Assembly: GCA_964016885.1 (NCBI GenBank)
Contig: OZ024746.1
Location: forward strand, 23,808,001-23,872,000
Direction of reading: 5' to 3'
From: Eledone cirrhosa
Lineage: Eukaryota
Length of the DNA: 64,000 nucleotides
The translations under genes and the position numbers were made by a program. How positions within the stretch are numbered: the first letter of the stretch is position 1; every line of letters starts with the position of its first letter. Positions 1-64,000 of this stretch are shown piece by piece. The notes below the pieces were generated by a model. It was not told where the DNA came from, did no database searches, and worked only from the letters and a program-made list of their open reading frames with translations.

Positions 1-429
1 ATGAAAAAGTTCAGACAACAATATGGGAAAATATTTTTTAAAGTGATGAAATTGACATATTGGCAAGATGCCAAATAAATATTTACAGAAATAAAATATA
101 TATCTTAGTAAATATAGTTTTAAATAATTTTTCCATAACTTTCAAACTGTTATTTTTCTCTTTTGGACATGTTCACTTTGATTAGTGGGACAGGCCAGGC
201 TGTTGGCCAAATTCATTATAAAGATGGTGCTGCCACCTTTTGGCAATAATAGCCAGGCAATAAATTCTCTGCCAGGTGGTTTCAGAAAAGCTGACATGTC
301 TGATGTAATTTTTCCTCTTCATTAACCAATTCATCATATTTCTAATGAAAATAACAGAAAAAAAAAAAATGGAGAGATTTAGTAATATTACTATTATTTT
401 CATTATTAATCTGCTGTCTAAATCATAAC

Positions 430-690
430 TTAAAGGTTCTTACATAGAATTACGATGGACAGTTTTCTTTCTTTTTTTATGCTTATTTTGCCACCCTCTG
501 GCCTTCCCTATTCAAAATTTTTTATTTTATCTTAATGTTTAATTTTATTGTTTTACTCATTTATCTCTGTATATCTTGCTTTTTGTGGTTTCTCAACTGT
601 AGGAGTACTAGTTTCTCCCCTAGTCTGCCATAATTTACTTGCTCTATATGGACGTTTAGATTGATTAAATAAATACATAGATAATAGATA
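430..690 (+). repeat. Dispersed repeat, probable 3' end of an old LINE family (related copies at ~2630-2770, ~3240-3400, ~12700-12975)
   Basis: Shared motif ...agtctg...ttta(a/g)attgattaaata(g)ataatag in four places. 430-690 and 12700-12975 also share tttctcaactgta and the upstream T-rich block. Family identity not determined. Confidence 0.5.
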
Positions 691-1213
691 TAAACACTTT
701 AAAAGAAACAGCTCTATATCATTGAACAAAGGTTGGTTTCAGGCAGTTGGGTAACAAAAGGATTAATATCTCATAATTATTAAAGTATTACTTGAAAAGA
801 GAATGAGTATTTTTTTTACTGTCTAATCTGAAAGGGAAAGGCAATGTCCATGACCCTTTTATGGGCCTCAAAGACTAGTGGCATGGGGAGAAAAAGACAC
901 CTTCAAAGTGGAGACATGTCTAAAATACTTGTAACACAAGAGACTCTGTTAAAGGGATTCAAGAACCAAGTTGTGGTATTACACTTTTGTTTGTATATTT
1001 CTAATGAAAGATACTACTTGTGATTTGTAAATCATCTTGTGAATAATCAAGAATTTGAGAGGATTTAGTAATATAACTAACTGGCTCATTATTAAGTTGC
1101 TGCTTTGAATATAACTTAACAAAGGTTCTTACATATATATTCAAATAAAAATTCAGAGCCTTCTTACTCCTGACAGAGGAACCCCCTCCCTGATTGAACT
1201 CCACCACTTCCTT

Positions 1214-1215
<2 letters not shown>

Positions 1216-1267
<52 letters not shown>

Positions 1268-1302
1268 ACACACACACACACACACGAATGCGCACACACA
1301 CG
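1216..1302. repeat. (CA)n microsatellite
   Basis: Directly visible. Confidence 0.95.
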
Positions 1303-1819
1303 CATTCTCTGTGTATCCAGTTTCAAATAGGTACACCGTATCCCTGTGTCATAAGAGACAACTAAAGAATTGATCCAGCCATATAATCATTGCCTCAAAA
1401 AGGATCCCATGGTATGTATGAATTCTATCATGGGGCCCATGAGGCTAACCCTTGAATTAGTAGTGAATATAACTTTAAAACATTTGTTGTTGCTGTTGTT
1501 GTTATTAAACTCATGCTAATATAAGAAAAGCCATCTTTTTTTCTCACTTACATTGTAAACTAATGAAGCAATTCTTTACAATTTTCAGTCACTAGGATTC
1601 AATTACAGAAGATACTTGATGATCTTATTGATAATTTCCAATCAATCACCGACACCCAAGGATGTAATCAATACATTCCTTGTTAACTTTGATATGTTCC
1701 TATCAAAGGGGTTTTAAAAGAAAGGTTCTATTTATGGAATGGGGAGAGTGAAAGACATTAGGCAGATATTTATTAGTTGATATCTCATCCCTTTGAAATG
1801 GTATCAGTATTTTTCTTCC

Positions 1820-2182
1820 ATCAGTGTCATCCTCCTCACCATTATCACCACTGTCATCATCATCATCACATTCACCACCATCATATCACTATGATCCTTT
1901 TCATCGTTATCATCATTATCTTCATCACCCCACCAGTGCCCCATCACCACCACCACTACTTACCACTGCCCTCATCATCACCACCACCATTATCCTTATC
2001 ATCATCATCAACCCACCACCACCCCTATCACCCTCACCATCCTCAATACCAACACTAATCACCACCAACACCCCACCACCACTGACACCCCCCATCATAA
2101 CCCCAACTCACCAAAACCACCCCATCGTATTCCACCACCACCACAACTCACCACCATCACCACCACCACTATCATGACCATC
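1820..2182. repeat. Degenerate (CAT/CAC)n low-complexity tract
   Basis: Directly visible; explains the His/Pro/Ser-rich pseudo-ORFs. Confidence 0.9.
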
Positions 2183-2489
2183 AAGTAATTTATTAAGCCA
2201 AAATAAAAATGTGTTCAGACCTGAGATAAATTCATCAACTTTACTTCATAAATGAAACATTAATTACTATTGACGGAGGGAGGAGTATGGGAATGGGTTA
2301 TAAATGATGTTTATCTTATCTATTTCAAAACTTTTCATAAAAGTTAAATAATAATTTTCTAAGAATTCAATGGACATTAAAAGTTTCCCTATTAAAAATT
2401 AATTTTATATATGATTTTATTGAACAACAGAAATATTTAACTTTTCTACATTTGTCCTTCTGCCAGGAGGTTTAACCAGTAGATAATAT

Positions 2490-2595
2490 CAACAACTGGT
2501 AAAGCCAATGGAAACATTGTTTCCTTGGTTCGACCTGATGAGTTCCACCTCATTCGGTAAGCGAATGAGATTTGGGATCTTGTTGATTCAGATAA
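2490..2595 (+). repeat. Short dispersed repeat with hairpins (copies at ~11815-11910 and partial at ~48520-48580)
   Basis: Shared gaaacatt(g/a)tttcct(t/c)ggt, and in two copies cacctca(t/c)tcggtaag(c/t)gaatgagat(t/c)tgggat. Confidence 0.6.
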
Positions 2596-3000
2596 AAAGA
2601 AAAAAAATCTGTCCTCTCTCTTCCCACTTTCCATTTATTCTGTTTCTTGCTTAATTTTTTCTTTCTTGCATAATTTCTTATATATAAGGTGTATTAAATA
2701 CCCTTCTCAGTCTGTAAGGGATTAACAGCTCTACTCAGACATTTAAATTGATTAAATATATAATAGTAAATACAAAGCATTGTGAGATAAGTAATAAATG
2801 ACTGATAATTTCAGAAAGTCAGTACAATGGGGCAGAAATATATAAAGGGCAAAGGATGGTTAATAAAACAAAACAAAGTAATAATTTTACCCAATATATT
2901 TCTTTCGGTTCACATTTGAAAAGAGAGTGATAACCTTCTTAGAAAATGGTTCAAAACAAAAACGAATGATGGATGTAATCTTCCCTGACTAATTAAATAA

Positions 3001-3184
3001 CTGTTTCTACTTTTGGAACAAGGCCAGCAATTACCCAGTGCATTACTGGGTCTTTATTTTATCGACCCCGTAAGGATGAAAGGCAAAGTTAACCTCGGCG
3101 GGATTTGAACTCAGATTGTTAAGGGACATAACTATGCTGGAAAGCATGGCGTCCGACCCTCTACCGATACTGCCAATCCACCGC
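3001..3184 (-). mobile_element. tRNA-derived SINE family S1 (Nin/Deu-like core)
   Basis: Reverse complement of the 3991-4174 copy: tggcagtatcgg head, B-box gagttcaaatccc, core gcctttcatccttacggggtcgataaaat. Confidence 0.85.
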
Positions 3185-3990
3185 TTTTAACTAACTAACT
3201 AAATAATAAATAACTGTCCTCCTTTATCTGTCCTCCTTCTCCACATTCCATTTTTTTTTTCTGTTTCTTCTGTCTTTTTTTCTGTCTTCTCTTGTTTTTA
3301 TTTCATATATATATATATAAGTTGTATTAGATACCTCTCTCAGTCTGTAAAGGTTTATCAGCTTTACAGACATTTAAATTGATTAAATAGATAATAGATA
3401 ACTAAAGATGGAAGCCTGTAAGATGGGATGGTTGATGTAGTGGATATTGCTGGCTGTTCTCCATGACAATACTTTTGTAATCTTCTCCACGAGGTAAAGC
3501 TGAGATATACTGTTCAACCAAGGGTGTAGAGTTTGCTTGCTACCTCTATTTCTCTTCCCCTCTTCATTTATTTTCTTTTATATTGTGATATTGTAAATAA
3601 TTAAATGAAGGTATATATTATTTGATTATCTATTATTTTATATATTATTTTATTCTTTTACTGGCTTCAGTCATTAGACAGTGGCCATGCTGGGGCACCA
3701 CCTTAAAAAGTTTTGAGTCAATTATATGGACGCTGATATTTACTTTTTCATATTTGGTATTTATTTTATCAATCTCTGTTTGTCAAACCACTAGGCTATG
3801 GGCCATAAACAAACAATATATTAAACATGGTACATACATGATCTTTGTTGAACTGCTTAACTATAGAGCATACTATTTATGTGGGACATAAACAACCATC
3901 ACCACTTGGTTAAAGGATGCCAACTGTAAAGACATGTGACATACATATACACACATATATACATCGTCATTATTTAAAGTCTGTTTCCTG

Positions 3991-4174
3991 CGGGGGATTG
4001 GCAGTATCGGTAGAGAGTCGGACGCCATGCTTTGAAGCATAGAGTTACGTCCCTTTATGATCTGAGTTCAAACCCCGCCGAGGTTAACTTTGCCTTTCAT
4101 CCTTACGGGGTCGATAAAATAAAGTACCAGTAATGCACTGGGTAATTGCTGGCCTTGTGCCAAAAGTAGAAACA
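3991..4174 (+). mobile_element. tRNA-derived SINE family S1 with 22-bp target-site duplication
   Basis: B-box gagttcaaaccccg and conserved core; TSD attatttaaagtctgtttcctg at 3969-3990 and 4175-4196. Confidence 0.9.
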
Positions 4175-4203
4175 ATTATTTAAAGTCTGTTTCCTGGTAT
4201 ATA

Positions 4204-6292
4204 TCATCATCATCATCATCATCAACGTTTAACGTCCGCTTGCATGGGTTTGGATGGGGGTAGTCCCACTTGAGGCAAGAGTGATTGTCTTGCTCGCATA
4301 GGACTGTCTGGCAGGTTTTCTACAGTTGGATGCCCTTCCTAACACCAACCACATTTACAGTGTGGGTCTGGGAGGTTTTTACCGTGTTGCCTACACGGCC
4401 ACATTACAGCGTGGACTGTGTGTTTTTTTGTCGTGACACCTACACGATCTCATTTGTTTCGGCCTCGATGGCGCGGCACCAACATAACTTTACATAGAAC
4501 GGGGTGGTGTGGATGGGGTGGGGCTGGTGGTGGTGGGACGGGGTGTATTTTGTTAGAGATGCCTACTGGCTGGAGTAGGTTTTACTATATATTTAGGTAA
4601 GGCGGGTCTTCTCTGTTACTGAGTACCGCCAAAGGTCTCGGTCCAGTGACATTGTCTTGGAGAGGTGTAAGTGTGTGATGTCGGAGTTTATGAGCTTGTC
4701 CCAGGTTTTTCTAGGTCTGCCTATTCCGTGACTACCGTCTATCTTTATTGCCCTGCACTTTGTTATACAGCTATCGACTTTCATGCGCATCACATGTCCA
4801 TACCAACGTAGCCTTCTCTCGAGTAAACAACATCTGATCCCTCTTATCTCTAATTTTTTCCTTAGTTCGTTTATGCTTTGCCGTTCACGTATATTACTGT
4901 TACACATCCAGCAGAGCATGCAAGCTTCGTTCCTCTCTAGTCTGCGTGTATCCTCTGCACACAATGCCCAGGTCTCACTGCCATGCAGCATTGCTGTTCG
5001 TATGCAGGCATCGTACAACCTGCCTTTCATTTTTAGGGAGAACCCTTTAGCAGCTAATAGTGGTATAAGCTCTCTGAACTTTTTCCAACCAGTTCTGACT
5101 CTAGCTACAGTACTTTCAGAGCACCCTCCCCCACTGCTGATCTTATCGCCCAGGTAACGGAAGCTGTCCACTATTTCTATAGAACCCTCTGCGCAATTGA
5201 AAGAGCTAGTATTTTGTGGGCACTTGCTGCTACTTATTGCACCAGAACACCGGCCACATGTAAAATCTATGTTCTTAGTTAGCTTACCTGTGATCCCACT
5301 ACATCTTTTATGCACCCATACTTTGCATTTAGGACATAAAATGGAGTTTCTACCTACGCCTTTCCTACACACCGAGCACGACCATTTCCCAGAAGGGACC
5401 GCCACCTTGTTTTCTTTCCTACAAACTAGTACTTTGGTCTTAGCCAGGTTAATTTTAAGTCCTTTTGACTCTAGGCCGTGCTTCCATGTTTGGAATTTCT
5501 TCTCTAGCTCGGCCATTGATTCCGCTATGAGTGTCAGGTCGTCTGCGTATAGGAGTTCCCATGGGCAGCCTGTCTTGAACTCCTCTGTTATAGCCTGAAG
5601 GGCAATAATAAATAGTAGGGGGCTGAGAACAGAGCCCTGATGGACGCCAACTTTTACGCTAAACTCTTCACTATATTCGTTGTTAATTCTAACCTTGCTG
5701 ACTGTTTCTTTATACATGGCTTGTATAGCCCTCACAAGCCATTCGTCAACGCCTAGTTTTCTAAGAGCCCACCAGATAATGGAGCGGGGGACTCTGTCGA
5801 AGGCTTTCTCCAAGTCGACAAAAGCTAAGTAGAGGGGTTTACCTTTAGCTAGGTACTTCTCCTGTAGTTGTCGTACTATGAAAAGAGCGTCTGTGGTACT
5901 TTTGCCTGACACAAACCCGAACTGCATTTCATCTAGATCAATTCTCTCTCTGATTAGTTGCGCTATTACTTTTTCCGTGACCTTCATGACCTGGTCGATT
6001 AATTTAATGCCTCTATAGTTACTCCTATCTAGGGCGTCTCCTTTACCCTTATAACAGTTAACGATGATGCTGCTATGCCAGTCCTTCGGAACAACCCCAT
6101 TCTGTACGACTTGGTTAACTATGCGGGTGACCATGGTGTGTCCCACCGTGCCAGATGCCTTCAGCATCTCAGCAACTATTTCCGAAGGCCCAGCCGCCTT
6201 ACCCGTCTTCATATCCTTGATTGCCTTACTTATTATACTCCCCTCGACTAACACTGCTGGTCCCTCTATTGGGTCGATATGGGGGAGACTGG
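4204..6292 (-). mobile_element. RTE-clade non-LTR retrotransposon family A, 5'-truncated copy 1
   Basis: Open RT ORF, ~390-nt 3' UTR ending in a (TGA)n tail, 5' end truncated against (TA)n at 6293. Confidence 0.95.
4593..6254 (-). CDS. Reverse transcriptase region of RTE LINE (endonuclease missing by truncation) with internal PHD-like finger
   Basis: 553-aa ORF with [67 protein letters not shown] motifs. Confidence 0.93.
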   Translation of the reverse strand: MLVEGSIISKAIKDMKTGKAAGPSEIVAEMLKASGTVGHTMVTRIVNQVVQNGVVPKDWHSSIIVNCYKGKGDALDRSNYRGIKLIDQVMKVTEKVIAQLIRERIDLDEMQFGFVSGKSTTDALFIVRQLQEKYLAKGKPLYLAFVDLEKAFDRVPRSIIWWALRKLGVDEWLVRAIQAMYKETVSKVRINNEYSEEFSVKVGVHQGSVLSPLLFIIALQAITEEFKTGCPWELLYADDLTLIAESMAELEKKFQTWKHGLESKGLKINLAKTKVLVCRKENKVAVPSGKWSCSVCRKGVGRNSILCPKCKVWVHKRCSGITGKLTKNIDFTCGRCSGAISSSKCPQNTSSFNCAEGSIEIVDSFRYLGDKISSGGGCSESTVARVRTGWKKFRELIPLLAAKGFSLKMKGRLYDACIRTAMLHGSETWALCAEDTRRLERNEACMLCWMCNSNIRERQSINELRKKLEIRGIRCCLLERRLRWYGHVMRMKVDSCITKCRAIKIDGSHGIGRPRKTWDKLINSDITHLHLSKTMSLDRDLWRYSVTEKTRLT

Positions 6293-6496
6293 TATATATA
6301 TATATATTTCTTTTATTCTTTTACTGGTTTCAAGCATTAGACTGAGGCCATGCTGGGGCTTCTCTTTATTTTCCCAACTCTGACACATTTATTATCGATC
6401 TCTTGTTTTGTCAAACCTAGTCACAGGGCAAAAACACAGATACAGACACAAATGTAAGCATAGACATGGACTCCCGAAGACACACACACACATATA

Positions 6497-6580
6497 TACA
6501 AGGTATCCCAAAAAATGTATACAAACTTCAATTAGAATTTCTGTTGAAGTGTGTATATATTTTTTGTGGCGAGACCCTGT
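6497..6580. mobile_element. Small Tc1/mariner-type MITE
   Basis: Imperfect TIRs tacaaggtatcccaaaaaatgtatacaaacttcaa / ttgaagtgtgtatatattttttgtggcgagaccctgt in a TA context. Confidence 0.6.
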
Positions 6581-6669
6581 GTATATGTATGTATATATAT
6601 ATATATAATTGCAGCTATATATAAATATATATATAATGTGAGTAATAATAAATATTACCCAGTTACAAG

Positions 6670-6714
<45 letters not shown>

Positions 6715-7704
6715 AACAGGCATCCACACAGTGGGATTAAACTTGAAACCACGTGATTGTAAAGCAAAACTTCTTAACAACATAACCATACTTGTGCATA
6801 TATGCTAAAGTAGATATATTATATTATACCACTAATGGGGAAGCTGAATATCTTATTAACTAATGAGCAAACATTATTCCCACATCTTTACTCTCCAAAA
6901 GATTTTGTTTGGCTAATGTATGATCAAAATCCAATAACATGATTATTTCATAGAACTAGATTAGTTTACTCCAATATCTTACTGAAATTAAAAAGAAAAA
7001 GAAAAACAAAACAAAAAACAAAACAAAAAAAACACTCATTTCTAACACAACAGTACATTCTTTTGAAATGAAAAGAAATGAAATTTTCAGCTCACACCTA
7101 AGCAGGTTTAGCTGCCCTTCTACAAGGTTATATCATAGGAGGTTCTGCATGCATTTTAATGATAGAGACCCCAGTCCTGTCATGAAAAGCAATCTTTCAC
7201 AAAAACAGTGTGCTGCCTGGTCCAGGAATCAAACCCATGACCTTAAAAATGAAATGAGAGTAAAGACAAAGAAAATACCAGTTTACACTTTTACTTTATC
7301 ATCATCATCATCATTTAACATTTTTTCCCTGCTATCAAGAGTGGGTCAGGTCTTAGCAGACCAAGTCAGTATGGAAATAGAATTACTGATCTCTCAGATG
7401 AATCATGGGCCTGCATCACACATATATTCATTTGCATACTCTACCAAAGCAATTTTATCATGACACCAGCACTAGTGGGTGTGTAATGTCTTTTATACAG
7501 GAAGTATGAACCTCTTTTTCGAAGAAGAAAATCGCATACGATGGTTATGGAAGGCTGAACTCTCACAAGAATTCAGTCTACCATTACTGTCACCATCACA
7601 CATTATACTGACTTTCCAAAGACAACTATAATCTAACATTTTATTCTTTGATGGTCACCTGAAAAATTGTTCTTTCTCTAAACACTTTACTTGAGTAAAT
7701 AGTG

Positions 7705-7910
7705 TAGAGATGTGTGGCCTAGTGGTAGGGGTGTTGAACTTATAATCATGTCGTGGGTTGGATTCTTGGACTGGGTTGTGTGTTGTTCCAGTATACTCAG
7801 CTGAAAATGAATACCAGCAACAGTTGGGGATTTAACCCTGCAATGCACTTGTGTCCTGTACAGGGGAGAGTCTTGTACTCTCAGTCACTTAAAGCGATGG
7901 AAACTGTGAT
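7705..7910 (+). mobile_element. Old tRNA-derived SINE (S2-related head and core); similar degenerate copies at ~18353-18600, ~36718-36870, ~37390-37550, ~48362-48510 (+) and ~10440-10560, ~38572-38668 (-)
   Basis: A-box gtggcctagtggt, B-box-like gggttggattc, and ttccagtatactcagctg...aatga core. Confidence 0.65.
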
Positions 7911-8399
7911 GAACTCGAGACAGATTAGACTTTACTTGAGTGTTTATGTGAATTAGTTGATAGGTTTATAGTTGGATAGATTAGATTTAAATTAACATTT
8001 ACCATGTTCTTGGAGGTGAACTGAATAAATAGTTCAAGCTTCAGTCAGCCTCTAATAATTTATATTATGGATAAAATATATTTGAAATTAGTTTCCTCAA
8101 CCTCAACATCATCAGAACCACTTCTCCATACTTGCATGGGTTGGATGGGACGTTTTGAGGTAGTCTCTCATAGTTAGATGTTCTTCCTAATGCCAACCCT
8201 TACTTGTTTATGTATGTTACTTATTTCACTGATCTTCACCCACGAAGTTGCTAATGAAGGACATAAACAAATGACACTAATTGTTTAAGTGGTGTTAACC
8301 TAAATTCACACATCCAATCCAAAGCCTTTTTACTTCTGTTGGAGGAATCCCGACATCTACCGCTTTCTGTTCGGTTTTTGTCATGTCAGAGGTGTAGCC

Positions 8400-8647
8400 A
8401 TACTCACAACACTTGGTCAATTGTGTGTTGGTGAGGCTGTTTAACCCATTGTTGGGGTAGATGGCCATTGATTCTGAGGAGTTCATCTACCCTTTTAACA
8501 GCTCTTGTTTTTTGTGCTGCATTTTGTGCTACACTTGTCATCAGACAAGGGTCTGGTGAGAGAGCCAGTTTAGATGCTGACCACTCAACCATGAAGCAGG
8601 TTGTACTGGATTACATGGTACCAATAGCAGTTAGAAGCCTGACCAGA
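8400..8647 (-). mobile_element. Probable RTE 5' UTR fragment, homologous to 53054-53250 (+)
   Basis: Reverse complement shares ccagtacaacctg..tcatggt...ctaaactggc and tcaatggccatc with the 53 kb fragment. Confidence 0.55.
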
Positions 8648-9747
8648 CATCAAATACACACATAGAAACCAACAAACCCATATATTTACATGGCAGTCTT
8701 CCACACAGTTTCTATCTACTAAATTTCACTCGCAAGGCAATTACATAATAGAAGACATTTGCCTAACGTACTACAGAATAAGACCAAACACAAACAGTAG
8801 CAAAATGATCTTCTTAGTCCCACATTCATGCCTACTTTATTTTTACACATAAAAAGAACCAAAATTTTCCTTATTAACCCACGTTCTGATTTGATACAGA
8901 AATACTTTTGTGTGACCATTGGAATCACTAATTAGAAATTCTTAATTGCTATTATCTAAGATATTTAAGTTAATAACTAACTTCAATAATTTTCATTTAT
9001 AATTTTTTGAAATGTTGATCATAGAATGTTGAAATAAAAAAAAAAGGTGGGGTAGGGGAATGAGGGGAGGGGCTATGATATTTCTGGAATATAAAAATGT
9101 AAAAACTACCAATTTCTGTAGTTATTCAATAACAATAGTTATACACAAAAACATTAAACATTAATCACACAGCAGCCATGGTATATGTGGCAATAGGTGA
9201 GGGTTTGTCTCTGAAGTTCGCTAATTAGAGAATTTATTTCATTTTGATTCTATCAAGTTTCTTTGAATTATAATGATTACTTGATTCCATTTGATATTAA
9301 TTATTTTTGTAACGAGGTTCAGAGAATCAAGATAATCTCTTGGTGTCGACAAAATCTTCACACAATTTTGATTATTGGTTATTGGCCAGTATATATTTTT
9401 TTCTTTTTATTGTATTGTCATAGAGGGTATGGCAGCACAGTTGATCCTTGTACAGGGCCTTCAAGATAGATAGGAGTGTGGGAAGGGCAGTGTTCTGGTT
9501 TTAAGGGGGAGCTAAAAGGGTTGGTGCGAAGAAGAGAATCTGGTCATAAAACATTGCTACAAAAAGGACCCCAGGATGAGTATGAAACTTGTCATGCGTC
9601 CTGCAAGGTTTTAACAATGAAAAATGACTTTAAGAAACTTGTTATTGTTGATATTGTTTTCTTTAACTTTTAATTACCCATTATTCAAAACAAAACTGGT
9701 TGACTATTATCATTTATACTATTAATATTATTAATTTTATTTTCCAG

Positions 9748-9934
9748 ATCTGTGAATATGCAAATGAATAATGGCGCTACTCCTGCATATCTAGCAAGTC
9801 AAGAAAGAAAGCTAGACATACTCAAGTATATTGTTACTGAAGCAAAGGGCTCCTTAAAGATAACTGCTTTTGATGGAATGTCTTGTTTACATGCTTCGGC
9901 ACAGATGGGACATTTAGATATCATCAAATGGCTC
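9748..9934 (+). CDS. ESPN: Internal coding exon (187 nt) of an espin/forked-like ankyrin-repeat protein
   Basis: tttccag acceptor, gtaagt donor at 9935. Translates SVNMQMNNGATPAYLASQERKLDILKYIVTEAKGSLKITAFDGMSCLHASAQMGHLDIIKWL, matching recalled espin motifs NGATPLYLACQEG and DGMTPLHAAAQMGH..WL. Exon is high confidence; orthology is from memory. Confidence 0.8.
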
Positions 9935-11207
9935 GTAAGTATCAATACGATTGGTCCATAACATTTCTTATTTAAGAGGAAAACTTCTTTATATGGCTAC
10001 AGAAGCTAGTTTTGGGTCATTTGCTGGGTTTCACTATAATCATAAATGAAAAAATGAGTTACTGGAAGAAGCAAACGAGCATTATTTGACATGCTGTATA
10101 TAGATTTTATGGTTATTTTCTGGATTTAATCCTTTGTAATGCCAAATTGTCTGAAACCACCCTTGGTTCTATTATATAAAACTGTTCATCTTAAAATATT
10201 TATAGCTATAGAAATGTGAGTAACTCAAACACAGAAATAACTGTAAAACAGTCAGTTGGTATAAATAATCATAGCATATAAATTCAAGTAAAATACCTTA
10301 AAGATGGAGAAGAGTGGTTAGTGGTTGCCAAGGAACTCAAAGTCTTCTAGAAACAGTAGTGAGTGGTCATGAGAGAAGAAGAGGGAGAAAAGAAGAAAGA
10401 TATAGAAAATATGTTGTTATTTCATCAGCCCACCCTCACAAGGATTGGGTCAACTTGAAGCTATGGTAAAGACACTTGCCCAAGATGGCACACAGTAGGA
10501 TTGAACCTGGGACCTAATGATTGGGAAGCCAACTACCTAACCATTCAGCCATGCCTGTGTCCACAATATTCATATAACATGTTGATTATAACAATTCTTT
10601 AATGACAACATCTAAATAATGTATAATGAAAATGGTCCATTAATTGACATTTAAAAAACTTAATTTAAAATATTTTCTGTAGTGCAAAGTTATAGGAGAA
10701 ATTAGAGAGAGAGAGCTTGGTTGTAATAAATATATAATAGTGATAGAAGTTATATATGAGAAATTATATATACCACTGAAAAGTGGTTGTTTTGGTGGTA
10801 AGAACCCAGCCCACACTAAAATGTTTATGTTAGTGTCATGATAAAAATCACCCAGCCCACCGTGTAAAGTGGTTGGTATTAAGAAGGGCATCCAACCATA
10901 GAAACCAAGTCAGAAACAGTTCTGTATGAGCAAGACATGGTCATCTGATCTTACAGTAGTAAAAGTTATATGAGAAATCATATATAGGAGATGATTTTGG
11001 CTGTAAAACATCTATAATGGTGACTTGAATTGAAAGAGGCAGCTGTGTCAAAGTAGACTCAAGGACACTGGTAAGCCTTATGGTAGACTTAATCTGTCAT
11101 GAGGAAGGGCAGTGTCGAGGACCCTTTCTAGAGTCACCTAGACTGAGGTGAGAGAGAGAGAGGTCATGCTCTACTATGGCTGGACCCTACAATAGTTATG
11201 CTCCACT

Positions 11208-11373
11208 GTGGCTGTGCCTCACCGTGGCTGTGCCTCACCGTGGCTGTGCCTCACCGTGGCTGTGCCTCACCGTGGCTGTGCCTCACCATGGCTATGCCTC
11301 ACCATGGCTGTGCCTCACCATGGCTGTGCCCCACCATGACTGTGCCTCACCATAGCTGTGCCCCACCATGACT
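11208..11373. repeat. 16-bp minisatellite (GTGGCTGTGCCTCACC) x ~10
   Basis: Direct tandem units, progressively diverging to the right. Confidence 0.9.
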
Positions 11374-12396
11374 GGCCCTAACACAGTTTCAGTTTAAAGA
11401 TTGAAACCAGACAAAAGTATTAAACAATATAATTATGTATCTCTCTGTACTGTATCAATTGTTATGCTATTATGATGGGTTCTTTTTTTTTTATCTTATT
11501 CATAATTATTCTTAGACAATGATGATGATGGTGGTGGTTTTGATGAAGAAGATGATGGTGGTGGTGGTGGTGGTGATGGTGATGATGATGATGCTGATGA
11601 TGACTGTTTCTTAGCTAGTCATTGTTCTTAGATATTTTCTAAGCTCTAAGTTAATTCTGGAATCAAAGATGTTATCAAGATCTTTCCTCATTATTGACTC
11701 ACCATAGTCTAAAATAATTTCTTTTATTTCCTTTAATGATACCCAACTTAATTCAGATGACAAAGCTACAGTTTAACCCTACAACCTTTAGATTGTATCA
11801 GCAATTGATACTATAGACCAATTGAAACATTATTTCCTTGGTCCAATCTCACAAGTTTCACCTCACTCGGTAAGTGAATGAGATCTGGGATTTAGCCAAT
11901 TCAGATATCCACCGCACAAAAAAAAAAAAAAAAAATCTGTAAATATTTCTTCTTTGCATTTTATCCCCTTCTTCGCTCTTACTTTCTCTTCTTCCTGATT
12001 TTATTCTTTCTTTTCTTTACTGACATCTTTATATATTTTTATTGTCAGACAACATGCTCTGCAGCATATAGTTATGGCCCTTCTGTGTTCAAATCTTGCT
12101 GAAGTTAGCTTTGTCTTTCATCCATTCACGATCAATAATATAAAATACCAATAATGCACTGGGGTCAATTTAAACAACTTTCCCCTCCCACAAAAAAGCC
12201 TTATGCCTAAATCAGAACAATTATTATCATCATCATGATCATGATCATCATCATTGTGATCATCATCCTTATCCTTAACAACAACAACTCCATTTCTGAA
12301 AACAGATTTCTTAAAATAATTGTTTTCTATTTTCATTGTAATTAATGATGATGATGATTATGAAACATCTATAGTGTGGTACAATTTAACAACCTA

Positions 12397-12439
<43 letters not shown>

Positions 12440-13047
12440 TGTGTATCTGTGTGTCTGTGTATATGTGTGTGTGTTTGTCTGTGTGTGTGTTTGTGTGTGC
12501 AGGCCCATTGAAGAGGGGGTATATATATGATGCACTGATATATAACCCTATTCCTTCATTTAGCCTTATATACAATCCACAAAGATAACTTTGTTTAATC
12601 AAATATTATATATTATATATATATAAAAAAACTACCAAGATTGGAGATACAATACATTGTAAAAGATCTACCAACTATCAACAAAATCTTTGAGTACATA
12701 GAGGTTATAAAAATAATTCAACAACAGAACCTCCTAGCTGCGTTATAGCTTCCCTTGCTTCCTATTTTTTCTTCATCTTTTTTTATGTTTATTTTGCCTC
12801 TAGCTGGTCTTCCTTATTAAATTTTTTTATTTTATTTTATTTTTATATTCACTTGTCTCTGCTTATCTTGTTTTTTGTTTCTCAACTGTAAAAAGTATTA
12901 GATACTTCCACTAGTCTGCCATGACTTACTAGCTCAACACAAACGTTTAAATTGATTAAATAACAAAATAAATAGTAGTGTTGATAAATTCCTTTGTCTC
13001 AACAATTCAGACAAAAGCTATCCACTAATGATGACTTTCTATTTTAG

Positions 13048-13233
13048 GTGGAGGAAGCGAAAGCTGACCCAAATGAAAGGGATTTTGATGGTGCTACACC
13101 TTTGCACTTTGCAGCCAGCTGTGGTCAAGCCAAAGTTGTTGAATGGCTTTTGCAGTCAGGGGGAGCAACAATTTCCATGGATAAAACTGGAGCTACTCCA
13201 TTACATAATGCAGCTGAAATTGGCCAGTTGCAG
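13048..13233 (+). CDS. ESPN: Next coding exon (186 nt, phase 0/0) of the espin/forked-like gene
   Basis: ttttag acceptor, CAG|gtaaaa donor, in frame with the previous exon. Translates VEEAKADPNERDFDGATPLHFAASCGQAKVVEWLLQSGGATISMDKTGATPLHNAAEIGQLQ, resembling espin DGATAMHFAASRGH...GGTPLHDAAENG. Confidence 0.8.
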
Positions 13234-13318
13234 GTAAAAATCTTGATCATTTATTGATTATTTTTCTATAATTAAATAATTGATTACTGTATATACGCAT
13301 CTAAAAGTTAATCTCATG

Positions 13319-13516
13319 TATGAGGATTGACTGAAAAGTTCATAGGCTGACCAAGATACTCTCATGAAATGACCAAATGAGGTTTATTTTTCAACGTAGT
13401 CCCTGGAAAGAAACATTACAGTTATTAAAAGAGTTAAAATTAATGCAAGCAAGATTTCACAACACTAGCATCACACCTTCATAGTCAGCCTATGAACTTT
13501 TCAGCCTACCGTCATA
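13319..13516. mobile_element. Mariner-type MITE (~200 bp), copy 1
   Basis: TA ends; TIRs tgaggattgactgaaaagttcataggctgac / gtcagcctatgaacttttcagcctaccgtca; second copy at 37555-37749. Confidence 0.8.
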
Positions 13517-13560
13517 AAAGTTGACTCTTTTTTTGCTAAAACCTTTATGCTTTTTCATAT

Positions 13561-13903
13561 GGAGGCACATGGCTTAGTGGTTAGAGCATTGGCCTTGCAA
13601 TCGAAAGGTTGTGAGTTCAATTCTCAGACCGGGTGATGTGTTGTTTCCTTGAGCAAGACACTTTATTTCACATTGCTCCAGTTTACTCAGCTGTAGAAAT
13701 GAGATGATAGGGACTTGGGTCCCTATCATTCCACTACAAAGTGGTCGTGGTGGTGCCACGGCAAAAAAGCACCCAGCACTCACTGTAAATGAGGTTGGTG
13801 TTAGGAAGGGCATCCAGCTGTAGAAATCAAGCCGGAATCAGTTCCCGTCCCACCCTTGCAAGCAGGGAAAAGCGGACGTAAAATGAAATGATGATGATGA
13901 TGA
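13561..13903 (+). mobile_element. tRNA-derived SINE family S2 with CORE/Meta-like domain and RTE-derived tail
   Basis: A-box tggcttagtgg, B-box gagttcaattc, core ccttgagcaagacactt, tail ggttggtgttaggaagggcatccagctgtagaaa...(TGA)n shared with the RTE-A 3' UTR; near-identical copy at 44567. Confidence 0.9.
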
Positions 13904-14120
13904 TATATCTTGAGTAAACTTTGATGTCAGATCTTTACATACAACAGACCAACATTTGTGAATCAAGGTGTTACAATAAGGAATTTAAATTGTCTACATT
14001 ACTATGTCTTGATGGGTGCAAATGACAATATTTATAAGAGTTACACAGCTTATTTATGTGTCTTGTTAGTAGGAAGTATGTTTTGATGTGTAGAAACATC
14101 AGTTTATTACTCTAATTCAT

Positions 14121-14515
14121 AAGGGTGATGGATTGGCAATATTGGTAGTGTGTTGGACAACATGATTTATGGCATATAGTTATGGCCCTTTACATTCTGA
14201 GTTTAAATCCTGCCAAGGTTAGCTTTGACTTTCATCCTTATGGGTTGGTAAAATAAAGTACCAGTAATGCACTGGTTTCAATTTAATCAACACCCCTCCA
14301 CCCACCCAAAAATTGCTGGCCTTTTGCATAAATCAGAATGGCAGTATCGGTAGAGAGTCGGACACCATGCTTTGAAGCATAGAGTTACGTCCCTTTATGA
14401 TCTGAGTTCAAATCCCGCCGAGGTTAACTTTGCCTTTCATCCTTACGGGGTCGATAAAATAAAGTACCAGTAATGTACTGGGCAATTGCTGGCCTTGTGC
14501 CTAAAATAGAAACCA
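14121..14515 (+). mobile_element. Tandem pair of S1 SINEs (older long variant plus young short variant)
   Basis: Two S1 cores in tandem, flanked by 17-bp direct repeat ttattactctaattcat (14104-14120, 14516-14532). Confidence 0.8.
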
Positions 14516-14653
14516 TTATTACTCTAATTCATTGTTGGGGAGGGGGTGTTCATTTAAAGTCTTGGAAATTCTGAAAAGAGTCAAGTACACTGCACTCCCC
14601 CTCAGAATAAACAAACAAACAAAAGAAAATTAAATCAATCCTGAAAAACACAC

Positions 14654-15310
14654 TGATGATGATGGTGATGATGATGGTGATATTGGTGATGGTGGTGGTG
14701 GTGGTGATGATGGTGAGAGTGATGGTAGTTGTGGTGATAACGATGATGATGATGGGGTGTGATGGTGATAATAATGATCATGGTGCTGGTGATGTGGTGT
14801 GGGTGGGCTGATGATAGTGAAGGTGGTGGGGATAATGATGATGATGATGATGATGGTGGTGGAGGTAATAATGATGATGATGATGGTGGTGGAGGTAATG
14901 ATGATGGTGGCGGAGGTAATAATGATGATGGTGGTGGTAATGATGGTGGTGGTGGTGGTGGTGGTAATGATGATGGTGGTGGAGGTAATAATGATGATGA
15001 TGATGGTGGAGGTAATGATGATGGTGGAGGTAATGATGATGGTGATGGTGGAGGTAATGATGATGGTGATGGTGGAGGTAATGATGATGGTGGTGGGGGT
15101 AATGATGATGGTGGTGGGGGTAATGATGATGGTGGTGGGCGTAATGATGATGGTGGTGGTAATGATGATGATGGTGGTGGAGGTAATGATGATGATGATG
15201 GTGGTGGTAATGATGATGGTAGTGGAGGTAATGATGATGGTGGTGGTGGTAATAATGATGATGATGGTGATGGTGGTAATGATGATGGTGGTGACAATTA
15301 TGATGATAAG
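14654..15310. repeat. Compound (GAT/GGT)n microsatellite with higher-order ggtaatgatgatggtggt units
   Basis: Directly visible; source of the G/D/N-, P/S- and M/V-rich pseudo-ORFs. Confidence 0.92.
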
Positions 15311-16182
15311 GATGCTGCTGCTGCTACTGCTGTGGTAATATTACAATACTTATTTACTTAACTTCTGTAGTTATGGTCATCATTCTATTGATCTATCGGA
15401 CAGCCAATGGTTTCATGTAAATGGATTTTCTTAAATGTTTTGTTCTAAGTCTGAATACTTCTCAGATGTAGAAGAATATTCTAATAAATAAGAAATGTTG
15501 TCATTGATTTATCAGTTGCCGTCACTTCACTCTCTTTTGTTCTCAAATATTAACAATCATTGATTTGATAACGCCCATTAACCAGCCTAATAAAATGGGT
15601 AGTGAATTGACAGAGGCAGTAGAGCAACAGATAGAATATCATGTGCTGTTTTATTCCAGTTCTCTATGCTCTGAGTCCTCACTTCAAAATCCTGTCAGAT
15701 ACAATGCTTTTTTTTTTTTTACACCTCTCTGATATGAAATCCTGTCAAGAACCTTCTTCTTCTTCTTCTTCTTCTTCTTCTTCTATACATGCATGGGTTA
15801 TACAAGTCCTCTCCAGTTCAGCACTACCTTTCCATTGTTATCTCCTCTGTGGGGTGTAGTTCCTTGAGACCAGCTTTCATCACATCTACCCACGTCTTTC
15901 TTGGTCTTCCTCTTCCATGCCTTACTTCAGCTTATCTTATTTTTTCCTTTGTCATCTCCTTTTTTAGGTGCAGTCATTGGCATAGCTGTGGTATACTAGA
16001 TATATGAGGGCAACCCTACATGGTTGTGCTAAACCTGTTAGAAATAGCAGCCAAGTGTCCCATACATCATATACCATTGTCTTGAAAATAGGAAGGGAAT
16101 ATTAGACTTTGGTAATAGATTCGCTATATCATGATCAATATCCTATTCATAATGAAATTTCCTGAAAAACCTGTTGAAATAA

Positions 16183-16392
16183 TTATTTCTGATTCAGGCA
16201 CAAGGCCAACAATTTTGGTGGAGGGGAAAGTCGATTAAATCCACCCTTGTGTGTTACTGGTACTTTATTTAATCGATCCTCGTAAGGATGAAAGTCAAAG
16301 CTAACCTCAGCAGGATATATAAACCTAGAACGTAAAGGGGAATAACTCTGTGTCAGTAAGCACGTTGTCCGACACTCTACCAATTCCACCGC
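16183..16392 (-). mobile_element. S1 SINE, diverged (further - strand copies at ~25000-25190, 27317-27531 with 15-bp TSD ataactcaataatga, 28345-28522, 29555-29742)
   Basis: caaggcca..aatt, ggtactttattt, gtaaggatgaaag.caaag.taacct motifs. Confidence 0.8.
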
Positions 16393-16470
16393 CCTGTTTC
16401 TTTCTCTCTCACAATCCCTTCCCTTCTTCCCCCTTTCTCTTACTTTCATGATGCCTTCAGGCTTTCTCTT

Positions 16471-16503
<33 letters not shown>

Positions 16504-16702
16504 GGAGGCGCCACGGAAAAAGCACCCAGCACTCACTGTAAATGAGGTTGGTGTTAGGAAGGGCATCCAGCTGTAGAAATCAAGCCCAAATCAGTTCCTG
16601 TATGAGCAAGGCATGGTCAGCCGACCAAACACTGCCCACAACAGGACAACCCATCTAACCTATGCTAGCATGGAAGAACGGACGTAAAACGGTGATGATG
16701 AT
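16504..16702 (+). mobile_element. Internally deleted S2 SINE or RTE-tail element in a (TA)n tract (related tail copies at ~32490-32755 + and ~17505-17730 -)
   Basis: ggaggcgccacgg joined directly to the gttggtgttaggaagggcatccagctgtagaaa tail and (TGA)n. Confidence 0.7.
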
Positions 16703-19539
16703 ATATATATATATATATCATCATTTTATGTCCGCTTTTCCCTGCTTGCAAGGGTGGGACATATATATATATATATATCTTCTCTCTTTCTCTCATGATC
16801 CCTCAAACTTCATCAGTCTCTCTCTCCCTCTCTCTCCTTTAGTAACAACCAGTTCATATACTTCATTTACATGTAATAATCTTTATAATCCAGAATTTCC
16901 TTCTAATTTCCCCTCCAAGACCTTACTTTATTTTACAATCAATATTTTACCAATCCCTAGCTTTCCAACATTATATACTTTTGGCAACACATTTCCATTT
17001 AAATTAACCTAGAAAACATTTTTAAAAGTCAATAAATTTCATCAATCCACTAGCAATTTTAATGTTAATGGGTCTTTAAATCTAAACAACTTGTAATAAT
17101 TAAGCAGAAAATATCTAAAAATGTGTTTGTCAATTGAAATGTTTAAAGTATCATTACTAGTGAACAGATTGTTGCAAAAAATTTGCAGTAAACTAAAGTG
17201 GTAATGCTTGTACCTTGATAAAATGCATTGAGTACTCTCTGTAAAGTATTAGTAGAGGTGCCATGATAAAATGCATTCAATACACTCTGTAAGGAGGTAG
17301 TATTGGTGCTATGATAGAATGCATCCGGTACACTCTGTAAAGGAAGAACACCTGATAACTATGCCAAAAATGGAACATACTAACAAGATGTGTTTGACAT
17401 TCAGCGACCCTAAAGTTAAAGGTATTCCAGCTGTGACCACCTTATTTCTTAGGATTATGTAGGTCTACATTATCTAATGTGCTCTTTTCTTATTTAAGAT
17501 ATTATCATCACTATTTAACATCCATTTTTTCCATGTTAACATGGGTTAGATGAGTTATCCTGTTGTGAGACAAGTCAGAACAGATGACTGTCTTGCTCTT
17601 ACAGAACTTATCCTGGCTTGGTTTCTACAGCTGGATGCCCTTCCTAACACCAACCTCATTTACAGTGTGGATTGGGTGCTTTTTTTGTCATGATACCTAC
17701 ATGACCACTTTACAGTGTGGACTGGGTGCAATTTGAAGTATATTTGGTTACTATTTCTAACAGGTCGAGCAACACCATAAATACTTCCTCATTAGCTCAA
17801 TGACTGTTTATATATGTTTGTGTATATACAATAGCTTAATCCCTCCTCAAATATTATTTCTCTATTAACCGTGTCTACAAAACATCTTTTTTAATGCCAT
17901 TTACTCACACGTTTATTTTTATGCCTATGTAAGACACGTAAGAGACATAATTACTTATAAGACATGTTATTATCTGAATCTTCATATCTTATATTAGCGT
18001 CCAGATATTTTTAACATCTAAAATATAAATATAAAATGTCTTAACTGGTTTGTTTTCTTTTCAGATCATTTAATCTTTTATAGTTAATGTTTTAACAACT
18101 TAAGAAAAGAAGTTGAATCAACAATGTTCTGCTTTAATAATGATGTGATGGTTTGGTTTCAGGTTTATAGGTTTTTAATGTCCAGGTTTTAGAGCAAATA
18201 GAGTGGCTTAAACAATAGCAATTCAAATACTGTACAGTCCATTCAATATTATTGTTTATAAAATAAATAATTGATTATAAAATAAACACAAACCCACAGA
18301 TTTGTAGGGAGATGTTGGTTGGTTATATTAACCCCAGTATTTGACTGGTGTAGAGGTGTGTGGCTTAATGATAAGTGTGTTTGGCTTACAATCATAATGT
18401 CATGGGTTTGATTCCTGGACTGGGTTGTATGTTGAGTTCTTGAGCAAAACACTTCATTTCACATTGCTCCAGTATACTTAACTGAAAATAAGTACTAACT
18501 GGAGGTGGGGATGTTAACTCTGTGATGGACTGGTGTCCTGTCCAATCAGGAGTCTTGTACTCTCAGTTACTTCACACCATGGAAACCAGGATAAGCACAT
18601 GCCTAATGAACCTCCAGGTTCTTAGCACACTTTAGATTTGACTGGTCCTTTATTTGCTCCAGAAGGATGATAAGCAAAGTTGACATCAGCAGGATTTGAA
18701 CTGTGACTGTAAAGATATGACTATATCAATCCACTGCCCTAACCAATCTGATAAGAATTGTTTCCAGAAGGCTGTAAATTTGAAAGGAGGGTTAATCAAA
18801 TAAATTGACCTTCGTATATGGCTGGTACTTTATTTTATTAGTCAGGAATGATAAAGGTAATGATGACTTTGAGGGAATTTGAGGGCCACAACATATACCA
18901 CCAAGCTTTTTGTCCAATGCTCTAATATAACTGCCAATACACTAGTCTTGATATATACCATCAATACTTTGTCTTTAGTCAACATGTTTCTGCCATGTCA
19001 AGTTCTCACACACATTACCATCACCATTTTACATCTGTTTTCTATGCTGGCATGGGTTGGATGTGTAATCATGTTCTGCAACAAGACAGATCAGATGAAT
19101 ATGTTTTGCCCATACCTTCCTCTTTGATATGGTTTCTATGGCTGGTTGCACTTCCCTGCACCAACCACTTTATAGCATGTACTAGGTGTGTTTTATTGTA
19201 ACACTAGCACAACCACTTGCAGACATTAATATTGCATATCTATCAAGGCATTTCTCTCTAACCTTTGCGTATCCTCTGCATTCACTACCCCATCCTACTA
19301 CTGTGCAAGATCACACATTGAATGCAAGTATCATACAGCTAGACAACATTAGTGGCATGGGGAGGGGAGATTGATATGTATGGCCAATTGTTGGTTGTCC
19401 ATAAAACCACATTGCCTGGGCATATGCCTCAGAAGTGAAACTTTCTAGTTTCAAATCCCACAGTCTTTCATGAATGAAGAGGGTTTTTATTTGTGAGTAT
19501 GCCTTGACCTTGATAGATATGCGATGTTAATGTGTGCGG

Positions 19540-19700
19540 GCAACAATGTATGCAAGGGATAAAAGAACTGGATATAAGGGTAATTATATGTAGTGAGAAA
19601 GAAGACAGTGCTGCTATGGACATGTGATGCATATGAATGATGATTGTTGGATGAAGAAGTACGAAGAAACCCCAGTAGAAGGAAAATGCAGTAGAGGAAG
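19540..19700 (+). pseudogene. Degraded RTE C-terminal fragment
   Basis: Translates in pieces to YGHVMHMNDDCWMKKY...VEGKCSRGR. Confidence 0.65.
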
Positions 19701-20539
19701 ACTTGATAATGCAGAGAAAGGTTGTTATTCAATGAATAATCCTTGAATAATGACTTTTCTGTACCTTTGAAATATGCATAACAGGATAACGTAATGGAAT
19801 AAAACAATCTGATACTCCATCTGTTATCATACACATAATACCCTTGTGACATCCATGACGGTGAGTGCTTCTGTCTGATTACAAAATTGTTGGCCAATTG
19901 ATTGGCTAAGCTAACACTGATTATTGTCATATATATACACATATACATACAAAAGCATATATACACATATGCAAATATGTGTGTACTCACACACACGCAT
20001 GTATATAAGATAGATAGATTAAAAAAGGAGCATTATTTTTATAGCAGTTTGTTGTATTCCTGTTACTAAAATCATTTCTAAAATTAGTTTTCTTGAAACT
20101 AGCTGATAACTAGTTTAGCTTTTAAACTGACAGACAATGTTGAATCATGGAAAATGGAGTGTTTTCTATATAAAAGCAAAAAAAGTAAATAAATAAAAAC
20201 AACAACAACCTGTCACCCCTCTTTTTTTTAACATTGAGACCTGCTGTGTTTGCTCATTGCTTGACTGATGATACTAACAGAAAGTTGTACATTATGTGTG
20301 TGGAATAGCAGAGCATGTATATAAATATGTAATAGAGTCAAACAGAAATGAGGCATGATAAACTAAAGTATATATATGTATAGCTATATATGAAATAGAA
20401 AGTATATATATATATATGTGTGGAGATACAATTATGTAAAGTAAATTAACAATGTATATGTAAATACATACATATACACACACACATATATATATATATA
20501 TTATATATATATATATATTATATATATATATATATTATA

Positions 20540-20570
<31 letters not shown>

Positions 20571-23500
20571 AATTTATGAGTAAACTGACTTAATTTCTAG
20601 CAAGACTGTTTATTAACGTAAATATTTTCTTATAAGCTGAGGTGAGCTGAGCAAAACAAAATCTTAGTCTTCTAATTAGAGGATTTATTTATTGTGAGGA
20701 GACAAATCTTTAAAAGATATATATATTTCATTTGTATTTATATTTAATATATTATTACCTGTGGGATATTTTTCTTAACGACATTAATACAGGTGAGTTT
20801 TTAAATCTAAATTGTTTACTTTTTTTCTTTTTTTCTTTTTATTTATAATTAATATCGTTCATTGATTGCTTTTTTTTGTTTACTTCCAGTTATCCTCTAT
20901 ATTCTAATATTTCTTAAAGTATTTCTGTCTGTTCAGTTTGTCAGTATATCTATTACTGGGTAAATCAACATGTTTTCATTAGAATAAAAACGTTTCTTTT
21001 AGTATAATTTAACAAATATTAAACTTAAATCATCTGTTCTCTTCAGAATGATATTTAAACTTTATAATTTTAAGTACAAGTTTTAATTTTAAAAATATTT
21101 ATTTGGAGATATTAAATGATATAATTTTCCTATAAAGTATTTAGATTTTCTATATAAATTTTAAATTTGAATTAAAATATTTTTATTAAAAAACGGATTA
21201 ATATTGTTTTAATCAGTTTTAATTATATTTAAAAACTACAATACCTATATATACTAATATAATAACAGGATTTTAACTGTAAATTGATGCATTTTAATTT
21301 TTAATCAATTGAATATTATAAAAGTTATATTTTTAAAAATCCTTTTAATTATATATTTAAAAAAAAAACTAATTATATATCTTAATATAGATTAATATAA
21401 AAAAATTAACTATTAAAAAGGTTTGATAGAATTGGAGGGATAAATATTAAATTAATTTTAATTAACTGTAACTAATTTTTTTTTTAAATTCTTTGATCAA
21501 AATTTTAAATGAAAGATTATAAACTTTGTTGAACAATATATGGGGTAACTTTAATGCCCTGCCCCTTAACCCCCCCCCCCCTTTTAATATATAGCACCTC
21601 AAGACATTTACTTACTAAATGGATTTAGAAAATCAAATGTAGATAAGACCTAATTTTTTTAATAATTATAAAATTCATATCAAATATATAAAATAAATCT
21701 TCTATGCAATTAAGCAGAAAATTAATTTTTCATTAATATATTTATTTTAACTTTGTTTAAAAAAAAATAATTTGGATATTAATATTTCATTTAAAATATA
21801 TTTTCCCCTCCACTAACATCACAATCCGAAAACTGTCACAGAATGTCATTTTATTCAATAGCATCTCCTCATACATAGGTTTCTGTTGAAAATTAAGTGT
21901 TCTACAAATTAGTTATTTTTAGATAGATATTAAGTTCAATCTATTGATTTTCTTCTTTTTGGGATATTAATTATCTTTTAGGCTGATTTATTTTTGTTCT
22001 TATTATTCAGCTTCTTCTAAGAAGAACTGAAACTTGGGATATCTAAAACTCTCTGTATCAGTTTTCTAAGAAAAAAAAAAATGATTTTTTTTTTTTTTTT
22101 TTTTCTCCCCATCAGAAAATAATCTTATGCTATATCATTTTGATGAAGACAATCTCAACAAGAATATTTCTATCCACCAAAATACAGAACATGGATGTTC
22201 TTAAAAGTTAAAATTTTCAAGAAATAATTTTGTTGTGTATATTTTCTGCTTAATGCAAAGAATAATGGATGAGTTTTATAAATGAAGTAGGTTATGAAGA
22301 TGGTGGTACTAGTGGGATGGGGTGGGTGTTGGTTACAATGAGATAGATACAATTTGAAGGTGTCAATTCGAATAATATTTCAAAAATGGAGTCTTACAAG
22401 AAAAGTAATTTCTTTTTTTCAAAATATTTTTTTTTCTTTTCAATTTTTGTTTGTCTTCTTTTCAATTAATTCATTGATAGAACGAACATTAATAAACTAC
22501 TTCAATCGATTAATTATTCAACTAATTGCTGCTGATGGAATATTTTATGTTCTAACTTGTCAAATCTAGTCTCTCTCTAGAATATTCGATATGTTATCCT
22601 TAAATTATAACATCGCTTTTCTTTTGCTATATCGCAGCTAGATGGGAGTTACATCTAAACCATTTCTCTCTTCCATGGAATTAATATTATTATTATTTAG
22701 AAGAATTTAACACTGTCCCCCCTCTCTCTCTCCCTCTCCCTTCCTCCTCTATCTCCCTCTCTCTCCTTCCCTTCTCTGTCTCCCTTCCCCCTCTCTCTCT
22801 GAGAACATTCCTGGCAATTGATCCATCTATTAGAAAATAGATATAGGTTATTGATTCCCACCTTTTGTACTGTATGAGTTGAAGAGAATCAGTGGTTGTT
22901 CTCTACCAGAATGATGAAGCCAAATAGATGGTGTCTAATCTCTTCTGTTAATGTCACACTGGTGCTTCATTGGATTTCTTCATGTATGTTGATCCTCTTT
23001 ATATTTATATATCTTCATTTTAGATTTCATTTTCATGTTTGTTGTTTTAAACTGCATCTTGGCTTTATTTGTTTTAATTTCTAACACCCTGTAGTGATTT
23101 AGCAAAAGAAAAAGAAAACTTAAAAAAATAGGATTATTTATTCAAATGTTTATAGTATCTTTACTAATGGAAGGGTGTTGTGAAAATTTGCAGTATTAGA
23201 ATAAAGACTTTAATTTGTAATGTGATGCAATCATAATATTGTTTTGTACTTTGTACTTTTCAAAAATGTGTTTAAGAGTTAAATTATGAACATCTATTAG
23301 AGCAATGCTGCCCAATGATAGATTGTTGCAAAACTCTTGAATGATATTCCAAAAGTTACAGATGCCATACCTATATTTTATGTACAATCTGTATCACCAT
23401 GATTTTAATAAGACATTAACTGAATCAAACATTGTTTTAGAGAGAAACTTTATTCATAAAGAAAATCCTATAATCAATTTTATTCAAAAACATCTGATTT

Positions 23501-23914
23501 CACCCCAACTCCCCGATTTGTTTTCCAAATAACCTTGGAGCTCTTTGAAGCCCACTTTGGGAAACACTCTACTAGGGGTTCAACATTGTCTCAAAATATT
23601 AACTCTTGTTTTTGTCACATTTACCTTTATTTTAATTTTCTGAACTTGTTCCATGGTACCGTCTCTTATAAAATATCATATATTACTACTACTAGTTTGT
23701 AGAAATAAATTCTATTTCATTATATCAATTCTTAATGTCCTGTAGCACATGAAACCGCATTAGCAGAGCATTCTTGAAAAGTATAAAACATCTCTGTTTT
23801 ACATTAAATATTAATTTTATGTTAAGAGTGAAATAAAAACGAACCATAATTTTGATCATTCAATATAATTTATATCATGTTAGATATTGCTGCAGTTAGT
23901 AATAGGCCCATGAC

Positions 23915-24070
23915 AGCCCAGATGTAAAAAGTAGGCCTCAAAAACTGGTAATAAATCTGGACCAGATGTAAAAGGTAAACCTCAAGAGCTGGTAATAGGT
24001 CTGGACTAGATGTAACATGTAGACTCCTAGTTTGGTAATAGACCCAGACCAAATGTAAAAGCAGGCTCCT
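23915..24070. repeat. ~44-bp tandem repeat x ~3.5
   Basis: Units start cc/ctagatgtaa near 23918, 23962, 24006, 24049, with tggtaata in each full unit. Confidence 0.75.
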
Positions 24071-25498
24071 GTAAATCAGGTGATGGATTAAGTCTCCCTG
24101 ACTTGACAACCTCTTCAGTCGTGTCTATCAAATTTTATTCACAAGACTTTTGTTGAAAATAAATAGTTACAAAAAGACACAACAAGGTTAATTTCCCCTT
24201 CATCCTTTAGTGTTGATAAAATAAGATACCAGTCCAGGGTAGAGATGCTGTGTGGTATGTTGCAGTTCTTTGCCTTGAGTTAAAATCCTACTGTTACCTA
24301 CTTGGGTGGTAGATTTAATCTGTCACCAAGTTTAATACCACTACACACAACCTGATCATTGAGGGACGTTAGCAAAGTCTACTTTGTTGTAAACAGTCAC
24401 ACCAGATCTCAGGTCCTGAAAATGGTTATGGACACTGTCCTTTCTGTCTTGTCTAAACAGTTTAAAAAATAACCATGAGAATCATAACAAACTTTCAGTT
24501 CCTGTCCTTGTTTTAATAATAATAATGAAATTATTGTGTACAGTGCTCAGGTGCACTACAACTCATCAAAGGTGCATGTATAGTACATAGAATAATATAC
24601 AAATGTCAGGGAAGTGAATAGTGTATGAATCATGATATACATGTGTGCATGTGTATGGAGGGTGAATATTAGGTGTACTGTTGGCGAATCTCAGGAAGCA
24701 TGGATCCTTTCTCAAGTCATTATGTTGCAGCTTACCTTGAATATTGTCTTATTGTCTCTTAACATTTTAGATATCAACCCAATCTAGCCTAACCTAACAT
24801 GGCTCTGGTTCTATGAAAGAAAGCCATCCATTTTAAAGTGGTTCTATTTAGCCCTTTTGATACCAACCCAACCAAGACTGGCTCTGATTCTATGAAACAA
24901 AACCACCCATTTTAAAGGGTTCCTTTAAAAATCTTACAACTTAATTATATATAAGAACCTATTGTTAAATTATGTTATGAATGCCATCTTAATAATGGTT
25001 TCTGATTTAGGCTATTGGGGCGAGGGAAGTCAATTAAATTTACCCCACTAGTGCTTTATTTTATTGACCCTGTAAGGATGAAAGACAAAGCTAACCTTGG
25101 CGGGATTTGAACTCAGAACATAAAGGGCCATAACTACATGCTGCAAAGCATTTGTTTGGCACTCTACCGATGCTGCCAACCCACCACCCTCAATGAAATA
25201 ATAATGAAATGCTATATAATTCCGCTAAATTCTTAATTAATTAATTAATTAATTGAAATACACTGTATTTCATAAGAAATAAGATCATCAAAGGTTTGTA
25301 ACATTTAATAAGTGATGTTGCTTAGTTTTCATCTTTCATGAATTGGAGTTTATCCGTAATAAAAATATGAAAGTATTTGTAGCCAATATATTTCTCTCTA
25401 AAGTTGTACTTTTAAATTTCATCATCATTATGCCTGTTTTTCTATGGTCTTCATTGAACTGCTAATCTGTAGGACATAAATTAATGCTACCACTCATT

Positions 25499-25707
25499 TA
25501 CTGTATATGCTTGAATATAAGCCAATTGGAATATAACCCTCTCCCTTTTATGTCTGAGAAATGAGCAAAAATCCAAACCCTATTTATAAGCTGAGGCAGC
25601 TAATCAACATATTGTTTTGATGCAGTATATAAGCCAACCACCCGCCCTATTTTACCATCAATTCTTTGGTCAGATATTCCTTGGCTTATTTTTGAGTACA
25701 TACGGTA
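25499..25707. mobile_element. pogo/Tigger-type MITE
   Basis: TA ends with imperfect TIRs tactgtatatgcttgaatataagcc / ggcttatttttgagtacatacggta. Confidence 0.7.
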
Positions 25708-25792
25708 AATGATGTCATTATGAAGACGCACACACACACACACACACACACACAGCACACAGCACACACACACACACAGCACACACACGCAC

Positions 25793-25833
<41 letters not shown>

Positions 25834-26299
25834 CACACAGCACACAGCACACACGAACACATGAACACACACACACACACAGCGCACACGCACACACACA
25901 CACACACACAGAGACAGTGTATTGTGTCCTTAAGCAAAATACTTATTTCATGATGCTGCAGTCCACTTAACTGGAAAAAATTAATTATGACTCCAGTGCC
26001 AAGCTGTATCACCCTTTGCTTTTCCTCTGGACAACATCATAACAGGCACTGTTAAGTTGCTGCCTGCAAGTGCCAAAGAGGAATGGGAGATGATGGATGG
26101 GAAAACAGTCCAGAAATTGAATGTGCTCATAGGAAAGAGCACCCTAGAACACAAATTAGCCACAGTTGGAGACAGTTTACTCAACCTGAAAAGATGCCAA
26201 TGGAGTGAGACAACCCAAAACAAAAATACTGTCTTGAAAATCCAGACATCAGCAAGAGACCACTTGAGAGACATCGTGTTTGTATTTTAATGCACACCA

Positions 26300-26680
26300 A
26301 GGAAAGTAACAAACCTAGAAAGTTATATAGCTGGACTAAATAATAAGCATCTCTGAAAACATAATAGCAACAAACAGAGCTCAATTTGAAGTAATTACAG
26401 CCCACCAACTTAACTACCCTTAATGAAAAAACAGATTTTAATTGACAGTGTAACTGTAGAAAACCCAATAGCTGCCCCTTGTTGAATAGTAAATGCATGA
26501 ATATCAACATTGCGTACCAGTGCAAAGTTACAACTAGCCATGGGATATTTAGATGTGTGGTCCACAGCCAAATTTTTAAAGAAAAGATTGTATGTACATG
26601 CCCATTCATTTAAAAATCCAGAGCTTCGAACATCTACCACTTTGGCTAGGAAAATATGGAAATTAAAAAATGAAAAAAAA
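26300..26680 (+). pseudogene. Degraded Penelope-like element (Neptune-type) Cys linker plus GIY-YIG endonuclease fragment
   Basis: From 26449 reads CNCRKPNSCPLLNSKCMNINIAYQCKVTT, then after a frameshift KRLYVHAHSFKNPELRTSTTLARKIWKLKN. Fits the CxC..CPL..C..VY..V..KxR..H..SF..ST.L..IW.LK pattern of Neptune-group PLEs. Confidence 0.75.
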
Positions 26681-27711
26681 AAAAATATGATCTATCATGG
26701 TCGATTCTACACCCACCCCCTACCGACATGAAAGAAAGGATTGTGATCTTTGTATAGTGGAAGTATTAGAAATCACTGAACTTCAGGAAAGAAATTACTG
26801 AACTTTAGATGAGATGGGATATTCAGCTGTAAACAAAAATATCTAAAAACATTTTCTAATTATAACCCTGGCTAACCCATGATTAGAACCTATCATTCTT
26901 TATCCATTTCTCAATTTCTGTCACTTGTATCTCTTTCAAATAACCAATTTTATTACATAGACAAGTGGCACTGAATCTACGATTTTAATTTCACCTTTAT
27001 CTGTAACTTTCAAGCTGATACTACTAATATTAAAAAGATTTACGGCCGTTTCCTTTAACTTATTCAATCCCTTTAATCTATAGATTAATTATTTCTCAAC
27101 CATGGACATGTCTTATTTATGTAGCATCAAAAATTGTTGGAAACCCAAAGTTTAGCTTAGCAATACCCACCTGTTTACATTCGTTACTATTACTCAAATT
27201 CTAAAAATTGTATTCATTTTCTGACAGTTTGTTGAGTTCTGAAGTATTGTGATAGAATGATTGGAAATATTAATGTCTCTAAACAGCCCCAAAGACCATG
27301 ACATAACTCAATAATGATTTCTAGTATAGGAACAAGGCCAGTAATTTTGGGGGAGGGGAAAGTCGATAAATCGACCCCTGTACATTACAGGTACTTTATT
27401 TTATCGACCCCATAAAGATGAAAGGCAAAGTTAACCTCGGCGGGATTTGAACTCAGACCATAAAGGGCCGTAACTCTAAGCTGCAAAGCATTGTATCAGA
27501 CGTTCTACTGATACTGCCAATCCACCGTCCTATAACTCAATAATGAAACCTGTTAAAATGTATAATTTTCTAATCATGACTTGTCTGTTTTTCCTAACAT
27601 TTTAACATATATTTGATGGACACCCTCATTGTTTATTGACATATGAGGGTTCAACAGTCTTCTCAGTTAAATTCTTTCTGGTTATGCATTAAATGGCACT
27701 TTAGTATATTT

Positions 27712-27794
<83 letters not shown>

Positions 27795-28194
27795 TATCAA
27801 ATTATGCTTTATGGAATGCTAGGGAAATTTGAAAATGTGAGCACTCCAAGAGCAGAACTTGACTATCATAATAGTTGATCACTATAAATGATAGTTGAGA
27901 AAATTGAGTAAAATACTTTTAGAAACTTTTTTTCCATTTCTAATGGAATTTTACCTGACTTTCTCGACTACTATTTATAGTGATTTTATGTTATTTCTGT
28001 CATTTTCTGCATTTGGTCTGCTAACATTTTCAAACACACATACCTCAGCCCACATACACATTACATATAACTGTTAATGTACCTGTTGAAACAAGAACTG
28101 CTGTTTAAAGCTGTGTATTCAATACATGAAATAGTGAATATATTTTAATTTATTAAGTTAATGAAATATATATATATAACACAAGTAAGAAGTA

Positions 28195-28237
<43 letters not shown>

Positions 28238-28313
28238 ATTGTGTGTGTGTGTATATATATATGTAGGTGTATGTATGTATATGCAGGTGTGTGTATGTTT
28301 GTGTGTCTGTGCA

Positions 28314-28348
<35 letters not shown>

Positions 28349-29039
28349 GTTTCTACTTTAGGCACAAGGCCAGCAATTACCCAGTGCATTACTGGTACTT
28401 TATTTTATCGACCCCCGTAAGGATGAAAGGCAAAGTCAACCTCGGCGGGATTTGAACTCAGATCGTAAAGGGACGTAACTATGCTGGAAAGCATGGCGTC
28501 CGACCGTCTACCGATACTGCCAAATGTGTGTGTGTATGTGTGTGTAACCTTTTACTTTATTCTAAATTACAAACAGGGATAAAGCAAAATTACGGTTGTG
28601 ATTTCTGATGATTAGTTGTTTATTCGTCTGGTGTCTTCTAGTGTGTTGTAACAACTAAGCTCTCTAGTGACATTCACCAAGTTATTAATCCTTTAAATAT
28701 CACTGAAGGGCAAGAGGCATTCATCTGAGCCAGGGAGCTGCAGGAAGAGGAGGAGAAGGAAGAGGAGTGATGATGATGATGATGAAGGTGGTGGTGGAGG
28801 AGGAAAGGAAGATGGTGAAGGGGTGGTGGTTGTGGTGGTGGAGAAGGAGGAAGAAAAGATATACATTGTAAGGGGGAATGAACTGAAAGTAAGTGGTTGC
28901 CCCAAGTCATGTATTCATTCACAAAGAAATTATATTATATCAAAGAGTAAGAACACATTTTTAAAAAAGAATAATATATTTATCTAATATTTTATTTGGA
29001 GCAGATATAATAGGCTATTTTAATGAGTTATACAAAACT

Positions 29040-29545
29040 ACTGACAATAAAGGGATTCTGCCACTTTGAGTGAAAGGTAGATTATAAGATGCCTGTGTAT
29101 GAATTGTGATGTTGCATAGTAGTGAGACATGGGCATTGAAGGCAGATGGTGTGTGCAGGGATTAGAAAGAAAGGAGGCTAGCATGCTCTGCTGGTTGTGT
29201 AATGTTTGTGTGCATGAACAATGATGCATGGATGAGTTGAGAGAAATATTGGGTATGAAAGGAATTAAAAGTAGTGTGCAAGAGAGGAGACTGCACTAGT
29301 ATGGATATGTGATGCACATGGGTGATGATCATCAGGGAGAAGTACCAGGAGTTTCCTTTCCTAGTGGAAGGAATTTATGGAAGAGGGCAACTGGGAAAAC
29401 CCTGAGTAGTTGTGATGAGATCTGATCTCAGAATGTTGAGCCTTTTAGATGATGACATAGGAATGCAACAAATGGTGGAAAGCTGTGCTGGAAAAGATTC
29501 CAACCTATGCAAGCATAGAAAACTGGACATAAAAATGATGATGAT
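29040..29545 (+). pseudogene. Old degraded RTE 3' fragment
   Basis: Remnants of GRL.DAC, SETWAL, ERRL..YGYVMHM and a (TGA)n tail. Confidence 0.75.
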
Positions 29546-30479
29546 AATAATAATTGATTCAACTTTTGACACAAGGCCAGCAATTACCCCGGTGCATTAC
29601 TGGTGCTTTATTTTATCGACTCCATAAGGATGAAAGGCAAAGTTAACCTTGGCGGAATTTGAACGCAAACCGTAAAGGGCCGTAACTCTATGCCACGAAG
29701 CAGGGTGTCTGATGCTATACCGATTCTGCCAATCCACCGCCTTTGATGATGATAATAATAATGGTGGTGGTGGCAGAGACATTACCATCACTGCTGCCAA
29801 TTCATATAAGTTGCTTCTTTATTTTACATTTTTACATATAACGTTTACAATGTTTTTTTTTTTGTTTTTTTTTTACTATAATAGTAGGTGACTATTTTAT
29901 TTTACAAAGTTGTTTATACACAAACAAAATACACTATGAAAGGGAAGAAAAAAGGAAATGTAAAGAAAAGAAGAAAGAGGGATTAAGCAACAAAACGGAG
30001 GAGGGAGGGACAGATACTACACTAGTCTAAGCAGTGTTTTTAGCTGTTCCTCGTGGACAAAATGCATTACTGTGAAGAATGGTCTGAGACACCAGTTGCA
30101 ACAGCCACCCAACCTCATGGGGTTCCTTCTTCAAGCAGGCTGCTGTCTTTCCGATTTTACAGAGGAAATCTGTAGTGCAGAGACCAAGGATACCAGAGGT
30201 CTCAACAGTACACAAAGGAAGCTCTGATATTTAACCATCTTCTACTCCTCTGCATCGAGGTTTTGTGGATCCAGTAAAAAGTCATATGCTAGTTCTCATG
30301 TATTTTCTTGGAAAAAAGGTGTGACTTATATACATGTAGATATACCAGTAATTTTGTTTCCTCCTCACCTTCTTTAGTTACAATTCTATGTTGCTTTATC
30401 CCAGTTGTTTAGTTCTTTTCAATGCCAATATAATGGTTTGTTGTTTTTTTTGTTCAGCTCTTACCATCCTGTAATGATT

Positions 30480-31085
30480 TAACAGAAAATATCTAAAAAT
30501 AGGTTTATGAATTCAAATGTTTAGAGTATATTTATTAATAGACAGATTGTTGTGAAAATTTGCAGTATTAAAAGTAAAGACTTTAATTTTTAAAGTGATG
30601 GAACTCGTAGTTCTGTTTTGTACCTTTCAAGAATGTCTTGCTATTGTGGTTTCATGTGGTTTGTCATTCAAATGTTTATAGTATTTTTTTTATTAACAGA
30701 TTTTTGGGAAATCACAGTGTTAAAGTAATGGATTTAATTTTTAATGTAATGCAGTCATGGTGCTGTTTTATATTTTGCAAGAATGTCTTGCTAGTGTGGT
30801 TTGTTAATTCAAATGTTTATAGTATCTTTTATTAATGGACAAATTGTGAAATTTTGCAGTATTAAAAGTAATGAATTTAATTTTTAATGTGATGCAGTCA
30901 GTTCTATTTTGTACTTTACAAATGGTTACATGTGGTTTGTTAATTCAAATGTTTATAGTATTCTTACTAATGGACAGATTATTGGGACAATTTGTAGTAT
31001 TAAATAAGGAGTTTAATTTATAATATGATGCAGTCACAGTACAGTTTTGTACTCTTCAAGACTGTCTTGCTAATATGGTTTCACA
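30480..31085. repeat. ~140-bp tandem repeat x4 with dispersed monomers at ~17100-17215 and ~23140-23270
   Basis: attcaaatgtt recurs near 30511, 30667, 30807, 30943, followed by similar blocks (tttgcagtattaaaagtaa, tgatgcagtca). Confidence 0.8.
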
Positions 31086-33509
31086 TGATACATGACATTA
31101 AGAATTAAAGTAATATTAGTCATAATAATGCTGAATGTGTTTATGAGCTTGTATTATATAAAGTCCTTGATGAATGATAAACTATTTGAAAGTTTCATTT
31201 GTAATATATTAGCTTTATTGTTTTGATACAAAAAACTGTTTCTAATAAAAATAAAACAACTTCATTCATGATTGTTAGAGTAATGGACAAAATACCTTGT
31301 ATTTATTCTGGATCTTTGTACTCTGAGTTGAAGTCCTGCTGAAGTCAACTTTTATCAACTTTCAGGTTTGATATATAGGTTTAATCCAAAGCAGTAGATT
31401 GGCATAATTGTTAAAGCATTGGACTAGATACCTTGCTGTATTTGTTTCAGTTCTTTGTATTCTAAGTGCAAATCCTGCTGTGAGATGTGTGACTGGTGGA
31501 CAACCCTTTTATGGTCATATTTTTAATGAAACACACTTTCAATTTGTTAATAAAAAATTTAGAGAGATTTACTGAGATTATTAATTATTTCATTTTTAAG
31601 ATGGCATTTAGGTTGGTGGATTGGCAGTATGAGTAGAGCATCAAACCATGCTTTGCAGCTTAGTTATATCCCTTCACATTCTGAGTACAAATCCTGTCAC
31701 GGTTAGCTTTCCCTTTCATCCTTATTGTTTTGTCTGCCAAACCCAGTAGCATGAAGGTTGAGCCACCCTAACGTGGGCTGGGTGTGACATTTTGAGGCAG
31801 CATTTTATGGCTGAATGCCCTTCCTAATATCAACTTTCTTAGTCACCTCTTACCACAAGTAGTAACTCGGTGATGTTTATATTGACATATTGTCTGATCT
31901 ATAGCAGTTATATAACTATACTATCAGACGTCATATATAGGTTCGATCAGACCGTCTTCTTCAGAAACAATTATATTATGTATATCATCATCATCGCCGT
32001 TTAGCATCCATTTTTCCATGCTTGCATGGGTTAGATGTGTCATCCATGTCAGGAGACATGTCTGGCTAGAATTGGCCACACCATACCTTGCTCTGATGTG
32101 GACTGTAAGAAAAAAACAGAGATAGTTGAATGTTTTGCCATTGGACAATGAAAGGGGACTGCTCCTAAAATCATGTAGATGTGCCCCATGTCCCTAAATT
32201 AAATTCAAACACATCCTTCAAAACTACACTCCAGCCCTCTCAGCCAAACAACCTGTTACAATTTTTTGTATGGGGGCACAGACATCATCAGGTTGCATGT
32301 ATGTATGTATGTGCATATATATATGTGTGTGTGTGTGCGTGTGCATATATATGTGTGTGTGTGTGTGTATCTATGTTGACACAGGACCATGACCTCTGGC
32401 ATCACGCAGTAATACAGAAGACCCAACTTCCTACAGGAACAAGCCAAAGCTGAAGCATATAGACAATATGCCCCCACTCCTCCCACTGCAAAGTGGTCAT
32501 GAAGGTGCCACAGCAAAAGAGCACCCAGCCCACACTGTAACGTGGTTGTGTAGGCGCCATGGAAAAAAAAGCACCCAGCACTCACTGTAAATGAGGTTGG
32601 TGTTAGGAAGGGCATCCAGCTGTAGAAATCAAGCCAGAATCAGTTCCCATATGAGAAAGACAAGATCAGCCGACCGGGCATTGCCGACGACAGGACAACC
32701 CGTCTAACCCATGCTAGCGTGGAAGAATGGACATAAAACGGTGATGATGATGATATGCATATATGTTTATGCTTGTGTAAATACTTGTTAATAGTCTTTT
32801 ACTTTTTAAACATTAAATTTAAACATTATCTAAATTAACAGAGGCATTCTACTTATATTTGCTTTAAAGTTGATATTCAAAATTAATTTCCTCTAATTTT
32901 CAAATGTTCTCATCAAATATTGACTTCTCCTTTTCGAAAACATTGCACATTACCTTGATAGCTGTTAGCAGTCACATAAGCTCACTTCTCTCTAAATCTG
33001 TCACTCTCTCTTCCCCTCTCTCACTCTTGTTCTTTCCTTTCCTTACTGTCCCTCTCTCTGTCTCTCTCCATCTCTTTCTCTCTTCTGTATCTTTCTCCAT
33101 TTCTGTATTTCTCTTTCTTTTTCCTCTCTCCATTTTCATTTCTCCCTTCATATCTCTCTCTTCTGCCCCATTTTCTCACTCTCTTTCCTCTCTCTGTTTC
33201 TCACCATTATCATGTGTTAAATATCTAAATATATGAGGCTCCCCCACTTATCTGACTAACAGGAAACTAATCATCCCAGTTTAGAAATACTTTAAAGGTT
33301 TCTATCAGTTTCTACAACAAATTTATACTGTTCCAATGTAAAATGTAATGGATTCTGAAGAATTCTTAACAAATCCATTATGGAATCTCCTAGACCTATT
33401 CTCTGTGTGTATATATGCCAATTTTTCATATTACCCACTCTACTACCTCAAGTATCAAGTACTCTGATGAGTAATGGTCTAACTGGTTTACCACCTCCAT
33501 TCTGATATA

Positions 33510-33857
33510 TCATCATCATCATCATCATCAACGTTTAACGTCCGTGTTCCACGCTTGCATGGGTTTGGACGGGGGTAGTCCCACTTGAGGCAAGAGTGAT
33601 TGTCTTGCTCGCATAGGACTGTCTGGCAGGTTTTCTACAGTTGGATGCCCTTCCTAACACCAACCACATTTACAGTGTGGGTCTGGGAGGTTTTTACCGT
33701 GTTGCCTACACGGCCACATTACAGCGTGGACTGTGTGTTTTTTTGTCGTGACACCTACACGATCTCATTTGTTTCGGCCTCGAAGGCGCGGCACCAACAT
33801 AACTTTACATAGAACGGGGTGGTGTGGATCGGGTGGGGGTGGGGGTGGTGGGACGGG
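33510..33857 (-). mobile_element. RTE-A 3' UTR-only copy
   Basis: Near-identical to 4204-4541. Confidence 0.9.
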
Positions 33858-35491
33858 ACCCTCTCATTCTGTATGCTGTATATGTTTTCTGTATGTTGTA
33901 TATATTTGTAAGTCCTGATGGACTAGGTGTTTTTACAGAGTGGGTTGTAAATGGGTGCATCTCTCCCCAACAGCACCTTGATTTTTCCCTTGCACATTGC
34001 TTTGCAATCTTAAACACCTCAGGCCTTTGGTTCACACTTTACAGAAAGTGTGCAAACTTTTTACATTTTACTTTTTACTTCCTTCCTTGCTAAGTGTGCC
34101 TGATTCCTAGCTTTTTGAAACTGCCCTTTCACCATTTTGCCAGTCTTTTCATGCCTGTTTCTAATACTTAATCATCTCATCAACCCTGCTAGCCCACTAC
34201 CATATCATCCATTATTGCCCTGGGACCTTGCACCAGCCACAGATCTCATCTGTAGTCTTCAGCAGGTTATCTTGCAGAACCTCCACTGCTTTTCAATGCT
34301 GATTCAAATTTTCACCTATATTGAGTTCCAGCCAAGAGCAGGGTAAGAGAGCATTGTCTTGAAAGTGAGCAGTCAGATAATTGTCGACAGTTACCCAACC
34401 CTGTTTCAGCTGGAATCTGCTAGATGGCTCTACCACGTTAGCTTCCAAAATTCATAGCTAAAGGCTTTCAAATGTTTATTCATACTTTTTATTGCTAGAT
34501 ATACAAAGTACACATACTTATATTAATGAAGTCTTGGTATTTTGATATTTAAAATGTTTTAACTGTCGTTTAAAGTATAGTCTTTGTTTCACAACTCTAT
34601 TATGTTAAGTTTCAACAAGTTTCTCGAATTTGTGTTTACTTCCCGTTACTCGCTTGCTAGGAATACTTTGAAAGCAATTGATCAAATAAGAGAACTTTGT
34701 ATAAGGATTCATAAAGTAGAAGAGGTAGAGAGAGACAGCAAATGAGAGTGAGGAGAGGCAGAGTTAGAAGCGAAAGAGAGGGTGAGAGAGAGAAGCAAAA
34801 GAGTGACAGCAATAAAATAAAATCAGAGAAACGAATCAGTGTGTGTGTGTGTGCATGCACGTAGGGAATTTTAGGTTCCGAAATATTAGGATGGAAGAAA
34901 CACTAACAACAACAAACAAAACAAAGATCACAAGGTAGCTTACTTTTTTGTTACCTCATCTTACTGTCTATTTTGCATTGTTTAGCCATATATCACTTTC
35001 CACATTATATACAATGCTTCAAGCCAACTACAACATTTTATTTTATATATATAAAATACGTAGTTAAGAAAGCCACAACAATGCAGAGGGAAATCTCGAG
35101 GTAGGAAGTGAAAGATAGATAGGAGAAACAGGTGAAAGTGAAAATTGAGAGAGACAAAGATGAAAACAAAACAAAGGTAGAAGGGTTACCGTAGTGGAGA
35201 TTTAATCCCAATATTTCGGGCTCACGCCCATCAACGGGGGAAAGTTCCAAAAGGGGGGGAACAGGCCAAGTGGAGAAAGTTGTGATGTCGTTAAGACAGG
35301 AATGCCGTTATATATATGTATATATGTGTATATATAATAATAATAAGGGTTGATGGACCCAGCATATTTATCAATGCCAGTACTGGTTGTATCTCAGCAC
35401 ACTCAATGGGCAATGTAAGATACATTACCAGAGTATACACAATAGTTATTTGCCTCAACACAACACACGTAAAACGGGTGCCTATAAGGTT

Positions 35492-35601
35492 CCCGGCCTT
35501 GAGTTTCTGCCACACTAATGCAGCAGTAAGGTGCACTGCACCATCTGTCTGCATATATTATGCAACAATGCACAATCGGCTTATGCAACTTCATCAGCGG
35601 G
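35492..35601 (-). ncRNA. Type I hammerhead ribozyme with 83-nt domain II; cleavage triplet mutated (GGC)
   Basis: Minus strand CCCG-CTGATGA-(83 nt)-GAAAC-TCAA-GGC-CGGG; the sister repeat reads GAAAC-TCGA-GTC-CGGG (36351-36336). Confidence 0.65.
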
Positions 35602-36063
35602 TATCACCTAATCAATAACCAATCGATCGACAGAATCCAGACACCGGCCCATGCCAGTCATGACTGTTTGTGACAACCGACACGGTAAAGCGATTAGCAA
35701 CTGGCAACCGATAGGACTCTATCTTTCAACTAGCCACTGATTTACAAATTTTACCTGGGGACGGGAAGCTAAAAAGAATCAATCTTTTAGTTCCTGTGAG
35801 AAGCTCTCAGCCAACGTGTCTCACACACAAATTATCAAGGGGTAAAAAGATGGCTATTAGAAATAGCAGTTCACATTGATATAAAATAGAATGGTAGCAT
35901 TCGGTTCATGTCTCCAAGCCCCATGGCTAGAGGAAAGCGATGGTAACAATGGTAGTGCCAAGAACCTTTAACGGACTTTAAATGCGATCATCCATTATAT
36001 AACAATATAGTGGCGAGCTGAAATGTGTCAGCCACGTGCGTAGATAACCAGTCTAATTCACGA

Positions 36064-36154
36064 CTTAAAAGAGTGAGAGACAAAATTAGTAGCTGGAAAA
36101 AGAGTGCATATCAAAACAAAAACACAATAAAAAGTGAAAAATTGTTTAACTTAC
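36064..36154 (-). other. Putative 91-nt spliceosomal intron inside the element
   Basis: Minus strand GTAAGT donor at 36154, TACTAAT branch-like motif, tttgtctctcactcttttAAG acceptor ending 36064 (alternative AG at 36093). Confidence 0.5.
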
Positions 36155-36365
36155 TCTCAATATTCCGCTCGTTGGGAGATAATAATAATAAGGGTTGACG
36201 GGCCCAGCATATTTATCAATGCCAGTAACGGTTTTATCTCAGTGCACTCAATAGGCAATGTAAGATACATTACCAGAGTATACACATAGTTATTTGCCTC
36301 AACACAACACACGTAAAACGGGTGCCTATAAGGTTCCCGGACTCGAGTTTCTGCCCACTAATGCA

Positions 36366-36411
<46 letters not shown>

Positions 36412-37554
36412 TCACAATGTGTATATATACATTTCAAGATAAGCTTCAAATTATCTTCTAACATTTGGAAATGTCTCTCAGCATTTGAGAAATTAACAAT
36501 ATATATTTTAATCCAATTAAACCAAAATTATTATGTGAAGTCTGATAAATAATTCTTCACAATACTTTTTTGGTATCTTTAAAGAATCAGTTGCATTAGT
36601 ACTGCTTATTATTTCCACTAGAATTATTGATTAACGGATAATAGAAAATTGTTTTGGTTGCAGAAGTATCCATTTCACATTTTATTTAAATCTCAAGGTA
36701 ATTGTTATTAATATGCAGCACAGACTTGACTGTGTGCTTAAGAAGTTTGCTTTGCAACCATTTCATTCTGTATTTGTTACTACAGTGTGGCACCTGGGGT
36801 ATGTATCTTATACCTTAGTCTCAAGCTGATTAATGCCATATTAGGGAATTCACTAGACAGAAACTGTATGGAAGCCTCCAAGGCAATGTCTTCTCCATTC
36901 TGTCAGCTGGGACCACGAGGCAGACTGACCCTTAAGTTTCATTTATAGTGGTGGCATGAGGAATAGATTTACTTGCATAACCATAAGTAAGTTGAGAAAA
37001 AAAACATGATTCAGGGAAGAAGCTACTTTGATTATCAGCAGAGGGCACTGGGTACATTTTATCATGGCACCAGCATTATAAAGGTTGTCATGTCCTTGAC
37101 GTGTCCTCCCTACCCTTTGTTATCTCTTCTCAATAATAATATTTAAGCGTTTGCATTTAATGACCTTGCATAAATATATTTCTTTTTGAGAAAAATTTAA
37201 AGAAATATGATAATGCCAATTCATATTTTGAATTAAAGAGAATTTTATAATAAAAAAAAAATTGGACAGTCATTCTGAATATATTAAAAGTTAATTAAAA
37301 ATATAAATAAATAAAATCCAAACATTTGCCAGATAAATTAAAATAGCAAAAATTAAACATTAAATAGACAAAAATATGTATTTATCAATGCAGGGATTGC
37401 TGTATGATTGAGAAATTTGCTTTACAACCATGTAGGGTTTTATATTCAATCCAACTGCAAGCCACATTAGACAAGTATCTTCTACTATATCTTTGGGTTG
37501 ATTAATGTCTTGTAAGTTAACTTTAGTTGACAGAAACTGTTCATAAACCTGTCA

Positions 37555-37749
37555 TACAAGGGTGGGCTAAAAGGTTCATAGACTGACTAGGAAGGAGTGA
37601 TGCTAGAGCTGTGAAATATTGCGTGCATTAATTTCAACTTCTTAATAACTGCATTGTTTATTTCCAGAGAATGTTGAAAAATAAACCTCATTTAGTCGGT
37701 CCATAAGAGTATTTTGGTGAGCCTATGAAATTTTCAGCTGACCCTCGTA
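37555..37749. mobile_element. Mariner-type MITE, copy 2 (inverted relative to 13319-13516)
   Basis: ta-caagggtgggctaaaaggttcatagactgac ... gagcctatgaaattttcagctgaccctcg-ta. Confidence 0.8.
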
Positions 37750-38133
37750 TGTGTGTGTCATCATCATCATCATCATCATTTAATGTCCCTTTTTCTATTC
37801 TGGTATGTGAATGCCTTATTATTGAACTTTGGTTGACAGACAATGTTCAGAAAATGGTCTTACAAGTATGTGTGTGAGTGTCATCATCATCATCATTTAA
37901 TGTCAATTTTTCTATCCTGGCATGGGTTGAATTAGTTGTCACAAATCAAGTCGGTTCTTAATCAGAGCTGTTGTCCTCCCAAATGAATTGGGAAACTACA
38001 TTTCATTTAAATACATTCCAGTTGTGCTAAAGCTTCTACTGTAAGATGCCCATCCTGTCACCAACCACTTTACAGAGTATATTGGGTTACATTTTTATCA
38101 TGTCCATGACACACTTGAAGAGTCCTGTCAAAG

Positions 38134-38186
<53 letters not shown>

Positions 38187-38528
38187 GAGATATATATATA
38201 TTTATCAACATCTAATGTCTATTTTTCCATGCTAGCATGGGTTAGACGAGTTGTCCCATTGAGACGAGTCGTCCCATTGAGACAAGTCAAATCAGATGAC
38301 CATGTCTTTCCCATTCAGAACTGTTTCTGTTTTGGTTTTCGACAGCTGGATGCCCTTCCTAATGTCAACCCCATGTACAATGTGGATCAGTTGCTTTTTA
38401 TCATGGCACCAAAGTGACCTATTCAGTGTGGGTTGGGCCTGCTTTTTCATATCCCCAGTATGATCACTTTACAATGTGGACTGGATGCTTTTTGTTGTTA
38501 CCAACTCACACATACATCAAGAAAACTT

Positions 38529-38562
<34 letters not shown>

Positions 38563-38819
38563 TCTATAGTAGAAGACACTTGCACAAGGTACCATGCTGC
38601 TAGACTGAACCCAAACCCATGTTGTTGTGAAACAAACTCCTTCACTACATTGCCGGCTCATGCCTGTATTTAGAAATTGAAATGAATACATTTGACATAT
38701 ATATTTGATATAATTGATTTTGAGAACAAAAGTATCTATCAAGATATTAATTATTAAAGACAAAATTATAATTATCAATTTCTGACAATAGTAACTTATA
38801 TTTCTTTTTTTGCATCCAT

Positions 38820-39185
38820 ATTGATAAATATTGATATATTAGTGGCATGTATTGCTAATATTGATACACTACTAGCATATATTGGTATATTTGCATATGT
38901 TGGTATGATATTTTCATATGTTGGTATATTTTCATATGTTGGTATATTTTTATATGTTGGTAAATTTTCATATATTGGCATAATATTTGCATATATTGGT
39001 AAAATATTCACATATAGTAGTATAACATTTGCATATGTTGGTATTATATTTTCATACGTTATAATATTTACATATATTGGTATATTTGAAGCATAAATTG
39101 GTATATATTGATCTATTTGTCATATATATTGATATAATATCGACATATGTTGGTATATATTAGTATATTACTAGTATATATTGCT
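38820..39185. repeat. Degenerate ~18-21-bp tandem repeat (catatgttggtatatttt)
   Basis: Directly visible. Confidence 0.75.
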
Positions 39186-39204
39186 ACAGGAGAAGTATGT
39201 AATT

Positions 39205-40495
39205 TGTCACTAGCAACATATATTGCTATGTATTGTATCAGTAGCAACATATATTGTTATTTATTGTCTCACTAGCAACATATATTGCTATGTATTGTCT
39301 CACTAGCAACATATATTGCTATGAATTGTATCAGTAGCAACATATATTGTTATTTATTGTCTCACTAGCAACATATATTGTTATGTATTGTCTCACTAGC
39401 AACATATATTGCTATGTATTGTATCACTAGCAACATATATTGCTATGTATTGTATCACTAGCAACATATATTGCTATGTATTGTATCACTAGCAACATAT
39501 ATTGCTATGTATTGTATCACTAGCAACATATATTGCTATGTATTGTATCACTAGCAACATATATTATGTATTGTCTCACTAGCAACATATATTGCTATGT
39601 ATTGTCTCACTAGCAACATATATTGCTATGTATTGTATCAGTAGCAACATATATTGTTATGTATTGTCTCATTAGCAACATATATTGTTATGTATTGTCT
39701 CACTAGCAACATATATTGCTATGTATTGTATCAGTAACAACATATATTGTTATGTATTGTCTCACTAGCAACATATATTGCTATGTATTGTATCAGTAGC
39801 AACATATATTGCTATGTATTGTCTCACTAGCAACATATATTGCTATGTATTGTCTCACTAGCAACATATATTGTTATGTATTGTCTCATTAGCAACATAT
39901 ATTGTTATGTATTGTCTCACTAGCAACATATATTGCTATGTATTGTCTCACTAGCAACATATATTGCTATGTATTGTATCAGTAGCAACATATATTGCTA
40001 TGTATTGTCTCACTAGCAACATATATTGCTATGTATTGTCTCACTAGCAACATATATTGCTATGTATTGTATCAGTAACAACATATATTGTTATGTATTG
40101 TCTCACTAGCAACATATATTGCTATGTATTGTATCAGTAGCAACATATATTGCTATGTATTGTATCAGTAGCAACATATATTGCTATGTATTGTATCAGT
40201 AGCAACATATATTGCTATGTATTGTCTCACTAGCAACATATATTGTTATGTATTGTCTCACTAGCAACATATATTGCTATGTATTGTCTCACTAGCAACA
40301 TATATTTCTATGTATTGTCTCATTAGCAACATATATTGCTATGTATTGTCTCACTAGCAACATATATTTCTATGTATTGTATCAGTCGCAACATATATTG
40401 CTATGTATTGTCTCACTAGCAACATATATTGCTATGTATTGTCTCACTAGCAACATATATTTCTATGTATTGTATCAGTAGCAACATATATTGTC
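39205..40495. repeat. 31-bp minisatellite x ~41 (TAGCAACATATATTGCTATGTATTGTCTCAC) with internal hairpin
   Basis: Unit counted by eye; variants ctcac/atcac/atcag and gcta/gtta/tcta. Confidence 0.95.
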
Positions 40496-40595
40496 TATCT
40501 GCCTCTGTACCCCCCCCCCCCGCTCTTTATCCATTTCTATCCCTTCCTAAGTATCTCTCTCTCCTCATTTGTCTGTCTCTCTTTCTTTCTCACTG

Positions 40596-40636
<41 letters not shown>

Positions 40637-41120
40637 ATTCTGTTACTACATTATATGGATTATTACACTTAAAATTGGTTTATTTTGTTTGTTTTTTCTT
40701 GAGTAATTATAAAACCTAGAATACTTAGAAATTATAATGAGATATTTTCCAGAGGATTTGCACAAACATCACCGCTATCATCATCATCACAACATGTATG
40801 TGTGTGCCTGTATGTGTGTATGTGTGTGTATATGTGTATCTCATCATCATCACTATCATCATCATCCTCATATGTATGTGTGTGTGAATGTGTATATTTC
40901 ATCATCATCATCATTTTACATCTGTTCTATGCTTTTGATGGCTTGGCATGGTCTGAGACAAGATGGGTTGTGAGGGACGACATCTTTGTCCATGTGTTTC
41001 ATCTTTAGCATGGTTTCTACAGCTAGATGCTCTTCCTTATGTCAACCTCTTTATGGAGTGTACTGGGTATGTTTTATTATCGGCCTAGTACTACCTCTGT
41101 ATGTGTGTGTGTGCGTATAT

Positions 41121-41320
41121 AATAATAATAATAATAATAATAAAAAGGGCACTTTGTTATGTCTTTATTACACTTATTGAGTAGTGACGTGCGTTTCACA
41201 GTTGATCAGCTCAAGGTTCGATCTGTATTGATCTAGTCCAACTCTGGAATCAAAAGCTCGTCACTACTCAATAAATGTAATGAAGACATAACAAATTGTT
41301 CTTTTTATTATTATTATTAT
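41121..41320. mobile_element. Imperfect inverted repeat in (AAT)n/(ATT)n with degenerate hammerhead core
   Basis: Arms ~41121-41189 and 41259-41320; minus strand 41209-41186 reads CTGATCA-ACTGT-GAAAC-GCAC-GTC. Confidence 0.65.
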
Positions 41321-41414
41321 AATTACACTCTGCTTAGTTCTACACCTCTATACCGACTGGAGACTATACATTTAGTGGTCACTCTGGTGAAGCTACAGTA
41401 ACTGTATGCTACAT

Positions 41415-41451
<37 letters not shown>

Positions 41452-41950
41452 ACATATATATATATTACATATTACATACTGGAAGTAGTGGTGACTAACA
41501 GCCATGTACTAAAGTTAAATTAGAAGACAAAATAGTAAAGTGGAATAATGATACAAAAGAAAACTGTTTGATTCTATAAATAAATTATTAAGCCCTTTTC
41601 GCCCAGGGTCAGACAAACAATTCCATAATGACTAATTTTATCCCGTCTCCTGTTTTGTTTCTCTTTACCTTCCAGCTAAGATTTACCTTGAAACACCTCA
41701 AAATCAATGAAGAGATGTACGAGTAATATTATACCTCTTGTATGAATGGAAATACATAGAAATATTTTCAACAACATTCATACACACTCATATTTATACA
41801 CATGCACACATATATATACATTGACTGGTCTTACCAATAAGCCACACACCCTTGTGTTCTCATTTTTAAAAATGTTTTCATTTTATCACTAGTTTTTATT
41901 TTTTAACACTAAATCATAAAAAAAGTATGTATATATATATATATATATAT

Positions 41951-42305
41951 ATAAGCAAGCAAATGAATGAATGAAGGAGTTAGAAGCCGTTAAACCAACG
42001 GTATTTATACTTATTGATGACCTTATATAATCAATTATTTCTCTGAGGAGTCCATGTGGGCGAAACATGTGTAAGAGTTATATAAAGAACTTGTTTTAAT
42101 GGCTTGTAACTTCTTCATTCATTCATTTGCTTATTCCTGCTCTGCTTGAACAATATACTAAATATTAAATCTTCTTTAATATTTAACTCTGCTAACCCAA
42201 GCATTGAGCACACTCCGCTTCGGCTATTGGCATTAAGTAATCTGTATCGCACTTCTCTGTATCCCTCCATCTCCTCCTCTCCTATGATACTTATACCCTA
42301 TTATT
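41951..42305 (+). mobile_element. Penelope-like pLTR remnant with inverted short arm
   Basis: 41957-41998 is an imperfect inverted copy of 42091-42132; starts at (TA)n; contains a hammerhead. Confidence 0.7.
42039..42077 (+). ncRNA. Minimal type I hammerhead ribozyme
   Basis: TTCT-CTGAGGA-GTCC(ATGT)GGGC-GAAA-C(ATGT)G-TA^AGAG; all core nucleotides canonical, self-complementary stem III. Confidence 0.85.
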
Positions 42306-42307
42306 AT

Positions 42308-42490
42308 GTGGATTGGCAGTATCGGTAGAGGGTCGGATGCCATACTTTCCAGCATAATTACGTCCCTTTACGATTTGAGTTCAAATCCCGCCGAGGTTGA
42401 CTTTGCCTTTCATCCTTACGGGGTCGATAAAATAAAGTACCAGTAATACACTGGGTAATTGCTGGCCTTGTGCTTAAAGTAGACACAATT
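42308..42490 (+). mobile_element. S1 SINE, young copy
   Basis: Near-consensus head, B-box gagttcaaatccc and core. Confidence 0.9.
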
Positions 42491-42957
42491 ATATATATAT
42501 ATATATCATTTATTATCTATCATTAACATTAATATAAAACATAATAATAATCATATATATTTATTTTAAAGTTTTTTTACCTGAATATTTTTAGACAAGG
42601 GCCTCAAATTCCATATAGCTTAGGACCTCAGCAGGTGAATGTCTGGCCCTGCATACATATGCATGTGTACTGGTGGCACACTAAAATGCACTCGGCAGAG
42701 TGAGGAATTTTATGTGAGATGTGCCCCCAGCCCCCACCCCAGGCATCTGAGCACCCAGTAAAGTGTAGGAACATATGTTAGCAAGATACAGGCTCTTGGC
42801 CCATCTGAGACTTGATAGAGGAAGATCAGCATGGAAGATTAGCTACCAGATTTAAAATATGGCATGGGCTGAACTGAAATTAAGGTGATCATCCAGCCAT
42901 TGAATATTGCCCACCCATGTCAACATGGAAAAGTGAACATAAAGACAATGAAGATGA

Positions 42958-42994
<37 letters not shown>

Positions 42995-42998
<4 letters not shown>

Positions 42999-43179
42999 GT
43001 TATTCCGGGTTGAATCGGAGGTAACCACAGTAAGTAAGGTACTCAATACATTGCAGAGTATAAAAGTTTTAATATAGATGAGATTCTACAGGACTAGAAC
43101 TGTTTCATTCTTTAGAAATCATCAGCTGATGATTTCTAAAGAATGAAACAGTTCTAGTCCTGTAGAATCTCATCTATAT
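42995..43179. mobile_element. Asymmetric palindromic element: perfect 108-bp palindrome (43072-43179) plus a left extension, between (TA)n runs
   Basis: 54-bp arms with no spacer, axis atcag|ctgat at 43125/43126. Confidence 0.85.
43123..43162 (+). ncRNA. Hammerhead ribozyme motif (mirror copy on - strand at 43089-43128)
   Basis: CAG-CTGATGA-TTTC(TAAA)GAAT-GAAA-C(AGTTCTA)G-TC^CTG; core canonical, stem II closing pair U.U atypical. Confidence 0.65.
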
Positions 43180-43197
43180 ATATATATATATATATAT

Positions 43198-43618
43198 CGT
43201 CATCATCATACGGTGGCCTCAGCTGAAATCGACTCCACAATTGATCTCCACGTCAGTCTGTTGTTCATTGCTGCTCCCAAATCCTGGATTTCAATATCAG
43301 AATGTCTGGAGATGATATCGGGATAGGAGAGCTTCCAAAGCATTAATGGGGACACAACCTCATAGGTGGCATGATGGCACTGGCCAGCAAATCTTACTCT
43401 CCTTTTAGGTACAACAACAGATATGCATGGGAGGCCAGCATATATCTCTCACAAAGTCAGATGTCACCAGCTTATGTTCTGAATGCACTGAAGCAGGCGA
43501 ATGTAAGTGCCACAAGGCACTTTTGTTGTTTGGATGAAAGTGTCCATGTTTCACTTCCATATAGCAAGAATGGTTGAATTGTTACTTGGAAAAGTTTGAT
43601 TTTGGTGTGGTTGGAAAG
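43198..43618 (-). pseudogene. 3' fragment of a second RTE-like LINE family (B)
   Basis: Minus strand KIKLFQVTIQPFLLYGSETWTLS ... YPDIISRHSDIEIQDLGAAMNNRLTWRSIVESISAEATV* plus (TGA)n. Confidence 0.75.
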
Positions 43619-43637
43619 ATATATATATTTATATATA

Positions 43638-44088
43638 TGCAAAAGTTCTATTTAAATTGTTGGGATACAACAAGCAAATATTTTTATAACTGATATAAAG
43701 CACTCGACAAGTATTTGGAGTAAATATACGATATTAACAAATGGAAACTATATTTATAAAACCATATTTATTTTATTATACATATTTCAAGGATACCATG
43801 TTAAATTATGGTATGCCTTCATCAGACAAAATACAATATATACCAGTTTTATAAATAAATTTTAACATACCCTTTCAAAATGCAACCGTTACTTTTGGAA
43901 GAGATCAGGATGTCTTCCAAAAGTAACGGTTGCATTTTGAAAGGGTATGTTAAAATTTATTTATAAAACTGGTATATATTGTATTTTGTCTGATGAAGGC
44001 ATACCATAATTTAACATGGTATCCTTGAAATATGTATAATAAAATAAATATGGTTTTATAAATATAGTTTCCATTTGTTAATATCGTA

Positions 44089-44094
<6 letters not shown>
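43638..44094. mobile_element. Asymmetric palindromic element: 182-bp arms (43721-43902 / 43913-44094), 10-nt spacer, left extension, between (TA)n runs
   Basis: Arms read as exact reverse complements by eye. Confidence 0.9.
43982..44046 (+). ncRNA. Type I hammerhead ribozyme (mirror copy on - strand at 43769-43833)
   Basis: TATTTTGT-CTGATGA-AGGCATACCAT(AATTTAAC)ATGGTATCCTT-GAAA-T(ATGT)A-TA^ATAAAATA; 8-bp stem I, 11-bp stem II with one mismatch, self-complementary stem III. Confidence 0.85.
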
Positions 44095-44128
<34 letters not shown>

Positions 44129-44263
44129 CACGTACACACACGTGTGTGTATACATACATACAGACACGTATTTTTTAATATATTTGGAGGGAATATAAAG
44201 ATAACTGCAATGTATAATTGTTCATCTTAATAAAGGATCAAAGAATATATATAATCATATATA

Positions 44264-44297
<34 letters not shown>

Positions 44298-44423
44298 CAA
44301 AATTAAATTAAGGGTTGTCATGTCTGAGAGACATGCGCCATATCCACTGTAGAATAAGCTCAAAGATTCTACAGTGGATATGGCGCATGTCTCTCAGACA
44401 TGACAACCCTTAATTTAATTTTG
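44298..44423. repeat. Perfect inverted repeat, 58-bp arms and 10-nt spacer, embedded in (TA)n
   Basis: 44298-44355 is the reverse complement of 44366-44423; no hammerhead core. Confidence 0.9.
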
Positions 44424-44442
44424 TATATATATATATATATAC

Positions 44443-44473
<31 letters not shown>

Positions 44474-44516
44474 AAGAGATACGTGTGTGTGTGTGTATAT
44501 ATATATAATGATATAC

Positions 44517-44566
<50 letters not shown>

Positions 44567-44568
<2 letters not shown>

Positions 44569-44889
44569 AGGCGTATGGCTTAGTGGTTAGAGCATTGGCC
44601 TTGCAATCGAAAGGTTGTGAGTTCAATTCTCAGACCGGGTGATGTGTTGTTTCCTTGAGCAAGACACTTTATTTCACATTGCTCCAGTTTACTCAGCTGT
44701 AGAAATGAGATAGGGACTGGGGTCCCTATCATTCCACTGCAAAGTGGTCGTGTAGGTGCCACGGAAAAAAAGCACCCACCACTCACTGTAAATGAGGTTG
44801 GTGTTAGGAAGGGCATCCAGCTGTGGAAATAAAGCCAGAATCAGTTCCCGTCCCACCCTTGCAAGCAGGGAAAAGCGGATGTAAAATGA

Positions 44890-44893
<4 letters not shown>
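44567..44893 (+). mobile_element. S2 SINE, young copy inserted in (TA)n
   Basis: Near-identical to 13561-13903. Confidence 0.9.
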
Positions 44894-44944
<51 letters not shown>

Positions 44945-46035
44945 CATACATACACGTTTCTGACACAGATTATAAACCTGAGATTTTCTACAATCAAAGT
45001 AATCAACGTTGCTCTCCTGCTTTGTTTATTTACTTATTTTGTTTTGTTGTGTTTATTTTTTTACGTAATGAAACAGATATCACTATTCATTAGCTTCCTT
45101 TTAATTACCATTCTTAGACATAGGAGAGAGATTATAATGGGCTGTTGATACAGCACAGCAGGGGACACAAGGAGTTAGATTATAAGTGAAGACCTTAACT
45201 TACTTTCAGAGTAAGCTTATTATATGTTCAGGTCTAATCTTTGTTTTATAATAAGCTCCTAAAAAGATGAAACAGCTGTATGTAAGAGAGAAAGGGGAGT
45301 CTTTATACAATTGTCTAAAGAATTATAAAGAAGCTTGTGCTGAATGAAATATATACATAGTATATATGTATATATACATTATATATACATAACACATATA
45401 TAAACAAATAATTAATTACATGTACATTATAAAGCCCTCTGTCTGTCTGTCTGCTTCTCCTTTCTCTCTATACACACATATATATATATAGTTGAAAGAG
45501 GGGGTAAAGTTCCATACAAAACAAAGTTAAAATGTGAAGGTGAAAATGCACAGAAGTATATTTCAAGATTATTGTTTCTTTAATCCGACAGAATGAATAA
45601 TTTTATAGTTGTTGCATTAAATATAAAAATCTTATCAAATATTAGATGTTAAATATTGAATATTTTTAAAACATGGTTTTTCACGTCTTCTGCAATCAGT
45701 TCGAATATATGTGAGTTTTCTGTCAAAATTTCTTCTTATATATGTTCTTTATGAAGGTCATTAACTCCAGATCATCTGTGTACAGCATGTGTGTCTGGTC
45801 TAGAATAATTATACTGTCATCAGAGGCAACTAAAAGCGTCGGTACCAGGAAGGGCATTAGGCCATAAAAATACGTATCAAAAATGGACCCCATAATCAGT
45901 GTTTGTGGTTCCTCTGTCAGATTCTACAATCAACATCCAATTGATCAACTAAACATGAAACTCACTGAAACATGAAACTCACTGTTGTCACCACCATTTT
46001 TACTTCCACTTTTCTACAGGGTGGGTGAAAAGAAA

Positions 46036-46266
46036 CTTTTTCTTTTTTCTTTTTCTTTTTCTTTTTCTTTTTCTTTTTCTTTTTCTTCTTTTTCTTCTTT
46101 TTCTTCTTTTTCTTCTTTTTCTTCTTTTTCTTCTTTTTCTTCTTTTTCTTCTTTTTCTTCTTTTTCTTCTTTTTCTTCTTTTTCTTCTTTTTCTTCTTTT
46201 TCTTTTTCTTTTTTATCTTTATCTTTATCATTTTTTTCATCTTTTTCTTCTTTTTCTTCTTCTTCT
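46036..46266. repeat. (TTTTTC)n/(TTTTCTTCT)n polypyrimidine tract
   Basis: Directly visible; gives the poly-Lys pseudo-ORF. Confidence 0.95.
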
Positions 46267-47639
46267 CTGGATATGATTATGGGTGGACATTTAAATTTCC
46301 TATGACCTACTATACTAGTTGATTTACTTTGAGTGCTTACTGCAAGTCATTAGATATAATTTTAAACATTTCTACCTACCTGCCTTCGCCAACTGCCAGG
46401 TTTCCCATTTGTCTTTACACATGCACTCCAAAGCTCTCTCTCCATCATCAACCTTCTGAAATCCCCTACACTATCTACTCCAGTATATTCAATATAATGT
46501 CTTTTCCTTCTACCTTGGTTTGTGTATCCATCTGATGATTCCCACAGAATAAGATAACAAGATCAATTGCTATTTCTTCATGGTGATGAACAGAGACCTG
46601 CAAATGATATTCTCCTCTGCCTTATCTTTTCTTTGTTTTTTTTCTTTTTTTTTAACATTTAAACTTTCATATTATTATAGCTGAAGTGTAAGAAGAGAGA
46701 TGCTATCTTCATAGTATTTTTCTCGGGAATTATTATATAGTTCAGCAAAATGGATAAATGGACAGGATCTCCAACCAAGGTCATCACAAAATTGGTATTG
46801 TACCTGTATAATCTGTAAATTGCAAAATACAGGAATATTTCCTTTAGCCCTTTGTTTTTCAAATTACACCCTTATGATGTTTCAATTCATCTGACAAAAC
46901 ATATACAAGAGCTCATACCAAAACATACCCACAAGGTCATACTAAAACATACACATAAACTCATACTAAAACATACACATTTATATCATGCACCTTACTG
47001 CATAACTACACAAATAACTTCAGTTCTACATTATCATCATCATCAATAACTAGTTCTGTGCAGATTAGTGTAACACCTTGCACAGAACTTTCCATATTGT
47101 GTATTGTAACAATTCAATGTGTCACTGACAATCTCTAGGTGAGCCAATCAATTTTTATCAATATTTTACTGTGAATGTATAATTTAGATTTGACAACTCA
47201 GCATACCTTTCTGCACATGACTGGTAACACATCAAAAAACAATGGAATAAGCATCAGAACTTTAACCAACAACACTTAATTAGTATTTTATTACATTATT
47301 TTTTTCATATTAACTTTATCATCATAATCACCACCACCACCATTGCCATTATCATCATTGCCATTTTGTTGACTTTTCCATACTGGTACGGGTTGGACTG
47401 AAAATTGCAGGCCAAGTTATTATTTATTTGGGACTACTAATTTCCTAGATATGCCAGGGACCACGTTTCACATGCATTCTAGTTTTGGCACGGTACACAT
47501 AGTTGGATGCCCTTCCTAATATGAACCACTTTACAGTGTACTAGGTGTATATTATCATTAGCCTAGTACTACCACTGTATATATAGTTAACTTGTCAAAA
47601 CTAAAGTCCTAGTATATAGAAAAGAAAATAGGGCCCTAT

Positions 47640-48253
47640 TCCCTCTGGGAAATGGCCTTGCTCAGTGTGCAAGAAAGGAGTAGGTAGAAATTCCATTCTA
47701 TGTTCCAAATGAAAACTATGGGTACATAAAAGATGTTGTGGAATTACAGGCAGGCTTTCAAAGAACATAGGTTATACGCGTGGCCCATGTGCAAGAGCAG
47801 TAAGTAGCAAATGCCCAGATGGTTCTATAGAAATAGTCAAGTTTCCATTACCTGGGTCATGAAATCAGCAGTGGAGGAAGGTGTTCCAAAAGTACAGTAG
47901 CCAGACTAAGAACGGGATGGAAAAAGTTTAGGAAGCTACTACTACTGTTAGCTACAAAAAATGTTCCCCTTAAAATAAAGGGCAGATTGTATGATGCATG
48001 TATATGAACAGAAATGTTACATGGTAGTGAGACCTGGGTACTGTGTGCAGAGGACCTGCAAAGATTGGAAATGAAGCATGCATGCTCCAATGGATATGTA
48101 AATGTGGTTGGCATTAGGAAGAGCATCCTTCCATAGAAAACTAGCCAGAAAGAGTTCTACATGAGTAAGACATTATCATCTGAGCCGAATTGCCTCAAAT
48201 GGGACAACCTGTCTAACCCATGCTAGCGTGGAAAAGGGACATTAAATGATGAT
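47640..48253 (+). pseudogene. Older, degraded RTE-A-related fragment with tail
   Basis: Remnants of [41 protein letters not shown] and a (TGA)n tail. Confidence 0.85.
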
Positions 48254-48273
48254 ATATATGTATATATATATAT

Positions 48274-48307
<34 letters not shown>

Positions 48308-48308
48308 T

Positions 48309-48355
<47 letters not shown>

Positions 48356-48982
48356 AAAGTGAAGGTGTGTGGCTGTGTGGTTAGAGAATTGGATTCACAA
48401 TCTTGAGGTTGTGAGTTCGATTACTGGCTGGACCGGGCGAAGCTTGATGTCCTTCAGCAAGACACTTTATTTCACGTTGCTCTTTCTACCTGGAGTTGCA
48501 ACTGATAGATAGTACTAGCAACTGGAAAGGCAAACGGAAACATTGTTTCCTCGGTCTGATTTGGCGAAAGTTGATCGATCCTTATAGATATATATAAAAA
48601 GTAATAAAAGAAGTTCTTATGTGTTTAATGTGACAAGAGCCCTCATTCCTCAATGCTGTTACTGGTTATGACTGCTGTTGTATTGTTTTGTATTCTTATT
48701 ACTGCTACATCCATATACGTCTCAGTTAATCATCTGTAACTACTTCAATCTATGTAAATATCTATACAATGAACTTGTAACTAATTACTAGTGTACTAAA
48801 CATGTTATTTCTGACAAACATGCGTGTATGGTCAATGAATTGGAAACATGTATAGAAAGAAGAAATAGAGGCAACAGAATGTGTGTGTATATATATATAT
48901 ATATGTATATGTATGTATATATATGTATATGTATGTATATATATATGTATATATGTAAAATATATATATATGTTTATGTGTA

Positions 48983-50216
48983 TCATCATCATCATCATCA
49001 TCAACGTTTAACGTCCGTGTTCCACGCTTGCATGGGTTTGGACGGGGGTTTTCCCACTTGAGGCAAGAGTGGTTGTCTTGCTCGCATAGGACTGTCTGGC
49101 AGGTTTTCTACAGTTGGATGCCCTTACTAACACCAACCACGTTTACAGTGTGGGGCTGGGAGGTTTTTACCGTGTTGCCTACACGGCCACATTACAGCGT
49201 GGACTGTGTGTTTTTTTTGTCGTGACACCTACACGATCTCATTTGTTTCGGCCTGGATGGTGTGGCACCAACATAACTTTACATAGAACGGGGTGGTGTG
49301 GATGGGGTGGGGGTGGTGGTGGTGGGACGGGGGTGTATTTTGTTAGAGATGCCTACTGACTGTAGTAGGTTTTACTTTGTATTTAGGTAAGGCGGGTCTT
49401 CTCTATTACTGAGTACCGCCAAAGGTCTCGGTCCAGTGACATTGTCTTGGTGAGGTGTAAGTGTGTGAGGTCGGAGTTTATCAGCTCGTCCCAGGTTTTT
49501 CTGGGTCTGCCTATTCCGTGGCTACCGTCTATCTTTATTGCCCTGCACTTTGTTATACAACTATCATCCTTCATGTGCATCACGTGACCATACCAACGTA
49601 GCCTTCTCTCGAGTAAACAACATCTGATCCCTCTTATTTCTAATTTTTTCCTTAGTTCGTTTATGCTTTCTCGTTCACGTATATTACTATTACACATCCA
49701 GCGGAGCATGCAAGCTTCGTTTCTCTCTAGTCTGCGTATATCCTCTGCACACAATGCCCAGGTCTCACTGCCATGCAACATTTCTGTTCGTATGCAGGCA
49801 TCGTACAACCTGCCTTTCATTTTTAGGGAGAACCCTTTAGCGGCTAATAGTGGTATAAGCACTCTGAACTTTTTCCACCCAGTTCTGACTCTAGCTACTG
49901 TACTTTCAGAGCACCCTCCCCCACTGCTGATTTTGTCACCCAGGTAACGGAAGCTGTCCACTATTTCTATAGAACCCTCTGCGCAGTTGAAAGAGCTAGT
50001 ATTTTGTGAGCACTTGCTGCTACTTATTGCCCCAGAACACCGGCCACATGTAAAATCTATGTTCTTAGTTAGCTTACCTGTGATCCCACTACATCTTTTA
50101 TGCACCCAAACTTTGCATTTGGGACACAAAATGGAATTTCTACCTACGCCTTTCCTACACTCTGCGCATGGCCACTTCCCGGAGGGGACCGCCGCCTTAT
50201 TTTCTTTCTTACAAAC
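48983..50216 (-). mobile_element. RTE-A copy 2, 5'-truncated
   Basis: Homologous to 4204-5426; ORF open from VCKKENK to the stop at 49383. Confidence 0.93.
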
Positions 50217-50534
50217 ACAAAAAAACACACAGTCCACGCTGTAAATGTGGCCGTGTAGGCAACACGGTAAAAACCTCAGCCCCACACTGTAAATGTGGTT
50301 GGTGTTAGGAAGGGCATCCAGCTGTAGAAAACCCGCCAGACAGTCCACGCTGTAATGTGGCCGTGTAGGCAACACGGTAGAAACCTCCCAGCCCCACACT
50401 GTAAATATGGTTGGTGTTAGGAAGGGCATCCAGCTGTAGAAAACCCGCCAGACAGTCCTATGCGAGCAAGACAACCACTCTTGCCTCAAGTGGGAAAGCC
50501 CCCGTCCAAACCCATGCAAGCGTGGAACAAGGAC
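50217..50534 (+). mobile_element. RTE-A 3' UTR fragment fused head-to-head to copy 2
   Basis: Matches ~59497-59817 including its internal tandem duplication; lacks the (TGA)n tail. Confidence 0.85.
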
Positions 50535-50911
50535 ACATATGTATGTGTGTATATATATATATATGTATATGTATATATATATATGTGTATATATGTGTAT
50601 ATATATATGTGTGTATATATGTATATGTATATATATATGTGTATATATGTATATATATATGTGTATATATGTATATGTATATATATATGTGTATATATGT
50701 ATATGTATATATATATGTGTATATATGTATATGTATATATATATGTGTATATATGTATATGTATATGTATATGTGTATATGTGTATATATGTATATGTAT
50801 ATGTATATGTGTATATATGTATATGTATATGTATATATATGTATATATGTATATGTATATATATATATGTATATATGTATATATATATGTATATATGTAT
50901 ATGTATATATG

Positions 50912-50944
<33 letters not shown>

Positions 50945-51039
50945 GTATATGTATATATGTATATGTATATATATGTATATATATATATGTATATATATAT
51001 ATGTATATATATATATGTATATATATATATGTATATATG

Positions 51040-51108
<69 letters not shown>

Positions 51109-51653
51109 GTATATATGTATATATATATATATGTATATATATATGTGTATATGTATATATATATGTGTATATGTATATATATATATGTGTATGTATATAT
51201 ATATATGTGTGTATTTATATATGTGTGTATATATATATATGTGTGTATATATATATATATATGTATATATATGTGTATATATATATATATATATGTGTGT
51301 GTATATATATATATATATATGTGTGTGTATATATATATATATATATGTGTGTGTATATATATATATATATGTGTATGTGTGTATATATATATGTGTATGT
51401 GTGTATATATATATGTGTATGTGTGTATATATATATGTGTATGTGTGTATATATATATGTGTATGTGTGTGTATATATATGTGTATGTGTGTGTATATAT
51501 ATATATATATATGTGTATATATATATATATGTGTGTATATATATATATGTGTGTATATATATATATGTGTATATATATATATATATGTGTGTATATATAT
51601 ATATGTGTATATATATATATATATGTGTGTATATATATATATATGTGTATATA

Positions 51654-51750
<97 letters not shown>

Positions 51751-51860
51751 ATATATATATATATATATATGTGTATATATATATATATATATATGTGTAT
51801 ATATATAGATGTGTATATATATATATGTCTATATATATGTGTATATATATGTATGTGTAT
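50535..51860. repeat. (TA)n/(TG) compound array
   Basis: Directly visible. Confidence 0.95.
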
Positions 51861-52903
51861 ATCATCATCATCAGGTTTAGCGTCCGTGTTCCACGCTTGC
51901 ATGGGTTTGGACGGGGGTAGTCCCACTTGAGGCAAGAGTGGTTGTCTTGCTCGCATAGGACTGTCTGGCGGGTTTTCTACAGTTGGATGCCCTTCCTAAC
52001 ACCAACCACATTTACAGTGTGGGTCTGGGAGGTTTTTACCGTGTTGCCTACACGGCCACATTACAGCGTGGACTGTGTGTTTTTTTGTCGTGACACCTAC
52101 ACGATCTCATTTGTTTCGGCCTGGATGGCGCGGCACCAACATAACTTTACATAGAACGGGGTGGTGTGGATGGGGTGGGGGTGGTGGCGGGATGGGGTGT
52201 ATTTTGTTAGAGATGCCTACTGGCAAGGCGGGTCTTCTCTGTTACTGAGTACCGCCAAAGGTCTCGGTCCAGTGACATTGTCTTGGAGAGGTGTAAGTGT
52301 GTGAGGTCGGAGTTTATCAGCCCATCCCATGTTTTTCTAGGTCTGCCTATTCCGTGGCTACCGTCTATCTTTATTGCCCTGCACTTTGTAATACAGCTAT
52401 CGACTTTCATGCGCATCACGTGTCCATACCAACGCAGCCTTCTCTCGAGTAAACAACATCTGATCCCTCTTATCTCTAATTTTTTCCTTAGTTCGTTTAT
52501 GCTTTGCCGTTCACGTATATTACTGTTACACATCCAGCGGAGCATGCAAGCTTCGTTCCTCTCTAGTCTGCGTATATCCTCTGCACACAATGCCCAGGTC
52601 TCACTACCATGCAACATTGCTGTTCGTATGCAGGCATCGTACAACCTGCCTTTCATTTTTAGGGAGAACCCTTTAGCAGCTAATAGTGGTATAAGCTCTC
52701 TGAACTTTTTCCAACCAGTTCTGACTCTAGCTACAGTACTTTCAGAGCACCCTCCCCCACTGCTGATTTTATCGCCCAGGTAACGGAAGCTGTCCACTAT
52801 TTCTATAGAACCCTCTGCGCAATTGAAAGAGCTAGTATTTTGTGGGCACTTGCTGCTACTTATTGCACCAGAACACCGGCCACATGTAAAGTCTATGTTC
52901 TTA

Positions 52904-52905
<2 letters not shown>
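51861..52905 (-). mobile_element. RTE-A copy 3, 5'-truncated into (TA)n, with a small deletion at the ORF stop
   Basis: Homologous to 4204-5279; gcctactggc joins aaggcggg, removing the stop region. Confidence 0.93.
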
Positions 52906-52941
<36 letters not shown>

Positions 52942-52988
52942 ATATATATATGTGTATATATATATGTGTATATATATATGTGTATATA

Positions 52989-53029
<41 letters not shown>

Positions 53030-53053
53030 ATATATGTGTGTATATATATATAT

Positions 53054-53660
53054 GTCAGGTCACCAGTTGGTGCTACTGGTAACATGTATCCCAGTACAAC
53101 CTGTCTCATGGTCGGGTCGTTGGCGACTAAACTGGCAACCCCACCAAGGTTTCTTGGTGAGGAGGGTGACTTTGGACATCCTGCAGGACTAAAAACAAAA
53201 CCTGTCAAAGGGCAAAGGAGCTCTTAAGAGTCAATGGCCATCCAAAATGACCGGGAGAGATGACCCCTTAGCCTTTGTCAAAGCAGAATTCTAGGAGAAG
53301 GAAAACTCTGATATAACACCTGCAACCCTCATGGTATCCAATGATGTTGACTTGTTCTTCTTTTTGGTAAATATCATCTTGGTTAAGAGAGTGGGACTGG
53401 CTTTGTGCAGTGCCTTTGCTCACTATAAAAGCTTCACGGCACAGGCATTGCTTTATATCTGGAGAGCTCTCTGCTCTTGTTGTCACATGGTACAATGGGC
53501 CCAGCACTATGTATCAATAATTGTCACAAGTGTAGTGTTTGTACCAGAGTTTTCAAGTCGCTGGCTGGACTAAAAAGTCACACTTGTTCAGCGCATCGGT
53601 AGGGGTTCTCCTACATGGATATAAAGTAGTGGCCGTACTCGAAAACGAGTTGGCAGCCAC
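53054..53660 (+). pseudogene. Degraded RTE 5' region (5' UTR plus probable APE endonuclease remnant)
   Basis: 5' part homologous to 8400-8647; 3' part [18 protein letters not shown] only loosely resembles the APE C-terminal SDH region. Confidence 0.4.
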
Positions 53661-57637
<3,977 letters not shown>

Positions 57638-58008
57638 AAGTAAAGCGGGATGTGAGGAAGGGCATTGCTGTTGCACTTCCAGACGGCGAGGGTCCTCCTA
57701 TGGTGCTGACATGCAGCGTCTGTGCGAGACTCTGCCTAAGCAAAGCTGGACTCGAAAGACATCTTCGCAGTCATAAAGTAAGACCAGTGGTTGACTAGCA
57801 GGCTGCTGTTGGAGATCCTACTCATCATGCTTGCCAAACATGTGGTAGAGAATGTAAATCACCAGGAGGGTTCAAGCGACATGCAAAAGTACACGAACTC
57901 CAACCACAGCCGACTATTCCCAGTGAATGTTTTGATTGCCGACTCTGTGCAAGACATTTTAGATCATTGGCTGGGCTAAAAAGCCACATTCGATCGCAGC
58001 GCTGTTAG
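57638..58008 (+). pseudogene. Fragment with three tandem C2H2-type zinc fingers, probably a LINE ORF C-terminus (duplicate at 61912-62283)
   Basis: [21 protein letters not shown], in-frame [47 protein letters not shown]. Confidence 0.7.
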
Positions 58009-58127
58009 TTGCTATCGTATGTGTGTAGATATGCTTATGTGTGTGCGTGTGTGTGTATATATATATGTATATGTATATTATTATTGTTTTTGTCGTTATT
58101 GTTATTGTTATTATTATTATTATTATG

Positions 58128-58180
<53 letters not shown>

Positions 58181-58319
58181 GTATATATATGTATATATAT
58201 ATATATGTATGTATATATATATATGTATGTATATATATGTATATGTATGTATATATATGTATATGTATGTATATATATGTATATGTATGTATATATATAT
58301 GTATATATATATATATATA

Positions 58320-59846
58320 TTTATTATTGCCCTTCAGGCTATAACAGAGGAGTTCAAGACCGGCTGCCCATGGGAACTCCTATACGCAGATGATCTAACG
58401 CTCATAGCTGAATCAATGACCGAACTAGAGAAGAAATTCCAAACATGGAAGCACGGCCTAGAATCAAAAGGCCTTAAAATTAACCTGGCTAAGACAAAAG
58501 TTCTAGTTTGTAGGAAAGAAAATATGGCGGCAGTCCCATCTGGGAAATGGCCATGCTCAGTGTGTAGGAAAGGCGTAGGTAGAAACTCCATTTTATTTCC
58601 CAAATGCAAAGTATGGGTGCATAAAAGATGTAGTGGGATCACAGGTAAGCTAACTAAGAACATAGATTTTACATGTGGCCGGTGCTCTGGTGCAATAAGT
58701 AGCAGCAAGCGCCCACAAAATACTAGCTCCTTCAACTGCGCAGAGGGTTCTATAGAAATAGTGGACAGCTTCCGTTACCTGGGTGACAAAATCAGCAGTG
58801 GGGGAGGGTGCTCTGAAAGTACAGTAGCTAGAGTCAGAACTGGATGGAAAAAGTTCAGAGAGCTTATACCACTATTAGCCGCTAGAGGGTTCTCCCTAAA
58901 AATGAAAGGCAGGTTATACGATGCCTGCATACGAACAGCAATGCTGCATGGCAGTGAGACCTGGGCATTGTGTGCAGAGGATATACGCAGACTAGAGAGG
59001 AACGAAGCTTGCATGCTCCGCTGGATGTCCAATAGTAATATACGTGAACGGCAAAGCATAAACGAACTAAGGAAAAAATTAGAAATAAGAGGGATCAGAT
59101 GTTGTTTACTCGAGAGAAGGCTACGTTGGTACGGTCACGTGATGCGCATGAAAGACGACAGCTGTATAACAAAGTGCAGGGCAATAAAGATAGACGGTAG
59201 CCACGGAGTAGGCAGACCCAGAAAAACATGGGACGAGCTGATAAATTCCGACCTCACACGCTTACACCTCTCCAAGACAATGTCACTGGACCGAGACCTT
59301 TGGCGGTACTCAGTAATAGAGAAGACCCGCCTTACCTAAATACAAAGTAAAAACCTACTACAGTCAGTAGGCATCTCTATCAAAACACCCCCCCGTCCCA
59401 CCACCTCCACCCCATCCACACCGCCCCTTTCAATGTACAGTTATGTTGGTCCCACAACATCCAGGCCGAAACAAATGAGATCGTGTAGGTGTCACGACAA
59501 AAAAAACACACAGTCCACGCTGTAAATGTGGCCCTGTAGGTAACACGGTAAAAACCTCCCAGCCCCACACTGTAAATGTGGTTGGTGTTAGGAAGGGCAT
59601 CCAGCTGTAGAAAACCCGCCAGACAGTCCACGCTGTAATGTGGCCGTGTAGGCAACACGGTAAAAACCTCCCAGCCCCACACTGTAAATGTGGTTGGTGT
59701 TAGGAAGGGCATCCAACTGTAGAAAACCCGCCAGACAGTCCTATGCGAGCAAGACAACCACTCTTGCCTCAAGTGGGAAAACCCCCGTCCAAACCCATGC
59801 AAGCGTGGAACACGGACGCTAAACCTGATGATGATGATGATGATGA
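58320..59846 (+). mobile_element. RTE-A copy 4, 5'-truncated, with tandem duplication in the 3' UTR
   Basis: Open frame FIIALQAI...LLYADD...EKTRLT* (to 59339); (TGA)n tail then (TA)n. Confidence 0.93.
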
Positions 59847-61911
<2,065 letters not shown>

Positions 61912-62402
61912 TAAAGTAAGCGGGATGTGAGGAAGGGCATTGCTGTTGCACTTCCAGACGGCGAGGGTCCTCCTATGGTGCTGACATGCAGCGTCTGTGC
62001 GAGACTCTGCCTAAGCAAAGCTGGACTCGAAAGACATCTTCGCAGTCATAAAGTAAGACCAGTGGTTGACTAGCCGGCTGCTGTTGGAGATCCTACTCAT
62101 CATGCTTGCCAAACATGTGGTAGAGAATGTAAATCACCAGGAGGGTTCAAGCGACATGCAAAAGTACACGAACTCCAACCACAGCCGACTATTCCCAGTG
62201 AATGTTTTGATTGCCGACTCTGTGCAAGACATTTTAGATCATTGGCTGGGCTAAAAAGCCACATTCGATCGCAGCGCTGTTAGTTGCTATCGTATGTGTG
62301 TAGATATGCTTATGTGTGTGCGTGTGTGTGTATATATATATGTATATGTATATTATTATTGTTTTTGTCGTTATTGTTATTGTTATTATTATTATTATTA
62401 TG

Positions 62403-62435
<33 letters not shown>

Positions 62436-62543
62436 GTATATATATTATATATATGTATATATATGTATATATATATATATGTATGTATATATATATATGT
62501 ATGTATATATATGTATATGTATGTATATATATGTATATGTATG

Positions 62544-62575
<32 letters not shown>

Positions 62576-64000
62576 TTTATTATTGCCCTTCAGGCTATAA
62601 CAGAGGAGTTCAAGACCGGCTGCCCATGGGAACTCCTATACGCAGATGATCTAACGCTCATAGCTGAATCAATGACCGAACTAGAGAAGAAATTCCAAAC
62701 ATGGAAGCACGGCCTAGAATCAAAAGGCCTTAAAATTAACCTGGCTAAGACAAAAGTTCTAGTTTGTAGGAAAGAAAATATGGCGGCAGTCCCATCTGGG
62801 AAATGGCCATGCTCAGTGTGTAGGAAAGGCGTAGGTAGAAACTCCATTTTATTTCCCAAATGCAAAGTATGGGTGCATAAAAGATGTAGTGGGATCACAG
62901 GTAAGCTAACTAAGAACATAGATTTTACATGTGCCGGTGCTCTGGTGCAATAAGTAGCAGCAAGCGCCCACAAAATACTAGCTCCTTCAACTGCGCAGAG
63001 GGTTCTATAGAAATAGTGGACAGCTTCCGTTACCTGGGTGACAAAATCAGCAGTGGGGGGAGGGTGCTCTGAAAGTACAGTAGCTAGAGTCAGAACTGGA
63101 TGGAAAAAGTTCAGAGAGCTTATACCACTATTAGCCGCTAGAGGGTTCTCCCTAAAAATGAAAGGCAGGTTATACGATGCCTGCATACGAACAGCAATGC
63201 TGCATGGCAGTGAGACCTGGGCATTGTGTGCAGAGGATATACGCAGACTAGAGAGGAACGAAGCTTGCATGCTCCGCTGGATGTGCAATAGTAATATACG
63301 TGAACGGCAAAGCATAAACGAACTAAGGAAAAAATTAGAAATAAGAGGGATCAGATGTTGTTTACTCGAGAGAAGGCTACGTTGGTACGGTCACGTGATG
63401 CGCATGAAAGACGACAGCTGTATAACAAAGTGCAGGGCAATAAGATAGACGGTAGCCACGGAGTAGGCAGACCCAGAAAAACATGGGACGAGCTGATAAA
63501 TTCCGACCTCACATGCTTACACCTCTCCAAGACAATGTCACTGGACCGAGACCTTTGGCGGTACTCAGTAATAGAGAAGACCCGCCTTACCTAAATACAA
63601 AGTAAAAACCTACTACAGTCAGTAGGCATCTCTATCAAAACACCCCCCCGTCCCACCACCTCCACCCCATCCACACCGCCCCTTTCAATGTACAGTTATG
63701 TTGGTCCCACAACATCCAGGCCGAAACAAATGAGATCGTGTAGGTGTCACGACAAAAAAAACACACAGTCCACGCTGTAAATGTGGCCCTGTAGGTAACA
63801 CGGTAAAAACCTCCCAGCCCCACACTGTAAATGTGGTTGGTGTTAGGAAGGGCATCCAGCTGTAGAAAACCCGCCAGACAGTCCACGCTGTAATGTGGCC
63901 GTGTAGGCAACACGGTAAAAACCTCCCAGCCCCACACTGTAAATGTGGTTGGTGTTAGGAAGGGCATCCAACTGTAGAAAACCCGCCAGACAGTCCTATG
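62576..64000 (+). mobile_element. RTE-A copy 5 (duplicate of copy 4 with single-base indels), runs off the window
   Basis: Same 5' truncation point and flanks as copy 4; frameshifts near 62933, 63060 and 63442. Confidence 0.9.

Follow-up and report, generated by a model that had tools for sequence, protein, structure and literature searches.

The 64-kb stretch of Eledone DNA analysed here (the window) carries, on the + strand, two exons of an espin-like ankyrin-repeat gene, one at 9746-9937, recognised by protein homology, and one at 13048-13233, which covers residues 223-284. The espin-like exon that follows is located about 6.1 kb beyond the end of the window (locus L245) and takes up the protein, residue for residue, from residue 283/285 onward. 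Because this exon continues the residues of the preceding one, homology places the cluster of palindromes described below in an intron of about 57 kb on the + strand. The initial annotation had supposed a transcript crossing the palindromes, and the predicted espin-like pre-mRNA would supply one.

An inverted-repeat scan of the window returned five palindromes and no others, at 41121-41320 (P1), 41957-42132 (P2), 43072-43179 (P3), 43721-44094 (P4) and 44298-44423 (P5). These are the positions first reported for them, and they are right, but the elements themselves are longer, as P1 and P4 illustrate. All five occupy both strands: (i) P1 (41119-41417) belongs to an older family for which an ORF was not found; its short arm runs on the - strand from 41262 to an ATT run at 41119, its long, tail-bearing arm on the + strand from 41259 to 41417, and the two share a 4-nt overlap (41259-41262). 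(ii) P2 (41957-42307), the putative end of a Hydra-type Penelope-like element (PLE), has a short arm on the - strand, 41957 to about 41998, and a long arm with tail on the + strand, 41996-42307. (iii) P3 (42995-43179), likewise attributed to a Hydra-type PLE, has its long arm on the - strand (43125-42995) and its short arm on the + strand (43126-43179), meeting bluntly at C3 of a hammerhead core. (iv) P4 (43638-44094), apparently the end of a young Hydra-type PLE, has a long arm on the - strand (43906-43638) and a short arm on the + strand (43909-44086, plus 8 nt common to the tail start), forming a 186-bp hairpin. (v) P5 (44298-44423) derives from a non-coding unit some 545 nt long; its two arms hold tail sequence only, and both stop at the outer site.

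The arms are identical at 47 of 54 positions in P1, 54 of 54 in P3, 185 of 186 in P4 and 58 of 58 in P5, all ungapped, and at about 87%, with gaps, in P2. In P1-P4 the family tail is present on one arm while the other arm stops early, as had been described for four of the five; the tails measure 106, 169, 79 and 91 nt, respectively, in reference copies. The claim that each palindrome is bounded by microsatellite holds as far as the (TA)n target is concerned and fails at two places. The ATT run of P1 was considered as a target and rejected, being the element's own short end, which both arms and the family copies carry; and the right end of P2 adjoins another repeat, with no microsatellite there.

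Near-perfect palindromes such as P3, P4 and P5 might be suspected of being fold-back artefacts of sequencing or assembly, the more so as the axes at this locus are not bridged in other data: Logan contigs from four runs are interrupted at repeats, none of them crossing an axis, and RAD reads from three other samples contain the P3 family and one opposite-strand joint with a single start. However, the flanks are unique and unmirrored, the arms stop at family-specific sites, those of P1 and P2 have diverged, and an identical architecture, with junctions that differ, recurs at dozens of other loci. The unmirrored flanks, family-specific ends and diverged arms make an artefact extremely improbable.

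Hammerhead cores in the palindromes

Cores of the CTGA-N-GA...GAAA...NUH type, reading outward, are present in P1-P4, that of P1 being degenerate (CTGATCA), in agreement with the initial annotation; Rfam, at its gathering threshold, gave zero matches in the window. A complete hammerhead, with an intact core and three stems, is found in the window copies of P2 and P4 only. The P2 ribozyme, a minimal type I hammerhead at 42043-42073 (+), has a stem I of 4 bp, is sense to the host gene and sits in the unpaired loop between the paired arms; core and stem I are kept in 15 of 30 family copies. The P4 ribozyme, a complete type I hammerhead at 43990-44038 (+) with a stem I of 8 bp, has a mirror copy at 43825-43777 (-); it lies inside the perfect hairpin, complete on both arms, and is intact in 26 of 30 family loci.

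The remaining palindromes differ. In P1 the core (41186-41209, -) has C in place of G at position 8 and a stem I broken beside the core, and none of 30 family copies is intact, CTGATCA recurring in 26 of them. In P3 the core lies at 43126-43164 (+), with its mirror copy at 43125-43087 (-), and both arms start at C3, without the 5' strand of stem I that the family possesses. Stem I changes on both sides between P3 subfamilies (100 versus 8 occurrences), which backs the fold of the family; cleavage after GTC was considered and dropped, the family copies favouring GTA as the cleavage triplet and a stem I of 5 bp. The ribozymes of P1 and of window P3 are accordingly predicted to be inactive. In P5, an exact CTGA-N-GA is absent from both strands of positions 4290-5140 of locus L131, and a search there for a hammerhead in scrambled order did not find a core. 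Energy folding of the five hammerhead stretches gave z values between -1.98 and +0.60 and did not return the catalytic fold.

Because the P2 core lies in a loop, P1 and window P3 lack a complete ribozyme and P5 is coreless, masking of the ribozyme by its own antisense arm applies to P4 alone. The idea of ribozyme plus antisense cassettes thus describes P4, and does not extend to the unmasked P2, to P1 and P3 with their presumably inactive ribozymes, or to P5.

Families and their link to Penelope-like elements

The five palindromes represent five separate repeat families, which bears out the proposal that several unrelated families are involved. First-look searches, in which 40 candidates were scored for each of P1, P2, P4 and P5, gave lower bounds of at least 2,760, 459, 1,115 and 1,697 candidates, respectively, and a pattern search returned 7,832 exact occurrences of a 42-mer of the P3 family in the 3.0-Gb genome. 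Family copies vary in 5' extent and occur solo, inverted or in tandem. They end at one of two fixed places, either a short site, which is a TA-like stretch inside the element, or a long site 79-169 nt beyond it; the loci compared, a non-random sample, were best-scoring hits or the earliest matches on contig C1. Their insertion sites agree with the proposed targeting of (TA)n, and the inverted, 5'-truncated copies expected of PLEs are found among them.

For three families the repeat could be followed into coding sequence. Two P4 loci (L120 and L122) are 94% identical over 3.3 kb, a stretch that begins at the hammerhead end and takes in an ORF of 558 aa; homologs of this ORF have a length of about 700 aa. 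Three P2 loci (L124-L126) have about 2.5 kb in common, RT and EN pieces included. In the P3 family, the tail of one locus (L187) continues up to an ATG located 47 nt beyond the long end, which opens an ORF with one frameshift; the 3' UTR behind this ORF has the hammerhead once more at its end. A second locus (L186) repeats this ORF and 3' end at 90-95%. The P3 tail is, in other words, a 5' UTR directly ahead of the ATG. Pfam gave no significant match for five ORF pieces from the genome itself; RVT_1 matched weakly, below its cut-off (E 9e-6), and only on the homolog P0018. The YRDD and GIY-YIG-type motifs were identified by pattern and by homology to P0001 and P0018. The P3 ORF has all of RWR, DKT, YRDD, CxCX5C, CxxC and CxH, the P4 piece CxCX5C, CxxC and CxH, and the P2 pieces DKT, CxCX5C, CxxC and CxH; in translations inspected by eye, the endonuclease is without a CCHH motif, as expected of the Hydra clade.

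Thus, P2, P3 and P4 present the features of EN+ PLEs: RT followed by GIY-YIG in one ORF that is continuous with the repeat, 5'-truncated direct and inverted copies, a tail at one end and, at the family level, a type I hammerhead in the pLTR. Insertion into (TA)n is as expected of the Hydra clade, and the Hydra-1_Obim text in the published supplement was matched by eye. Judged from these sequence features, P2, P3 and P4 are identified as ends of Hydra-type PLEs. Far from being short families, as first thought, these three are stubs of autonomous elements. The proposed PLE origin is thereby borne out for P2-P4, through their continuity with RT/GIY-YIG ORFs, and may extend to P1 and P5, which share the architecture; a continuous ORF was not reached in 14 extended P1 loci, the copies of which have about 1.1 kb upstream in common, and an RT/GIY-YIG ORF was not found in 6 P5 loci of 10 kb, although longer copies may exist. 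The P5 unit, of about 545 nt, is non-coding, often partially tandem and (TA)n-inserting.

The inverted ends beside TA, together with a junction that recurs in several P1 copies, would also suit TIR MITEs of TA-duplicating DNA transposons. Such elements should have fixed, equal termini and a fixed length, whereas the arms here are unequal, the 5' ends vary, solo and tandem copies occur, and P2-P4 run into RT/EN ORFs. A MITE origin falls for P2-P4 and retains some plausibility for P1 and P5; taken as an account of the five palindromes, we consider it highly improbable.

Abundance and clustering

Palindromes of this type are frequent. Across 38 evenly spaced 10-kb samples (380 kb) we counted 55, of which 44 have a TA-type flank and 17 have a core. 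The hammerhead descriptor matched 52 times in the same number of evenly spaced samples and not once in complemented or reversed controls, which puts the motif far above chance. Extrapolation gives about one such palindrome per 7 kb, or an estimated 430,000 or so genome-wide, and about 400,000 hammerhead motifs. At this density, five palindromes in 3.4 kb have a Poisson probability of 1.6e-4, and some 140 such tiles are predicted in the genome; within the samples the maximum was three. The cluster represents the upper tail of a process that is common, and the suggestion that this site is a special, repeatedly used landing spot is not sustained.

These numbers also bear on whether the palindromes are selected host elements, that is, cassettes or ADAR/Dicer substrates regulating the espin-like pre-mRNA. 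Their intron position on a transcribed strand and the 186-bp hairpin that P4 would form speak for such a role. Against it stand the hundreds of thousands of similar palindromes estimated elsewhere and the nature of the insertions, which are young, family-typical stubs, three of the five without a complete ribozyme; a regulatory function is, in our judgement, very unlikely. The stubs are dead on arrival and accumulate in regions dense in TA tracts, and most likely they have no selected host function. Cephalopods edit A to I, and incidental editing of P4 is plausible, with no function implied.

Pairing of ends in head-to-head copies

Among the best-scoring or earliest matches on a single contig, with overlapping loci merged, we identified 71 tight head-to-head pairs in the P1-P4 families (gap between -30 and +80). 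Of these, 63 combine a long with a short end, 5 are short+short (4 of them among the 20 pairs of P1), none is long+long and 3 are of other kinds. The 63 of 68 classed pairs depart strongly from independent choice of ends (p ~3e-14). Pairs of the P5 family mostly follow the same rule by eye, window P5 with its two outer ends being an exception. What these counts add is that, in the genome, the two start sites are used once each per insertion.

The best explanation for the locus, and one we hold to be very probable, is that it records five separate insertions of ribozyme-bearing PLE ends into (TA)n, in each of which two cDNAs were joined head to head. Each end of the cut (TA)n target would act as a primer, reverse transcription would start at two fixed places inside the element RNA, and the two resulting short cDNAs would be joined head to head. 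The two priming events would be coupled, and the joins would use short overlaps or blunt ends.

Alternatively, a single cDNA begun at the long site could fold back, copy itself and anneal at the TA-like short site. Self-priming of this sort, which has been proposed for PLE palindromes in the accessible sections of one study (PMC3846280), would readily give the perfect arms and blunt axes of P3 and P5, the position of short ends on TATA-like stretches inside the elements, and the two identical outer ends of window P5. It is harder to reconcile with the arms themselves. In 12 of the 63 long+short pairs the long arm is tail only and the arms do not overlap, so that the short arm is not a copy of the long arm and both derive from RNA; in some other pairs the short arm extends further upstream than the long arm. 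We therefore regard self-priming as unlikely and retain the joining of two cDNAs.

A candidate start site in the P3 family

P3 copies stop at the first bases of stem I far more often than expected, and 20 of the 30 earliest matches on contig C1 do so, by eye, within about 8 nt of one site. In long copies a TATA box, TATAAATA, sits 30 nt upstream of this site, in 20 of 21 main-subfamily occurrences and 29-33 nt upstream in other P3 subfamilies, overlapping loci being counted separately. The site itself falls inside a match to the initiator pattern, YYANWYY. Genome-wide, the base preceding it is the genomic C in 5,200 cases, G in 1,103, T in 141 and A in 126. Inspection of 50 G copies showed 37 in inverted pairs, 11 solo and at most 2 continuing upstream; of 20 A and T copies, 4-5 are long copies with a point change.

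An untemplated G at the first base of the RNA has been read as a cap signature in L1, in the part of that work available to us (PMC9341517), and we somewhat favour the same reading for the extra G of P3. A rival source is fold-back, the partner arm or the inverted repeat of stem I: the partner arm or stem I repeat could supply the G in at least 10 of the 50 copies, perhaps 15 by eye, one base of fold-back would also yield G, and in 4 of the 11 solo copies the G follows GA, as it might in a (GA)n target. At the P4 pile-up site the same test had 8 matches only and did not show the signal.

If the cap reading is true, the P3 mRNA would begin at the pile-up site and carry the hammerhead from +1 to about +51, the short site at +56 to +74, the long site at +134 and the ATG at about +182. 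P3 cDNAs would then often have run off the capped 5' end of uncleaved mRNA, about 6 nt before the core, and the short palindromes would be pairs of such run-off cDNAs. Window P3 stopped 6 nt short of the pile-up on both arms. Ends at the cleavage site are few, with 2 at +46 and 4 within +44 to +47 among 104 tail-bearing copies, a sample biased towards copies with a core. A start-site axis common to all families was absent among the 52 sampled hammerheads.

Combining these observations, we give roughly equal odds, for and against, to a scheme in which the P3 RT starts at two 5' UTR sites of the capped, uncleaved mRNA, copies to the cap and uses each site once, on a sense template. The palindrome axis would then be the transcription start. 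If so, full-length copies would need read-through RNA, and the P1 family, whose core is G8C and whose matches number in the thousands, would demonstrate that cleavage is dispensable in vivo.

Discussion

The locus itself is ordinary PLE debris of a known kind that is common in this genome. With hammerhead motifs and palindromes each numbering about 400,000, isolated finds are to be expected, and annotators should be warned. The sample bears nevertheless on how PLEs make tandem and inverted copies, and it offers two testable mechanistic signals, the pairing of ends and the start-site pile-up with a cap-like G.

For the Hydra clade, the literature already records inverted, 5'-truncated copies that lie in (TA)n and carry a tail on one side, and a tail at one end has been described verbally for PLEs in the consulted sections of two papers (PMC8557442, PMC3846280). 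As far as the sections seen of PMC8557442 go, Hydra-clade elements such as Hydra-1_Obim share with ours the C-terminal GIY-YIG, RWK-like, DKT, CxCX5C, CxxC and CxH motifs, a canonical type I hammerhead, the (TA)n target, an inverted 5'-truncated copy and a tail at one end. The Eledone elements depart from that description in their tails, 79-169 nt as against 30-40 nt, and in their 3' UTRs of about 1.4 kb; the P3 and P4 hammerheads are also unlike the one in Hydra-1_Obim, and the published supplement lacks two P3/P4 words. Those sections contain no count of end pairing or of a 5' pile-up.

A close mechanistic parallel comes from PAc, a Poseidon element of Anolis, which in vitro cuts and extends both strands from two internal start sites, with the ribozyme dispensable, according to the portions of the report available (PMC11167929). 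Both-strand extension and a two-site start fit the head-to-head pairs seen here, and in PAc, as in our families, the extent of the tail is set by the two sites at which RT starts. The same portions describe a G8C change that kills the PAc ribozyme while insertion is kept, and the P1 family is mostly G8C. They report no strand preference of start site in vitro, in contrast to the long+short rule of the genomic pairs; PAc belongs to another clade.

The excerpts consulted on Adineta vaga Penelope (PMC3846280) describe, as here, head-to-head inverted pLTRs, palindromic junctions and a one-arm tail, together with a promoter inside the pLTR for which TATA plus Inr are predicted; unlike here, the palindromes are read as self-priming on an antisense template. 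Drosophila virilis Penelope, in the passage available (PMC2377424), likewise has head-to-head inverted pLTRs with palindromic junctions, a one-arm tail and a promoter inside the pLTR; this promoter is TATA-less, unlike that suggested by the P3 TATA box. The passages seen on these two elements (PMC3846280, PMC2377424) mention no copies that stop at the start site and bear an additional G, and we found no report of a cap or start-site signature in PLEs in the openly searchable literature, subscription journals lying outside this coverage.

Full-length L1 insertions share with P3 an extra G at the first base of the RNA, in the sections examined (PMC9341517). In L1 twin priming, too, two target ends prime one insertion. 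The products have a different form: there, non-overlapping inversions arise from the poly(A) end; here, the arms overlap and the start lies inside the 5' UTR. Finally, metazoan non-LTR retrozymes are, in the part of the preprint that we could consult, non-coding tandem units with PLE-type ends and a type I hammerhead in each unit (bioRxiv 10.64898/2026.07.22.740005). P5 resembles them in being non-coding and partially tandem with PLE-type ends; coreless on both strands, it falls outside the definition of a non-LTR retrozyme.

Ribozymes and ends of the palindromic families

Each of the five head-to-head palindromic insertions in the window (P1 to P5) belongs to its own repeat family. The P1 family has thousands of matches, and nearly all sampled copies (window 41186-41209; loci L031-L060 and L136-L155 elsewhere in the genome) carry both C for G at hammerhead core position 8 (G8C) and a broken stem I, so that this family has spread with a ribozyme that, on its sequence, is predicted to be dead. 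In the P3 family, a genome-wide pattern search for the core plus its genomic upstream base returned 3,776 forward versus 1,424 reverse matches, and same-strand P3 joints stepping back by about 60 nt were found in reads; this strand skew and these joints indicate that the small P3 hammerhead unit probably forms a tandem array somewhere.

The 5' ends of P4 copies cluster near one site (window 43907-43925; L001-L030). This site directly precedes a hairpin and is separated from the hammerhead, which lies downstream of it, by about 80 nt; a search there for an extra G gave only 8 matches and no support for one. The motif TATAAAA lies 27-29 nt ahead of the P4-type core. Several P2 copies (L078, L080, L082 and L087) start within a few bases of the 5' end of the window copy (41996), possibly another pile-up of this kind. 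A second, unrelated type of Penelope-like element (PLE) is nested next to P2 and P4 copies (L018:1956-3168, L019:3-800 and L081:2257-3135); it has GIY-YIG and a CxxC linker.

The P5 family (L128:4497-5309 and L131:4290-5140) consists of a 545-nt, non-coding, partially tandem unit that inserts in (TA)n; at these loci it has PLE-type ends, with a 100-nt tail, and no hammerhead core.

Genomic surroundings

An espin-like ankyrin-repeat gene spans the window on the forward strand (9746-9937 and 13048-13233; L245:6090-6215). By eye, we identified a LINE-type reverse transcriptase fragment of 575 aa (4596-6320, reverse strand) and a short ORF resembling a piece of transposase (25991-26287, forward strand). 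A minisatellite of 42 copies of a 31-nt unit (39196-40498) lies a short distance to the left of the palindrome cluster. Three similar blocks, at about 50-53, 58-60 and 62-64 kb (within 50229-64000), each comprise a 112-nt repeat, a LINE fragment and long TA/TG tracts, and reflect either local duplication or an assembly repeat.
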